This document shows, piece after piece, positions 1-64,000 of a DNA stretch of 64,000 nucleotides. The DNA is from Thermoproteota archaeon (GTDB taxonomy: Archaea; Asgardarchaeota; Njordarchaeia; Njordarchaeales; Panguiarchaeaceae). The stretch covers positions 32,001 to 96,000 of the forward strand of contig JANJXX010000002.1 of the NCBI GenBank assembly GCA_024720975.1. Direction: 5' to 3'. The position numbers and the translations under genes were made by a program. The number at the start of each line of letters is the position of its first letter. Positions within the stretch are counted from its first letter, which is position 1. Below the pieces are notes generated by a model. That model saw only the letters and a program-made list of their open reading frames with translations, was not told where the DNA came from and ran no database searches.

Positions 1-1431
1 GTCACTAAGCTTTACTTGAGCTATTTTGCTTATTATATGCATTGTGATAATCCTCCTCGCAACTATAGACTTAAGCGTATCAACTCTTACTATGTTTACT
101 CTTTCTGGTTTCAGAAGTTCCCTGACATTTATATCGGGTGTGCCTTCCAAATCAAATATTTCTTCTCCTAAGATTGCAGCTAATCTTCTTAGAATAGCTT
201 CTCTGGTAGCATCACTAACCTCTTCCTTAGGGAATGCCGAGTTTTCAAGCCATCGGTAAAATCTCTCAAGTGTCTGTTTCTCACTTGGATACATCAATCG
301 GAACCGTTTTGCAAGTTTAGGTAAGACATAGTAACCTTGCGGAGACAGTGCTGGCAGGTAATATTGGAGCATAGATTCTGGGATTCCGGCGAATCTTATT
401 GTAAAGAATTTTAAATTGGCATTCTCAGCTAGGGTATACTCTTTAGCGCCGCCTTCTGAACTGGATTCCTGTTTTGGGATCCAAACCAAAACGTCATCGA
501 TTTTCTGCGGGCTCAGTTTTAGGTCTTTCCATATTTTAATGTCAGACTGACTGGGTTTTATGGGGTCGTCATCTTTTATTGGATCTTCAGCTATCATGGA
601 GTATTCATTATGTGTGTCTATAACAACTACAGAACCACCAAATGTATTGATGAAGTTATATATATCGTTCTTACATTTGGCAGTTTTTCCTTTGCCCGTT
701 GTGCCTATAATCAATTCATGTTCAAATAGTAGTTCTGGACGCATCCTGTAGGCTATTGTCTCACCGGTTTTTGGGTCTTGTATTATGTCGTCCCCAAACA
801 TTATGGCACCGTACGCAGGACCTTCATTGGGAATACCGTATATTGTGTTTACTATCCTTTGCGATGGAAGGTAGGCAGGGGCTCTTATATGTGGTGCGAA
901 GTTAACATCCCCCTTCACTATACTGCCGCCAAGTTTCTTCAGAGAGCATATAGGTTCCATTCCTATTAGTGGCACCAGGTCCAGGAATTCTGTGTCTCCC
1001 TCTATGATCATACGAGAGGTTAGTATATCCCTAGTTTCAGGAGAGTCTCTATCTATGAGCTCATGCCAGGCTACGTCATATCCCATCATTGTAATTATTC
1101 CGGCTATGTATTCATCGTGAAGATAATCGTAAATCAACAAGGGAAAACCTCTGCGCACTCTTGTCGACCACTCAGAGAAGGGACGGACCCATAGAAGTCT
1201 CGCAGAATCTCCAACACCAACTTTCACGGATAATTTTTTGGGAACGACCAAATATCCAATTTCAACACAGTCGTCTAACCACGGCTCCTTCAATTTCTCG
1301 CTGAGTTTCTGCTTAGATCTTTGATAGAGTTCATGCTTTATGAAAACGATTTCTAGAGCCTCTTTTTCATCCCCCTCATAGGTTTCTTTTTCACTTGGTT
1401 TATCCGCAATTAGGTACTTATCCAAACTCAT
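1..1431 (-). CDS. herA: HerA/FtsK-family ATPase (DUF87 type), runs off the left edge; not in the ORF track
   Basis: Manual translation from ATG at 1431 (MSLDKYLIADK...) gives Walker A HELIIGTTGKGKT followed by VVVIDTHNEY, typical of HerA; lies directly downstream of a NurA gene. Confidence 0.85.
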   Translation of the reverse strand, partial: MSLDKYLIADKPSEKETYEGDEKEALEIVFIKHELYQRSKQKLSEKLKEPWLDDCVEIGYLVVPKKLSVKVGVGDSARLLWVRPFSEWSTRVRRGFPLLIYDYLHDEYIAGIITMMGYDVAWHELIDRDSPETRDILTSRMIIEGDTEFLDLVPLIGMEPICSLKKLGGSIVKGDVNFAPHIRAPAYLPSQRIVNTIYGIPNEGPAYGAIMFGDDIIQDPKTGETIAYRMRPELLFEHELIIGTTGKGKTAKCKNDIYNFINTFGGSVVVIDTHNEYSMIAEDPIKDDDPIKPSQSDIKIWKDLKLSPQKIDDVLVWIPKQESSSEGGAKEYTLAENANLKFFTIRFAGIPESMLQYYLPALSPQGYYVLPKLAKRFRLMYPSEKQTLERFYRWLENSAFPKEEVSDATREAILRRLAAILGEEIFDLEGTPDINVRELLKPERVNIVRVDTLKSIVARRIITMHIISKIAQVKLSD

Positions 1432-1437
1432 AGTCTA

Positions 1438-2544
1438 TCACTCTGAGAGAAAGCGCGCCCATCTTCTTTCATTAAAGAAGAAAGCATCTTCAATACCATT
1501 TTCCCTTATTGCTTTGATCACGTGAAGTGTAAGCTGTTTTTTCTCCTCATCGGAGAATCTCGCTATACCATCAGCTTTGCCGATAACGTAGCTTAAACCA
1601 TTGCCTAAAGCCAGATCTGCATAGACTAAATCGAGGACATAATTTATACCAAATTCCTCTAGGACCCAGGATGGAAACTCGTATCGAAGTATAACTCTTT
1701 GCGGAGATTTCAAGTAGAAGAAGGCTGGCTTCATATCATCTGCCAGCTTGGAGGCATAGCCATCGTTATATACAAATATGGAAGATCGTTCATTAACACC
1801 TAAATATGCAACGTAGATGTCGGCGTCGGAGAACCCCCGCCCCTTAATCACCTGCGAAATTCTTGAAGCAAGAGAATTCTTGACTAATTTTACGCAGATT
1901 ATTGATCTGTTAGTTAGAGCCTTAACTGCTGAGTGCAATTTGCTTAGGTACCTGGATGTGTAAAGGGGACCATCCCAGAAAAAGGCATCTATATGCGCCC
2001 CATATTCGTTCAGGAATTCTTTTACGGTCTGGACTTCTAAATCTAGAAGCATCTCCCTGATTTTCCTTCGAATTTGCTCCTCACTATCACCTAAGCTTTG
2101 TTGAATTGCAATAGACGACTTCCAAATTCCCCTCAAATTGTAATCAAAATCAATACGACGCGAGTACGTGAACACAGCTGATCGTGCAAGTATCAGTCTT
2201 ACCGGGTGCAACTTTATTGGAAAGACTCCTCCGTCCACACCAACAATAGCTTTATTTTTTAACGCTTGTATTGGATCTACATGAGGAACTTCGTACTTAT
2301 ACCTGCTCTCGATGGGTATAACTATTCCGGAATCAATAGCTTTGTCTATAATGCTCTCGATAACATCCTTAGTCAGATTTCTAACTGGTGAACTTTTGAT
2401 GAATGACCTGATTAAATCCTCGATAGCTGCTGAGATTAATTTACAAGGGTGCTTTCCTACTTTTTCGGAACTTTCTGTATTACATTGCTCTTCCTTGCTG
2501 TAGCTAGTCTCAGAACCTCTCAAAGTTTTATTGACGGTTTGCAT
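1438..2544 (-). CDS. nurA: NurA-family nuclease
   Basis: IVGVDGG and FFWDGPL acidic motifs, LVKNS, and a C-terminal GLSYVIGKAD resembling GYPxxLxxAH/D; adjacent to HerA. Confidence 0.8.
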   Translation of the reverse strand: MQTVNKTLRGSETSYSKEEQCNTESSEKVGKHPCKLISAAIEDLIRSFIKSSPVRNLTKDVIESIIDKAIDSGIVIPIESRYKYEVPHVDPIQALKNKAIVGVDGGVFPIKLHPVRLILARSAVFTYSRRIDFDYNLRGIWKSSIAIQQSLGDSEEQIRRKIREMLLDLEVQTVKEFLNEYGAHIDAFFWDGPLYTSRYLSKLHSAVKALTNRSIICVKLVKNSLASRISQVIKGRGFSDADIYVAYLGVNERSSIFVYNDGYASKLADDMKPAFFYLKSPQRVILRYEFPSWVLEEFGINYVLDLVYADLALGNGLSYVIGKADGIARFSDEEKKQLTLHVIKAIRENGIEDAFFFNERRWARFLSE

Positions 2545-2703
2545 CTAAAACACACGATTCTCATCTTGGCTATTGTATTATCAGCGTATATTATGAGTAT
2601 TACAAAGCATTATATAAAGCGTAACTTATTGTAATACAGGAAAGAAGGAGAAAATATAACACTAAACTTTTGTCAATTCTCTCTCGCTTCAAGGAGCCCT
2701 CTA

Positions 2704-3510
2704 TTAGCTTATCTTATCGATGGACAGCTGCTCGACAAGCTTTCTAATTTTTCTTGGCATGAAAATCGACACGCACTTTGCTGTGCTCTTCCGTAAAATA
2801 TTAGCAACTTCATCTGCAAATGTATCAAATCTACACACTATTGCATACTCGAGAAATCCGATGCGATCAATTCTAACTATTTTTTTGAATAACCCTGTTT
2901 TCCGCATTACCTTATCTAGATGAGTCCTTAGAACACCAGTAACTACAACTCTGTCTAGTCGCTCTCGAAACCACTTTCTAAACATGTTAATCGTCCTTCT
3001 CCCTGGCAGACCTATTACCTGATTTTCTTCCATCGAAACCACTTTCACAACAAATGGCATATTTCTTGCTAGACCGGCTATTCGAATGATTTCATCAATT
3101 TTAGGTTCCAGGCGCCTGGGATTCTTTCTTAAGATCTTCGAAAGTAGCGAAACTGCATTTATTTTTACATACATCGCTTCTTCGGTGCCAATGTCTGTCA
3201 ATATATCACTCCCTAGAACTCCCATAATTCGCCCGCTATACTCCTGTTCAACTACGATATCACTGTATTGTATCCTTCGCCCAAAGACCTTCTCTAGGTA
3301 CCTCACAGCGACCTCTGCATCATCACCCTCGATTCTTACCAAAGTGAAACGATTGTCGAGTTTAGAGGCGTCAACTATGGATGCATTTAATCCTATGAGA
3401 AGACCTTGAAGATAGGCTCTAAGTGCTTTCTTAAGACTATAATCCGGAAGACTGACGTATATTGGATTGAATATTATCGTTCCAATTTTTTCACTGGATA
3501 TTATTGCTAT
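2704..3510 (-). CDS. Conserved archaeal protein (DUF2110-like); probably starts upstream of the track's TTG at 3342
   Basis: VRIEGDDAEVAVRYLEKVFG motif. The frame is open from 3525 with no ATG/GTG/TTG before 3342; an in-frame ATA at 3510 overlaps the rpl37ae stop. Confidence 0.55.
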   Translation of the reverse strand: MAIISSEKIGTIIFNPIYVSLPDYSLKKALRAYLQGLLIGLNASIVDASKLDNRFTLVRIEGDDAEVAVRYLEKVFGRRIQYSDIVVEQEYSGRIMGVLGSDILTDIGTEEAMYVKINAVSLLSKILRKNPRRLEPKIDEIIRIAGLARNMPFVVKVVSMEENQVIGLPGRRTINMFRKWFRERLDRVVVTGVLRTHLDKVMRKTGLFKKIVRIDRIGFLEYAIVCRFDTFADEVANILRKSTAKCVSIFMPRKIRKLVEQLSIDKIS

Positions 3511-3752
3511 CGTTTTTTGTATTGTTCAAGTATACTGAGAAATTTTGCGTTGGTATCAGAAATAGGTTCAAAAGCTGCGCCACCCATTTTAAAACCACAG
3601 TTTTTACATTCCCATATACCAAAAGCAACCCACTCAAGACCTTCTTTTTTGCAATGAGGACATTGGTATCTTGCTTTTTTCTTCTTTTCGATAGCTTCAA
3701 CGCGCTTGCGGACTGTCGCTCCGTACCGAGCCCCAAATCTTCTGGTAGACAT
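3507..3752 (-). CDS. rpl37ae: 50S ribosomal protein L37Ae (eL43)
   Basis: RFGARYGATVRKR, CPHC...WECKNC zinc ribbon, GGAAF; SD AGGTGG precedes the ATG at 3752. Confidence 0.95.
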   Translation of the reverse strand: MSTRRFGARYGATVRKRVEAIEKKKKARYQCPHCKKEGLEWVAFGIWECKNCGFKMGGAAFEPISDTNAKFLSILEQYKKR

Positions 3753-3775
3753 TCTTGCCCACCTGAACTCATTTT

Positions 3776-4612
3776 TCAACCTAATGTTTGCTTTAAAACC
3801 AGATCCTTTATTAAGTTTGACCGTTCCTTAAGATCCCTAACAGCTGCTAGAAAATCGTCTATATCTAAAACCCCAGCTCCACTTTTTTGCGTGGCAACGA
3901 GATCATTCTTAGAGATCGCAAGCGTTAATTTATAGCCGGATACAAGCTCTTCTTGATGTGTTGGATCTAGGACTATCTTGTCTAGTATTTTCGCATATGT
4001 TAACTGTATTGGCATTAGCTCAATATTAAGACTTAGGGGCTTTGTTTCATTTTTTAAAATCACTGGACCCTTGTCCCCTATTTCAACTTTGGGTATCCTC
4101 GTTGTTAATAAGGCACCTAATGTTGCATAGAAGGCTGCATCAACTAGATTTCCGTGGTCATTTATAGGGTATATATCAATAAACATAACGTATACGTACT
4201 TCTCAGGCTCGACGACCAGGTCCTCTAATTTGATGAAGTTTGAACTTCTTATTGATCTATCAACAACACGCGCATATTCTATTCCAATTTCATTGGGAGG
4301 GCCTAATTCAAAGCTGGGCGAGGCTATTGGCATTGTTTCCATGTTGACAACAAACGCCCCTTGATTGGGTGTATCAGGGTAGGGCGGTCCAACTGATATT
4401 TTTATGCCTGCAAGCACTGAAGTCTTGCCTAGTTTTGCTATGCATGATCCCTCCGCTTTTTCGATGCAATTTGGTATTAGCTCTAGTTTACGCATTTCTA
4501 GAAGATCTCTCCCATCTAATCTTTTGCCTCTACTTATGTGGCTAAATATGCTCTCCTTCTCTATGTTAGAAAGAAATTCGCGGTGAATCGAAGACAAGAA
4601 TTCCGAGGCCAT
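3776..4612 (-). CDS. rrp42: Exosome complex component Rrp42
   Basis: GKRLDGR, AEGS, PYPDTPNQG, ARVVDRSIR; RNase PH fold; in the exosome cluster. Confidence 0.95.
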   Translation of the reverse strand: MASEFLSSIHREFLSNIEKESIFSHISRGKRLDGRDLLEMRKLELIPNCIEKAEGSCIAKLGKTSVLAGIKISVGPPYPDTPNQGAFVVNMETMPIASPSFELGPPNEIGIEYARVVDRSIRSSNFIKLEDLVVEPEKYVYVMFIDIYPINDHGNLVDAAFYATLGALLTTRIPKVEIGDKGPVILKNETKPLSLNIELMPIQLTYAKILDKIVLDPTHQEELVSGYKLTLAISKNDLVATQKSGAGVLDIDDFLAAVRDLKERSNLIKDLVLKQTLG

Positions 4613-4613
4613 A

Positions 4614-5357
4614 TTAATCTCCGGTTTTCGTTGACGACAAGTAATACTCCTTAAGCGCTTTCTTTTGAAGTTCGTATATTTGATCTATAGCCTTAATTGC
4701 CGTTGATAAAATTTCGGATAATCTATCTATCGGAAGGCGATGATCTGACTGAAGAAGAGTTATTTTTCTGTATGCAGGTAACATCGCTATTGGAATGTCA
4801 GCACATAATTCATCCTCGATAGAACAAACATCGACTACGATATTTCCATAGCAATAACCAACAGCCACGGAGGTGACAAGATCACGCAAAGGAATACCTG
4901 CTTGCGCTAGGGCTAATGAGGCAGCGTTTATACTTGCTGTCCGTGTCCCAGCGTCCGCTTGTAGTACTAAACAATATACTTTTATCATCATTCTGGGAAA
5001 TTCCTCAAGAAGAATTGACGGTTCTAGAGCTTCTCTTATAACTTTCGAAAGTTCTACTTCTCTCCTTGAGGGTGTGGGACTTTTTCTTTCTTCTGTAGAA
5101 AAGGTGCACATTCTATAGGCTACATCTAAAACGGCACGCTCGGGGTCTGCTATGTATGCAGGAACACATTCAGTTGGTCCACGTACAACGCAGAGAACCT
5201 TAGTGTGTCCCATTTCGAATAGACAAGAGCCCTCAGCCCTCTCTACAATTCCTAGTCTTATATTTATGGGACGTAACTCAGTAAATGCACGTCCATCTAC
5301 TCTCTTTCCACTTTCTAATATTTTCTTAAACTCCTCTTCACTTATCTTTAAACTCAC
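4614..5357 (-). CDS. rrp41: Exosome complex exonuclease Rrp41
   Basis: RVDGRAFTELRP, FSTEERK, SRREVELSKVIREALE, QADAGTR. Confidence 0.95.
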   Translation of the reverse strand: MSLKISEEEFKKILESGKRVDGRAFTELRPINIRLGIVERAEGSCLFEMGHTKVLCVVRGPTECVPAYIADPERAVLDVAYRMCTFSTEERKSPTPSRREVELSKVIREALEPSILLEEFPRMMIKVYCLVLQADAGTRTASINAASLALAQAGIPLRDLVTSVAVGYCYGNIVVDVCSIEDELCADIPIAMLPAYRKITLLQSDHRLPIDRLSEILSTAIKAIDQIYELQKKALKEYYLSSTKTGD

Positions 5358-6073
5358 TAAGATTCGCCCCTTTGAATCTTATGCATGCCTTTCATCAAGA
5401 AGTCTTCAATTTTCTTTGTTAATCCCTGCAAGTGTGCTAATTTCTCAATTCTCTTAATTGTTTGCTCTACTAATTCCTCAATCTCAGGTTTTTCTGCACG
5501 CACCCAGATAATACCATTTGTCCCAACCTTAACCTCTGCTTTAGTTATCCTTTTAATAGTCTCTAACATCGAACCCTTAGCACCAATCAAGCGCGGCACT
5601 TTAGCGGGATTTATCGATATTAACCTTCCTTTTTCGAGTTTCCCGTAACCAGAATCTCGACAACTTAAAATGGGGGCCAAGCCCCTTTCAACATACATAA
5701 CTTTAGTATACACAACATCACCAACTTTTAGATAATCCGTTGGAAGCTCCTTGCTCGGATCAAGAGGTCTTTTTAGGTATTCTGATGCATCTAGACGCCC
5801 TTTCCATACGTAATTTATCTCTAATAACCAGTAAGTTAGCGCATAATCAACAACGATTCCTATAACGCTGTCTCCTTGCTTGGGTATGTATTTTCCCACC
5901 AGTGGTACGACATTTATTTCTCGACCCTTAGCACTCACTAGGCTTATTCGTGTTGCAACAGTTTTTCCATCTGGTCTGACTATCGTACCAGTTCCCTTTA
6001 TCGTATAGTGTGCTGGATCCTCGACTATTACTTCACCGGGTACAACTATGCGATACTTAGTTTGTTCATTCAT
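5357..6073 (-). CDS. rrp4: Exosome RNA-binding protein Rrp4
   Basis: VVPGE, YIPKQGDSVIG (S1 domain), KVPRLIGAKGSM (KH domain), GTNGIIWV. Confidence 0.95.
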   Translation of the reverse strand: MNEQTKYRIVVPGEVIVEDPAHYTIKGTGTIVRPDGKTVATRISLVSAKGREINVVPLVGKYIPKQGDSVIGIVVDYALTYWLLEINYVWKGRLDASEYLKRPLDPSKELPTDYLKVGDVVYTKVMYVERGLAPILSCRDSGYGKLEKGRLISINPAKVPRLIGAKGSMLETIKRITKAEVKVGTNGIIWVRAEKPEIEELVEQTIKRIEKLAHLQGLTKKIEDFLMKGMHKIQRGES

Positions 6074-6105
6074 TGCTAGTTCCCATCAAGAGAGATAAAC
6101 CTTTG

Positions 6106-6951
6106 TCATAGGCGTTTTCTTGATATAATTTCAATTTTAGCTTGACCCCTTGTAGAGTTTGTTAGCAAATTGTTAAACTGCAAGAAGACCCCTGCGGGTA
6201 CTTCTATAACTGCGCGCAAACTCCCATCTTCTAGCCATTGCTGTTCTATGAATGTTCCCAAATTAGTTAGTTTACCATATAGGGGCCCCACAAATTCGGC
6301 CGGAATATGTATTCTGGTAGATATTATCTCTAACTTTATTGGTAAGATTTCTTGGAGGGATTTAATTACAATCGGAATCAATTCCTTGATGTCAAGGAGA
6401 GGATCTAGCTTCACTCCTTTTACGGCTCGAACCTTTTTTAATGCCTCATCTAGTTGCTGAGGCAAGTATGGCGCATTAGTCGCGGGATTGACTGCATATT
6501 TTTGAATGTACTTAAGAATCTCAGACATTTTTTCTTCGATTAACTTGTCCCTAATTGGCTCGGGAATTTTTACAAACCCCTTTTCTAGAACAATCTTGGC
6601 AGCCTCATGGTGTATTTTTTCATCGTTCCATCTCATCAATTCCTCCTCAAGTTTTTTCTTCTCATCTTCAGTAAGTTCCCTCGAAAGTTTCTTTTGAGCT
6701 TTTTCGATTGCCACTTCAAGTAGCATTTTGCGCAGTAGTTCAGTGGAAGCCAAAATACCCTTATTTACATCACTAAATACATAGGGATGCTCAATAACAG
6801 TATCGATATCGACACTTTCACCCTTTTTGTATCTTATGGCGTCGTTAGTATTCACGACAACATAGAATTTCTCTCCCCATCTTTCATAAACAACAAAAGT
6901 AAATTTCTCCCCCAGGTCTAATCTACCCCAAGCGCCACGCCATCTAGACAT
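6106..6951 (-). CDS. sbds: SBDS/Sdo1 ribosome maturation factor with an inserted helical segment
   Basis: GEKFYVVV, VFSDVNKG, AVNPATNAPY, IKSLQEILPIK, QWLEDGSL; SD AGGTGG precedes ATG 6951 (the track start at 7032 overlaps the upstream gene). Confidence 0.9.
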   Translation of the reverse strand: MSRWRGAWGRLDLGEKFTFVVYERWGEKFYVVVNTNDAIRYKKGESVDIDTVIEHPYVFSDVNKGILASTELLRKMLLEVAIEKAQKKLSRELTEDEKKKLEEELMRWNDEKIHHEAAKIVLEKGFVKIPEPIRDKLIEEKMSEILKYIQKYAVNPATNAPYLPQQLDEALKKVRAVKGVKLDPLLDIKELIPIVIKSLQEILPIKLEIISTRIHIPAEFVGPLYGKLTNLGTFIEQQWLEDGSLRAVIEVPAGVFLQFNNLLTNSTRGQAKIEIISRKRL

Positions 6952-6961
6952 CCATCGCCAC

Positions 6962-7330
6962 CTATTCACTGTACAATATGTATAGTATGGCAAAAACACT
7001 CGAGGCAGCGAATACGTACAAGAAGCGGCCAAGAACTCCTAGTGCTAGCATGTACAATATTAATGGGATGTATGAAAACCCTATTGTTATTATTCCAGGC
7101 TCTCGGTTCATGTATTCGGCAATGCATCCAAAGAGTACCAGAGAAAACAGGAAAGCAAACCACAGTATAACGAGCTGTAGAGTTATAATCGCATAGTATA
7201 TCCATCCACCACTCCCTATAACTCCGTATTGTTTTGCAGAAACCCATATTGTTGCGGCAATGATTAGTGAAGTAATCAACCCTACGAACGATATAAATGC
7301 TGATCGCTTTAATTCAATCCTTGTGACCAT
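6962..7330 (-). CDS. Small integral membrane protein (about 4 TM), function unknown
   Basis: 122-aa hydrophobic ORF co-directional with and tightly packed between neighbours. Confidence 0.7.
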   Translation of the reverse strand: MVTRIELKRSAFISFVGLITSLIIAATIWVSAKQYGVIGSGGWIYYAIITLQLVILWFAFLFSLVLFGCIAEYMNREPGIITIGFSYIPLILYMLALGVLGRFLYVFAASSVFAILYILYSE

Positions 7331-7355
7331 TTAGACTCACTTCAATTATCTTAAG

Positions 7356-7586
7356 TTAAGTGAATTTTCTGACGCTTGGAACCTTCCAGTATCTTCTATA
7401 GAATATTCGGTACCTCAGATAGTAAGGTTGCCTCCATCGGTACTCTCGGAGACGCGGAGATCGCCCGTAGCCACAAGCGGCACAGTATTTATGCCTAACA
7501 TTGTAGGCACGTTTACCACATCTACGGCATCTTATGTGCGTTTTACCTTGATTTTTCTGACCAAAACTTGGTGTTCCTTTCGTCAT
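7356..7586 (-). CDS. rpl37e: 50S ribosomal protein L37e with C-terminal extension
   Basis: [27 protein letters not shown]. Confidence 0.95.
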
Positions 7587-7595
7587 GGAGCTCAC

Positions 7596-7859
7596 CTACT
7601 TTTCTTCGCCTTTAGATTTGTACTCGAGGAATGGAAATACTATGAAAATGACTACGTCCCCTCGCACTACTACATGTCCCAGAGACTTAAACGAGCCATC
7701 ATCTAGTATTTGCTGCGCATCACCTAGAGTTAAATTCAAGTGAACATCAAAACCCTTCAATTTGCCTCTTATGTACTTATTTCCCTTGACTTTAACAACA
7801 ACATTATTTTCTAGGGACCAAACGAGTGCCTCTTTAGGCTTTAATGCTGCTTCCGACAT
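7596..7859 (-). CDS. Sm-like archaeal protein (SmAP1/Lsm)
   Basis: GKLKGFDVHLNLTL (Sm1) and VVRGDVV (Sm2); canonical position upstream of rpl37e. Confidence 0.9.
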   Translation of the reverse strand: MSEAALKPKEALVWSLENNVVVKVKGNKYIRGKLKGFDVHLNLTLGDAQQILDDGSFKSLGHVVVRGDVVIFIVFPFLEYKSKGEEK

Positions 7860-7924
7860 TTTAAGACCCTTTGTATAATTGGATACTCAATTATGGATTA
7901 AAGCCACTACCTTAAGACCCTTAA

Positions 7925-9178
7925 TCAAACAATGAAATTAAATGCAAAAATTGTTAATATAACCACAGAGATTATCAAGAGTATTCGAAAGCCAAGTTTA
8001 CCATAATTTTCTATAAACACAGAGGCTAACCAATTAAAGCCATCTAGAAAGAATATCGGAAGTGAATTTACGACAAATATTAAGAACTCCAACATCGAAT
8101 TTATTAGAAGGAAGTAAACTATGTCAAACATCATACTGTCACTTATTAACGAAAAATTGCTTTTGATGTACTGTTGCATTAGAATACCTATGTATGGTTT
8201 GCCATTTTCCTCGGCTAGCACGATGTAAAATGTTTTTTCTAATCCCGCCCGTAGAACTGTTATTGATATATTGTCACCAGGACGAAATCTTAGAAGGACC
8301 TCTTGAAATTCTTTAATCGTCCTAACACGTTGCTCTGCTAACCTTATTATTATATCCTCTACCTGGAGACCATAAATGTACGCTGGACTGTTGTTATCTA
8401 CAGCCAAAATCTTAATGCCGTATTCCTCGTAAACCCCAGTGAGCTTAAAACTATATAATGTGCCTGCAAATGCAAGCATCAAGATTATGTTTGCAAAAAC
8501 ACCAGCAGCGACGATTTTCCTAAACTTTTTTAGCAATGCTTTACTGTTCGTTTTAAGCGACACTTCTTCCTCTGAGCTTGACTTGTTACTTTTAACTTCA
8601 CTAGTGGCGCTGCTTTTAGTATATCTGTCCAACACTTGTTGGAGCTCATCTTCTATATCTAGCTCAACGAAACCCCCACCAAAGCCGATTGATATCAGTA
8701 ATCCTGCAGATTTTATCCTCTTATCTTCTGCCACAGCAACAGCGCCATGGAAAATCTCATGCGTTATCACTGCTATGGCGAAGCCAAGGAATATGATGAT
8801 TAGAAATTTGCCTAGTGGTATGGTTATGAAGGGAATAACTAACTCAAATCTAGATCCTATTGGTAGACCCATGAACTCCATGTAAAAGTTTGTGAATAGG
8901 GCAATAGTGTTGATTGAAATGTAGGAGATACTTAGTGTCATTATAAACGGAAAAGTTCGATTAGCGACCGAACCAAGATATTTCCAAAAGTCTTTATATT
9001 TTATTCCAACATATTCAATGAACTTTTTGAATTTATCACTTTGATAGACTACGATAAGAGGATAAATCTTTAAACGCCCCCTATTCTGTTTGAATTTCTT
9101 CCAGATTATTGATAATGCTATCCAGGTGACAACGAGCAAAATTACTGGATGAATGCCATTAACTAATTTTTCGCTCAT
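7925..9178 (-). CDS. Site-2 protease (M50) with PDZ domain
   Basis: HEIFH, AAGVFAN, SPAYIYGLQVEDII (PDZ), NSLPIFFLDG. Confidence 0.9.
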   Translation of the reverse strand: MSEKLVNGIHPVILLVVTWIALSIIWKKFKQNRGRLKIYPLIVVYQSDKFKKFIEYVGIKYKDFWKYLGSVANRTFPFIMTLSISYISINTIALFTNFYMEFMGLPIGSRFELVIPFITIPLGKFLIIIFLGFAIAVITHEIFHGAVAVAEDKRIKSAGLLISIGFGGGFVELDIEDELQQVLDRYTKSSATSEVKSNKSSSEEEVSLKTNSKALLKKFRKIVAAGVFANIILMLAFAGTLYSFKLTGVYEEYGIKILAVDNNSPAYIYGLQVEDIIIRLAEQRVRTIKEFQEVLLRFRPGDNISITVLRAGLEKTFYIVLAEENGKPYIGILMQQYIKSNFSLISDSMMFDIVYFLLINSMLEFLIFVVNSLPIFFLDGFNWLASVFIENYGKLGFRILLIISVVILTIFAFNFIV

Positions 9179-9181
9179 TCG

Positions 9182-10249
9182 TTAGCGCCTAATAACGGCT
9201 CGTGCCTGCATAAGGATGTTGGTTACAGTCAACAGCTTACACGCTTCAGCGACATTAAGTATCTCTTGAAGTACTAAATCTGAGACAAATTCTATTGTGC
9301 GATCCAAAACTATCTGAGCGAATTTTTTGTTAGAAAGCTCCTGGATTATTGTTGCAAAGACTTCTGAGTTTGATATGAAGTATGCCATTATCGGATTTTT
9401 ATGTATGTCAAAGACTCCGCTAAAGTTCTTGGCTAACAGATCGAGTATTAATTCCTGGATTCTTGTAGGAACATCAAAATTGTGGAGTATTAACCATCGT
9501 GCGGCCACTAGAATTCTCTTTAATACCATGCTTTCGAAGTTCTCGCTAATCTTATTGATATCATGTTCGTTTAATCCTTCTCTTAAGAGAGCCTTTGATC
9601 TGGCTATAATATCATACGTATATATACTTTCCATATCCTGATCAATCTTGAGCGATATATCTCTGAGATTGCTTACTAAAGGAAGCAACAAGTTTTGTAC
9701 ATTTTCATATGAAAGTTTATTGAATGCTGCCCAGGCAGCGTCCATTATCGGCACTAGGAACTCTACTTTCAGTGATTCTATGTCTACTTTGGATATCACC
9801 CTAAGTAAAAAGTTTAATCCCCTTAGCAATACTGTCATACCTATTCCTTTAATTCCGGCTAGAGCTTCCAATGCCCTTGCTGTGGGGTATATGATGCCGA
9901 AGTATAAATCGTCGTCCAATACTATTGGACTTCCCGTCTGTAGATCATCTGCACGGTTATCAGATGTTAAAATCCAGGCACCATCTAGAGGGTCTGTAGA
10001 TGGTTGTGCTAGTCTACTTTTTCTTTGTAGTGAGAGAAGATGATTAAGCACAAAGCTTAAGAAGTTAGAGACATTGGGCACCTCCATAAGATATCTCAAT
10101 GCTAGTATTAGAAAGTTAGTCGTTGCAAGCTTTTCTTGGATTGCATCCTCAGCGTCGTTATTTTTGAAGAATTTCCTGTAGATTAAGTAGTCAAGGAACT
10201 CAGCCAGTGTGGAAGTGGCTAATTTGACGATCGTACGTTCACGTGCTAT
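9182..10249 (-). CDS. Helical hypothetical protein; likely extends 50 codons upstream of the track start (10099) to an ATA
   Basis: Frame is open upstream of 10099 up to a TAG; SD-like GGTGG lies 6 nt before the in-frame ATA at 10249. Confidence 0.55.
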   Translation of the reverse strand: MARERTIVKLATSTLAEFLDYLIYRKFFKNNDAEDAIQEKLATTNFLILALRYLMEVPNVSNFLSFVLNHLLSLQRKSRLAQPSTDPLDGAWILTSDNRADDLQTGSPIVLDDDLYFGIIYPTARALEALAGIKGIGMTVLLRGLNFLLRVISKVDIESLKVEFLVPIMDAAWAAFNKLSYENVQNLLLPLVSNLRDISLKIDQDMESIYTYDIIARSKALLREGLNEHDINKISENFESMVLKRILVAARWLILHNFDVPTRIQELILDLLAKNFSGVFDIHKNPIMAYFISNSEVFATIIQELSNKKFAQIVLDRTIEFVSDLVLQEILNVAEACKLLTVTNILMQARAVIRR

Positions 10250-10414
10250 TTCCGCCCACCAACTCTATCCTTCTTTAATGTTTAGTATCTTAACGCATTA
10301 TTACTATATTAGGGCCATGAGAGAATATAATGCGGTTCATGAAAGCACTGGCATGATTGCCAGCCTAAGGACTTGCTATCGCATTTGTTCATTATCCTTT
10401 GATCCCTCTTAGAG

Positions 10415-11482
10415 TTGGGTGCAAAGAGGATGACAACCCTAGAAAAAGTTAGTGGCGACCTCGAACGAATGTATGCGCAGTTTCAGATAAAACCTATGTC
10501 TGACATAGCAAGTATACTGCCACCAAATAGATACCTCGAAATGGGCATACTAATAGCTCACCGAGACCTAGACGAAGTGCTAAGAGAAAGAACCTGGGCC
10601 ATAGTCTCAGGCCGCGGTCCAAGTGGACCAATGCACTTAGGACATATTTTGGTGTTTGAGTTGGTCGCCTGGTTTCAGCGCACATTTGATGTTTACGCGT
10701 TTATTCCTTTATCGGATGATGAAAAATATGTCTTTGGTAAGATAGATGATTTGCATGACGCACATACGTGGGCCATAGATAATGCTAGGTGGATTGCTTC
10801 TCTGGGGTTTAATCCAAAGAAGACCCGCATCTACATATCTTCGACTCATCCTTGGGTTTACCGTTATTCTGTTTTTATATCGAGGTACCTAACTTTATCG
10901 ACAGTTAAAAACGCATTAGGAGCAGATGACTCTAAAAACATTGGAATCCCCTTTTACGCCGCTGTACAAATTGCACATATACTCCAACCAACAATTGATT
11001 ATGGTCTTAGAACCTTGGTTCCCATTGGTCTAGACCAGGATGTATTTATGAGACTTACCAGGGACGTTGCGGAAAAGTTGAAGTTGAAAAAACCTGCCAG
11101 TGTGTATGTGAAGTTCCTGTCTGGTTTGAAAAAGGTGCCCATGTCGAGTTCGATACCAGAAACTGCGATATACCTGACGGACGACGATTATACGATATTT
11201 AATAAAATAATGCGTGCCCATTCTGGAGGAGCTATATCAACTGTTCATCAAAGAATTCAGGGAGGAAATCCTAATGATTGTGTGATTTTTGAATGGCTTC
11301 AGGCATTCTACTTTAGAAGTAAGAGAGAGTCAGATGAGTACGCCTATATCTGCAAAACCGGCCAGATCATTTGTGGTTACGATTGCAGAATTCTCGCATA
11401 TAAGGCGATAAAGCATTATCTTGATTGGCTTCGTAGGAAATATGAAAAAACGAATCTTGAGCAATTTATCTGGAAACCTTAG
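10415..11482 (+). CDS. trpS: Tryptophanyl-tRNA synthetase (likely start ATG 10430)
   Basis: SGRGPSGPMHLGH, SDDEKY, VPIGLDQD, MSSS, AHSGG. Confidence 0.92.
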   Translation: MGAKRMTTLEKVSGDLERMYAQFQIKPMSDIASILPPNRYLEMGILIAHRDLDEVLRERTWAIVSGRGPSGPMHLGHILVFELVAWFQRTFDVYAFIPLSDDEKYVFGKIDDLHDAHTWAIDNARWIASLGFNPKKTRIYISSTHPWVYRYSVFISRYLTLSTVKNALGADDSKNIGIPFYAAVQIAHILQPTIDYGLRTLVPIGLDQDVFMRLTRDVAEKLKLKKPASVYVKFLSGLKKVPMSSSIPETAIYLTDDDYTIFNKIMRAHSGGAISTVHQRIQGGNPNDCVIFEWLQAFYFRSKRESDEYAYICKTGQIICGYDCRILAYKAIKHYLDWLRRKYEKTNLEQFIWKP

Positions 11483-11695
11483 GGGACACTTTATTGACAT
11501 CAATTACAAATTAACCTTTGTGTCGTTACCTAGAGAACCAAGCTTAAACTTTACCTTGCCTTAGGACAAACCCCGAGATGAATTCAATAGAAGAAACCAG
11601 ATACATTCTACTTTTACTCTTGCGCATTTATTCATACTTCGTGCTGCGCTCCGACGCCATAGGTATCCAAGAATTTCAAAGTCAAATGCGAATTT

Positions 11696-11932
11696 CTATT
11701 TTTCTTGAGTTACTATCAGCCAGGACCCTACTTTCCTTATTTTGTATTCCTTTGAGAGCTTTCTTGTAATAAATTGCAGTCCTCTTTGTCCTTTCAGCTC
11801 TTTCTTCAAGACCCTTAGACGAACAATTGCGTATGGACTATGCTTTAATTCCTGCTCGATTCTTTCCTTTAAACGCTTATATACTTGCCCTAGTAGATCA
11901 GAAAGCGAGTTCTCGTCCGATTCAGGCTCCAT
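11696..11932 (-). CDS. Small basic hypothetical protein
   Basis: 78-aa ORF with ATG and protein-like composition; no recognised motif. Confidence 0.55.
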   Translation of the reverse strand: MEPESDENSLSDLLGQVYKRLKERIEQELKHSPYAIVRLRVLKKELKGQRGLQFITRKLSKEYKIRKVGSWLIVTQEK

Positions 11933-12057
11933 AGCTTAATTACCAATTTTAATTTGACTGGGAATAGTGTTGATATCCCCAAAAAGTTTATGATGAACAA
12001 AATTTGTGGTTCTGAATCATTCATATAATAGTCGATAACCCTAATAAATTCATGCAG

Positions 12058-13836
12058 CTATTTGTGGGCAAATGCTATGAAGATTACCTCACCTTCATTT
12101 TGAATAATACGCCCAAATCCATATCTTTCCATCTGGACATATTCACCATTCTTTAATTGCTGAGCCAGAAATTCAACGTAACCCTCCTTAATACCGCTAG
12201 GAGTTTCTACAAACGCTTTTATTGCCAGATCTCCCGCTGGAACCCAGTGAATTATTTCAACACCTCTGATAGGCTTTAAACTTAGTTGTTCTGCATAGAT
12301 GCTATTGTTCATTAGATCTATGTTTACGATTCTACAATTCATTAATCCCTTTAATCTTATAGGACTCTTCGAATCTTGAGCCCTTCGAAGCAAGTCGACA
12401 TCTTCCCTGGAGATGTATAGGTTGAGCACTTTTTTACCATCGACTGTTAACGGACGAAGTCTATACTCTCTGTAACCGGCGGCTTCATTCCCAGGTATCC
12501 ATGGATTACGCGCTAGGAAGAGGTCATCCTCTACATAGACTTTCAAAACTATTGGATCCTCGACAAAGAAGATTCTCTTGGCTATCTTTGATAGCACCTT
12601 GGAATTGAACGAATATAACGTCACGAGTGGCATATCTTTTATGTCATTCTTTGTCATACCAACGTGTTCAGCTAACATCTTTATGGCATCGGGGTGTATT
12701 CCTCTACGAATAAGCGCGCGAATTGTTACTAATGATGAATCTTCCCAGCCACTTATTTCCTTGCTTCTGAGGGCCGATCTTATGTGCCTCTTGTGTGCCG
12801 GTGCGCCTTCAAAAGTTACCATTCCATACTCAATATAGTTTATGTTCAATTTCCAGTTAAAGGCATCAGCAATGAAATTCTGGATAACTCGATTCGTTTC
12901 ATGCTCTTTAGCTCTAATAACATGAGTGATCTTTGATATGTAATGGTCCTCTATTATACACGCATAATTATAGAGCGGGTAGATTTTGTAATTGTATCCT
13001 GTGCGAGGATGAGGTACTGTCTCAATTATTCTAAGCAGAGGGGGATCTATTAAAGCAGGATTTTCTAGTTCGAGATTGGTTTTAAGACGCACTATAGCTT
13101 CTCCTTCCCGGTATTTACACTGAAGCATATTCTCCCAATAGTCAACGGTGTCCATTTTTTCCCTATGTTCGCACGGTTTTCTTCTGGCGACATTCCTCTT
13201 GAACTCTTCACTTGAGCAGAGGCATACGTAAGCTTTTCCATTCTCAAAAAGCTTGTAGGTTAACTCATAATAAATTTCAAAATGGTCTGATTCACAGACG
13301 AGCTCGTCCCAATCTAGGCCGAGGGAGCGCAGATCCTCCTGTATCCAATCATAGTATATTAGTCGAATTCTTCTTGGATCAGTATCTTCGATACGAAGTA
13401 TGAATTTACCATCATAACGCCTAGCATAATACCAGCTAAGATATGCTGCCCTCAAGATTTGTCCGAGGTGTAGGGCACCCGTTGGGGCCGGAGCAAAACG
13501 AGTGATAACTTTCCCCTTCGAGGCATTAGGGAGTTCAGGGAGACCAATCCTTGTTTTAGTGGCTTTTTCTTCTTCGATCATTTGTATGGTTATTCCATAT
13601 TCTTCCTCCATTAGTTTAACTTGCTCATCGTAGCTCAATGAGTTAACATATTCTACTATCTCGTTGACTAGAGACATTAATGCATCTCGCCTTGAGACAT
13701 CTTTTATTTCTTGCTTCAGCTCGGGTACCTCAACGAAGATTTTGTTCATAACAGCTATCTTATCAGCTTTACCCTCGTGTTCGATAGCATTTTTGAGTGC
13801 ATACTTGAATATTAAATCTCTCAGGTCTACGCTCAT
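12058..13836 (-). CDS. gltX: Glutamyl-tRNA synthetase
   Basis: KYALKNAIEHEGKA, TRFAPAPTGALHLGQ (HIGH variant), LRIEDTDP, ITHVIRAKEH, VQMERYGF. Confidence 0.95.
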   Translation of the reverse strand: MSVDLRDLIFKYALKNAIEHEGKADKIAVMNKIFVEVPELKQEIKDVSRRDALMSLVNEIVEYVNSLSYDEQVKLMEEEYGITIQMIEEEKATKTRIGLPELPNASKGKVITRFAPAPTGALHLGQILRAAYLSWYYARRYDGKFILRIEDTDPRRIRLIYYDWIQEDLRSLGLDWDELVCESDHFEIYYELTYKLFENGKAYVCLCSSEEFKRNVARRKPCEHREKMDTVDYWENMLQCKYREGEAIVRLKTNLELENPALIDPPLLRIIETVPHPRTGYNYKIYPLYNYACIIEDHYISKITHVIRAKEHETNRVIQNFIADAFNWKLNINYIEYGMVTFEGAPAHKRHIRSALRSKEISGWEDSSLVTIRALIRRGIHPDAIKMLAEHVGMTKNDIKDMPLVTLYSFNSKVLSKIAKRIFFVEDPIVLKVYVEDDLFLARNPWIPGNEAAGYREYRLRPLTVDGKKVLNLYISREDVDLLRRAQDSKSPIRLKGLMNCRIVNIDLMNNSIYAEQLSLKPIRGVEIIHWVPAGDLAIKAFVETPSGIKEGYVEFLAQQLKNGEYVQMERYGFGRIIQNEGEVIFIAFAHK

Positions 13837-14016
13837 TAAATTCCCCGCAACTTATACCTAATCATAACAAATATGACCCTAATTTTTAATAATTAAGAGG
13901 GATGAGCTAAATACAGGCAAATCCTTGAACACTCATGTACCAAAATAGATCCTTCGAGACTTTAAATAGAATCTGCTGTCAGATCCTTCAGGGTTTAATA
14001 AAGTGACAGTTTGAAA

Positions 14017-14091
14017 TGGGCCCGGCGGGATTTGAACCCGCGACACCCGCCTTAGAAGGGCGGCGCGCTTTCCTGGCTGCGCCACGGGCCC
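14017..14091 (-). tRNA. tRNA-Arg(UCU)
   Basis: Cloverleaf GGGCCCG...CGGGCCC; anticodon arm CCGCC-CT-TCT-AA-GGCGG; T-loop TTCAAAT. Confidence 0.95.
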
Positions 14092-14144
14092 CTATTTTCT
14101 CAACTTCTCTATAGTTATGAAAAGTAGGAATTTTTCGGAAATAT

Positions 14145-14217
14145 TAGGCCCGGCCGGATTCGAACCGGCGTCAGAGGATCCAGAGTCCCCCATGCTTGAC
14201 CGCTACACCACGGGCCT
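14145..14217 (-). tRNA. tRNA-Gln(CUG)
   Basis: A1-U72 acceptor pair typical of archaeal tRNA-Gln; arm GGGGA-CT-CTG-GA-TCCTC. Confidence 0.95.
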
Positions 14218-14239
14218 ATAGTGTAAGTGTTAGTAGTGA

Positions 14240-14310
14240 TGCGCCGGGCGGGATTCGAACCCGCGTCACCAGCTTGGAAGGCTGGCATCCTTCCACTAGA
14301 CTACCGGCGC
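14240..14310 (-). tRNA. tRNA-Gly(UCC)
   Basis: GCGCCGG acceptor; arm CCAGC-CT-TCC-AA-GCTGG. Confidence 0.95.
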
Positions 14311-14477
14311 ACCTAAGTACTACTCTACCTATTTTACTATTTTTTAAGATTTATCTTTGGAAGCATCAAACAGCTGTGTTCATAAACACCTAGCTATAGT
14401 CTCTAGACACTATCGTTTATCTACATCTTGAATAAGGTGGGAAACTAACAGCCCTCGGCAAGGGAATTTTGTGAAAA

Positions 14478-14806
14478 GTGTTTTTTGGATATATAGAGCT
14501 AAGGTTTTTCTCCACAATCTGGATGCAGCAAACAACAAAGACTACTTCACAAAAAGAGGTCTTTTTTGCTGTATCAGGCAAATACTCTGTACTTGGAGAA
14601 TTTTTTGCTTCAATGAAACCTTTCTATATGGTTGAAAGCGATTTAATAGACGATCCAAAGATACCAGGAGTGCCGTTGTATCTATAGGATGTTTAAAAAA
14701 CCAGAAGAAGCTTTTAGCCAAAAATGTGGCCGATGAAGAAGTGTCCTATAGATTGAATGCAGATATTGTTGTAGAAATCTACAGAATCAAACCACCCTTG
14801 ACCTAG
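14478..14806 (+). pseudogene. Possible decayed coding remnant, unidentified
   Basis: Short overlapping open stretches in different frames; no intact gene and no recognised family. Confidence 0.25.
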
Positions 14807-14950
14807 AACCTCTACAACTTTCCAAATTGAAGTTAAAGGTTTCTGAAACTTCTGAATTAGGTTGAAACTACCATGCGATTCGCATAAGTAGCTTTTATAT
14901 TTAACAAAAAGCTAGGTCATTACAGATAGACAAGGTAAATGAGGATATAT

Positions 14951-15502
14951 ATGAGTGAGCCAAAGAAATATAAACACCTACCCGAAAAATTTCCAACTAG
15001 AGAAGAAGTTAAGGGAATAGATGTAGACAAACTTGTCAACATGCTACTTTCAGCATTTGCTGATAAAATACTAGCCTGGTATCAATATTACGTAAGTGGA
15101 TATGCTGTCAAAGGCCATACTTCTACAGAAATAGAGGATGTATTCAAGAAGATAGCAGATGATGAGTTAAATGATCATGCGAAACTGTTAGCAGATAGAC
15201 TACAGAATTTTGATGTAGATCCACCAGACTTTAGGGATCTTTGGCATTTATCGAAATGCAGACAAACAGAGCTTCCTGAAGATCCGCATGACATAGATGG
15301 ATTCATAATTGCCAGCATATTAGCCGAAAGATGTGCTCTAGCTCATTATAGAGAGATATTCAACTACGTGTTTGGAAAAGATCCAATAACAGAAGAAATT
15401 ATAGAAGATATAATGAAGGATGAAGCTGAACATGAAACAATATTCAGGAGCTTGCTGTCGAAAGAAGGACTAAAAAGACTTGAAGAACTAGAGAAGAAGT
15501 AA
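14951..15502 (+). CDS. Ferritin-like / DPS-like (DpsL-type) protein
   Basis: GIDVDKLVNMLLSAFAD.ILAWYQY, DELNDHA, AERCA, KDPIT, IMKDEAEHE: four-helix diiron pattern. Confidence 0.85.
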   Translation: MSEPKKYKHLPEKFPTREEVKGIDVDKLVNMLLSAFADKILAWYQYYVSGYAVKGHTSTEIEDVFKKIADDELNDHAKLLADRLQNFDVDPPDFRDLWHLSKCRQTELPEDPHDIDGFIIASILAERCALAHYREIFNYVFGKDPITEEIIEDIMKDEAEHETIFRSLLSKEGLKRLEELEKK

Positions 15503-15689
15503 ATATTATCGCCCCTATTTCTATCTCGATACATTATCTTTTAATTTTTTGAATTAGCAAGATCTACAGTATGCAAGGACTATTTTTCTATGTTTTTAAT
15601 TAGATACTCCAAAAACCCGGTAACAATAGCCAAGGTGTTTAAATCAGTACATATTGTGAGGCAGATTGGAATCCATGAAATGAACTGAG

Positions 15690-16000
15690 TATTCACCTAT
15701 TCACCACAACGCGAAAAACTCATATTAGTTGATAGAGCAGCACACACATCGCGTGAAGCAACCTCAGTCGCTCGTCTCGAGATCTACAAGCTTGAGCCAT
15801 TAAGCAGAATACACCTCATACATATAAAATTTGAGCTGTTTGTGAGTCACTTAGACCTTCTCTATTGATGAACTAAGAACTATTCTTAGAGAAAGAGGCT
15901 GGCTATATTGTGTAAGTTGTAGGAAGATTACATGCGATGAAAGCAAGCTGGAGAGGTATGCAGGGAAACATTTTATCTCTCCAGGTTTTCGTACTCAATG
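15690..16000 (+). pseudogene. Probable frameshifted gene remnant
   Basis: Two overlapping protein-like stretches in different frames (...REKLILVDRAAH... and ...RERGWLYCVSCRKI...) with no start codon. Confidence 0.3.
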
Positions 16001-16039
16001 AATCTGTAGCTTAAGACGCTTACACAGGAGATTGGGAAA

Positions 16040-16170
16040 TCCTCTAGGACTAACTAGAGAAAATGTTGATATCATTTTAGGGAGGTCCTCAAGGTGCTGA
16101 GTAGAGACTTCAATGATTGTACTTGCGAGAGCTTCAGCTCGTCAAAGTTTTCTTGTTATTTTTCTTGTTA
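16040..16170 (+). pseudogene. 5' fragment of a 2-oxoacid:ferredoxin oxidoreductase alpha subunit
   Basis: Allowing two frameshifts it reads VDIIL-GGPQGA-VETSMIVLARASARQSF, matching the GGPQGxGxE N-terminus of archaeal OFOR alpha; ends at a TTTTCTTGTTA tandem repeat. Confidence 0.6.
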
Positions 16171-16190
16171 TAATTGATAGAGGGCATTTT

Positions 16191-16781
16191 TCAAATACAA
16201 CCGGTAGACATAGCTAATATGTATGTGTTAATATCCTCTAGAATCTTTCGTCTTATCTCCTTTCTCTGGATTTCAGACGACTGGTACGTAATTGTGTATA
16301 CTACTGTGTCTTTTCTTCTTCGAATGCTTAGAACAAGTGGATCGTCTACGTATCCTAAAACTCCTACCACCAATTTGGGTGAGTTAAGAGCCTCTTCTAC
16401 GAAGGATCTAAATTTTTTGCTTAGTAACTCCATCTTACCTATTTCATCAATGAGTAATACTTGTACGTTCGGATCCTTAAGCATTTTCATTAAATAATTC
16501 TCTACAATTCTCTCAAAACCTTCGATATTAACTCCATATTTTGATACTCTGTATGGACTCTGAATTTCTACGCTTGCTAGTATCTCCTCGGGGCCTTCTG
16601 GATATACCTTGACTTTAAACCCCCACCTCTTTCCGCTAACTCGAATTTCGGGACAAATTATACCTGAGATGCGAATCTTATCTTTCTGCAGGTCTTCTAA
16701 TATACTCATCAGGAGTGTCGATTTGCCTGACCTTGGTGGTCCTGCTATGAATATATTTTTAATCGATTGAAACAAACTCAT
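16191..16781 (-). CDS. NTPase (THEP1/NTPase_1 family)
   Basis: IFIAGPPRSGKST, RVSKYGVN, LIDEIGKMEL. Confidence 0.92.
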   Translation of the reverse strand: MSLFQSIKNIFIAGPPRSGKSTLLMSILEDLQKDKIRISGIICPEIRVSGKRWGFKVKVYPEGPEEILASVEIQSPYRVSKYGVNIEGFERIVENYLMKMLKDPNVQVLLIDEIGKMELLSKKFRSFVEEALNSPKLVVGVLGYVDDPLVLSIRRRKDTVVYTITYQSSEIQRKEIRRKILEDINTYILAMSTGCI

Positions 16782-16831
16782 TTGTCTACACCAAATCTTA
16801 TGATTGTATTTTTGCTAATATTGTTCTGCAG

Positions 16832-17179
16832 GTGCAAATATTGTCCGAGGAAATTAGAAGAATAGGTGCTATTTGGAAGGAGATACTTGAAAAGGGCAAG
16901 ATTTCCCTGGAGGAACTTAAGACCGTAATTAGCAAGGAGCATCCGGAAATCTTAAAATACTTTGATGAAATCATTGAAAAGCTCTTCGTGCTAGGATTCA
17001 TTAAGTATGATGGCGAAGACATAGCCCTTGATAATACCATGCCGGACGATTTAGTTGAAATGCCTTGTATCCGTTGCACTAAGGTCTCCACGTGTAAAGT
17101 AGGAGCTAAAAACGATCCCCTAAAATGCGAGAGTTTTGTTGAGTGGTTTATAAAAAAATTCTCTGAGCAATCTTTGTGA
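16832..17179 (+). CDS. RPC34-like / TFE-beta (winged helix plus Fe-S cysteine cluster)
   Basis: N-terminal wHTH and C-terminal PCIRC-x4-C-x7-PLKC-x5-W motif characteristic of archaeal RPC34 homologues. Confidence 0.8.
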   Translation: MQILSEEIRRIGAIWKEILEKGKISLEELKTVISKEHPEILKYFDEIIEKLFVLGFIKYDGEDIALDNTMPDDLVEMPCIRCTKVSTCKVGAKNDPLKCESFVEWFIKKFSEQSL

Positions 17180-17185
17180 TCCAAC

Positions 17186-17731
17186 ATGGAAATTGAAATC
17201 ATTGATAGCAATACTATACGCCTGGGTGAAAACATTTTTAAGGGAGAGTCCATTCAGGGTGTCTTAGAGGTCGCCATACCAATTAATTACTTAATGTCTC
17301 TGCACTTTCTCGATATTCCCAGTAATGTGCGCATACTTACTGACGTCTCAAATTTACTCCCAAGAGATGTTCAGGAGGAATTTACATACAATATTCCATG
17401 CTCTACTGATATCCAAATATCTAGGAACGGCATATCTTACACATTTGACATTGTTCGTAGATACTACTCCAACATTGTTTCCGCTGACTTTTTTACTGAT
17501 GTTATCACTAGGATCGCATCCATGCTAGGCTTCGAAATACTAAGAAAAAGAAGCGACGTTCATTATATCTTAGTAGAATTATTCTTTAATGCACGTCTAC
17601 AGGACTCTGTTTTAGATATCGTAGAAAAAAGAATTCTCTGCTTGCTTAAGTTAGCGTATAGGTTCAACAAACACCTGAGAGAGAATATCGAGAGTTATAT
17701 CAATGAATTTCTTAGGTCAACTTTTTGCTAG
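17186..17731 (+). CDS. Hypothetical protein
   Basis: 181-aa ORF, operonic with the upstream gene. Confidence 0.65.
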   Translation: MEIEIIDSNTIRLGENIFKGESIQGVLEVAIPINYLMSLHFLDIPSNVRILTDVSNLLPRDVQEEFTYNIPCSTDIQISRNGISYTFDIVRRYYSNIVSADFFTDVITRIASMLGFEILRKRSDVHYILVELFFNARLQDSVLDIVEKRILCLLKLAYRFNKHLRENIESYINEFLRSTFC

Positions 17732-18121
17732 TTTATCTCCCATGAAGGCCAACCTAAAGTAGGTTCTAAACATGCCTAAAAGAAATCTTAGCTGGCTTTG
17801 TTTGTCGAGCTCAGCAAAGAAATCAATATAGCAAAGTTTGCTTTGAGGTTCTAAGTGCGCATAGAAAACATACACTTTACCCTGTTGAAGTTTCACCTCA
17901 AAATTTGCGCCACCGAAAGCAAGTCTAGGTAGAAATACTGCTTGGATCTTGTTTTTGTCATCACTGATCGTTAAAATTATCTTCGATCTTTCCTCTCTCA
18001 TATCCTCAAGCTTGCCTATGAATCTAACGGCGTATATATTCCTTCCCAGTTCTGATAAAATTTCCGTACCCACAAGCTTCATTGTTAAAATCTCGCGGAT
18101 ATTTGAGAATGTAAAAACCAT
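17717..18121 (-). CDS. Single OB-fold protein, RPA32/RPA14/Stn1-like
   Basis: VRFIGKL, LTISDDKNKIQAVF, GKVYVFYAHL, then a C-terminal helix as in RPA small subunits. Confidence 0.55.
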   Translation of the reverse strand: MVFTFSNIREILTMKLVGTEILSELGRNIYAVRFIGKLEDMREERSKIILTISDDKNKIQAVFLPRLAFGGANFEVKLQQGKVYVFYAHLEPQSKLCYIDFFAELDKQSQLRFLLGMFRTYFRLAFMGDKLAKS

Positions 18122-18495
18122 TATTCAATGACCTCTAATTCTATTTTATCGCCATCTTTCAGACCAAATTTAGATTTCAGATTGCACTTAGCAACAACTT
18201 CAATCACATCATCTCCATGCGTTGTCTTTTCCGGCCGAACTATCAATACGGTTTCTCCACAAAGAGATGCATAAGCATAGTATATAGCACCGTAACCATC
18301 TTGTGGGGCAAATTTCTTGTATATTGGTGATAGATCATACCATCTCATGTTTTTCAGTCTCACATTTAGAGTCCCACTCGCTATCTTCCCTCCTAAAAGT
18401 CTCTCGAAAAATCCAGAGTAGTGCGAAATGGATGTATAGTACGAACCCTTACCTATTCCACTTGTGACTATACCCTCTATTTTTAACCTCCTCAT
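18121..18495 (-). CDS. ribK: CTP-dependent riboflavin kinase
   Basis: GIVTSGIGKGSYY, GTLNV, RPEKTTH, IEVVA, LKDGD. Confidence 0.9.
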   Translation of the reverse strand: MRRLKIEGIVTSGIGKGSYYTSISHYSGFFERLLGGKIASGTLNVRLKNMRWYDLSPIYKKFAPQDGYGAIYYAYASLCGETVLIVRPEKTTHGDDVIEVVAKCNLKSKFGLKDGDKIELEVIE

Positions 18496-18712
18496 TTGTT
18501 TAACCACAGCTAGAGTACGTCGCCATGATTTACTTGCCCACTGACCAAAGTAAGTCGTTATTCCTTTATTCAAATTCAATAGTACTATAAAGTGTCTCTA
18601 AATAATACGATTAATAACAGAATTTGCGTCGCTAAAAAATCTTAATTAATTTAGACCACGATAGTTTATACGTTTATCCATTGTAGTATATCATCACTTG
18701 GTGGGTTAAGGA

Positions 18713-19177
18713 ATGCACACCGATTTAGATTTTAATGAAGAAAAAACCCATGAAAAAAAGACTGAGGTCATACCGTTAACATACCACGACGTAGCAGAAC
18801 TTCTAGAGAAAATGCAGAAAGAGTCCGGATTCAGGCTTGCGGAGCAAAGACGAGTTTACGAGTACGTTCAGAAATTCCTATTCGCTTCGAAGGAGGACAT
18901 TTTAGCCATCATTGAGAGTTTAGAAAAAGAACTGAGAATTCCAAGACAAATAGCGATACAAATGGCGTATGTACTACCTACAACCCATGAGGAATATGAA
19001 CCCTTCTTACTTCAACTAAGGCGCATTGATTATGAGGAACTAAGTAAAAGTGAGTTCATTTCTAGGGCCCAAAAAATAATACTTCCCTTCTGGAAGAAGT
19101 ACCAAAATGTTATAGCAACCCTTAGAAATATAAGTATCTCTGAATTGACAGCAGAAAGAAAGAAGCCTAGTAAATAG
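18713..19177 (+). CDS. rpoF: RNA polymerase subunit F (Rpo4)
   Basis: PLTYHDVAELL, EQRRVYEYVQKF, IAIQMAYVLPTTHEE; has a C-terminal extension. Confidence 0.75.
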   Translation: MHTDLDFNEEKTHEKKTEVIPLTYHDVAELLEKMQKESGFRLAEQRRVYEYVQKFLFASKEDILAIIESLEKELRIPRQIAIQMAYVLPTTHEEYEPFLLQLRRIDYEELSKSEFISRAQKIILPFWKKYQNVIATLRNISISELTAERKKPSK

Positions 19178-19195
19178 TTATTTAAGGGATTTCTT

Positions 19196-20548
19196 TTGAG
19201 TGCCATATTTCAAGGACTTCGAAAATTGTTTAGCAAACTACGAGGACGTTACATAGACGAGAAAGAGCTGGATAACATACTCAAGAATCTTCAAAGAACG
19301 TTAATAGAATCAGACGTAAACGTTAACCTCGCAACATCACTAGCAGAACGCATTAGGGAAAAAGTTTTAGAAGCAAAAATACCGACAGGAGTGTCGATCG
19401 ATACTATTGTCATGAGAGTCCTCTACGAGGAGCTTGTGAAATTCTTAGGCGAAAAAAGATACAGCTTAAACATACAGCCCGGTAAGAGGAATGTCATAGT
19501 GCTCATAGGTTTACAGGGAAGTGGGAAAACAACAACTGCTGCCAAGTTAGCCTTTTGGTTAAAGAGAAGAGGATTAAATGTTGGACTGATTTGCGCTGAT
19601 ACATATAGACCTGCAGCATATGACCAATTAAAGCAATTGGCCGAGCAAATTAGCGTCAAATTCTATGGGGACCAAAAAGAAAGAGACCCGATAAAGATCA
19701 TAGAGAAAGGTCTTAAGGAGTTAAGGAACATAGACGTTATAATAGTTGATACTGCCGGGCGCCACAAAGAAGAGAAGGGTCTTATGAAAGAAATGCAAGA
19801 GATCGTGGATAAATTTAAGCCGAATGAAGTTCTACTTGTCATAGATGGTCTAATCGGACAAAGAGCTTATGACCAAGCTAAAGCATTTAAGGAAGCTGTA
19901 GGAGAAATCGGAGGAATTATCGTGACTAAGTTAGATGGAAGCGCGCGCGGCGGAGGAGCTTTGTCAGCAGCAGTTGCTGCGGGAGCTCCGATAAAATTCA
20001 TAGGTACCGGTGAACACATTGAGGAGTTCGAACCCTATGATCCTCCTACGTTTGTATGTAGAATCCTTGGCTTACCAGACAAAACATTCTTAGAAGAGTT
20101 ACTTCAAGCTGTCCCGGAGAAGTTACTAATGAAGACAGCCAAGGATTTAACATTAAAAGACTTGCGAGACTACTATGAAAACATGCTTAAAAAAGAGGGC
20201 GGAGTTTTAGGAAAGCTCAAAGAGATGTTCTCTGGTATCAGCGAAAGGGAAATAAGAAAAAACATTGGGCGGACCCTTGCGTTACTAAAGGCACTAAACG
20301 AGGATGAATTATACAATGTTGAGCTTCTTAAAAATCCTGAGCGAATCGATCGCATTGCTCGTGGTAGTGGTGTTGATCGAACTTATGTTAAAAAATTTAT
20401 AAAACAATTTCACTACCTCAGAAAGCTAGTCAATACAATGATGCGCCAACGTGGATTGCGGAAGGAGGAAGCTTTGAAGCAAATAATGGAACAGGGATTT
20501 GATCCTAGAACCCTTACAAGAATTACTCAGAAGAAAATTGGCGCATAA
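19196..20548 (+). CDS. srp54: Signal recognition particle protein SRP54
   Basis: [44 protein letters not shown]. Confidence 0.95.
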
Positions 20549-21675
20549 TGATGGAAAAAAGAATCAGAGACCGCGTCCTTCTGCTCCTGGCCATAAAACC
20601 ACCTGGCAAAGCCGTTAGTCTCAATCACATCCATGAGAAAGTTAATAGGGATTGCAATGCATCCAGAGAAGAAATTATCCAAGCGATCAATGAGCTCATA
20701 AGAGAAAACCTCGTCCAGCGTAAGGAGGACAATTACGCTGTCACTGAAGAAGGAAGAAAAGCTGCGTGGAATCTTGCATTTGATCCTCAAATGAATCGTA
20801 GCTACAGGCAAATCTATATTGCACGTTGGTACTATGAACATGTTGAGAGCTTAATTCTGCCCTTCCTAATTAAAAGACCAGTTAGCGTCGTTAAGATCTT
20901 TTCAGATGAATCCGATCCTATAAATAAAGTCAAGCCGATTTTCTCTCGATATGCTAAGCAGAAGCCGAAAGAGTACAATTACATAAACTCAAGTGCTGAT
21001 TTATGGAGGTACATAGATGCGCATGCCGTTGATTTCATACCATACGTACACTCAAGAATTGATCAAGAGTACCCGGATTGGTTCATTGTTGACATCGACG
21101 CTGGTGATGCTATAAAGTCCTCTGAAAACGGATTCGAGCTCATAAAAGAGATAACAAAAGAGACCTATCTTACTCTCTACGAGGAATTTGACATCCAAGC
21201 TTATATTAAGTTCTCTGGAGGTCGAGGATTTCAAATTTGGGCGACATTTGATAGACCGCTAGGAAGCTTCGAAACATATAGAGACGCCGTCAAGCTTCTT
21301 CAAAGATTTGTTGAAAAAAGACTTGAGAATAGGTATGAAGAGCTTAGAAGAAAATATGAAAGTATCTTTGATGTGCCAATAACAACAAGTGACGTTGCCC
21401 ATACCGAAAAAAGAGCTCGCAAGATTCTGTTAGATTGGAGTAGTCTGAAGCCTGAGGGGGATATCAGAGCTCCCTGGTCTATGCATTGGAAGACGGGACT
21501 CATAAGTGTGCCGGTTGATTATAAAAGAATCCAAACGTTCAAAGTTGAAGATGCAAACCCTATAAAGGTTGTTCAGAACATCAAGATCCTCGAACGCTTG
21601 TTTGAATTAAAGCCGTCTAACTCCACAACATTAAGGAAAGTACTGCGGCCTTCGCTAGATCTTTTCTTTAATTAG
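20548..21675 (+). CDS. Winged helix fused to a LigD-PolDom-like archaeo-eukaryotic primase-polymerase
   Basis: N-terminal wHTH (...YAVTEEGR); AEP motifs PDWFIVDID, KFSGGRGFQI, ILLDW; APWSM...SVP; C-terminal SLDLFF. Confidence 0.75.
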   Translation: MMEKRIRDRVLLLLAIKPPGKAVSLNHIHEKVNRDCNASREEIIQAINELIRENLVQRKEDNYAVTEEGRKAAWNLAFDPQMNRSYRQIYIARWYYEHVESLILPFLIKRPVSVVKIFSDESDPINKVKPIFSRYAKQKPKEYNYINSSADLWRYIDAHAVDFIPYVHSRIDQEYPDWFIVDIDAGDAIKSSENGFELIKEITKETYLTLYEEFDIQAYIKFSGGRGFQIWATFDRPLGSFETYRDAVKLLQRFVEKRLENRYEELRRKYESIFDVPITTSDVAHTEKRARKILLDWSSLKPEGDIRAPWSMHWKTGLISVPVDYKRIQTFKVEDANPIKVVQNIKILERLFELKPSNSTTLRKVLRPSLDLFFN

Positions 21676-21719
21676 TGGACTAATGTGCAAAAGAAAAATT
21701 AGGGAAAAAGAATTCCTAG

Positions 21720-23108
21720 TTGGTGCAAATCATGGAGATCGGGCATGTATTCAGAGCCTATGATATTAGAGGTATCGCAAATAAGGATCTCACTCCAGAC
21801 TTAATACTTAAAGCTTCTAATATCTTCGCAAACCTAGTATCGGAAAACAATGGAAGATGTGTTGCTATAAGTGGAGATGTGAGAGCTTCTACCATGAGCT
21901 TTATATATGCATCAGTTTCTGGTGTCATCTCAGCAGGCTTGCATACATATCTGACTTACCCATTACCGATACCAACTTTCTGTTTCTTAATTTGGAGGAG
22001 TAAACAAATAGCTGGAGGCGCATATGTAACAGCATCGCATAACCCGCCCGAATACAATGGAATAAGATTTAGAAGAGGCGATGGAACAGGTTTCTCCAGC
22101 GAAAATCTCGAAGTTAAAGAACGCTTCTTTAAGGGAATTGTGAAATATGCGGAGTGGCACAGCATCGGTAGAGTCAGACGCATCCCTAATAAGAGAATCA
22201 TTGAGCAGTACATCGACTTCATAAATTCTAGGATACCTGGTGCTTCTAAGAGTTTAAGTGTAATTATTGATGGGAAAAATGGTGCCGCCAATTTAGTCAT
22301 AACAGAGCTCTTTGCCAAGCTCGGCCATAGGATTCTCGGCATAAACACAAACATAGATGGGAAATTTCCATCAGGAATGCCAGATCCTCTCCACGGCGAC
22401 ACCAGCCATTTAAGTAGCCTGACAGCTCAAACAAAAAAACCTGGAATAGCCTACGATGGAGACGGAGATCGTGCTGCGTTTTTCGATGAGAACGGTAGAT
22501 TAGTACCTTCTGAAATCATCGGATTATTTCTTGCAGAGAATTTGCTGAAAGCTAACGACGTGATTGTCTACAATACGATGTGCAGCTCTATTATCAGAAG
22601 AAAAGCTGAGGAAATGGGATTTAGAACGGTTGAATGCCGAGTTGGCGATGTCTTTATGTCGGAAGCTCTAAAAAAGCACCAAGGAAAGTTAGGTGTTGAA
22701 GAATCCTACCATTTCTTCTTACCAGTCTATGGCTTCTATTATGATGACGCTATAATGGCCTCTACATTAGTGATTAATTTGCTTGCACAGACTGAAAAAA
22801 CATTAGCCAACATATATGACTCTTATGGTCCATTTCACACAATTCGAATGAACATTGGGGTTAGCGAAGACATAAAATTCCTGGCAATCGATAAGTTCAA
22901 GGAATGGGCCCTAAATAATTATAGTGAGGTAAGTGTCGTTGATGGCGTTAAGATCTATCTGGACAATGGCAGTTTCTTAGCCCGTCCCTCTAATACTGAA
23001 CCCCTAATAAGAATTGTGGCTGACGCAGATAACAAAAACTACGCAGAGGAAATCATAACGAAATTTACTAAAAAGCTTGAAGACATTATTGCTAGTTTAA
23101 CTACATAG
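21720..23108 (+). CDS. Phosphomannomutase/phosphoglucomutase
   Basis: FRAYDIRG, TASHNP, DGDGDR, RPSNTEP. Confidence 0.95.
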   Translation: MVQIMEIGHVFRAYDIRGIANKDLTPDLILKASNIFANLVSENNGRCVAISGDVRASTMSFIYASVSGVISAGLHTYLTYPLPIPTFCFLIWRSKQIAGGAYVTASHNPPEYNGIRFRRGDGTGFSSENLEVKERFFKGIVKYAEWHSIGRVRRIPNKRIIEQYIDFINSRIPGASKSLSVIIDGKNGAANLVITELFAKLGHRILGINTNIDGKFPSGMPDPLHGDTSHLSSLTAQTKKPGIAYDGDGDRAAFFDENGRLVPSEIIGLFLAENLLKANDVIVYNTMCSSIIRRKAEEMGFRTVECRVGDVFMSEALKKHQGKLGVEESYHFFLPVYGFYYDDAIMASTLVINLLAQTEKTLANIYDSYGPFHTIRMNIGVSEDIKFLAIDKFKEWALNNYSEVSVVDGVKIYLDNGSFLARPSNTEPLIRIVADADNKNYAEEIITKFTKKLEDIIASLTT

Positions 23109-24056
23109 TTAGGCCGACGCTGCCGCTGACTTTATCTTAAACTTAAACTCTACCTTTAGCTCATTATTGAATGCTTTCTCCGCACCCTCAAGTATTTTGT
23201 CACGAAGATTTGCTATAATAGCATCCGCATTTTCGATGCTAACTTTACCTTCTTTCAGGTCTTGATATAATTCATGGAGGATTTTCCCAATATATTTAGC
23301 AAAGGGAGTGTTTCCGCGAACTTTGAGCACGGGTTTTATTACAGTTTCAATGAATCTGCGACCACGCTTGATTATTTTAATTCCAAGTTCTATGCTAAGC
23401 TTTTTGAGTATATCTTCATCAAAACCTAATTCCTTAAGTTTTTCTTGCAAGCTAACTACTTGACCATCCTCTATGTATCGAACCCTTTGGAGACCGTTCT
23501 TGAGAACTTGCATGCCAATTTTCTCGACTAACTTAGAGAGGATACGATCGGACATAATCGATTCCGCGCTCATTTCCTTTATGCTTTGACCAGATCTCGA
23601 TACTATTGTCAGGTTAATCTGTCTTGTGTATTCACTGATTATAGCTCCTCTCACAGTTTTTTTACGATAGACCTTTCTATTATCAATTAATTTGTATCCC
23701 CCACCTCGCTTCTCAACCTTGTATCTGTAGAACCTTATCCCTGGAGGTTCCGTCAACGAGACTTTTCTGAGTTCAGTAGAAATTATTGAGGGATTGTGCG
23801 GAAATCCGAATTTATCGGTTGCTCCGCTTATACTAAACGTGTAGCCTGGAAGACCTATTTCCGAGCCATCTAGTAACTGTCCAATGCGTTTACCATACAG
23901 AGCTCTCTTACTCTTCTCATCTTGTAGCATAATTTCAAATGCTAATCCCGTGCCCATGAATGCCTTTCCGTCACTTATAACCAGTATTATTCCCTCGGGC
24001 TTTGGAGCTTTCTCTTTTTTAACAACCTTCTTTTTCCTATGGACCAAATCTTTCAC
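23109..24056 (-). CDS. rps6e: 30S ribosomal protein S6e with a ~160-aa C-terminal extension
   Basis: LVISDGK, LYGKRIG, ISGATDKFGFP, KKTVRGAII, QINLTIV in the N-terminal half. Confidence 0.85.
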   Translation of the reverse strand: MKDLVHRKKKVVKKEKAPKPEGIILVISDGKAFMGTGLAFEIMLQDEKSKRALYGKRIGQLLDGSEIGLPGYTFSISGATDKFGFPHNPSIISTELRKVSLTEPPGIRFYRYKVEKRGGGYKLIDNRKVYRKKTVRGAIISEYTRQINLTIVSRSGQSIKEMSAESIMSDRILSKLVEKIGMQVLKNGLQRVRYIEDGQVVSLQEKLKELGFDEDILKKLSIELGIKIIKRGRRFIETVIKPVLKVRGNTPFAKYIGKILHELYQDLKEGKVSIENADAIIANLRDKILEGAEKAFNNELKVEFKFKIKSAAASA

Positions 24057-24653
24057 CTACAGAAATACCATAAAGTTTTCAACTGGTTCTTCTATTGATT
24101 CATCAGGACCCAAAACTTCCCTTTCCCTTAGATATTGATTTGTCAGTAACCAGTATATGAGAGCCAAAGATTTACGTCCTCTATTATTACATGGTATTAC
24201 TAAATCTACATTGTAGGGCTCATTTGATGTATCGCATAAGGAGATTATAGGAACCCCAATTTTATTGGCTTCTCTTATTACATTAGCTTCCTTAGATGGG
24301 TCCGATATGAAAACTAATTCTGGTTCCTTATACTGCGGCAGGGATGGGTTAGTTAATATGCCCGCGTAGTATTTCCCTATCATTGCTGGAATTCCTGTCC
24401 ACTTAGAGAACATCAACAAAGGTTTCTGAGCGTAAATCCTCATAGCAAATGCGAAAATATGCTCGGGTTCATAGTTTGCCATCATTTTAGCTGCAATTCT
24501 TACTCGTTCATCAGTTTTTCGGATGTCAATGAGATAAACTCCAACTTTCTTCGTGTGAACGTATTGTTGCATAGGATCTGCCAAGCTGTGAGTCCCGATG
24601 TGAACACCGAATTTCATATACGTCTTAGCGGGAACCAGCAATTCATCCGGCAT
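24057..24653 (-). CDS. rps2: 30S ribosomal protein S2
   Basis: GVHIGT, IDIRKTDER, GILTNP, VDLVIPCNNRGRKSLALIYWLL. Confidence 0.97.
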   Translation of the reverse strand: MPDELLVPAKTYMKFGVHIGTHSLADPMQQYVHTKKVGVYLIDIRKTDERVRIAAKMMANYEPEHIFAFAMRIYAQKPLLMFSKWTGIPAMIGKYYAGILTNPSLPQYKEPELVFISDPSKEANVIREANKIGVPIISLCDTSNEPYNVDLVIPCNNRGRKSLALIYWLLTNQYLREREVLGPDESIEEPVENFMVFL

Positions 24654-24666
24654 CTAATCACCGCAC

Positions 24667-24903
24667 TTAAGATTTCCTCTCCATATCGCCGTAAGCGCTT
24701 CTAAACCATCTATGTTCGTATAGAATTATAGCATCTATTAACTCTAAATGCGCGAGAAACATTCTTCGACAGCACTCTTTTTTCACACCTAAGCTATCAA
24801 GTACTAGCCCGGGATCTTCTCCTGCCTTTACCCTCGCAGCAAATTTTTCCCAGAGGTGACCGATCATTTCACCACAACTAAAGCACCTTATAGGGATGAT
24901 TAT
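24667..24903 (-). CDS. rpoN: RNA polymerase subunit N (Rpo10), ATA start
   Basis: ATA ATC ATC CCT ATA AGG TGC TTT AGT TGT GGT = (M)IIPIRCFSCG, followed by ...CCRRMFL; in-frame TGA at 24912-24910. Confidence 0.93.
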   Translation of the reverse strand: MIIPIRCFSCGEMIGHLWEKFAARVKAGEDPGLVLDSLGVKKECCRRMFLAHLELIDAIILYEHRWFRSAYGDMERKS

Positions 24904-25170
24904 TTTTGTTCACCTTAGCGCTATTGTAACGACATTTGCTTGTTAACTTACAGTTAGCAAATCCTTATCATATTGGCTTTGATATTATAAAAAGAATGCA
25001 CCTTCTAAACTACTTATTCATTTAAAAGCATTCAATAGGTTTGTTGACAACTGACTGATAGTTATAGTTAATAGTACGTCGAATCATTGACTTTGGTTCG
25101 AATATCGAAATGTTCCCCCTTAAATTTGAATAAGCAATGAGTACACTTTGCATTATATTGGTGTGCCTTC

Positions 25171-25851
25171 ATGAAAATAACAAAGCTTGAAGATCTAAAG
25201 GAGCATCTGGAAGACTCCATAAAGAAAGCTGTTACGCTCGCGCCAAAAAGGAACTTTGAGGAAAGCGTAGAGTGCATTATGGTCATACGCGACGTTGATC
25301 TAAGACATCCTGAGAACAGATTTAGGTTACTCGTAAAACTTCCAAATAAGGTTGCTAAAATCGACAAGATAGGGGTATTCGCAGATGGTCCTCATTTATC
25401 TCAGATACAATCCACAAAAATTGAAGACGCCATTGTTGAGGTTATAGATCGCGCAAAGCTAGAGGTTTTAAGATCAAAATCAAGGGCTACAAGAAAACTA
25501 GCCAGAAAACTTCGAATCTTTATTGCAAGTGCGCCTCTAATGCCAATAATCGGTAAGTATGTTGCAAAATATTTATCACCACTAAACAAAATGCCTATTC
25601 CAATTCCATTGGATCAAAACATTATAGACGCTCTAAACGACGCGAAGCATACGGTAGCTGTCAGACTCTCTACATCGCCGCAAATAGCTACAAGGATAGG
25701 ATACAAATCCATGAAAATTGAGCAATTAACCGAAAATGCCTTTACATTAGTGAGCGCTGTGGTTGGTAAATTACCCAGCGGGCTTAGTAATATAAGTGAC
25801 ATTTACATTAAGACGACCATGGGGCCGCCAGCAAGGATATCATTGGAGTAG
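25171..25851 (+). CDS. rpl1: 50S ribosomal protein L1
   Basis: KRNFEESVE, LSPLNKMP, IYIKTTMGP. Confidence 0.95.
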   Translation: MKITKLEDLKEHLEDSIKKAVTLAPKRNFEESVECIMVIRDVDLRHPENRFRLLVKLPNKVAKIDKIGVFADGPHLSQIQSTKIEDAIVEVIDRAKLEVLRSKSRATRKLARKLRIFIASAPLMPIIGKYVAKYLSPLNKMPIPIPLDQNIIDALNDAKHTVAVRLSTSPQIATRIGYKSMKIEQLTENAFTLVSAVVGKLPSGLSNISDIYIKTTMGPPARISLE

Positions 25852-25860
25852 GAGATTGCT

Positions 25861-26898
25861 ATGTCATACGCATTAATATATAAGAGGAAAAAGCCCTACC
25901 CTGAAACAAAGATAAGTAAAGTCCAAGAGCTTTCGAAGCTTCTTAAGACTTACCGCAACATTCTACTCATAAGCATCAGGGATGTTAGTGCAAATCAAAT
26001 GAAAGAATTGAGGGCAAAAATATGGGGCAAGGGAGTTTGTAAGGTTGTAAAGAATACTCTAGCAAGAATAGCTATAGACAATGCTTCCAAAGAACGAAAG
26101 GAACTATCGATACTCAGGGACCACCTGACGGATATGCATGCCTTTGTGTTCACTAATCAAGATCCTTTCGAAATAGCGCAGATTGTAGATTCAATTAAGG
26201 AGGCAAGATTATTAAAACCAGGCAAGATTGCACCAATAGACGTTGTGATACAGAAGGGATTTACGGGGTTCAAGCCTGGGCCTGAACTAAGCGAGATTAG
26301 GATGGCAGGAATCCCGGTCAGAATTCTTGATGGTGAGGTTTTCATAACTGAGAACTATACACTAGTTCGAGCAGGGCAGGTCGTATCTCCGTATGCAGCG
26401 CGCGTCATGGCTCTCCTTGACATAAAGCCGCTAAAAATAGGACCTAAAGTTATTCTAGGACTTATCGACAACACAATTGTTCGGGCTGAAATTTTACTTA
26501 GACCACTGGAGGAATACTTCAAAGATATACAAGTAGCTGTTAATGAGGGAAGAACACTAGCGATAGAAGCTAAGATACCGGTTCCCGAAGTTACTGAAGA
26601 CCTCATTAGTGTTGCTACAAAAGAGGCTCTCAATTTGGCTACAGAGATAGCTTTCATCTTACCAGAGACTATACCTGAACTAATAGGACTTGCCTTGATT
26701 GAAATTATTTCTCTACTAAATGTGGTGAAAGACTACCTTCCTGTCATCCCAGAAGAATTAAAGGCGCTTATTCCTACTGCACTAGAATCAAAATCAATGC
26801 CTCCGACTAAAGAAGAAAATATCGGAGAGGAAAAAAAGGAAGAAAAGAAGGAGAAAAAGGAGGAAGAAACTTTAGCCGGATTAAGTTTGCTTTTCTAG
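25861..26898 (+). CDS. rpl10: 50S ribosomal protein L10 (P0)
   Basis: VVKNTL, KPGKIAP, TGFKPGP, acidic tail EEETLAGLSLLF. Confidence 0.95.
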   Translation: MSYALIYKRKKPYPETKISKVQELSKLLKTYRNILLISIRDVSANQMKELRAKIWGKGVCKVVKNTLARIAIDNASKERKELSILRDHLTDMHAFVFTNQDPFEIAQIVDSIKEARLLKPGKIAPIDVVIQKGFTGFKPGPELSEIRMAGIPVRILDGEVFITENYTLVRAGQVVSPYAARVMALLDIKPLKIGPKVILGLIDNTIVRAEILLRPLEEYFKDIQVAVNEGRTLAIEAKIPVPEVTEDLISVATKEALNLATEIAFILPETIPELIGLALIEIISLLNVVKDYLPVIPEELKALIPTALESKSMPPTKEENIGEEKKEEKKEKKEEETLAGLSLLF

Positions 26899-27067
26899 TC
26901 CTGTTGCGCGCATCTATATAACTCCAAACTATTTCTGCTTCTAAGATGCTCTAATATCAAACTCCGGCGTGATCATTCAGACTTACAGCACGTGTATTTT
27001 TACATAAGAACCTAAACTATTCGAATTCGAATTTTAGAAAAATTGTTGAGATTTTATCCACGTTAGC

Positions 27068-27430
27068 CTAATCCCTTGCTCCTTCTAGAAGTTTTTTGAC
27101 TCTTTCCACCATTTGTTTCATTTCATTGAGGTACTGGATTTTGCTAGCTCTTATTGTAACTATGAGGTTGTAGTCTTCATATCTAACAAAAAGTAAAGCT
27201 AAACCAGACTGGAGGTATATTGTCAAGAAGCTTATCTGGTCGTGCGCGGATAATATTCTATTCAAGGCACTTTCGGCGCTCTTGATAACCGAATTCATAA
27301 TTTTTATGATTAAGTTTACACTGTCAGAGTCTATGTTAGCGTTAATTATTTCATCGCCGTTTTTGTATATTATGACCCACTTTACATCACTTATACTTAA
27401 TAGAGCCTTGTAAAACGTATTCAAGTCCAA
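27068..27430 (-). CDS. Roadblock/LC7-like fold protein
   Basis: Helix-beta2-helix-beta3-helix pattern (VKWVIIYKNG...SAESAL...FLTIYL...NLIVTI); 120 aa. Confidence 0.55.
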   Translation of the reverse strand: MDLNTFYKALLSISDVKWVIIYKNGDEIINANIDSDSVNLIIKIMNSVIKSAESALNRILSAHDQISFLTIYLQSGLALLFVRYEDYNLIVTIRASKIQYLNEMKQMVERVKKLLEGARD

Positions 27431-27440
27431 AGCACTTCCC

Positions 27441-27965
27441 TCATAATAGTCTACGTATTTCTAGAAGCGATTTCAGAATTTCAAGAAGGTCCTTTACACT
27501 AAGTCTATTAATTTCTATTTCCAGTGCATAGCTCATCTGGTAAAGCAATCTCTTTATCATAGACTCTAGTTGTTTGTTCACGTCTTCCCCAGTTTTTTCG
27601 CCGGTTTTCTCAGCCGCCAGTGCACTTACCTCTCTTTCATGTGCTTCCCTGCTTGAAATTCCCTCTGGACTTCTAATAATCGTGGCCTCTTCTAACTTTA
27701 AAACGCCGCCTTCAGCTATTTCACCGATAATTTTCACCTTCGATGAATCCAATTTATTTAATTCCTCCGGTGTAGCTAGATAAACATCGCAATTCGGGCA
27801 ATATCTCAATCCGACGTCTTTTTTCAAAAAGAGAATTGCTGAACACACTGGACAAACTTCATCAAGCATTCTATGCCCTTCCCTTAGCAGTAGAACCATC
27901 TTTTTTACTAATTCATTTCTGAGTTCCGGATTTTTCACCCAGTCTTTTTTTATTTCATCGGACAA
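27441..27965 (-). CDS. UPF0148 / Sjogren autoantigen p27-like Zn-ribbon protein
   Basis: LLREGHRMLDEVCPVC...RYCPNC. Confidence 0.85.
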   Translation of the reverse strand: MSDEIKKDWVKNPELRNELVKKMVLLLREGHRMLDEVCPVCSAILFLKKDVGLRYCPNCDVYLATPEELNKLDSSKVKIIGEIAEGGVLKLEEATIIRSPEGISSREAHEREVSALAAEKTGEKTGEDVNKQLESMIKRLLYQMSYALEIEINRLSVKDLLEILKSLLEIRRLL

Positions 27966-28170
27966 AAATTACACCGAGTTCAATCAAGTTTATGATCAAA
28001 CTAGCTTAATGCGTGACTATCTATTTAAAATCCTGTCAACTTTTACTAATAACTGGAACACATGTTCCATCTCTATTTGAGAGCAATATAAAAATGGATT
28101 ACATTAAGCCAGATTATATTTAAAAGCCTTAAAATTAGACTTTGATTTCGTCATTTAGAGGGAAAAGAAA

Positions 28171-28683
28171 ATGCCTACAAAGAGAGAGGCTAAATGCTAC
28201 AGAAAAGTGCCAGTCCATCCATACACTAGAGTGGAGTATATAAAAAGCGTGCCACAGTCCAAAATTAGGATCTTTAATATGGGCAACCCAAATGAAAGGT
28301 ATGACTATAAAGTGATGTTGATCTCTAAGCAAAGAGCTATGATTTTAGCGCGGGCATTGGAAGCAGCAAGGATAGCTACCAACAGATATTTAAGCGAAAG
28401 TATTGGTAAAGGTACCTTCTTCATTCGAGTCCGGCCAGTTCCTCATGCGATAGTGAGAGAAAGAAAGTTCCTAGGAACGGCCGGTGCCGATCGGATACAA
28501 AAAGGTATGAGACGAGCTTATGGAAAACCATCAGATCGCGCTGCAATAGTTGAAGTAAACGATATTATCTTAGAACTATGGGTCCACTCAAAGGATCTAG
28601 AAACTGCAAAAAAAGCAGCAAAATTAGCAGCATATAAAATAGGTGTGAGTACCAGAATCGAGGTTACGCCATTTAGCAAATGA
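28171..28683 (+). CDS. rpl10e: 50S ribosomal protein L10e (uL16)
   Basis: PYTRVEYI, ALEAARI, AGADRIQKGMRRAYGKP. Confidence 0.97.
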   Translation: MPTKREAKCYRKVPVHPYTRVEYIKSVPQSKIRIFNMGNPNERYDYKVMLISKQRAMILARALEAARIATNRYLSESIGKGTFFIRVRPVPHAIVRERKFLGTAGADRIQKGMRRAYGKPSDRAAIVEVNDIILELWVHSKDLETAKKAAKLAAYKIGVSTRIEVTPFSK

Positions 28684-28786
28684 CAATAATTAATCATTAT
28701 CACAATTATGATGTATGCGATTAATGATTATTCAGCATGCCTTTTAATTTCCGAATTAAGATAAAATTGTCAGTGAGGGAACATCC

Positions 28787-29284
28787 ATGTCAAAACGAAA
28801 GGCGAAACTCATATTACCTAAGAGTCTGATCAACAAATTTATAAAACCACCAGAATTCAAAAATATTGTACGTATTGTCGATACTGATTTACCCGGAGAA
28901 CTTCCAGTATTGTGGGCGTTGACTAGAATCCTAGGCGTTGGCATAAGTTTTGCAAACGCTATCGTAAAAGTAGCAGATATTGATCCTAGGCGCCTACTTG
29001 GCACCCTAACAGATGAAGAAATAGCAAAACTGGACAGTATTATAAGAAATCCCATTCAGTATGCTATTCCGGCATGGTTGTTAAATCGAAGATACGATAG
29101 AGAAACCGGAGAGCACATCCATCTTACAGGTAGCAAATTAACTCTCCAGCTTAAAAAAGACATTGAACGCCTAATAAATCTAGGGCACTGGAGAGGAATC
29201 AGACATAGCAGGGGACTTAAAGTCCGAGGTCAAAGACTCGGACGCAGCAGACCAAGAGCTATTATACACCACCTTAAGAGGTAA
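28787..29284 (+). CDS. rps13: 30S ribosomal protein S13
   Basis: IVRIVDTDLPG, IPAWLLNRR, WRGIRHSRGLKVRGQR. Confidence 0.95.
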   Translation: MSKRKAKLILPKSLINKFIKPPEFKNIVRIVDTDLPGELPVLWALTRILGVGISFANAIVKVADIDPRRLLGTLTDEEIAKLDSIIRNPIQYAIPAWLLNRRYDRETGEHIHLTGSKLTLQLKKDIERLINLGHWRGIRHSRGLKVRGQRLGRSRPRAIIHHLKR

Positions 29285-29778
29285 TGCATATGCGAAGTCT
29301 TCGAAAGAAGTATAAAACCCCTCGTAAACCATTTGAGAAAGATAGACTTATTGAAGAAATGAGGCTTATTGGCGAATATGGATTAAGAAATAAACATGAG
29401 CTCTGGCGCACCAAAACGATGCTCTCTGAAATACGAAGACGCGCTCGAGAACTCCTAGCTCTGCCTCCTGATGAGAGAAAAAATGAAGAAGAAGCTCTCA
29501 TAGGACGCCTATACCAGTTAGGTATACTCGAGAAAAATTCAACATTGGATGATATACTAAAACTCAGGGTTGAAGATCTTTTGGAGAGACGCCTACAAAC
29601 AGTTGTCTGGAGACTCGGTTATGCTAAAACCCCCCATCAAGCACGGCAAATGATCGTGCATAGACACATAATAGTAAACGGGAAAATAGTTACGATTCCA
29701 TCTTTTCTTGTTAAAAGAGACGATGTAGTTGAAATTCACCCTCGATCCCCCTTTGCTAAAGCTCTACAAGAGGGATAG
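29284..29778 (+). CDS. rps4: 30S ribosomal protein S4
   Basis: YGLRNKHELW, LLERRLQTVV, ARQMIVHRHI. Confidence 0.97.
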   Translation: MHMRSLRKKYKTPRKPFEKDRLIEEMRLIGEYGLRNKHELWRTKTMLSEIRRRARELLALPPDERKNEEEALIGRLYQLGILEKNSTLDDILKLRVEDLLERRLQTVVWRLGYAKTPHQARQMIVHRHIIVNGKIVTIPSFLVKRDDVVEIHPRSPFAKALQEG

Positions 29779-29817
29779 GAACTTAAATGACAAATTAAGA
29801 CTACAGGCGCAAAGTTT

Positions 29818-30405
29818 GTGTTAAGAAATGAGAGCTACTACCTTCTCGCATTTGAATTAGATTCACCAAGAGATCTATGCAATGTCATCTACTATGATTT
29901 CCTCCTAAGTCCCTCACCCAAGGTCTTACTGAAGGAGCGAAGAAAAATCCTTTACTTTGCTTCGCGCATCTTACGGGGGAAGGCGGGAAATTGTGTAGGT
30001 TTCTGCTTTTTCGTGATCACTCCTAATGAGATGAGTAAGGATTACTTAATATGCTCGGAGGATCGAGGTTTAATATCTGATGTGCCTGATCCTAAAGCTC
30101 CTGCATGCTTCGAAATTTTCAATGTAGAAGGTCTTCTTCGAGCGCCTGGTTCAGAAATAGCAATAAATGATCCCTGGATACGCCAATGGTCTTTTGTTAT
30201 TAAGGCGGATGAAAATATCATCACTCATATCACATCCAAGAGGGGGCGAATACTTCTTGCTCCGAAATCAGGCAATTACTTGATTATAATATCTAAAAAC
30301 TCACTAACAATCTCTTACCTAGAAGAATCCGCGACATATAAGTTAAAATCGCTGTCACCGGCGATCTTTCGGTGCGTAATGTTATACAAATTGCGTGATG
30401 TATAA
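29818..30405 (+). CDS. Hypothetical protein
   Basis: 195-aa ORF downstream of rps4; no motif recognised. Confidence 0.6.
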   Translation: MLRNESYYLLAFELDSPRDLCNVIYYDFLLSPSPKVLLKERRKILYFASRILRGKAGNCVGFCFFVITPNEMSKDYLICSEDRGLISDVPDPKAPACFEIFNVEGLLRAPGSEIAINDPWIRQWSFVIKADENIITHITSKRGRILLAPKSGNYLIIISKNSLTISYLEESATYKLKSLSPAIFRCVMLYKLRDV

Positions 30406-30463
30406 ACCATACCAGAAAGCTGCTGATTTCTTTGACTCTTGCATACGATGTTGCTATGTTTGA

Positions 30464-31006
30464 CTACCAATATGTTATGTCCTTGTCTGAAGTTTCTTCG
30501 GACGTACTCCGCTCTTTTTCTCCTTTGGTGCCCAATCCTAACAGCTTCTCAGATACGTATATATCAGCCTCACATTTTAAGGCAAGCAAAATTGCATGGG
30601 AGGGTACCATCTTGAGGGTTCTTTTTCCTTCAGGACTTTCTGAAATGTTTCTAATTTCTACCTCAGCAACATAGACTCCTAACTCTGGTATTACATCTGA
30701 TATTACTACCTTACATATTTTTGCCAATTCACAAACAAGATCTGACATCGAAAGTCTAAAATCCTTTGCCGGCTTCGGTGGTTTTCCACTTACCATTAGC
30801 CATATCTCCGTGGCAATTTCCATTGGGATTCCCATCAACCTTAGTGCGCGACCGTCTTCTAGCCGAAGTTCTATTACAGGTCTACGCAACTGCTCTTTCA
30901 ATTCCGGCGGCAGCAAAAGATGTGCATACGTGCGTGTTATGGGAAAGAGAATTGCTACATTTATCACTTTAATGCATTTTTCTTGCGATGTTTTTCCCCC
31001 ACCCAA
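30464..31006 (-). CDS. Bifunctional nuclease family protein (DUF151)
   Basis: PVIELRLEDGR, KVVISDV, VYVAEV, VPSHAILLAL...IYVSE. Confidence 0.8.
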   Translation of the reverse strand: MGGGKTSQEKCIKVINVAILFPITRTYAHLLLPPELKEQLRRPVIELRLEDGRALRLMGIPMEIATEIWLMVSGKPPKPAKDFRLSMSDLVCELAKICKVVISDVIPELGVYVAEVEIRNISESPEGKRTLKMVPSHAILLALKCEADIYVSEKLLGLGTKGEKERSTSEETSDKDITYW

Positions 31007-31104
31007 TGTGAACTCCTAAGTAGCGTCGTCAGTAAAATCTAGAACTCAGCCAACAATATTTAATATTTTTGGAATAATGGGTAAAGAGAAATTCTGGGAT
31101 AAAA

Positions 31105-31914
31105 ATGACGACTTTTCAACCGGTGAATATTTTTAGAGCATACAACATATTAATTTCATTGCCCGGAGAGATATCACAAGAAGATGCTATAAGTATCATA
31201 GTTGAGAAGTTCAAATTAAGCGAAAGAACAGCAAAGACATACCTTCGTGCCCTCAAGGTTTGGGGCTTCCTCTGGGGAGAAGAAACTCTTTATGTTAAAA
31301 AGACATCACTGGAGGAGTTCATTCTACAATTGCAGAGGCTATTTCTTGCCGATTTAGGAGCTTTTTTTGAAGTACTTAAGACTACTATCGAATCTCTTCC
31401 AGCCAGTTCCGTGTGGAGTATAGTTTTAACTCTTAGAAGTAAAGGTTTCGACGTAAGTGCTTGGAAATTAAAACACATTATACGTCTCCTTAAACAAGCT
31501 TGTTTGCTATGGGAAAAACGCTTTTATGAACCATTAAATCTTGAAGTCTCACTGCAGAATATCATATACGCTAGAATAATATCCCGAGGATACTACAGAC
31601 TCGGTAAGTTACTGAATGAACTCACGCGCGAATTGAACTTAAGCCACTGTGAAATTAAAAAGGTACTTGTACAAATGATTCTCAACCAGCAGATTTTAGT
31701 AAACGCACCTGAATCTCTTGTTAGAATTTGGATAAAAAGCTTACAATCAGGCTATTGTGATATTACTGAACTCTCACTCGAGAACGCTAATGCCGAGGAA
31801 TTAAACGAGCTGAAGCAACTTTCTACCTTATATCCTGATTTAATCTCTATTCGCGGCGATGTTCTCACAGTTAAAATTTTCGATGGTAACTTCATAGTGG
31901 TCCCATACAAATGA
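31105..31914 (+). CDS. Hypothetical protein with about three tandem winged-helix-like units
   Basis: Repeated helix-helix-'L...G.L' patterns (KFKLSERTAKTYLRALKVWGFL; KLKHIIRLLKQACLL; ELNLSHCEIKKVLVQMILNQQI). Confidence 0.5.
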   Translation: MTTFQPVNIFRAYNILISLPGEISQEDAISIIVEKFKLSERTAKTYLRALKVWGFLWGEETLYVKKTSLEEFILQLQRLFLADLGAFFEVLKTTIESLPASSVWSIVLTLRSKGFDVSAWKLKHIIRLLKQACLLWEKRFYEPLNLEVSLQNIIYARIISRGYYRLGKLLNELTRELNLSHCEIKKVLVQMILNQQILVNAPESLVRIWIKSLQSGYCDITELSLENANAEELNELKQLSTLYPDLISIRGDVLTVKIFDGNFIVVPYK

Positions 31915-31930
31915 TTTAAAAAGGAGTGTC

Positions 31931-33112
31931 TTAATCTTTGCGATAGGTTTCTATGAATTTCTCAATACTCGCCGCAGACCCTCTCAGTATTAACATGTCC
32001 CCCACTTTTAGTTGCATATCATCCTTTGGATTAAAGTACCACACAATATCACGCCTAATTCCAAGCAGGAATACTCCAAAGTTCTCTTCAACGTTTAGTT
32101 CTCCTAATGTTTTGCCTGCAAGTTTGGATCCTTCTTCTACATGAAACAATGATATTTTTTCGTCTGCTGCACTAAATATTATCTTAAAGAATGAAGACAC
32201 GTCGATACCTTTCTCTACTATCCGAGTTAATTTACTTGCTGAGTCCGTTATTCGCTCTGTAGCATCAATTATCGTAAATATACCTCTTAAATTCTCGATA
32301 TCATCGAAGTGTCTGCTTATTCGCAAAGTATATAGGTAAAGAACCTCGCGCATGTAGTCTACCCATTCCTCGAGGCGCTTCACTTCTTTAACAATATCCT
32401 CATCTTTCGTTAGTAGTGCGAAATAACTTAATATCAAACTTGTTTCGGCCATGTACTTAAGCGAAATCAAAATGTCAAGCAGACTTTTAAGGTGCTCGGA
32501 GATACTCACTGAAGCTTGAGTTTTTCCTGGTTCTGACCCTACTAGGACTCTATATGCATCGCCAACACGTTCATCCGGACCTGTCAAGTACAAAACGTCA
32601 TCGCACCAGATCTCGAAGTTACTTTGAGGATTTAGTATCCAGTGTTTGGCCCGCTTCACTGCAACAACTCTCATACCTGTTTGTTGCTCTATCTGATCTA
32701 TTCGCATCTTAAATGCTTCCTTGTTAAGTACCTTTATTCGTATTGTTACTTCATCCGCTCGTAGCAACGCTTCTTTGAAGGCACTTCCTAGTGGAACTCC
32801 CTCTATAGCAAGTTTTGATATATCAGCTGCGGCCTCAGAGATATCTTCCAGAGCACTCGCGAATAGGATTAGAGCATACATTTTTTCTGCTAGATTCATG
32901 CCCCTTCCAGCCATTACTGCCCTCATGATAACATATCCGAGATACTCTGCGATTTTTGACTCGAGCTCGAGAGCTTTTTGAGCGGCTTCCTTGTCGTCAT
33001 ATATTACTGCAGAGTAGGCCAAATCTAACTGAATTTCCACGAGATCCTTTATTTGAACTAGTAGTTCCTTGAGAGATAGACTAGGTGTCTTAATTCTCGA
33101 CATAAAGTCCAA
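31931..33112 (-). CDS. PhoU/TrkA-C tandem-domain protein
   Basis: Two repeats of PhoU (LDLAYSAV...LEDISEAA) plus TrkA-C (TGMRVVAVKR; SKLAGKTLGEL...GDMLILRG). Confidence 0.88.
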   Translation of the reverse strand: MDFMSRIKTPSLSLKELLVQIKDLVEIQLDLAYSAVIYDDKEAAQKALELESKIAEYLGYVIMRAVMAGRGMNLAEKMYALILFASALEDISEAAADISKLAIEGVPLGSAFKEALLRADEVTIRIKVLNKEAFKMRIDQIEQQTGMRVVAVKRAKHWILNPQSNFEIWCDDVLYLTGPDERVGDAYRVLVGSEPGKTQASVSISEHLKSLLDILISLKYMAETSLILSYFALLTKDEDIVKEVKRLEEWVDYMREVLYLYTLRISRHFDDIENLRGIFTIIDATERITDSASKLTRIVEKGIDVSSFFKIIFSAADEKISLFHVEEGSKLAGKTLGELNVEENFGVFLLGIRRDIVWYFNPKDDMQLKVGDMLILRGSAASIEKFIETYRKD

Positions 33113-33202
33113 CCTAAATGCTACGTTTTCTTGAAACAGAACGCTAAAATCGCCGTTCCTTAAGGAAATAATTACAAATAATTGACATTTTATTTAAGTT
33201 CT

Positions 33203-34801
33203 TTACTCACACTTTATTCCTACTTTTTCTTCTATCGCTCTCTTTAAGTTTAGATATTGAGGACTTGGATAGTTTGCTGCCTCGAGCCCGCTTGGCAAAT
33301 CCTTAATGTACTCTTGAACAGTCTTGGTCCACGAGTCTCTTTCAAAGCCTTTTTGAGAAAGAAATGCTAACACCCACCGTTCCACACCGAAGCCACTGCA
33401 TCCCGTCCATAGGACACTTCCAGATGCATGTTGAACTCGAAATGCTCTAGTGTATTTGGCACCGTGTATAGAAATATTACCTATCTCAAGCCAACTTTTA
33501 TTATCATCTCTACTTCCCTTATATGGTAAGTAAGCCTCAAAATCTATTGTTCCCGGTTGGTTGATATCTATTTTATCACCCATTTCTTCTGTCTCACCAG
33601 CATGAACTAGAAACCATGGTGTCACCCAGGCCCATCGCCATTCTAGGTCAAGCACCTTGTCCATGAAATATTCATATCTTTCTAGTAGCTTGTTTCTTAT
33701 TTCTATCACTTGATCTGGTGTGCCTAACCATACAATTTCAATCCTATGAAATTCGACGAGTCTTTCTATGCCCCTTAAGCCGCCAGCACCTTCCCATCTG
33801 AAAGATGGGCCCGATCTATCAAACCACTTTATTGGTAGATGTTTTTCTGTAAATACCTTTTTTGACAAGAATTCATAAAAGGGCGGACATTGAGCAAAGC
33901 ACAAGTAGTATTTAGGTGATTCCAGGAAACTTTTTAAGAAGTCTGGGTTAGCCTCATTATATATTGTTACGTAGTCTTGCCATGGCTCGAATTCCTCAAT
34001 ATTGTATGACCTTGGAATGCTTGCAAATATCATTTGATTTGGCGTACCTTTAAGATGACCAGTCTTCAGACCTATGCTTATCGGTTCCATCTTTGGGAAT
34101 ATTGCCTCCATGAAGCCAAGCGGTTTTAGAATGATATCTATTAGCATTTCTTCAAACTTTCTTAGAATATGGGCGAATGGGGGAGTGAATAACCACTGCC
34201 CTGGTGCTACGTTACTTATCCATCCAATTTCTTCTAGTATAACGTTGGGATCATCTCTGAATTTTATTTCCTTCCTTTGACTCTCTTTTATTTTTTGCCA
34301 ATGCTCAATTTTTCCACCCCATTGTTTTCGCTGCTCTTTCTCAGTGATTAGATCAACCAATCTCTGGAAAATCGGTTTTTGAAGCAATGATTCATTGAGA
34401 GGCTTAAGAGTAATTATCGTCTGACCATTTGATGAAGCAATTTCTTCAATAATTGGTATATCGATATTGATCCTGAGTTCCCCATTAAGTATGACTTTTG
34501 GAGATTCCAGGGTTAGCTCTCGTATTCCTATCTTATAGTGCATTCCAAGAATTTTTAGCAGGAAATTCTTGATACGAAGTGCAGCAGTATGCACGGGTAT
34601 AAGTCTACCAGATTCTATCTCAAATGTTATTACATCATCTTTGAAGCTAAAGCTTATAATTCTAGCTCCGTCTTCCGGATTCTTAACTCCTCTTAGCAAA
34701 GTTTCTTCATTTAGCTTACTTACAATGTTTGTGAGCTCCTCCAGAAATTCTTCAGGTGGACTTTTTGAAAGCTTGATTCGTGCCTTACCATAAAACTTCA
34801 T
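33203..34801 (-). CDS. serS: Type-2 (methanogen-type) seryl-tRNA synthetase
   Basis: N-terminal IESGR...ALRIK...KIGIR domain; FAQCPPF, DRSGPSFRWE, EFHRIE, WTGCSGFGVERW with Cys/Glu/Cys Zn ligands. Confidence 0.9.
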   Translation of the reverse strand: MKFYGKARIKLSKSPPEEFLEELTNIVSKLNEETLLRGVKNPEDGARIISFSFKDDVITFEIESGRLIPVHTAALRIKNFLLKILGMHYKIGIRELTLESPKVILNGELRINIDIPIIEEIASSNGQTIITLKPLNESLLQKPIFQRLVDLITEKEQRKQWGGKIEHWQKIKESQRKEIKFRDDPNVILEEIGWISNVAPGQWLFTPPFAHILRKFEEMLIDIILKPLGFMEAIFPKMEPISIGLKTGHLKGTPNQMIFASIPRSYNIEEFEPWQDYVTIYNEANPDFLKSFLESPKYYLCFAQCPPFYEFLSKKVFTEKHLPIKWFDRSGPSFRWEGAGGLRGIERLVEFHRIEIVWLGTPDQVIEIRNKLLERYEYFMDKVLDLEWRWAWVTPWFLVHAGETEEMGDKIDINQPGTIDFEAYLPYKGSRDDNKSWLEIGNISIHGAKYTRAFRVQHASGSVLWTGCSGFGVERWVLAFLSQKGFERDSWTKTVQEYIKDLPSGLEAANYPSPQYLNLKRAIEEKVGIKCE

Positions 34802-34889
34802 TTAAATCACTTCTGAGAATGACCTTTGAGAATCTAAAGATTGTTTAGCGCATAAGGTAATCTTCAACATTAAGATTTTAAAGCGTTAT

Positions 34890-36089
34890 CTAGATCCAAT
34901 CTCCACTTTCAAGTTTTGAAGGTAGATACTTTTGAGTTAGGAATTTAAAGCCTTTGGAAGCAAGCGCTTGTATTTCTGCCTTCTCTTTATTTTTAAGCAT
35001 TATTTTTATCTCCTCAACATACTTAGGTCTTGCCTTGATAAATTCCTCTTCTAGTAATTGTAGAGCTCTATCCCTGTCCCTCGCAGAAAGCGGAATACGA
35101 ACATCCTTGAGTATTTGGTACTTGTCTAGATCGCTCGGTCTCACACCCAACCATTTTATATCAGGAGAGACTAAAAATTGAGACTCGTAAGAGAGTCTTT
35201 TTGATCCAATAGCATAGACTAATAATATGTGAAGACCATAGGGATCAGAGTCCACAAGACCAAAGACGGGGAGTTTAAGCTCCTTTACTAAAAGCTTTAG
35301 AAAAGCTCTTGTACCTATATCAGCCTGCCCCTTCCCAGTAATTATTATGCATGGATACTTATCATAGAACCTATCTTCGGCTAATCTGATAAAGGCTGCC
35401 TCCTTTTCAACAATAAGTATAAACTCTGCATCTGAATCCAGGATTTCCACGGTGTCTATTAGAGGTGTTATCGCTTTGCCGCCAGTCCCCATTTTGGTGC
35501 AATCTATTGTATCATCTCCTTCTTTAAATATGAGTCGACCTATAACTGCTCCCTTAGCGCTTGCAACAACACGTAGGGACCACCTATCGACACCAAGCAT
35601 CGCCGCAATGTCCTCAAGAGCCTCGTCGCTATCCCTTTGTTCCTCAAAGAGAACTACGTCATTATAAAAGATCTCCCTTTTTGTCGCATGTATATTCTCT
35701 TCAAGAAGTTCGTGAATTATATCTAGTATGCGTGCCATTATTGTAGCTTTTCTAATTGACTGCAGAGAGCTTAATGAACTACGACGGTATATTTGCTTAA
35801 GAAAAATTACGTCCTGAACATCATCATATATGACGTTTTTTGGATCTCTCGAGGGATAAACAAATTCTGGCACTTCTCCAGCTAAAATTCTCTTGAATAT
35901 TTCCTCTGTTAATGCATGTATCTGTTTATGAAGAACATCACGATGCTTCCTCTCTACTTTTATGGCGTTAGGCGGTACCTGTACCTCATGTTTACTTATG
36001 CGATCCAAAATGCTCTTTTTAAGTTCCTTAACTTTCTTAAGAACTACGCTGGATTTTAATGCTAAATCATCATGTGCTTTCTTTTGCAT
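34890..36089 (-). CDS. top6A: DNA topoisomerase VI subunit A (Spo11-like)
   Basis: ATKREIFYND (catalytic Tyr), IVEKEA, TGKGQAD, DSDPYG, KAEIQAL. Confidence 0.95.
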   Translation of the reverse strand: MQKKAHDDLALKSSVVLKKVKELKKSILDRISKHEVQVPPNAIKVERKHRDVLHKQIHALTEEIFKRILAGEVPEFVYPSRDPKNVIYDDVQDVIFLKQIYRRSSLSSLQSIRKATIMARILDIIHELLEENIHATKREIFYNDVVLFEEQRDSDEALEDIAAMLGVDRWSLRVVASAKGAVIGRLIFKEGDDTIDCTKMGTGGKAITPLIDTVEILDSDAEFILIVEKEAAFIRLAEDRFYDKYPCIIITGKGQADIGTRAFLKLLVKELKLPVFGLVDSDPYGLHILLVYAIGSKRLSYESQFLVSPDIKWLGVRPSDLDKYQILKDVRIPLSARDRDRALQLLEEEFIKARPKYVEEIKIMLKNKEKAEIQALASKGFKFLTQKYLPSKLESGDWI

Positions 36090-36276
36090 AACTTCACACT
36101 TTAGATCACTAGAATTAATACCCAATTAATCATTTGCTTCTACCTATAAAAAGTTATCCTAACTCAACTAGACACACACAAGACTACAGCCTATTGTTCT
36201 CAGTTAGAATTTTTGGTACACACTTAAACATGTCAGGATATAGTCTTTCTGAAACTATTGGTCGGGGTGAGGGAAT

Positions 36277-36456
36277 ATGTACAAAATTTTGGGGAAATTT
36301 CGAAGACTAGCAATGCTCGTACTGGATAACAAAGGATCACAACTAGTTGAGGAAGGATTATTAATTGGACTGGCAATGATCCTATTCGTCATTATCGTAG
36401 GATTCATTAATGGTATTGTCGATTGGATAAACAGCCTTTCAAGTGTGATATTATGA
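36277..36456 (+). CDS. Flp/type IV-like prepilin, 59 aa; below the ORF-track cutoff
   Basis: SD GGGGTGA precedes the ATG. Sequence MYKILGKFRRLAMLVLDNKG|SQLVEEGLLIGLAMILFVIIVGFINGIVDWINSLSSVIL: basic leader, KG cleavage site, Glu+5, hydrophobic helix. Stop overlaps the next ATG (ATGA). Confidence 0.75.
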   Translation: MYKILGKFRRLAMLVLDNKGSQLVEEGLLIGLAMILFVIIVGFINGIVDWINSLSSVIL

Positions 36457-36734
36457 TACGATACCAGTCATTAATTCTAAAAGCAGCAGAAAATCCAGAT
36501 AACATCATTAAGGAATTGCTAGACAATCTTCTTAAACTACCGAATGCCTTAATGTCATTCATAGCTGGAGTTATTCTCTTCATGCTTTATCTACTCCTAT
36601 TTGTTGGTATATTGGTAACAATCTGGGGAATCCTAGAATGGCTATCAGGTTGGAATGAAACTTCTGGTAAGAGAAACCTAATCAAGGGTACCTTGTTGAT
36701 ATTGATTGCTATAATTTTGGAGATCAGACTATGA
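36453..36734 (+). CDS. Small two-TM protein resembling TrbC/VirB2-type pilins
   Basis: Hydrophobic helix, then GILEWLSGWNETSGKRNLIKG, then a second hydrophobic helix; translationally coupled on both sides. Confidence 0.5.
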   Translation: MIRYQSLILKAAENPDNIIKELLDNLLKLPNALMSFIAGVILFMLYLLLFVGILVTIWGILEWLSGWNETSGKRNLIKGTLLILIAIILEIRL

Positions 36735-37342
36735 ATTCTCTACCTGATGTAGCAAGTATTGCCGTTATCTTAGCAACTGCTTCTATCTTTTCGATAGATT
36801 GCAAGATACTTTGGAGCAACTTAGGAAAACTAAAGTTTTACATTGACAGGCATGTGATTAGTCAGTATAGAATCGACATTGATATCATTTTAGCATTAAT
36901 TTCTACAAAGACTCGCTCAGTTAAATTCGCGATAGAATCTTTAGACGAGTTCAATGTACCAGAGAGCCTCAAAAGTGAACTCATAACACTAATAAATGAC
37001 ACAATTTTTCTAAAATACAAGGGTAAGAATCCAGAGAAAAAGTTTCCGCTGTTATATTCGATACTCACCTCAGGAGCGATTCATCCTTTAGGAAACATGC
37101 GGGAGGATGCATATTTCGCTTTAAAGAAGGAGTCTATAGAAAAGCAGCTTGCATCGTTAAGTGAGTTTGAGGACACAATGAGTTTTTACTTGTTTTTATT
37201 GTTTCTGCTTCCAATGATAATATATCAACTAGTATTCTTGACTGGAGCCCTCACACTTTTTATAGCTGTGGCGTTTTTCCACTTAATTATTTCCGTATAT
37301 CAGCGAAGAAAAATAAGCATGAGTAACAGAAATAGTAGTTAA
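36731..37342 (+). CDS. Membrane protein with TadB/TadC-like topology
   Basis: N-terminal TM, ~125-aa helical soluble region, two C-terminal TMs (LFLLPMII); ATGA overlap. Confidence 0.45.
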   Translation: MNSLPDVASIAVILATASIFSIDCKILWSNLGKLKFYIDRHVISQYRIDIDIILALISTKTRSVKFAIESLDEFNVPESLKSELITLINDTIFLKYKGKNPEKKFPLLYSILTSGAIHPLGNMREDAYFALKKESIEKQLASLSEFEDTMSFYLFLLFLLPMIIYQLVFLTGALTLFIAVAFFHLIISVYQRRKISMSNRNSS

Positions 37343-37360
37343 TAGTAGCAGTGGAGAACA

Positions 37361-39010
37361 CTAAATTTCTTCTTCAGGCTCTTTTTCCCCTACCTCTGTT
37401 TCCTCCTTTTTGAGTTCAAAGGCTTCTTTTGCAGCTATGATATCATCTATTCGGAGCAGCATTATTGCCGCTTCAACAGCGGATTCGATAGCATTCTTTT
37501 TGACAACGTATGGATCAACGTATCCTAGCTGTATCATATCCGCTAATCTACCCTCTATAACATCAACACCGTATGTGTATTTACCTTGTGCATGGAATGT
37601 TCTTAACTTGTTAAGATCCTCAATTGGATCTAGACCCGCTGTCTCAATAAGTATGCTTGGAATCGATTCTATTGCATCGGCGAAAGCTTTAACCACTAGG
37701 CTTTGTCGCCCAGTTAGTTCTTTCTCGGCGATTTTTCTTAACTTTGTTGCTATCGCCATTTCAGGTGCTCCCCCAGCAGGAATTATCCTTGGATCTAACA
37801 TAACGTTTCTAACTCCATTAAGAACATCTTTTAGATTTCTTTCAGCTTCCTCTATAGTTAATTTAGAACCACCACGAATTAGAATAGACACTGCTCGCGG
37901 ATTCTTGCAGCCACGAATAAACAACATTGTTTCATCCCCGACTTTTTTCTCTTCGACGACATTTGCAAAGCCTAGTGCATTTGGACTTAGAAACTCCTCA
38001 TTCTGTATTATTTTTGCTCCTGTGGCTTTTGCAAGTTTTTCTATATCACTCTTCTTGACCCTCCTTACTGCTATTATTCCTTGCTTAGCTAAGTAATGCT
38101 GTACTACATCATCAATGCCTTTTTGGCATATGACAACGTTTGCACCTGTGTTTATTATCTTCTCGGCCATTTCCCTGAGTTTTTCTTTTTCCCAACGCAG
38201 GAGTGTATCAATCGATGTTTTTCCAGCAAATATATGAACATCCGCAAATTCACTCTTTTCAAGCTCTAGTGAGTAAGCAACTAGCAATATCTTTGCATTT
38301 TCGATTCTCCTTGGCATTCTGTGATGAACTATTTCTTTGTCGAGTACGATACCATATATCAACTCCGTATCTAGTAAATTACCACCTTCCTTCTTTTCAA
38401 TCTTTATTTCATCAAGTGGTATTATACGCTTTCCGTTTTCCTCATACATTATTGTTCTTATTGCGTCATAGGCTATATTTGAAAAGTGATCCGCGTATGG
38501 TGCTATGGCTTTGGATGCGATACAGGTTTTAGCGACTTTAAGAACATCTTCTCTTTTTTCCGGGTCGATTTTTATCGCTAGATCATTTAATATCTCTAGA
38601 GACTTCTTAAGAGCAAACTGATATCCGTCGATAATCTTAGTAGGATGAATATCGTTATCAAGTAGCTCCTCGGCTCTGCCCAATAACTCGCCAGCAAGAA
38701 CAACAACTGTAGTAGTGCCGTCTCCGACTTCTATATCTTGCGTCTTCGATAGTTTTGCTAAAAATTTCGCACCAGGATGTACAATATCTATCTCATCTAG
38801 TATCGCTGCACCATCATTACTAATAACAACATCCCCAAACTGGTCGATAAGCATCTTATCTAATCCTCGCGGTCCTAAGCTTGTCTTCATCATTCTTGAA
38901 AGCGTTGTTGCCGCCAGGATGTTGTTTCTGAGTGCCTCCGTGCCGTATGTTCTCCTCGTACCTTCTTTCAATACTAGAACGGGGATTGCTCTCTTCGCCT
39001 CGCTAGCCAT
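37361..39010 (-). CDS. ths: Thermosome (group II chaperonin) subunit
   Basis: SLGPRGLDKML, SNDGAAIL, GDGTTT, AVRRVKKSD, AGGAPE, LLRIDDII. Confidence 0.97.
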   Translation of the reverse strand: MASEAKRAIPVLVLKEGTRRTYGTEALRNNILAATTLSRMMKTSLGPRGLDKMLIDQFGDVVISNDGAAILDEIDIVHPGAKFLAKLSKTQDIEVGDGTTTVVVLAGELLGRAEELLDNDIHPTKIIDGYQFALKKSLEILNDLAIKIDPEKREDVLKVAKTCIASKAIAPYADHFSNIAYDAIRTIMYEENGKRIIPLDEIKIEKKEGGNLLDTELIYGIVLDKEIVHHRMPRRIENAKILLVAYSLELEKSEFADVHIFAGKTSIDTLLRWEKEKLREMAEKIINTGANVVICQKGIDDVVQHYLAKQGIIAVRRVKKSDIEKLAKATGAKIIQNEEFLSPNALGFANVVEEKKVGDETMLFIRGCKNPRAVSILIRGGSKLTIEEAERNLKDVLNGVRNVMLDPRIIPAGGAPEMAIATKLRKIAEKELTGRQSLVVKAFADAIESIPSILIETAGLDPIEDLNKLRTFHAQGKYTYGVDVIEGRLADMIQLGYVDPYVVKKNAIESAVEAAIMLLRIDDIIAAKEAFELKKEETEVGEKEPEEEI

Positions 39011-39271
39011 ATTATATCACCCATTTCAGCTTTCTTGTAATCCCATTAGAAGTATTTAAGACTGTCTATTTACGACCGTCAGGTTTTTGAATGCTCTTGC
39101 AGAAAAACTTCCAAATCAAATTGATGCATTAAAGAGTGTATTAAACAAATAGCCAACAAATATCGTAGAAACCATAAGAGCTGTCTAGAATTGAATTTCA
39201 ACATTGAATAGTAAGAATATATTTGTAGGTGCTGCTGTTTCTTGCTAGGTGGAGTCTTTATCGAGTAAGAA

Positions 39272-39334
39272 AAACTCAGTGTAACTATGATTCTTCATCG
39301 CTATGCTCTGGCTTGCCGGGTTTTCATCATCGTG
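39272..39334 (-). ncRNA. Box C/D guide sRNA with two 23S rRNA guides
   Basis: ATGATGA-AAACCCGGCAAGC-CAGA-GCATAGCG-ATGAAGA-ATCATAGTTACA-CTGA (C, D', C', D with 12-13-nt guides); guides are complementary to conserved LSU sequences CUUGCCGGGU and GUAACUAUGA. Confidence 0.85.
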
Positions 39335-39501
39335 AAGTTCCAATACTCAAAGTTCATTTTATATTGAGTTTTTATCAGCGGGATTTTTTAGTGAGACAAA
39401 TATAAAATAATTTAAGCGATATAGTTTAATTTAGTGATGTGCACCTCACGCGTCACCTGAAACCTGAATGATTGACACTCGCATTTAAAATGTGATCGAA
39501 T

Positions 39502-39990
39502 ATGGCGGAAGATGAGTTAAAAGAATTAACTCCCGAGGAAATAGAAGCTTTAAGAACAATTTTCGCCAAGGAAGTCTCCGTAGGTCCTACCGAGGAAATC
39601 AAACTAATGGTTCATACTGAGTTGGAACAATTGTTATATAATAATGCCGACATACAAACTACACTACTGGTGGACTCTGCCGGCTTTCCAGTTGATTTTA
39701 TATCCAAACAAGAAACTAAACTTCAAGGAGAAGATTCCCTTATTATAGCTAGTGCTAACTTTTGGGGACTCTTTGCAACGGCAGAACGCGAAAGTTTAGG
39801 TATCAATCTAGGACACGTCAAAATGATAATCACCAGAACACAAAATGGTTTTATCTTTATAACAAAATGCGGGGAAAACTTTGCCCTAGTTGCGATAGTC
39901 AAGCCCCAAGCAAAATTAGGCGTCATCATGAGAGAACTCGAAGCAACGGCAAAAAGAATAGCTGAAAAACTGTCAGGATTCACCATATAA
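39502..39990 (+). CDS. Roadblock/LC7 (MglB-like) protein with N-terminal extension
   Basis: TTLLVDSAGFPV, ATAERES...LGHVKMIITRTQNGFIFITKCG, ALVAIVKPQAKLGVI. Confidence 0.9.
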   Translation: MAEDELKELTPEEIEALRTIFAKEVSVGPTEEIKLMVHTELEQLLYNNADIQTTLLVDSAGFPVDFISKQETKLQGEDSLIIASANFWGLFATAERESLGINLGHVKMIITRTQNGFIFITKCGENFALVAIVKPQAKLGVIMRELEATAKRIAEKLSGFTI

Positions 39991-40013
39991 TCTAGCTCAT
40001 GGTGCTCTAAATA

Positions 40014-41015
40014 TTAGATCTTTTCTGCTACAAAACCCAGATACCTCCCGATACTTTTTAGTATTGGCGCTTGCGATAGCATTTCATCAAACTTACATAG
40101 CACCGAATGAATTCTTAGAAACTTTCTCAACTTAAAATTCATGGGAAGCATCGAGAAAATGCTCCTAAATTGTGTTAATCTAAAGCCATGCATACTCAGT
40201 AATTTCTTAGTTTCTAGAATGGTGTAGAAGTGAGTGGGTATCTTCACAAAACCATTTTTTGTAGGAATTCTGATGAAAGCAAATGGCCTATCCGCATATT
40301 TTATAGTCTTAGAAAGCAGGGAAATGCTCCTGACAACCTTTATGATCCAATCAAGAGAGTATCTGTTAATAACTGTTCCTATAAAAACTCCCGCAGGCTT
40401 AATGACACGAGAAATTTCCTTAAATGCATGAGGATAAAATATCGAATGATCCAAGGCTCCAAATATTGCGAGGACGATATCAAACGTCGCACTCTTAAAA
40501 GGTAAGAACTCAGCTGGAACGCAAACAAAATCTACATTATCTAAAGATAAGGCTTTAGAGATTCTCTTTGCCTCAAACAGTGCATTTAAAGAAATATCCG
40601 CTCCCACAGCTTTAAACCTTACTTCATTATATGCAGTCCTGAGGTACTTAATAACGAGCCATAGTTCCCAGCCACTTCCACAACCAATGGCCAGAATTTT
40701 AATGTCCTTTGCCTTTTTATTTCTCATGAGATGATTTATCCCATGTAAAATAAGCCTTGCCTGCTGCTTCCTTAAGTACTTAAGCCAATCACTTCTTTGA
40801 ACACTCCAAGTATTTGGTGGAATCTTTCTGTATGCAATAATAATCTTCTTAAGATGCTTATGAAGAACCCGCGGATAAAGTATTGGAACACCCCCATGTA
40901 CCCTAAAAACCTCGTTCCTAGATCTTATATAACCACTTATGATCTCGTCACCGGATCTTCTTACACATAATTCATCAACCTGAAGCGATAAGATGTCAAT
41001 TAGCCAATCACGCAT
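40014..41015 (-). CDS. Class I SAM methyltransferase with an N-terminal Trm112-like segment
   Basis: MRDWLIDIL...EIISGYI...FRVHGGVPIL (Trm112-like); IGCGSG, GADIS, AEFLPFKSATFDIV, EISRVIKPAG. Confidence 0.8.
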   Translation of the reverse strand: MRDWLIDILSLQVDELCVRRSGDEIISGYIRSRNEVFRVHGGVPILYPRVLHKHLKKIIIAYRKIPPNTWSVQRSDWLKYLRKQQARLILHGINHLMRNKKAKDIKILAIGCGSGWELWLVIKYLRTAYNEVRFKAVGADISLNALFEAKRISKALSLDNVDFVCVPAEFLPFKSATFDIVLAIFGALDHSIFYPHAFKEISRVIKPAGVFIGTVINRYSLDWIIKVVRSISLLSKTIKYADRPFAFIRIPTKNGFVKIPTHFYTILETKKLLSMHGFRLTQFRSIFSMLPMNFKLRKFLRIHSVLCKFDEMLSQAPILKSIGRYLGFVAEKI

Positions 41016-41416
41016 CTAACGCCCCATTATGACTACTCTTTTCCGTTCAGTTGGATTTAATAAATGTATGGTATCAAGTAGGCTATTTAGATGCTTAATA
41101 TATCACCCTCAAATTGTTGGTAGTAACTACTGCTAAGGTCCCTCTAGCCATATAAGATATTGTTGACGTTTTTCTGACTGGATTACATGCTACATAAAAC
41201 AATACAGATTCATTCTATTTGAGGTTAATTACGCTTTGCTCTCTATCAACTACTATTATAATCGATTATAATCGATAGGCGATGTGACGGAAGGTATCAT
41301 CATAGGCTGAAAATCGGTAACGCAACAACTAATGATAAATTTATAAACTTTGAATATGTGGAATAACAGATATGAAGATCTGCGCTGCTAATATCATTGA
41401 AAGGTATACATCCTAA

Positions 41417-41501
41417 GCCCCGGTGGTGTAGTGGCCAAGCATCCCGGCCTTTCAGCTGAGAAGAAAGCCGGGGATCGCGGGTTCAAATCCCGCCCGGGGC
41501 A
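41417..41501 (+). tRNA. tRNA-Glu(UUC) with an 11-nt intron at 37/38 (41455-41465)
   Basis: GCCCCGG acceptor; arm CCGGC-CT-TTC-A[GCTGAGAAGAA]A-GCCGG; TTCAAAT T-loop. Confidence 0.88.
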
Positions 41502-41534
41502 ATAAATCATTCATGAAATTGTTTAATAAGAGAA

Positions 41535-42167
41535 CTACAACCCTAGCTTCCTTCTTGTCTCAGATGAAAGGAGCTCTAACTCCCTTTTAAATGTTTCCGG
41601 AAAGATTCGAGCAAGTACCGCCAAACGACAAGCCTCCTGAAAAACGCGCTTGACGCCAAGTCCTTCGATTGCAACCGTGTTAAATATTGGGTGAGGTCCA
41701 CTTAGGCGCATAACCCTCAATAATACTACCTCAGGTAAAGCGTCCGGAAGGTCCCTCTTATTTAAGGCAATTATTATCGGAATTTCATTCCATTCATTTC
41801 CAAGAAACAATCTTAGCTCTTCAATACTGTCTGCGTTCTCCCGAAGAGCTTCGGGGTCGGAGTCTGCGACGAATACTACTGCATCAGCTCCTTTGATAAT
41901 TAGCCTCCGCTGAGTTTTGTGTCTTTTTTGACCCGGAACCGTGTATAGATCGAAGAATATGTTTCCTGAGGTTTTGAGTGGTAAGTAATCAAAGAATATT
42001 GTTCTCCCGGATTGATCAGCAACCATTCGTAGTCTTCCTTTTTTTAGTCCCTTGATTTTATTATAAAGCATTTTTAGCATGGTCGTTTTTCCGCTTAGGG
42101 ATGGTCCATATAGCACTATTTTAAATCTATAGTGCCCGTATTTGTCTTTAAATACCACTTCAAACAC
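41535..42167 (-). CDS. MglA-family small GTPase
   Basis: KIVLYGPSLSGKTT, RTIFFDY (MglA intrinsic Arg finger), YTVPGQ in place of DxxG, GADAVVFVADS, NKRDL. Confidence 0.9.
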   Translation of the reverse strand: MFEVVFKDKYGHYRFKIVLYGPSLSGKTTMLKMLYNKIKGLKKGRLRMVADQSGRTIFFDYLPLKTSGNIFFDLYTVPGQKRHKTQRRLIIKGADAVVFVADSDPEALRENADSIEELRLFLGNEWNEIPIIIALNKRDLPDALPEVVLLRVMRLSGPHPIFNTVAIEGLGVKRVFQEACRLAVLARIFPETFKRELELLSSETRRKLGL

Positions 42168-42285
42168 CTATTAGGGCAGTTCTGTGCAAATACACCATAC
42201 GAAACGACGTACCTCGAACTATCAGAGAACATTTTGAAAAATAAAATAAGATGGAAATATAGTTGTAAATGCTAGATTAAGGACA

Positions 42286-43443
42286 TTATAACGTTCTTAG
42301 AATTGAATCAGGTCCCACCTCCGACCACTCCTTTCGTGTCACAACTATCTTTTTGAAGGCTGGTATGGAGGCTAGAATTGAACCTCCGATGAAGACACCA
42401 TATATGCGCTCCTCTGGAGCTTCTACAGCGACTTTATCTCTAGCTTTCTCGGGTACTATTTCCTTAAGTTCTTTTTCGAGTCTTTGAGCGAAGTTTGGTA
42501 TCATAGTATTACCACCAGAAACTACGATGTTCGAGTACATTGACGGTCTTACGTCTATATCGCATGCGAAGATGCTATCAAGAACCAATTCATCTAGGGG
42601 CTTAGCCTCAAGCCCTATAAGCATTGGACTATACATTATTTCTGGCGATTGAAATCTTTCCTCTACTAATTCTATTACACGCCCATCTGGTAACTCATAT
42701 GTTGCTGCAACAGCCTTTGGAATTTTCTTTGCTTTTTCTAGCTCAGCTTTGTAATCGACAGCCAGATAACATAGCTTCTCTTTGATATCTCTTGCAATTT
42801 CCATTTCGGCGGATGATGTGAAGTATATCCCTCGCTTGGTAAGCAGTTTAGCTAAGTAGCGAGTAACATCACGCCCAGCAAGGTTGAGTCTTCTAACGGC
42901 ATGAGCCAGTAGATATGATTCCTGAACTGGGACTATATGCGTAACACCATCACCGCTGTCTACGACAAGTCCAGTAACCCTACCAGCAGCATAAAGAGAC
43001 AATATAGCTTGTGTAGCGACATAGAGCGCCGGAACACCGAAGGTTTCGAATAGGACCTCAGCCATGCGAATTCTATTTTCTTTTGGACTTAAGGGGGCTT
43101 CTGTTACTAATAGTGCCTGATCTTGAGGATTTGTCCTTAGCTCTTTATAGTATAAGTGATACATCAATTTTTCCCAAGCATCCCAGTCAGTTACAATAGC
43201 ATGTTCCAATGGCCAAACTAGCTGAAGAACGCCTCTCATATGAATCGCGTCACGACCAACATAATATTCCAGTGTCTCTGCTTCTGGCATGACTACGGTG
43301 TACTTAGGATATCCTACCACTGTTGGAAAAACTGTTCTCGGTGTATCATCACCAGCAAATCCAGCTTTTGTAAAACCCGTTCCTAGGTCTGCAACTACTG
43401 CTGGACGTTCGAGCTCCGGAAGCTTGTGTGATGCTGAACTCAT
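42286..43443 (-). CDS. Actin (eukaryote-like, Lokiactin-type)
   Basis: DLGTGFTKAGFAGDDTPR, EHAIVTDWD, TEAPLSPKENR, FETFGVPALYVA, VDSGDGVTH, LAGRDVT, DIKEKLCY, YELPDG, VSGGNTM, FIGGSILAS. Confidence 0.97.
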   Translation of the reverse strand: MSSASHKLPELERPAVVADLGTGFTKAGFAGDDTPRTVFPTVVGYPKYTVVMPEAETLEYYVGRDAIHMRGVLQLVWPLEHAIVTDWDAWEKLMYHLYYKELRTNPQDQALLVTEAPLSPKENRIRMAEVLFETFGVPALYVATQAILSLYAAGRVTGLVVDSGDGVTHIVPVQESYLLAHAVRRLNLAGRDVTRYLAKLLTKRGIYFTSSAEMEIARDIKEKLCYLAVDYKAELEKAKKIPKAVAATYELPDGRVIELVEERFQSPEIMYSPMLIGLEAKPLDELVLDSIFACDIDVRPSMYSNIVVSGGNTMIPNFAQRLEKELKEIVPEKARDKVAVEAPEERIYGVFIGGSILASIPAFKKIVVTRKEWSEVGPDSILRTL

Positions 43444-43507
43444 CAAGATAAACACCCTTGAGCGCGTTTAATTATTCATGCTGTTCAATTGGATATCTTA
43501 ATTATTC

Positions 43508-43520
43508 CCCTTATAAAACA
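43508..43520 (-). promoter_or_regulatory. Candidate TATA box for the actin gene
   Basis: TTTTATAA on the minus strand about 70 nt upstream of the actin ATG. Confidence 0.4.
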
Positions 43521-43755
43521 GATAAGAGGTTAATGTATTAAAACAATACTTACGTTATAACAATTATCAGACTAGAGCACCATAAACTTTTAATCATTAC
43601 AACTTTGTTCTCAATCCAAAGAGTAATTTCTATCGCATGACCAACTTTCTTCCCGGTAAGGGACAAGAAAACTTCATGAGAAAGAAATATTAGTTTATTA
43701 TTGTTGCGGTTAGTAGTACTAATTATTTTAGAATACTTCTGGAGTTTTCAATAGT

Positions 43756-45456
43756 TCATCTCATTTCTACGGCACTCCTGATTTCCTTTGCGAGCTCTCT
43801 AGTACGTGCAACAATGACGATATTTTTACCTAATCTTCTGATCCTTATCAAGTCGTTTGAGAAATCAAAATTGACCACTACTCTCTTATCTAAGATACTA
43901 TTAGCGATTTCTGCGTTAACATTACAAGCTAAAATCAATTTCTGGAGCTTTGATAGGTCATTTATGGCTTCAAGATTGAAAATTATACGAAAATCTTCGA
44001 GCAATTTATATGCTCGCTCCTCAAGATCTCGTATGCTATTGTGAGGAGCCCTTCTTATTTTTTCAATAAATGCCTCGACTTTATCTACAGTTAGATCCTG
44101 ACGAGACTCCATCTCGTTTAACTCCAGCTGAAATGCTCTCCTAGCTTGCTCTATGTAGCTTAGTACGTGCTCCTCTAGATATTTGTATAGCTCATTAATG
44201 ACCAAATCCCCCCTTCCAAATTCACCATGCGCCATCTTTTCTAGTTCTCTTAAGCAATCTAAGTAATTTAAATTTGAATTTCCAAAATGTTTGGTAAAAA
44301 TTTCTTTGAGTTCCTCTGACTCCGAGTTAAGTATGTGTTCTGCGAGAGCAAGTGCTTTAAGCCAAGCTCCTGGCGCCTCAAAAGATCCTATTTTAGTCTC
44401 TTTTAACCAGTTGGCATAACTTTTAAAGAACTCCCAAGGATTGCGATATTGACTTTTGACTAGTGGCTTTAATTCAACTCTATGCGCAAAGACATACGGA
44501 ACGGACCATAAAATGTCTTCTACATCAACTTTACTCATTCCTCTTATCCACGCCCGCGCTCTTGCATACGCAAACAGTGCAATTAGAGCTCTTTCATCGG
44601 GAGGTTCCTGAATCTTACTGCACGGCTCGTTTGCAAACTCACATTCCATACATGGGAGACGCATATATGAGGGCATTAAGTCCAGCTTACCAAGCTTGCA
44701 GATGCGCAAGGAAGTCAAAATCATAGTTCCAAGTAACTTGATATGCTCTGGTATTGTTACTGACGCTACGTCATCCCATATTTTCTCTAATTCTTCAAAT
44801 GATAGGACTTCAGGCATAGTGTCAACAATTGTAAATCTTCTGTAGGTTCTCTCGCTCTCTATCATCCTATCCAGAATGCTTTTGGATTCCCTGAGTCCAG
44901 GAAGTTCTATGTAGCAAGACCCTAAAAATCTCGATTTCAGGGCTCTGTCAATATCCCCCCGGAAGGGATTCATATCAGCAAAACAAATGTAGTCTGGAGT
45001 TTCAAAACGCAGGCCACCATATTCTATGTAACCCTCTTCTAGTAGGCTCAGGAGAGCATCTTGAACACTCTTACTAAAGCGATTTATTTCATTGATGAAC
45101 TTTATTCTAGCTGTAACTACTGGTCTCACTATTATATCCTCCTCGCCTTTTGTCAGTAATTTCACGAGATTTGTACTGACCAGAACCTTTTGAAGAGTTT
45201 TTTCAGGGGCTCCTATAACTATTCCTAGCGATTCTTTATTTTTTGATAATGCTCTACTTATGAGTCTCACTAGCGTAGATTTTCCTGAGCCTGGGAAGCC
45301 TACTAACAACACCTTGTTATTTCGTATAAGAATAGAAGCTATGATGAAACTTTTTATTGATTCGTCACTTGTGATCCACCTTTCAAATAGTTCCTTATAG
45401 AGCGCCTTTATCTTCTGGCGGTAATTTTCAATGACTTCAGAGAGGGTCATTTGCAC
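43756..45456 (-). CDS. MoxR-family AAA+ ATPase with C-terminal extension
   Basis: LLVGFPGSGKS, FINEINR, VQDALLSLLEEG, ADMNP, DRALKSRF, VFAHRV. Confidence 0.88.
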   Translation of the reverse strand: MQMTLSEVIENYRQKIKALYKELFERWITSDESIKSFIIASILIRNNKVLLVGFPGSGKSTLVRLISRALSKNKESLGIVIGAPEKTLQKVLVSTNLVKLLTKGEEDIIVRPVVTARIKFINEINRFSKSVQDALLSLLEEGYIEYGGLRFETPDYICFADMNPFRGDIDRALKSRFLGSCYIELPGLRESKSILDRMIESERTYRRFTIVDTMPEVLSFEELEKIWDDVASVTIPEHIKLLGTMILTSLRICKLGKLDLMPSYMRLPCMECEFANEPCSKIQEPPDERALIALFAYARARAWIRGMSKVDVEDILWSVPYVFAHRVELKPLVKSQYRNPWEFFKSYANWLKETKIGSFEAPGAWLKALALAEHILNSESEELKEIFTKHFGNSNLNYLDCLRELEKMAHGEFGRGDLVINELYKYLEEHVLSYIEQARRAFQLELNEMESRQDLTVDKVEAFIEKIRRAPHNSIRDLEERAYKLLEDFRIIFNLEAINDLSKLQKLILACNVNAEIANSILDKRVVVNFDFSNDLIRIRRLGKNIVIVARTRELAKEIRSAVEMR

Positions 45457-47083
45457 TCACTGTGCTCTGGGAGATTCTGGTCAGTTCTCTTATGATAATT
45501 TCTATCTCCTCGCATTCTGTAATATTCGGGGGCAAAATTATCACTGGAATGTTAAGAGTTTTTAATACATCCTCAGTTTTTTCCCAGAGCTTCTGAGTTA
45601 TAGCAAAAAATACCAAGATTGATTTCTCTCTAACATTCATTAAACTGTTTATTACCTCAGGAAACTTTATGTCATATATTGCCGTGTCTGTGATTATAGC
45701 TACCAATGCCCTATCATACAAAGAAGATAAGTGATTATCTACTACACTAAGGACATTCCTGATGTTAGTACCTCCTTCAGAGTCTAGCCTTAATATTATC
45801 TCTTCAATAGCGTCATAATTAAATGTAGGTGGCACTCCTTCCCAAGCACCCGAGGAGAATGTTGATAATCCCACAGACATGCCATACTTCTTAGCAATTT
45901 CAACTAGAGCCATACCAACATCTATTGCACGCTCGATAGGATCGTCACTCATCGATCCACTTGTATCTATAACTAACTCCATATGTCTAATTGATCTCTC
46001 CAACGAGTTTAGGTCGCCGCCAATTTCACGCAAATCCTGAAGTGTTGATACATCAGGTATTACGCGACCAAACGTATCTGCTGAGATTTCTATGTTCATC
46101 TTCTCTTCATCATCTCCCATATACCATTCACAAAATCCATACCTTGAGGTTTGTGGTTCTATCTCGATTATTTTTTCTTCTATCAAAGAGAGAATAGCTC
46201 TAATGCGCGCCCTCCTAGCAGCGGCAAGGTATCTCCTCCTATTTAACATCTTCTGGAGAATAGTTTTGTCTTGAGAAAATGCGGGCTCCTTGATTGGCAG
46301 CTTGCCTATTTCTAATTGCTTATCGAGTTTCTTTGCTACCTCTTTCGCGAAGTCATAGTCGATTTCACTTAATTGCTCCATTTCCTGTAAGCTTATAGGA
46401 ATACTATCACTGTTCATTACTTCATTCGCAGAGATTGGTATCAGATACTTTCGTAGTTCCCTCTCGTGGAGAGACCATGGATCTAGAGTATCGATTTCTG
46501 CTAGTAGCTCCCTAAAGAAGATTTTAGCCTTAGCGTAGAGTGGCATGTCTGCTAGGGCGACATTTATTATGCGCATTGTCTTACTCGAAATTTTTCTCCC
46601 TAATACGAATTCATAGAATTCTCTAAGAATGCTTCCTAGGGGCGTGCTAGATGTTGGCTTTGATTTAAGAATTCCTTCTATTGATTCCTTAACAATAGAG
46701 CTAATATGTTTTTGGTTTGATAGTTTGGCAAAAATTACAAAAAGGCACAAGACAGATAACAATGATCCATGTACCTCACTACTATAATTGCCGAGAGTCC
46801 TTCTTGCAGCAGCTAAAATTATCAGTCGATTTAGCTCTGTCGCAGGAAGGATACTGTGATACCCTAAACCCAGGAGAAGAAAGTACTTGTTAAAATCGGG
46901 GAGCTTTGTTCCCTCTGGAGGTTCTGGTAGTAATATTGTACCCCACTGTGTGTACCATGCAGATTTGATTGAGTCGACTTTTATTACAAAACCAGGAAAT
47001 AGGTTATACAATCTGGAGACTTTATCAACGATTTCCTTGAGCTCACTACAATTTATTTCATCTATTGTGTAAAATTCTTTCAT
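45437..47083 (-). CDS. von Willebrand factor A domain protein (MoxR partner)
   Basis: MIDAS motif LVIDTSGSM, EGGTN, IITD; overlaps the MoxR gene. Confidence 0.88.
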   Translation of the reverse strand: MKEFYTIDEINCSELKEIVDKVSRLYNLFPGFVIKVDSIKSAWYTQWGTILLPEPPEGTKLPDFNKYFLLLGLGYHSILPATELNRLIILAAARRTLGNYSSEVHGSLLSVLCLFVIFAKLSNQKHISSIVKESIEGILKSKPTSSTPLGSILREFYEFVLGRKISSKTMRIINVALADMPLYAKAKIFFRELLAEIDTLDPWSLHERELRKYLIPISANEVMNSDSIPISLQEMEQLSEIDYDFAKEVAKKLDKQLEIGKLPIKEPAFSQDKTILQKMLNRRRYLAAARRARIRAILSLIEEKIIEIEPQTSRYGFCEWYMGDDEEKMNIEISADTFGRVIPDVSTLQDLREIGGDLNSLERSIRHMELVIDTSGSMSDDPIERAIDVGMALVEIAKKYGMSVGLSTFSSGAWEGVPPTFNYDAIEEIILRLDSEGGTNIRNVLSVVDNHLSSLYDRALVAIITDTAIYDIKFPEVINSLMNVREKSILVFFAITQKLWEKTEDVLKTLNIPVIILPPNITECEEIEIIIRELTRISQSTVSANDPL

Positions 47084-47107
47084 AGCTCAGAGAACCATCT
47101 CTGATGA

Positions 47108-48286
47108 TTACTTACATGGAAGTGCAATATTACCAACGCCTATGGTGTTCCCAATACCTAATATGATAACCTTACCTTCACTCGGAACCTCCTCAATTAT
47201 TATCCTTTTAACTACTTCACACGCATTATAAACCGCACTTAGTAATGTCTCACTTAGAGGAGTTAGAGCCTCTACGTAGTTCTCCTTTATCACAACTGCA
47301 TAAAGAGGAATTTTATATTTGGAGGTCCAGGATTCTATTCTGTACTTCTCGGGACCTGGGTCACCTATAGCAGCACCAACCCCTACATCAACTTTTCCAG
47401 TATTCTCCGACTCAAGACGAAGCGCCGCATCGACTGTAATAATTAAATTGACATCTCCTCCGATTTTCTCAAGAATCTTTTGTAAGAAGCGCCCAGGATA
47501 TCCAACTTCACTTCCTGGACCCTTTGCCTTGACAGCTAAAACATATCTGCCCTCAAACTCAGAGGAACTATAGGCTATTTTGAGATCCTCATCGACTTCA
47601 ACTATATCTCCGAAGAAATGGAGCGCTACGAGAGCTCCCACACTATCTCCTATAGGCACACCCTCCACGAAGCCCTTAAGCGCATCAAAATAGCTGAGAC
47701 AGAGCTCTCTAATGAATGGCACTAGAAGTTTCAGTTGCAGAAGATAGTAGATGTTCTTAGTTCGGTATCCAACTTCGTAAATATGAGATGTTATCTTCCA
47801 CAGGTATCTTATTGCAGCTGCTGCTTCTAGAGCGCTTTCTAAATTTTTTTGAACGCGCTCAGGAGCGCTAGGAATTATTTTTTGTGCTATGTTTCTTAAT
47901 CTACTACGCCTGACATCTAATATATGTTCAAGCCTACTTAGAATTCCTGTAGGATCTATCGTTACTGGGTATATTAAGAAGCTATTTATGATTTCATCAA
48001 TCCACTTATTTACTTTAATGAACTCTTTGGATTTTACTATTTCATTAATTGCTGCTTCGTCAATATCTTTTGACGTTATGTTCCACCTATGCACTAGAAT
48101 TAAGCGCATGAATGCTCTCTTTGAAAGCTTTTCGTACAGCGTTATTTCACTGATAAACGACCTTAAGCTCCATATAATGAGCTGGGTTTGTATCTCGTTA
48201 AGCAGAAATATTAACATTAGGAATATCATAAGCGATATCATATAATCTACACTAATTTGTATGAATGACATTTGCAGAAACACCAC
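47108..48286 (-). CDS. DUF1512 family protein
   Basis: PVTIDPTGILSRLEHIL, GVPIGDSVG, VKAKGPG, ITVDAALRLE, GIGNTIGV. Confidence 0.85.
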   Translation of the reverse strand: MVFLQMSFIQISVDYMISLMIFLMLIFLLNEIQTQLIIWSLRSFISEITLYEKLSKRAFMRLILVHRWNITSKDIDEAAINEIVKSKEFIKVNKWIDEIINSFLIYPVTIDPTGILSRLEHILDVRRSRLRNIAQKIIPSAPERVQKNLESALEAAAAIRYLWKITSHIYEVGYRTKNIYYLLQLKLLVPFIRELCLSYFDALKGFVEGVPIGDSVGALVALHFFGDIVEVDEDLKIAYSSSEFEGRYVLAVKAKGPGSEVGYPGRFLQKILEKIGGDVNLIITVDAALRLESENTGKVDVGVGAAIGDPGPEKYRIESWTSKYKIPLYAVVIKENYVEALTPLSETLLSAVYNACEVVKRIIIEEVPSEGKVIILGIGNTIGVGNIALPCK

Positions 48287-48376
48287 ATTGTACTCCCTCT
48301 CTTAAGGAATAAGCTAAATTTTACTTAACTTTATTGGCTTTATTTTCTTATATTGACAACTCAAGGCGCATTAAAG

Positions 48377-49429
48377 TTGGGCGTGAAATTAGGACCGTTA
48401 TTCAAAGAGAAAGGAATAGAGGGCCAAGTCATAGAGAACTTAAGTTCACTAGAAGGAAAGGTCATGGCTATAGATGGACTTGTGACTCTTTATGAAATGC
48501 TCTCGATAATCAGAGACCGCGAGGGAAGACCCCTCAGAGACTCCCAAGGAAGGATAACGTCTCATTTAGTTGGACTCTTCAATAGAACCTGCCGCATGCT
48601 TGCCTTGGGAATTAAACCCATTTATGTCTTTGATGGACCACCGCACCCACTCAAACTTAGAACAATAGAGGAACGCCAAATTAGACGAGAAGAAGCCGAA
48701 CAAAGATACGTTGAAGCTCTTACTCGAGGTGATTTTGAAGAAGCAAGAAAGTATGCGAAGCAAGCTGCGAGGATCGAAGATTACATGGTAACTACAGCTA
48801 AGCAGCTATTAGAGTATCTAGGTGTACCAATAGTACAAGCGCCCCACGATGGGGAGGCCCAAGCTGCGTTTATAGCCCGGAAGGGAGACGCCTACGCGGT
48901 AGGTTCACCTGACTATGATTCATTTCTCTACAGCGCACCTAGAGTAGTAAGAGGATTGAGAATCACCAAAGGCGGAGGCCGTAAAGGAGAAGAAGAAACT
49001 AGAGAGTACACTCTCGATGATGTTCTGAGAAAATTAAATCTAACCCATGAGCAATTGGTTGATCTAGCGATTCTTATAGGTACAGATTTTAATCCTGACG
49101 GCTTTCCCGGAATCGGACCAAAGCGTGCTTACGAATATATCACACGATACGGAAGTCTGGAGCGAATTGTTAAGCTGGATTTAGTCAAATGGAATTATCC
49201 GTTTGACATAAATGAAATACGGTCTGTTTTTCTAACACCACCTGTTACAACTAACTACAGAATAGTGTTCAAAGAACCAAATCGAGAAAAAATAATCGAG
49301 CTTCTAGTAGAGGAGCACGACTTTAGTTTAGAACGTGTTAATAATGAGCTAGAGCCTGTATTGAGACGGATAGAGAGAGAAAGCAAGGTGGGCCGTCAGG
49401 TTAGCCTATTTGACTTTTTTAACAGGTAA
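48377..49429 (+). CDS. fen: Flap endonuclease 1
   Basis: MGVKL, GRITSHLVG, YVFDG, APHDGEAQAA, ILIGTDFN, PIP box QVSLFDFF. Confidence 0.97.
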   Translation: MGVKLGPLFKEKGIEGQVIENLSSLEGKVMAIDGLVTLYEMLSIIRDREGRPLRDSQGRITSHLVGLFNRTCRMLALGIKPIYVFDGPPHPLKLRTIEERQIRREEAEQRYVEALTRGDFEEARKYAKQAARIEDYMVTTAKQLLEYLGVPIVQAPHDGEAQAAFIARKGDAYAVGSPDYDSFLYSAPRVVRGLRITKGGGRKGEEETREYTLDDVLRKLNLTHEQLVDLAILIGTDFNPDGFPGIGPKRAYEYITRYGSLERIVKLDLVKWNYPFDINEIRSVFLTPPVTTNYRIVFKEPNREKIIELLVEEHDFSLERVNNELEPVLRRIERESKVGRQVSLFDFFNR

Positions 49430-49449
49430 CTCTTAATCACTGTTAGCAA

Positions 49450-49728
49450 TTATTCTGCGAGTATTTTACCATTTCCCAAAAGTAACCTATCACAAAAATT
49501 TCTCAACAGTTCCTCAATGTTAACTTTTAGCAAAGTCGCTAGGATCACCATCTCTAAGAATGCTCCCTCTAAATACTTGTTTATCACATCGGAATCGAAG
49601 TTAGATTCCATTTGAATTTCACTAGCTAAACGTTTAGCATCTGCTAAAAACTCTTCAATGCTAGAAGACCCTTCCCAAAGTAACTTTCTTATGAAGTTCT
49701 GGAATTCGCTAATTTTCAACTTACGCAC
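49450..49728 (-). CDS. Degenerate MazG-like small helical protein
   Basis: KISEFQNFI...LATLLKVNIEELL framework of small archaeal MazG proteins, but the EExxE metal motif is not intact. Confidence 0.4.
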   Translation of the reverse strand: MRKLKISEFQNFIRKLLWEGSSSIEEFLADAKRLASEIQMESNFDSDVINKYLEGAFLEMVILATLLKVNIEELLRNFCDRLLLGNGKILAE

Positions 49729-49805
49729 CGGTAACCATATGCATGATTTAATTAAAAAGGAAGTGTTACATCTAGGTTATTCCTAGATATATCCCGAATT
49801 ACCTG

Positions 49806-50375
49806 CTACCTAGATATAACATCCATCCTCCTAAGTCGCAAACTAACCTCAAATTTAAGTGTGCTTTCTATATTGTAGTACGTTATATCACCGTCTTGAT
49901 CGACTATTGCTAAGGTAAGAATTTTTCCATCATTCTTTGCAGTCTCTAGGGCATCATAGAGGGCACGAATCGGAATACTTTTTTCAGATGGTACAATCAT
50001 CACATAGTATTTAGACTTTGACAATAGAGGATCCGATTCCCTCTCAAATACTTCGAAATCTATTGAGCCAAGGTTTATTGTTCTTGCAATAAATCGTTTC
50101 TCTCGCAAGTCCACGTAAACTGTAAGCTTCAGAGGAAATAGCGGGTCATTTTCGGAGGATTTTTTGATGATCTCTTCAAATGTTAACTCTGGATTTAAGC
50201 TTATCCTATTCTTGAAAATTAGGTATGCTACCTCTATGGGACTTAAAATAACTTTGCTTCCTTCTGCATTACCAAAACCTTCAGCTACCAAGATACGCCA
50301 ATTAATGTTCTCCTCTTTGTCCAGAAAGAATGTATCCATAGCAGCTCTCACGATAAATTTAGACAATTTGATCAC
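49806..50375 (-). CDS. endA: tRNA-intron endonuclease, probably the non-catalytic (structural) subunit
   Basis: LSPIEVAYL, VYVDLRE, DFEVF, AIVDQDGDITYY; catalytic Tyr and His positions are not conserved. Confidence 0.8.
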   Translation of the reverse strand: MIKLSKFIVRAAMDTFFLDKEENINWRILVAEGFGNAEGSKVILSPIEVAYLIFKNRISLNPELTFEEIIKKSSENDPLFPLKLTVYVDLREKRFIARTINLGSIDFEVFERESDPLLSKSKYYVMIVPSEKSIPIRALYDALETAKNDGKILTLAIVDQDGDITYYNIESTLKFEVSLRLRRMDVISR

Positions 50376-50968
50376 TCTTTATCTCTGCACTTTATTAGAT
50401 TCCTCACTATATTCCACATGTCCTCGCTGATAATCTCAGGATCACGATTTGCGTTTATAATTCTAATTTCGATTTTCAACTCCCTGAGTATCTCTGGCAT
50501 CCTTAGGTAAATAGTTCTCACTTGCTCAAGAAACTCTTTATTCTCAAACGTGTCTTTTCTCTTTAATCTCTTCAGCGCTGTTTCTGGATCTACGTCAAGT
50601 ATTATCACTACGTCCGGTATAGGAAATTCCGAGTGATCCATCAATATTCGACTTATTGGTATTCCTTGAGCTCCCTGATAAGCGATTGTCGATATGTAAT
50701 AACGGTCCAAGATTACTATGTATCCTAGATCAAGAAGCTTCCTTATGTTCCTTGCATTAAGTTTTCTATCTCTTAGAAAGAGCTCATATAACTCCATTGG
50801 TGAGTAGTTTCCACTTTTTATTTTATCCCTAATGATTTTACCGTATACCCCAACAGTTGGTTCAATTAGGAGTGCTACCTTGCAACCGGCTCTAGCAATT
50901 CTTTCAAACAACAACCTCGCTTGAGTCGTCTTCCCACTACCGTCAATGCCTTCTATTACTATAATCAT
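50372..50968 (-). CDS. tmk: Thymidylate kinase
   Basis: IEGIDGSGKTT, ILDRYYISTIAYQ, PDVVIILD. Confidence 0.95.
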   Translation of the reverse strand: MIIVIEGIDGSGKTTQARLLFERIARAGCKVALLIEPTVGVYGKIIRDKIKSGNYSPMELYELFLRDRKLNARNIRKLLDLGYIVILDRYYISTIAYQGAQGIPISRILMDHSEFPIPDVVIILDVDPETALKRLKRKDTFENKEFLEQVRTIYLRMPEILRELKIEIRIINANRDPEIISEDMWNIVRNLIKCRDKE

Positions 50969-51038
50969 AGCCTTAGCCTCTAAAATAGATAGTGACAAGA
51001 ATACTCAAACTAGCATTGTATAGCGATAATAAACATGA

Positions 51039-52253
51039 GTGAATTTTATGGTTGAATATTTAAACGAAACAACACAGTTTGACGGGATTTACCTGCGAAA
51101 AATACGAGAAGGGGGAACATTTTACTGGATACCTGATCCCCAGTACTATGCAAAACCAGGTCATTATCTGCCATCTGAACTGCCCGTGTTCTACAATCCC
51201 ATGATGGAACTCAACAGGGATTTGTCAATCCTAACGCTTGCAACTTATCTAAAGATCACCGACAAAGAGCCTGAGGACTTAACGTATGTGGAACTACTCG
51301 CTGGTACCGGAATACGAGGATTTAGAGTTTTGAATGAAGTTGGAACCCTTAATGTTATTCTTAATGACCTAGACATAAACTGTGTAAGACTCATGCATTT
51401 TAATGCAAAGTTCTTTCCCACTGATATTCAGAGCCATGCAACTATATTGAACTATGAGGCGAATCACTTACTTAGTTCGATTAAGTTATGGAAGAAATCA
51501 GTGGATGCTATAGATATAGATCCCTTCGGAACGCCAGCTCCATTTCTAGATTCTGCCGTGAGGGCTACAAAGAGAAAACTTGGCCTATTGTTATTGACAG
51601 CAACAGACACATCTGCTCTAATAGGGAAGTTTCCACAGTCCGCTAGAAGAAAGTATGGAGTTTATTTAAAGGCTGTGCCATTCTGCAATGAAATTGCTGT
51701 CCGCGCGCTTATATATCACGCGCTTAGCGTTGCTACAAAATACAGAATCGGGCTGAGGCCTCTATTCGGATTCTTCTTTACGAACTTTATAAAGGTTGCG
51801 CTTCTTACAGTGCCTGGAAGAAAAGCTTCAGATGTACTCCTCGAGAAGAAGTCTGGATGGTTAAAAATAGAAGGGACAAAGATAGAGACTTTAGAAAGGC
51901 CTCGTGGCACTCTAGATGGAGATCTAATAGGTCCGATATGGCTTGATACAATGTATGATGAGGAGTTTATAAAAGAGGTCTTAGGAGTTTTAAACAAGGT
52001 GCCTATAGGTGCTACGTCAAGAACAAAGCTAGAGACCTGGTTTAAGGCAGAGCTTAAAACTGCGTCTATACCCTTCTACTATGATATCGAACTAATAGCA
52101 TCAAATCTCAAAAAGTCTACCCCCAAAATAAGGGAAGTTATTGCAGAACTGCAAAGGTTGGGTTTTATTGCAGAGAGAACACACTTTAGTCCTAAGGCTG
52201 TTAAGACAAATGCTCCACCGGAAATTTTAATTGAAATCATCAAGAGGCTTTAG
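51039..52253 (+). CDS. trm1: tRNA (guanine-26) N2,N2-dimethyltransferase
   Basis: PVFYNPMMELNRDLS, AGTGIRG, IDIDPFGTP, TATDT, RTHFSPKAVKTNAP. Confidence 0.95.
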   Translation: MNFMVEYLNETTQFDGIYLRKIREGGTFYWIPDPQYYAKPGHYLPSELPVFYNPMMELNRDLSILTLATYLKITDKEPEDLTYVELLAGTGIRGFRVLNEVGTLNVILNDLDINCVRLMHFNAKFFPTDIQSHATILNYEANHLLSSIKLWKKSVDAIDIDPFGTPAPFLDSAVRATKRKLGLLLLTATDTSALIGKFPQSARRKYGVYLKAVPFCNEIAVRALIYHALSVATKYRIGLRPLFGFFFTNFIKVALLTVPGRKASDVLLEKKSGWLKIEGTKIETLERPRGTLDGDLIGPIWLDTMYDEEFIKEVLGVLNKVPIGATSRTKLETWFKAELKTASIPFYYDIELIASNLKKSTPKIREVIAELQRLGFIAERTHFSPKAVKTNAPPEILIEIIKRL

Positions 52254-52312
52254 AGCTCAGTCTGCCCATCGCCGCTCATGAATTTTCACACAAGGCTGAA
52301 TTCATCATCGCC
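52254..52312 (-). ncRNA. Box C/D guide sRNA with a 16S rRNA guide
   Basis: ATGATGA-ATTCAGCCTTGT-GTGA-AAATTC-ATGAGCG-GCGATGGGCAGA-CTGA; the first guide is complementary to conserved SSU CAAGGCUGAA. Confidence 0.75.
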
Positions 52313-52321
52313 GGGTTACTT

Positions 52322-52555
52322 TTATTCTGCCACTTGTATCATTAGAACGTTAGAACCTCGAAGCAGTATTGTACCCCATTTCCGTAAAACGTCTCCTTTG
52401 TCATTTACCTCCTTAGCATCAACTATCATTATGTTCATGACTTCATCAACACTAAGCACCAGTCCTTCTATGATTGTACCGTCTTTTAGCCATACTTTGA
52501 TGTGCTTGTTTATAGATTTTCGAAGTATGGCGAGAGGAAGGTTTGAGGATGTCAT
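52322..52555 (-). CDS. Second Sm-like protein (SmAP/Lsm)
   Basis: VWLKDGTIIEG...DEVMNI, ILLRGSNV. Confidence 0.9.
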   Translation of the reverse strand: MTSSNLPLAILRKSINKHIKVWLKDGTIIEGLVLSVDEVMNIMIVDAKEVNDKGDVLRKWGTILLRGSNVLMIQVAE

Positions 52556-52578
52556 TAAAAAGCACCGATATCCGAGTT

Positions 52579-52917
52579 TTAACCAAATAATGCAGCCAAA
52601 CCAGCGAGAGATTCTTCTTCCTTCTTCTCCTCTTTCTTCTTCTCTTCAGCAGCGGCAGGGGCAGGAGCTTGAGGTGCAGCAGTTGGAGCAGGAGTAGCAA
52701 CCATAGGCGCAGCGACAACTGGTGCTTGTTTGGCTCGTTCTATTATCTCACTGAGATTTACTCTGCCTATTGCTGTAACAATTGCTTTTATGTAACCTTC
52801 TTCAAAGTCCGTCACACCAGCAGCTTTAAGGACATTCTTAATGCCTTCTTCATCTATCCTCTTTCCAGCATAGTGAAGTAATAATGCCGCGTGTAGATAT
52901 ACCATTCCAGATGTCAT
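52579..52917 (-). CDS. rpl12: 50S ribosomal protein L12 (P1)
   Basis: YLHAALLLH, VLKAAGV, Ala/Pro hinge, EEESLAGLAALFG. Confidence 0.97.
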   Translation of the reverse strand: MTSGMVYLHAALLLHYAGKRIDEEGIKNVLKAAGVTDFEEGYIKAIVTAIGRVNLSEIIERAKQAPVVAAPMVATPAPTAAPQAPAPAAAEEKKKEEKKEEESLAGLAALFG

Positions 52918-53131
52918 TCTAATCTCCTGATGATAGCGATAGTGATCAGGACATTATATGTTGATATTTGCCCTAATAAAAACCTCAATAATAAACAAAA
53001 TTATAATGAACTCCATCCTTTAAAAATAGATGGAGAATGCACATTTGTCGTTTGGCTAGAGATTGCGTATTATCCAGGTAACACTCTCGAGTATGCTAAG
53101 GTTTTAATGCGTTCCCATTTCCAAATGAAAT

Positions 53132-54145
53132 GTGAATGAAATGCCCGAGGAGAAAATAAAACTACTTAGGTGCGAGAGCTTAGAAGAAACTATTCGATAC
53201 CTAAAATCATCTGATATACGTGATGATTCCAAGCAGTACATTCTCATGTTCATTGATGAGCTTAAAATAAAGGGTTTCAGTCAGTTTAGGATAATGGCTT
53301 ATGCTCTTACATTAATAGAGTTCGCAAAGATTGTGAACAAGAGCTTTAATGAGCTTACAGCTGCAGATTTCAGATACTATGTTAATGTTCTGCTAAACGA
53401 AAAACACAACAAACACAGTACTATTAGGGAAAAAATGATGCGCATAAGAGTTTTCATGCGGTGGCTTTTAGATCTTCCGCCAAGAACGACTCCTGACCCA
53501 ATGAAATGGTTTTTCACTATAAGCCCTAAAGCTACTAAAGGGAATAAAATTCTAGAAATTCTAGAGAAAGTAATCGACGACTACGAATATAATGCGCTAT
53601 TGAATGCGGCTAGGAGGTTGAGAGATAAAGCCCTTTTACAATTCTTATATGAGACGGGATCGAGAATTCTAGAGGCATTAGAGGTTCGTATCAAGGACGT
53701 TAACGTTGAAGAGAACTACGCAATAGTTGGCGGAGGAAAACGATTAGTTCCGATCGTAAACTCTGAATGGGTTAAAAAGTGGCTTGAAGAACATCCTCAA
53801 AGGCATTTACCAGAAGCTTACCTGTTCTGTAGTTTAAGGAACCCTAAGAAACCCCTCAGTTATCCTGCTGTAAGAAGGCTTCTAAAGCGGTTAGCTAAAA
53901 TTGCTCATCTCAAAAAGAGAGTTACCTGCCACATGTTCAGGCATACACGCGCAACACTTCTGGCGAAATTCGGCGTTTCACCTTATGCAATGAACCAAGT
54001 GATGGGTTGGAGCGCCTCAACGAAAATGTGGCAGGTTTATTTACACATAACACAAAAAGATGCCCTGCGAGAAATTCTCGAAAAATTCAGTAGACGCCAT
54101 GGCAATTCCGCAGAAAATACGACAAGAACCGACAAATCCACTTAG
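53132..54145 (+). CDS. Tyrosine recombinase/integrase
   Basis: RDKAL, YETGSRILE, HMFRH, MGW, terminal QVYLH; N-terminal SAM-like domain. Confidence 0.92.
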   Translation: MNEMPEEKIKLLRCESLEETIRYLKSSDIRDDSKQYILMFIDELKIKGFSQFRIMAYALTLIEFAKIVNKSFNELTAADFRYYVNVLLNEKHNKHSTIREKMMRIRVFMRWLLDLPPRTTPDPMKWFFTISPKATKGNKILEILEKVIDDYEYNALLNAARRLRDKALLQFLYETGSRILEALEVRIKDVNVEENYAIVGGGKRLVPIVNSEWVKKWLEEHPQRHLPEAYLFCSLRNPKKPLSYPAVRRLLKRLAKIAHLKKRVTCHMFRHTRATLLAKFGVSPYAMNQVMGWSASTKMWQVYLHITQKDALREILEKFSRRHGNSAENTTRTDKST

Positions 54146-54203
54146 ACACTTTTAAATTTTAAAAAATCCAGATAACATTAAATAGCATGATACACGAAAG
54201 AAA

Positions 54204-54286
54204 GCGGGGGTTCCGGAGTGGTCAAACGGGCGGGACTTAGGATCCCGTGGTGAATGCCTACGCGGGTTCGAATCCCGCCCCCCGCA
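54204..54286 (+). tRNA. tRNA-Leu(UAG)
   Basis: GCGGGGG acceptor; arm CGGGA-CT-TAG-GA-TCCCG; long variable arm. Confidence 0.95.
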
Positions 54287-54315
54287 TTATATTATATTAA
54301 CATTGAGCTAAGTTA

Positions 54316-54388
54316 GGGCCGGTTGCCTAGAGGTTATGGCGTCCCGCTCACAACGGGAAGGTCGGCGGTTCAAATCCGCCCCGGCCCA
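54316..54388 (+). tRNA. tRNA-Val(CAC)
   Basis: GGGCCGG acceptor; arm TCCCG-CT-CAC-AA-CGGGA. Confidence 0.95.
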
Positions 54389-54527
54389 TCCTCGCTTTTG
54401 ACCCCCCAACTAGTACTCTACTGGGCTTCCGTATTACCTGCAATAGGTTATCGGATATACTTAGATCTTAGACAAAATTAAAAATAATCCTGGTACTTAT
54501 AATTCTCGGTTATGGCAACAACCTCAT

Positions 54528-55019
54528 ATGATCGTGAGAAGAATGGTTGACACTGCCGAGCTAGATAAAAGGCTTCAAGAAATTTATGATGAATTAGATA
54601 AAGCTGTTAGAGAAATCGCTGAGAAGATAGGAAATGTCAAGCTTGTGGTAGCCTCTGTTTGTGGAAATCCTGTGGCCAGTTATTCCGATTCACCTTTAAG
54701 TGTAGATGAACTCAACGCAATCTCAAGCTTGTTGGATGGAACTCTTGAGGGACTCCAGACTCTTTTTACGCAAGTTTTAAGACTAAATTTAAGCTTTGAA
54801 AATGATTTCTTATTTCTTGAGAGTCCAGATTCAATACTAGTCCTCCTCAACATAAGTGGTGCATCACTATTAGTCCACGCAAGCAAACCCGTCCTACTCG
54901 GAACCGTGCGTGCAGTTATCAAAAGCTATCTGCCAAAGATAAAAAGACTTCTTGATGAACTTCAGAATCTCCAAAACAGACTTCTTGCCGTTGAAGCCCT
55001 CAGAAAGAAAGAAGTTTGA
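54528..55019 (+). CDS. Roadblock/LC7-fold protein
   Basis: VVASVCGNPVAS, long helix, FLFLES...ILVLL, LLVHASKPVLLGTV. Confidence 0.75.
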   Translation: MIVRRMVDTAELDKRLQEIYDELDKAVREIAEKIGNVKLVVASVCGNPVASYSDSPLSVDELNAISSLLDGTLEGLQTLFTQVLRLNLSFENDFLFLESPDSILVLLNISGASLLVHASKPVLLGTVRAVIKSYLPKIKRLLDELQNLQNRLLAVEALRKKEV

Positions 55020-55058
55020 TTAAAGCCGGCGCGCCTCAGCATATAAGGGTAGAAAATT

Positions 55059-55619
55059 TTAATTCAGAGGCTTTATTCTAGCATTTCTCTCAACAAGAAG
55101 TTCGTAGTTCTTCTGAGGAATGTTGATTATTGCCTTTTCTCTCAAGCCTCTATAATTCACTCCATCGAGACCCACTAAGTTTTTCAGGCTACTTTGGGTC
55201 AAAATTAACTTGCGTTCCATTTTCCTATCCACGCTAACGTTAACTCGGATTTTCTCGAGCGGATCTTCCGCAACCTTAACTTCTTCTTCGATATTTTGGA
55301 GAGTTCTACTGAGAGTTTCTATCAATACTTCTTCTTCGGGTAGCATATTCCCATAGATCCTACGTTGCAGAAGTGCTGATAAAAGTATTTTCAACCTTCT
55401 GATTAGCCTTATATCGTTTAATATCCATTGAATAATCTTGTTGCATATTAAGTAAGCCTCCCTATGAATTTCGTCCGCATCCTCTGATAACTTTGGGGAG
55501 CCGCTTATTAGAGACCGCAGTCTAGAGAGTAACTCGAGATTAATAGTTTGGAGTTCACTTTCCTCTAATTCCTTCATCCAGATTAATTTTAAGTTTGCTA
55601 GAAGTTCAAGAAAATTCAT
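55059..55619 (-). CDS. GINS subunit (Gins51/15 type)
   Basis: ELEESELQ, RRLKIL, NMLPEE, VGLDGVNY, C-terminal B domain. Confidence 0.8.
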   Translation of the reverse strand: MNFLELLANLKLIWMKELEESELQTINLELLSRLRSLISGSPKLSEDADEIHREAYLICNKIIQWILNDIRLIRRLKILLSALLQRRIYGNMLPEEEVLIETLSRTLQNIEEEVKVAEDPLEKIRVNVSVDRKMERKLILTQSSLKNLVGLDGVNYRGLREKAIINIPQKNYELLVERNARIKPLN

Positions 55620-55655
55620 TTTAACCTACTTCTGTTTCAAATATCACTCAATGAT

Positions 55656-56462
55656 CTATGTGATCCCAAATTCTTCAGTCTCAGGCTTAAAGTGCTCTTC
55701 TTTTTTATAACGAGCTTCCTCTTGAGCTTTTAGTTCTATAAGTCTTGCAATCTCAAGCTTTATTCGTTCATCGAATATTGTAGTATCAATACCAAGACCA
55801 AAGACATCGATGATTCGTCTAGCTAGCTTTAAAGCTGCAATGTTATCTATGTAACCAGTTCGGGCATACGTGGGAGCTAGTAAACTCACGGCCGGAATTC
55901 CTTTCAACTCCGCTAACATCAGAAAGGTAGCTATTCCACCCGACACAACAACTCCGGGGGGTGACTTCTTTAAGTTCCACATGATTAATTTAGAGTCGAG
56001 TAATGACTTGAAGATTGAGTTACTCGTATAGACTGCATCTACACCTTCATGCTCGCCAGGTGGAAACACCTTTATGTCTATTCCTCCTGCAAGGACGATT
56101 ATCATCCCGTATTTTTTCACGAAATCTGTTATTTTGTCTGCTATATTCACATGTAGATCGCTTGGTAGTTGGAAACGCGTGAGCAGAACGCACGCATTAT
56201 TGCTTATCTTGTAGAGCTCTATTGGATAATTAAAAGTACCAGAATCATTGACTTCGACCATAGGTGGGAGATTCATTGACCACACAAAACCTACTCGCTG
56301 GAGACTACCAGTTTCTAGCGCAGCTTCGCAAAGATACTTAGATACCAAATATCCACAAAGTCCTAAGCCGTAGAAACCAGTTATCAGGTATTTTATCCCG
56401 TTTAATGCATTGTAGTCTTCGATTATTATTTCAATGGTACCGTTTTTGAATGCTGCTCCCAA
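55656..56462 (-). CDS. PAC2-family proteasome assembly chaperone
   Basis: LITGFYGLGLCGYL, PIELY, VSGGIA, GIPAVSLL, GIDTT. Confidence 0.85.
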   Translation of the reverse strand: MGAAFKNGTIEIIIEDYNALNGIKYLITGFYGLGLCGYLVSKYLCEAALETGSLQRVGFVWSMNLPPMVEVNDSGTFNYPIELYKISNNACVLLTRFQLPSDLHVNIADKITDFVKKYGMIIVLAGGIDIKVFPPGEHEGVDAVYTSNSIFKSLLDSKLIMWNLKKSPPGVVVSGGIATFLMLAELKGIPAVSLLAPTYARTGYIDNIAALKLARRIIDVFGLGIDTTIFDERIKLEIARLIELKAQEEARYKKEEHFKPETEEFGIT

Positions 56463-56478
56463 CTAATTTACACCAATT

Positions 56479-57090
56479 TCATGCAAATTCTAGTTCTGAT
56501 AACGCCTTCAAAAGATCTTTCTCTTTCTTCTTAAGTTCTTCAGATGATACAGGTTTGCTCTCTTCACCCTCAGGGGAGACTTCTGGTACTCCCGATTCCT
56601 CAACTGGTGGTACTTCGCTTACTCCGAGTTTCTCTATGTTCCCTAATTGCTCAAGACGCTCTAAGTACTTCTCTAGATCAAAATCTTCCGAAGCCTTCTT
56701 CTCCGGTGCAACTGGCTCTCTTTGCTCTGTGATGATACCCGTTTCTGCGCGTGTTGTGGTAGGTGCTGGAGCAAATTCAATAGACTTTTCTTCAATTGTA
56801 AGCTCTTCTAGTGTCGGAATTTCAGTTGGAAGTTCAACACGCTTTGTTTCAGCAATTTTGGGTTGGCTTAAAGCTGGTATACCTGGCATCGCCTGGCGCT
56901 CAATTATGGATATTTTGGCCTTTATCGTATCTACATCAGCCTTTAGTGTCTCTACTTTTTTCTCTATTTTTTCAAGACGATCTTTTTGATTTTTGATTTC
57001 TTGTACAATTATCTTAAGGTACTTCTTCACTCTTTCAACGAATTCTTCTAGGGACATCTTCTTTTTGTCTGGTTTTTTTGACATACCCAT
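56479..57090 (-). CDS. Coiled-coil protein with acidic/Pro-rich disordered tail
   Basis: Heptad-rich N-terminal ~65 aa, E/P-rich linker, two short amphipathic helices. Confidence 0.7.
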   Translation of the reverse strand: MGMSKKPDKKKMSLEEFVERVKKYLKIIVQEIKNQKDRLEKIEKKVETLKADVDTIKAKISIIERQAMPGIPALSQPKIAETKRVELPTEIPTLEELTIEEKSIEFAPAPTTTRAETGIITEQREPVAPEKKASEDFDLEKYLERLEQLGNIEKLGVSEVPPVEESGVPEVSPEGEESKPVSSEELKKKEKDLLKALSELEFA

Positions 57091-57138
57091 GACCCATAAG
57101 CAGAATTTTAATAATCACTCAACAAATATAAAATGCAG

Positions 57139-57480
57139 TTAAGTTTGTTTAAAAGCTTCTAAATTTGTATTCTCTTGAGTTCGATTCACCTGGCATGTGG
57201 AGTCTTCTTTAACAATTTTTAAAGAGCTCAAGACTAATCCCACCGCAACGAGAAAATCATCGACTGTACGAAGTAATGTCAAAATCCTGTCGACAGGTCT
57301 ACGCTTAGTCTTCACTTGCAATGCAACCTCATTACCACGAGCTAGTTGTTTTAGGTATAAGTCCTCAAACTCAACATTACTTTCCGGCAGTGTGGCTATA
57401 TTGATCGTATTTGTGTACTCTTCTGTCGATTTTATTCTTACCTCGATCTCTATCTCCTCCAAGACGTTAGTTGTGTCCAT
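57139..57480 (-). CDS. pcc1: KEOPS subunit Pcc1-like
   Basis: ATLPES...LLRTVDDFL pattern; sits next to a DHH gene as in many archaea. Confidence 0.65.
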   Translation of the reverse strand: MDTTNVLEEIEIEVRIKSTEEYTNTINIATLPESNVEFEDLYLKQLARGNEVALQVKTKRRPVDRILTLLRTVDDFLVAVGLVLSSLKIVKEDSTCQVNRTQENTNLEAFKQT

Positions 57481-57500
57481 ACTGTCGATACCTTTTTTAA

Positions 57501-58964
57501 CTATTCCAATAACCTCTCCATAGCCGCTAAGAAGCTTTCTAATTTTTCTTCAGGTAGATATGCGCCAGCTGCTAATTCATGGCCACCTCCAGAGGCTTCA
57601 GGCAAGTTTGAGAGAACCTTCTTAAGTATTTCAACTAAGTTTCCCTGGAATGCATTTGTGCCCCTAATTGATACCTTTAAAGCATTTTCAACGCTTCTCG
57701 ATAGAACTATGATAATTTTAGCAGTACTCTTTAATGCATGTGCTAGTATACTTGCCACAGAACTCGTAAGTTCTTCGTGAATTTTATCTCTGCCATCATA
57801 TACCGCGACACTTCCATGCATCTCTACTTGGGACTCCATGTTTAGAAATATTGTAGATAGAACTGCTCTGTATCTTTCATAGAGCTGAAACACCTGCTGC
57901 ACCACATCTTTATTGAGGGGGTTAAGAAGCGCTCCAAAAGCAACTTCTGGTGATCTCATTTTTCCACACGCATTAATCAGAATTGATAGGTCTCTAGCAT
58001 ATCTACAGAAATGGTTTTGTCCGGCTGAGAATTCGTATACATATCCCCTAAGCATTTCATCTATTTCTCTTATCGAGTATTTTCCACAATGCTTTAATAC
58101 TAGCGCTTCAAGAAGCTTATTTCTCAAAACGTCCCTTTGTTCTGGGGTAAGTTTATCCCAATAAACTTTTTCTGGATCATCACCTCGGCGCAATACTCCG
58201 GCTTGGATTAAAAAGTCAACTGCACCTTCGTAACTTCCAGATATACCGGGAATATCTAAAATGAACATTTCGGCAAGAAGTCTATATAATGGTTTAAACC
58301 CCATTCCTATTAGGATATAATCCTCGTAACTATTTATCACACCATATCTTTCGCCATAGTTAACGATGAATTTGTTAATTCCTATAAGTGAGCGTTTTGG
58401 ACCTACGTCCTGCGAATCACCTAGTGCTCCAGTTATGGCATAGAACAGATGAGCCTTATTTCTATCAAAGAATCCGTAGAAAGTATTAGCTAGCAGGAAC
58501 GCTATGCCTGCCGAGCTTATCTCTGTGCTACCATCTATCTCACACAGTCTTGGATTAATTACTAGAGATCTTGGATCGCTGAATGGATCGCTGAAATCAG
58601 AGCTGGACACTATGTGATGGTCTATTATAATGCTGCTTGATATGCTTGCAGTTTTCTTTACGTATGCTAATGGCGTGTCCGTACCTAAGTCTAGGAATAT
58701 TACATATCTTGGTTCTACTTCTTGCCAGTAACTCTCAAAGCTTTTGTTTGATATTTGCGGAAAAAAGTTTAGTATGAATGGCTTGTTCATTTCTATTAGA
58801 AGCTTAGCTATGATAACCGCCGATGTTATTCCATCGGTATCAATATGTGAGAACACAAAGATAGGGTCGTCTTTTCCCATGGATTCTAGGACACGAACAG
58901 CTCTTACCATATAGTTTATAATATTTTCCAACTTGTGCATTTTACAATGCCGAACTAAACCCAT
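57501..58964 (-). CDS. RecJ/Cdc45-like DHH phosphoesterase
   Basis: HIDTDGI, FLDLG, IDHH, GALGDSQ, INACG, VSIR, GGGHELAAG. Confidence 0.92.
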   Translation of the reverse strand: MGLVRHCKMHKLENIINYMVRAVRVLESMGKDDPIFVFSHIDTDGITSAVIIAKLLIEMNKPFILNFFPQISNKSFESYWQEVEPRYVIFLDLGTDTPLAYVKKTASISSSIIIDHHIVSSSDFSDPFSDPRSLVINPRLCEIDGSTEISSAGIAFLLANTFYGFFDRNKAHLFYAITGALGDSQDVGPKRSLIGINKFIVNYGERYGVINSYEDYILIGMGFKPLYRLLAEMFILDIPGISGSYEGAVDFLIQAGVLRRGDDPEKVYWDKLTPEQRDVLRNKLLEALVLKHCGKYSIREIDEMLRGYVYEFSAGQNHFCRYARDLSILINACGKMRSPEVAFGALLNPLNKDVVQQVFQLYERYRAVLSTIFLNMESQVEMHGSVAVYDGRDKIHEELTSSVASILAHALKSTAKIIIVLSRSVENALKVSIRGTNAFQGNLVEILKKVLSNLPEASGGGHELAAGAYLPEEKLESFLAAMERLLE

Positions 58965-59066
58965 GTATCCAGTTACTAATTTAACGAGAATATTTATTTC
59001 TCATTTTTACTGAGATTTTAGAAAGCACAACAACAGTAGTCTGCTGTGCTAATTGGTGATAAGATC

Positions 59067-59405
59067 TTGAAAAAGAAAAAGGCAGAGGAAAAAATTACGA
59101 CACTAGAAGAAGGAGATCTTGTGGGTCTCGTACTACGCATGATGGGTGGGGATTGGATAGAGGTATTCTGCGATGACGAAGTTGTTAGAAAAGTTAGGAT
59201 ACCAAAATCAAAGAGATCTATTCGCATTAAGCCTAATGATTTGATAGTAATTCGTCCATGGTATGGAATTGACGAGACACGGGGAGATATGATTACAAAA
59301 CTAACTCCGAGAGACTTAAAGCATTTATTGAAGACAGAGAGAGGAGAAAACATAAAGAAGATACTCACCGAGGAGCAAAAGGAATTTTATGGAATTGAGG
59401 AATAA
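59067..59405 (+). CDS. eif1a: Translation initiation factor aIF-1A
   Basis: GLVLRMMGG..IEVFCDD...RIP, DLIVIRPW, RGDM; SD GGTGA precedes TTG 59067. Confidence 0.88.
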   Translation: MKKKKAEEKITTLEEGDLVGLVLRMMGGDWIEVFCDDEVVRKVRIPKSKRSIRIKPNDLIVIRPWYGIDETRGDMITKLTPRDLKHLLKTERGENIKKILTEEQKEFYGIEE

Positions 59406-59426
59406 TCACCTACTAAGTGAAAATCC

Positions 59427-60629
59427 ATGGGAATAATTATAAGACCAGAGAGTTTAGAGCACACTTTTGTTCCTGATAGACTTCCCGCTAGAGAGGAACT
59501 TCGTTACCAACTCCTCTCCAAAATCATGGACTTCTTTTCTAAGCAATCGGGAGCTGGCTTTAAGGGCATCTATATTTATGGGGGCGTAGGTTCTGGAAAA
59601 ACAGTGCTCTCCCGCCGAGTTGCAATGGACCTCAAAGCGAAATTCGGTGATGCCCTAGATATTTGCTATGTCAACTGCCGATTTTCTAGAAGAGTGTATC
59701 GCGTGCTCGCACAAATAGCATCACAAATATCACCATCGCTTCCCCGGCGCGGTTTATCTAAGGATGAGTTCCTGGAATTAATATTTCTTGCTACTATGGA
59801 AAGAACGAAAAAACTCTTAGTAATACTTGATGAAATAGACTCGCTATTTTGGGGAGCTGAAGGAGATAAAGCTACGGATTTTCTGTATGCCCTATCTAGA
59901 TACGTCGAGCGAACCCCCTCTGGTGACTTACGCGTTGCAGCACTAAGCATAAGCAGAAGCGAAGAAGTGATTCATAAGTGGCTAGATCCTGCCACGCGTG
60001 CTTCATTCATACACGAGAAAATTTTTATGAAACCATATAACCCTAATGAGCTCCTAGAGATTCTTAAGTATCGAGTAGAACTCGCATTTAAACCCAATTC
60101 TATTAGCGATGAAAATATACGATATCTCGCCAACTTTGTTGCAAATCAGGCATCGGGAAATGCACGGATTGCAATAGATCTTCTACGACTTTCAGGAGAA
60201 ATAGCAGAACAACAAAGAGCATCTGAGATTAAACCTGAGCATATAAGGGTAGCTATAGAAGAGTACGCGCTACTACCTACGCTGGATCTAGAAAAATTGA
60301 TGGGACTTGAATTACACAAGCTTCTCGTTTTACTATCAGCAGTCCGAGCGCTTAAGAATTCTGATAAAGCTTACGTGACTAAAGCCATTGCACAACAGCA
60401 CTATAGAGAAATCTGCGCTGAATATAATGAAAAACCAAGAAAATCAACACAAATCTGGAGATACCTAAAAGAAATTCATCATGAGCTTAGTGGAATCGTT
60501 GAACTAGAGGTTAGTGGAAAAAACCAACGCGGACGCTCAACTAGAATCTTAATAAATGCTCCTTTAGAAGTTTTTGAGAAAAGTATTATGAAGGTTCTTA
60601 GGATGAAACTTCGCCAGGAGAACCTATAA
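59427..60629 (+). CDS. cdc6: Orc1/Cdc6 replication initiator
   Basis: FVPDRLPARE, GGVGSGKT, VILDEID, GNARIAIDLL, C-terminal wH with RGRST. Confidence 0.93.
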   Translation: MGIIIRPESLEHTFVPDRLPAREELRYQLLSKIMDFFSKQSGAGFKGIYIYGGVGSGKTVLSRRVAMDLKAKFGDALDICYVNCRFSRRVYRVLAQIASQISPSLPRRGLSKDEFLELIFLATMERTKKLLVILDEIDSLFWGAEGDKATDFLYALSRYVERTPSGDLRVAALSISRSEEVIHKWLDPATRASFIHEKIFMKPYNPNELLEILKYRVELAFKPNSISDENIRYLANFVANQASGNARIAIDLLRLSGEIAEQQRASEIKPEHIRVAIEEYALLPTLDLEKLMGLELHKLLVLLSAVRALKNSDKAYVTKAIAQQHYREICAEYNEKPRKSTQIWRYLKEIHHELSGIVELEVSGKNQRGRSTRILINAPLEVFEKSIMKVLRMKLRQENL

Positions 60630-60632
60630 TTC

Positions 60633-61022
60633 TTAGGCGTGACTTTTGACTGCCTGCTTGGCTTGCTCTTGTATTTGCTTTATTGAAATACCTTGTACGC
60701 GTTTAAAGAGTTCATCAAATTCATCTAATTGAAGGAATTTTGGACTCTTTATGTGTGGCAGGAAAAGAAATGCGGGAATATATTGCTTATCCTCGTAAAG
60801 TTTCTCTCTAACTGGTCTTGTTATCTCAGCTAGTGTTTCAGGCATGAAGATTACTGCATATTCTAATTGCTGCGATTCCAGTAAACTCTTAAGCGACATT
60901 AGAAGATTTTCGTTACTTTCTACAATTTTAACGTCTATGCCCAACAAATTGAAGATTTTTCCGAGATCCTCATAATCTTTTGTGGCCAGAAATAAAATTT
61001 TGTATCGAGATTTAAAACTCAA
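60633..61022 (-). CDS. A/V-type ATP synthase subunit F, stand-alone
   Basis: FNLLGI, EYAVIFMPETLA, PAFLFLP, KRVQGI. Confidence 0.7.
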   Translation of the reverse strand: MSFKSRYKILFLATKDYEDLGKIFNLLGIDVKIVESNENLLMSLKSLLESQQLEYAVIFMPETLAEITRPVREKLYEDKQYIPAFLFLPHIKSPKFLQLDEFDELFKRVQGISIKQIQEQAKQAVKSHA

Positions 61023-61025
61023 ACT

Positions 61026-62423
61026 TCATCTCCTTAGGTAGTTCTCAATAAATTCATTTACAACTTCTTCCAAAGTGTATCCAGAGGTCTCTACGATTTC
61101 ATATTTGACTTGCACAATAGGTTTGTTCACCTTAAGCCCATATGTTTCAAAAACTCTACTAATGGATATCGGCGTTCCAGAGACTATAACATCAGCATCT
61201 ACACGGTTTATAGTTTTTAGGAGCTCCTCCACCTGCTTTTTGTTATATCCTATTGTTGGAAGGACTTTACCTAGGTGCGGGTACATTTTGTAGACTTCCT
61301 CTAAGATTGAGCCGCTGGGTATGTACGGACGCGGGTCGACGATTTCCTTTGCTCCGAACATCCTTGCCGCAAGCAGACCCGCTGCCAAGTTCGCTTCCCC
61401 ATGCGTTACCGTGGGGCCATCTTCTATCACTAACACACGCTTACCCCTAATAGCAGATGGTGCGTCTAATTGTATCTTAGAGTCCGCTAGAATAATTTTT
61501 GCTTTAGGATTAACAGTCTGAACATTCTGGATAATTTCTCTCCAGTTTTCAAACGGTGCTGGACCTATTTTATTGATAACCACTACGTCGCACATTCGTA
61601 TATTGACACTACCGGGAAAATACTTCAACTCATGTCCAGGACGAAGTGCGTCGGCGACTGTTATCATCAAATTTGGCTTTATGAATGGAAAATCATTATT
61701 ACCGCCATCCCAAAGAATTACATCCGCTGACTTTTCAGCTTCCCTTAGTATCCTTTCATAATCTAGTCCGGCCCATACTTCAAAGCCGTTCACCAAGTAT
61801 TGTTCAAACTCTTCAAGCTCTTCTATGGACAGATCTCCGGATTTCAGCTTCTCATAAGCATCATCTAGTGTCCTAAAATATTCCACAATCTTCTTTTTCA
61901 AGTCCTTTGCGTAGGGCATTGGATGCCTTATGACTGCAACTCTAATACCTTTATTGCGAAAGATTCTTATTAGCTTCCTAGAGACGGAAGACTTACCCGC
62001 ACCAGTTCTAACAGCCACGACTGCAATTACAGGCTTTTCACTCTCCAGCATTGTATCTCTTGGACCTAATATCATGAAAGATGCTCCATTTGCTAGTGCT
62101 ATTGATGCACGCTCCATTACATGTTCAAAGCTTACGTCAGAATAAGAAAACACAACCTTATCAACATTCTTCTCTCGGATTATTCTAGCGAGATCCTCTT
62201 CCGGAACGAGGGGTATGCCTTGAGGATACAGTTCCCCCGCTAACTCAGGTGGATATATGCGATCTGCTATCTCCGGTATCTGTGTTTGTGTAAAGGCTAC
62301 AACCTCATAATTTGGATTCTTCTTAAAGAAGACATTAAAGTTGTGAAAATCACGTCCGGAAGCACCCATTATTATGACTTTACAACGCCTAGATGTGTTA
62401 GACTCCGCATTCACTTGCAACAC
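61026..62423 (-). CDS. COG2403 P-loop ligase (ArcE arginine synthetase / cDPG synthetase-like)
   Basis: IIMGASGRDFHNFN, AVRTGAGKS, RHPMPY, WDGGNNDFPF, EDGPTVTHG. Confidence 0.85.
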   Translation of the reverse strand: MLQVNAESNTSRRCKVIIMGASGRDFHNFNVFFKKNPNYEVVAFTQTQIPEIADRIYPPELAGELYPQGIPLVPEEDLARIIREKNVDKVVFSYSDVSFEHVMERASIALANGASFMILGPRDTMLESEKPVIAVVAVRTGAGKSSVSRKLIRIFRNKGIRVAVIRHPMPYAKDLKKKIVEYFRTLDDAYEKLKSGDLSIEELEEFEQYLVNGFEVWAGLDYERILREAEKSADVILWDGGNNDFPFIKPNLMITVADALRPGHELKYFPGSVNIRMCDVVVINKIGPAPFENWREIIQNVQTVNPKAKIILADSKIQLDAPSAIRGKRVLVIEDGPTVTHGEANLAAGLLAARMFGAKEIVDPRPYIPSGSILEEVYKMYPHLGKVLPTIGYNKKQVEELLKTINRVDADVIVSGTPISISRVFETYGLKVNKPIVQVKYEIVETSGYTLEEVVNEFIENYLRR

Positions 62424-62469
62424 CGTTAATGACTCTCAGGTTACCTTATTAGCAGCGAAGTGCTAATTT

Positions 62470-63225
62470 TTGAAATTTAATGAATCGGCAATTATTAGGT
62501 ATCAACTTAGCATTAGCCAGAAATCATTGGTGGCATTAGTGTTAGGTTCCATTATAGTACAATCGCCCTTCAGCGAAGGCTTCATATTAGAATTTGGTAA
62601 CCTCATCTTATGCATCGACCCGCCGTTGACCACCGAGACATTGAATTCGTTAATAGAAAGCGCAAAGTCCGTTGAGATAATTTTGAGTGAAGTAAAGAAC
62701 ATCAATACTCTCACTGATTTTTGCAATATGTTCAGAGTCATCACTCCACTTGAATCTGATCTTAACACATCACTAGCAATCACATACCGTGAAGAGGAAG
62801 CTATAATTTTCACGCACCGCTTATGTGGTTACTATCTTAATCCTCCTACTATTGCTGGGAGCTCGAATAGTCGTTTCATACTTCTCGTGACGCATCAGCT
62901 TAATATATTGTACGTTCCCAGGGTAACGTTTATTGAGAAACCACTTAGAGTTGATTTAACCCTGACTTATAATGAAATACTAGAGTATGCCATCGCTAAA
63001 TCATCTGGGAATCCCTTGATGATATCAAAGTATCTTGGTTGCAATCCGCAGTGGTGCTTAGTAAAAAGTACGAAGGACATCATATCTTCGAACATTGTAT
63101 ACCTAAATAAAAAGAAATACAGAGCCTCTCGACATCTTTCGGAGGTTGTTTTGAGAGAAGTTAATGATGCTCAGAGTGGTGCACGCTCATCACATAATCA
63201 GAGCAGGTCAGAAGTCATCATCTAA
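62470..63225 (+). CDS. Hypothetical protein
   Basis: 251-aa ORF filling the gap; no motif recognised. Confidence 0.55.
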   Translation: MKFNESAIIRYQLSISQKSLVALVLGSIIVQSPFSEGFILEFGNLILCIDPPLTTETLNSLIESAKSVEIILSEVKNINTLTDFCNMFRVITPLESDLNTSLAITYREEEAIIFTHRLCGYYLNPPTIAGSSNSRFILLVTHQLNILYVPRVTFIEKPLRVDLTLTYNEILEYAIAKSSGNPLMISKYLGCNPQWCLVKSTKDIISSNIVYLNKKKYRASRHLSEVVLREVNDAQSGARSSHNQSRSEVII

Positions 63226-63311
63226 AGGAAATTTATTTACGGCTCATTGCTAAAACAAAATTCTAGATCAGCATATTAAAAGCCTGACGCAATTTATCAA
63301 ATTTGATGACT

Positions 63312-63980
63312 TCAGAACTTAAATGCACTATAATTGTTCCCTTTTTGCTCCTCCTTAAATTTAACGAAGAGGATAACCTTTGTTTTATTAGTGATACCCC
63401 AGGGGGTGGGCTCATCAGTTTGCGAGACCGCCCAATTTGAGATTGGCAGAAACAATACGTTAAATCCAAATTGATTAGCAAAATCTCTTATCTCATGAGG
63501 ATCAATTGCATGCATCCATGATGAATCGGCCCCTGGTCCCTCACCAATGTCTATAAAATACTCTACTGACGAAAAACTCAATATGCTTTCGCCATGTTTT
63601 TCATTCGCAGGAATCCACGACCCCAGCACTGTTCTTGGATTGTATTTTTCGAGAGCTTCCTCAATACTTAGCTTTTCGACATTAAACCTACTACGCCTCA
63701 ACTTCCACGAATAATCATCCGTGGCAATTATGTCCACGCCAAATTTTTTGAGCCAGTAGGACAGTTTGCCACTACCTGCACAAACTTCTAGTCGCAAATT
63801 GGGGAGATACTTTAAAACGTCAGAAAGAGCTCTTACGAATTCAGCAGTTTCAACATTAAACAACGAGAATCTAGAACAAAATCGTAGCCAACGTCTCTTG
63901 CCTAAGCTTAGGATTATATAACGGACCTCCCAGTAGGATGGGAGTGTATCTATCTGAAGAACTTTCTTGGTGACGGACAT
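63312..63980 (-). CDS. SAM-dependent methyltransferase-like protein
   Basis: LEVCAGSGKLS, IIATDD, VLGSWIP, IDIGE. Confidence 0.75.
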   Translation of the reverse strand: MSVTKKVLQIDTLPSYWEVRYIILSLGKRRWLRFCSRFSLFNVETAEFVRALSDVLKYLPNLRLEVCAGSGKLSYWLKKFGVDIIATDDYSWKLRRSRFNVEKLSIEEALEKYNPRTVLGSWIPANEKHGESILSFSSVEYFIDIGEGPGADSSWMHAIDPHEIRDFANQFGFNVLFLPISNWAVSQTDEPTPWGITNKTKVILFVKFKEEQKGNNYSAFKF

Positions 63981-64000
63981 AATGCTGGGGTATTGAACGC

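Follow-up and report, generated by a model that had tools for sequence, protein, structure and literature searches.

In Deinococcus, dnaA is translated from ATC and rpsL from CTG, as found with N-terminal proteomics, and infC probably starts at ATA (PMC2830850). The infC and pcnB genes of E. coli start at AUU (PMC2830850). Across prokaryotes, canonical starts have very rarely been exchanged for CUG or AUU (PMC5622118), and aIF1 of the archaeon S. solfataricus has been reported to discriminate against non-canonical starts (PMC8211752, PMC6237735). Near-cognate starts are a known, rare phenomenon, to which the AUA of rpoN described here adds an archaeal case. In the literature that we searched, coverage of which was incomplete, we found no description of AUA-started archaeal rpoN or core genes.

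The window, by which we mean the whole 64,000-nt stretch of DNA analysed, corresponds to C19:32001-96000 of the 1.36-Mb MAG of a Panguiarchaeum-like hot-spring archaeon from Njordarchaeia (coded G000; 29 contigs, 81% complete). The gene for RNA polymerase subunit N (rpoN; RpoN or Rpb10) lies on its minus strand at 24667-24903 and consists of 78 codons followed by a TAA stop at 24669-24667. Read 5' to 3' on that strand, the stretch is GCTAAGGTGAACAAAAATAATCATCCCTATAAGGTGCTTTAGTTGTGGTGAAATGATC, and the rpoN frame runs TGA (24912-24910) ACA AAA ATA (24903-24901) ATC ATC CCT ATA AGG TGC TTT AGT TGT GGT GAA ATG, with no ATG, GTG or TTG between this TGA and codon 13. The first canonical in-frame start is the ATG of codon 13 (24865-24867, minus strand), which is the start taken by Prodigal-type callers. 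It lies downstream of the CxxC zinc-ligand pair (24874-24885, minus strand), formed by TGC for Cys7 (24885-24883) and TGT for Cys10 (24876-24874); that is, the first zinc-ligand pair of RpoN sits 5' of the first ATG. In an alignment of 16 sequences (A1), C7, C10, C44 and C45, which make up the CxxC and CC zinc ligands, were invariant. Furthermore, Pfam RNA_pol_N (PF01194) matched the 78-aa RpoN at 1e-27 and 96.5 bits, against a cut-off of 26.9, and residues 2-58 aligned with model positions 1-57 of 58. Since model position 1 falls on residue 2, the ATA at 24901-24903 (minus strand), which we propose as the initiation codon from homology and Shine-Dalgarno (SD) spacing, is where Met1 belongs. 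The sequence-only reading from which we started had placed the first ATG behind the CxxC ligands, had found the frame upstream of it free of ATG, GTG and TTG, and had put the ATA at the Met1 position. On re-reading, its coordinates and reading frame were all correct, and the Pfam alignment agrees with its placement of the ATA. It had also named a second, intact rpoN, together with lack of expression of this copy, as grounds for abandoning the claim; we found one copy only, both in G000 (81% complete) and in each of four sister genomes.

The start is annotated in two ways. In JGI/IMG, ENA and Logan, which rely on Prodigal-type callers, RpoN is 66 aa long, and Prodigal-based catalogues hold RpoN without half of its zinc site. 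The NCBI annotation (PGAP; nr) already gives the 78-aa RpoN starting at ATA, through an automatic homology-guided call. The earlier expectation that standard gene callers would truncate the gene was borne out for Prodigal-type callers but not for NCBI. NCBI translation table 11 includes ATA as a permitted start, and the start given to RpoN by table 11 and PGAP is the same ATA as the one proposed here.

The ATA is preceded by the SD sequence AAGGTGA (24910-24916, minus strand), whose last three bases, TGA (24912-24910), close the rpoN frame upstream as an in-frame stop. AAGGTGA is complementary to the 16S 3' end GGAUCACCUCCU, which we located in G000 itself. An SD 6 nt before the ATA had been proposed at the outset, and this distance held when the motif was taken as AAGGTGA at 24916-24910; counted from GGTG, the ATA comes after 7 nt. 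We took the distribution of spacings in G000 from the first canonical starts of long ORFs. The modal GGTG-to-start spacing was 7 nt (93 of the 221 GGTG matches upstream of first canonical starts), and the ATA of rpoN sits exactly at this spacing. TTG is a very common start in G000: the SD-led first starts comprised 71 TTG, 110 ATG and 24 GTG.

We compared the rpoN starts of related genomes, as the sequence-only reading had advised. One rpoN match was found in 40 of 41 such genomes, G000 included. Within the genus, the start region reads TGA ACA AAA ATA in G000, TGA ACA GAA ATT in G003, TGA ACT AGA ATT in G004, TGA ATG AAA ATA in G001 and GTG AAG AAA ATT in G002. All four sister species, like G000, have ATA or ATT behind GGTGA at a distance of 5-6 nt, so that a GGTGA-N5/6-ATH layout is common to all five species of the genus. 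In three of them (G000, G003 and G004), an in-frame TGA lies three codons upstream and there is no canonical start option. G001 and G002 are ambiguous, the former having an in-frame ATG that abuts the SD and the latter having the SD's own GTG in frame. Changes in codons 1-12 among the five species are mostly synonymous (ATA/ATT/ATC, CCT/CCA, AGG/CGT/AGA, TGC/TGT, AGT/AGC and GGT/GGG), and II(I/V)P(I/V)RCFSCG is retained as the encoded peptide, so this stretch is translated in the rpoN frame. In addition, at the position homologous to the ATG of codon 13, G003 has GTT and G002 has GTC, and their next canonical in-frame codons are residues 33 and 38, respectively; a downstream start therefore cannot be a general solution. 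ATA and ATT interchange within the genus, and the single transition to ATG is fixed in none of the five species. This interchange without ATG, seen in five related genomes, suggests that the weak codon is well tolerated or useful at rpoN.

Outside the genus, the other genera of the order have ATG at the rpoN start. At the homologous codon of 80 wider archaeal loci we found ATG in 55, TTG in 10 and GTG in 6 (71/80 canonical). Eight of the remaining nine loci have a canonical start at an adjacent codon, and the ninth belongs to the sister genome G002. ATT without an alternative also stands at the rpoN start of one further lineage, G022.

A different feature was noticed in the rpoN genes of two genomes of family f17, G030 (L020:1463-1504) and G040 (L030:1470-1510). 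Here an insert of 42 or 41 nt that carries a stop follows GTGATAATYCCGGTCCGAT, and its excision restores ...PVR|CFTCG. The insert forms a long hairpin, the stem of which differs in sequence between the two genomes with pairing kept, and a UCCG/CGGA helix that contains an AUA bulge flanks the insert. A protein-coding gene may thus be interrupted here by a bulge-helix-bulge-like intron.

We also looked at the translation machinery. G000 contains one initiator-type tRNA, with anticodon CAU, A1:U72 and three G:C pairs (GGG/CCC) in the anticodon stem, and no second initiator tRNA was found in this genome. An unusual initiator tRNA was rejected as a cause, since the sole initiator-like tRNA has a normal CAU, A1:U72 and G:C stem. 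An elongator Met tRNA is also present in G000, beside a CAU tRNA of the tRNA-Ile2 type that shares its acceptor stem with tRNA-Ile(GAU); tRNAs of the tRNA-Ile2 type read AUA as Ile. The fidelity factor aIF1 (PF01253) scored above the cut-off in G000 as well as in each of the four sisters, and its loss was rejected as a cause because PF01253 occurs in all five species. The aIF1 gene is separate from rpoN and begins with TTG, an ordinary start. For rpoN, we likewise rejected reinitiation and coupling to an upstream gene, since rpoN comes first after a divergent intergenic region of 267 nt; the small uORFs of this rpoN-rpl1 region are not conserved in G003.

We propose that translation of rpoN begins at the AUA (24903-24901) through the ordinary SD-led initiation of archaea, acting here on a near-cognate codon, and we put the probability of this reading at about 85%. 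Pairing of AAGGUGA with the 16S 3' end would bring the AUA into the P site at the spacing that the organism prefers, without competition from an AUG, GUG or UUG nearby, and the ordinary initiator Met-tRNA (CAU) would be accepted despite a C:A mismatch with the third base of the codon. AUA is probably used in preference to the AUC of codon 2 or 3, and the first residue is likely to be Met. The predicted product would then have 78 residues starting Met-Ile-Ile-Pro, with the N-terminal peptide (M)IIPIRCFSCGEMIGHLWEK. The efficiency of AUA is presumably lower than that of AUG and possibly tunes the level of subunit N. AUA initiation on a core RNA polymerase gene was the central claim of the sequence-only reading, and the sequences support it: there is no canonical option, an SD is in place, and the sister species have ATA or ATT. 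Conversely, the discrimination reported for aIF1 in S. solfataricus counts against the AUA reading, aIF1 being present in G000. A transcript search found next to none of the words of the stretch in metatranscriptome X14, from a related study, and 0.05 in X13.

We then scanned G000 for codons 6-8 nt after GGTG from which a long frame runs on and which no canonical start precedes. The scan yielded CTG, ATA and ATT candidates, for which we checked whether the Pfam domain match reaches upstream of the first canonical start. The M42 peptidase has a candidate CTG start, a Pfam match from residue 45 (model position 1) and its first canonical start at residue 74, and a metallophosphoesterase, also with CTG, has a match from residue 3 (model position 2) and its first canonical start at residue 23. 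RNase P p29 has ATA (match from residue 13, model position 8; first canonical start at residue 37), subunit A of the A-ATPase (atpA) has ATT (match from residue 6, model position 1; residue 19), and an MFS transporter has ATA (match from residue 13, model position 1; residue 47). Support for a near-cognate start was weaker for DUF424 (ATA) and a RAMP protein (CTG). PadR and a GlmS-like gene (both CTG) were not counted, their domain evidence being compatible with the absence of an upstream start. A genome-wide count of SD-preceded ATA starts, which had been suggested beforehand, thus brought up further ATA, ATT and CTG candidates in conserved genes.

The candidates differ in their conservation. 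The CTG of the M42 peptidase aligns with ATG or TTG in all four sisters, and that of the metallophosphoesterase with ATG in two sisters and ATA in one; both CTG starts, specific to G000, look like recent drift in a reduced genome. The p29 start is ATA in four species and GTA in the fifth (G002), always after the in-frame TGA of GGTGA. In G002 (p29 locus L135), the GTA has no canonical start beside it, and GTA differs from AUG at two positions. The ATA of p29 overlaps the upstream TAG, and translational coupling may contribute there. At atpA, the start is ATT, ATA or ATC in all four species where the gene was found. The window itself holds a second gene with an SD-positioned ATA, at 9182-10249 (minus strand; ATA at 10249-10247), which encodes 355 aa and matches no Pfam family. 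It shows a GGTGG-N6-ATA arrangement, in which a TAG closes the frame upstream and no canonical start occurs over 50 codons; the ATA is found in 5/5 species, and it is precisely from this codon on that the amino acids are conserved (IARERTIVKLA as translated). As far as can be read from these genomes, rpoN is one of a genus-wide set of putative SD-positioned AUH and CUG starts on core genes.

With loose filters, ATA alone was not enriched at SD spacing in G000 (6 against 3-13 at control spacings), so that ATA is supported by homology and not by counts. For a stricter count we required GGTGA followed by 5-7 nt, a frame no shorter than 75 codons, a stop at most 12 codons upstream and a first canonical start no closer than 12 codons downstream. 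Near-cognate codons then numbered 12 at SD spacing and the other 54 codon types together 9, compared with 21 and 131, respectively, at seven control spacings (Fisher p = 3e-5). Candidates other than near-cognate codons served as a control: nine of ten have no Pfam domain and look spurious, and the tenth is a real gene with a domain that begins far downstream of its ATG.

Other explanations of the rpoN start were weighed against near-cognate initiation. Because one G-to-A change would suffice to turn ATG into ATA, and because the genome is a MAG, an assembly or sequencing error with ATG as the true codon had to be considered, and the sequence-only reading had asked for a check of position 24901 for just such an error. 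Logan contigs from four other hot-spring metagenome studies span the rpoN start with zero differences, however, and six separate NCBI MAG assemblies, which differ from one another by 3-5 SNPs over 3.2 kb, all read ATA. The identical 78-aa product is present at NCBI on 17 contigs, and the four sister species have ATA or ATT at this position. We give a sequencing error practically no weight, and an assembly error is excluded as the cause of the ATA. It is also very unlikely that translation starts at the ATG of codon 13 to give a 66-aa protein, or that this copy is a decaying pseudogene with another rpoN active. The MAG is only 81% complete, and a product of exactly 66 aa is what Prodigal-type callers yield, but such a product would be without two of the four invariant zinc ligands. 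Moreover, the 12 codons upstream of the ATG are kept as protein with synonymous changes, the homologous codon is not a canonical start in G003 and G002, and each of the five genomes has one rpoN match.

Two further explanations would remove the need for a near-cognate start altogether or for a mismatch at it. The GTG inside the SD (24913-24911, in a different frame) might initiate translation, and the ribosome might then shift by +1 at the A-rich run AACAAAAAT to enter the rpoN frame; the reading GTG AAC AAA AAT does contain five consecutive A, where slippage of a Lys-tRNA is conceivable. This GTG is without an SD of its own, however, and the same frame reads GTG AAC TAG in G004, while G003 is without the A-run, so that, unlike the ATH, this layout is not conserved. 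We regard such a frameshift as highly improbable. Hardly more credible is a cognate ATA, either reassigned to Met, as in some mitochondria, or edited in the mRNA from AUA to AUG or AUI, even though tolerance of a mismatch would then no longer be needed. The internal ATA at rpoN codon 5 aligns with Ile or Val in relatives, and the tRNA-Ile2-like CAU tRNA exists in addition to the elongator Met tRNA and a normal initiator. The ATT, ATC and CTG starts in sisters and other genes would be left unexplained by reassignment and by A-to-I editing alike. On the basis of one rpoN codon and the tRNA inference, these data do not fit a genetic-code variant in which ATA is Met. Near-cognate initiation at rpoN would be extended, not replaced, by a more tentative proposal, namely that the position of the SD mainly governs starts and that the conserved AUH starts of rpoN, p29 and atpA have been selected as attenuators that set subunit levels. 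In favour of such selection, ATA and ATT interchange at rpoN, yet ATG is fixed in none of the five species; the same pattern is found at p29 and at the gene at 10249, and G002 has GTA at the p29 start position. Shared ancestry of five related species explains much of this, however, and the CTG starts of the M42 peptidase and the metallophosphoesterase, specific to G000, resemble recent drift. It is conceivable, though we consider it doubtful at present, that in the genus Panguiarchaeum start choice is made mainly by SD position and that AUA, AUU and CUG, perhaps also GUA, are stable starts for core machinery that are kept as attenuators. If true, this would be a relaxation of start-codon stringency not documented for archaea, in an Asgard-affiliated lineage close to eukaryotes. 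Near-cognate initiation is also regulated in eukaryotes.

Among the described systems, Deinococcus resembles the present case in that essential conserved genes start at ATC, ATA or CTG, several per genome and conserved among related species, and in that these starts were recognised because a canonical start would remove conserved N-terminal residues. The two cases differ in several respects. Deinococcus is a bacterium with IF3 and fMet-tRNA, for which N-terminal peptides are available, whereas here the organism is an archaeon with aIF1/aIF1A/aIF2 and the starts are read from sequence; the genes are dnaA, rpsL and infC in the former, but rpoN, atpA and RNase P p29 in the latter. E. coli infC and pcnB share with rpoN an AUH behind a ribosome-binding site as a weak start. 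In infC, however, the weak codon is part of an autoregulatory loop in which IF3 discriminates against AUU, whereas RpoN has no role in start selection; its product being an RNA polymerase subunit, rpoN does not show autoregulation of the infC type. The SD-led initiation of P. abyssi and S. solfataricus is similar in its GGUGA-type SD, its initiator tRNA with A1:U72 and three G:C pairs, and its aIF1 (PMC6237735, PMC5103072, PMC8211752). There, aIF1 destabilises non-AUG complexes, whereas here AUA, AUU and CUG are apparently accepted at several genes.

Candidatus Panguiarchaeum symbiosum, known from Yunnan hot-spring MAGs, has been placed in Njordarchaeia (bioRxiv 10.1101/2025.02.13.637844). The annotation error seen at rpoN probably also affects atpA, RNase P p29 and others, and through them the marker-gene alignments by which Njordarchaeia and Panguiarchaeum are placed. 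In addition, the conserved AUH and CUG starts of core genes provide a natural test case for the near-cognate tolerance of SD-anchored, aIF1-dependent initiation at high temperature, and they allow one to ask whether weak start codons set subunit levels.

The gene order at 24057-25851 of the window is rpoN-rps2-rps6e, divergent from rpl1-rpl10. The rps2 gene (24057-24653, minus strand; Pfam Ribosomal_S2) starts 13 nt after the rpoN stop and has its own GGTGAT SD; from the 13-nt spacing, rpoN and rps2 probably share a transcript. A candidate TATA box, TTTTTATAATAT, was read from the sequence at 24982-24993 (minus strand), within the 267-nt divergent region between rpoN and rpl1, the latter of which begins at 25171 on the plus strand. 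In many Thermoproteota relatives, rpoN directly follows rps9, with the S9 C-terminus ...KSYR* just upstream. Ribosomal protein S6e, encoded at 23109-24056 (minus strand), has 315 aa, with the S6e domain at residues 36-162 and a C-terminal extension of about 150 residues; typical archaeal S6e is much shorter than this form. Finally, at 2704-3525 (minus strand), beside rpl37ae (3507-3827, minus strand), a DUF2110-like frame is open well 5' of its first canonical start; of the several ATA codons within it, one overlaps the rpl37ae stop (CGATAG).
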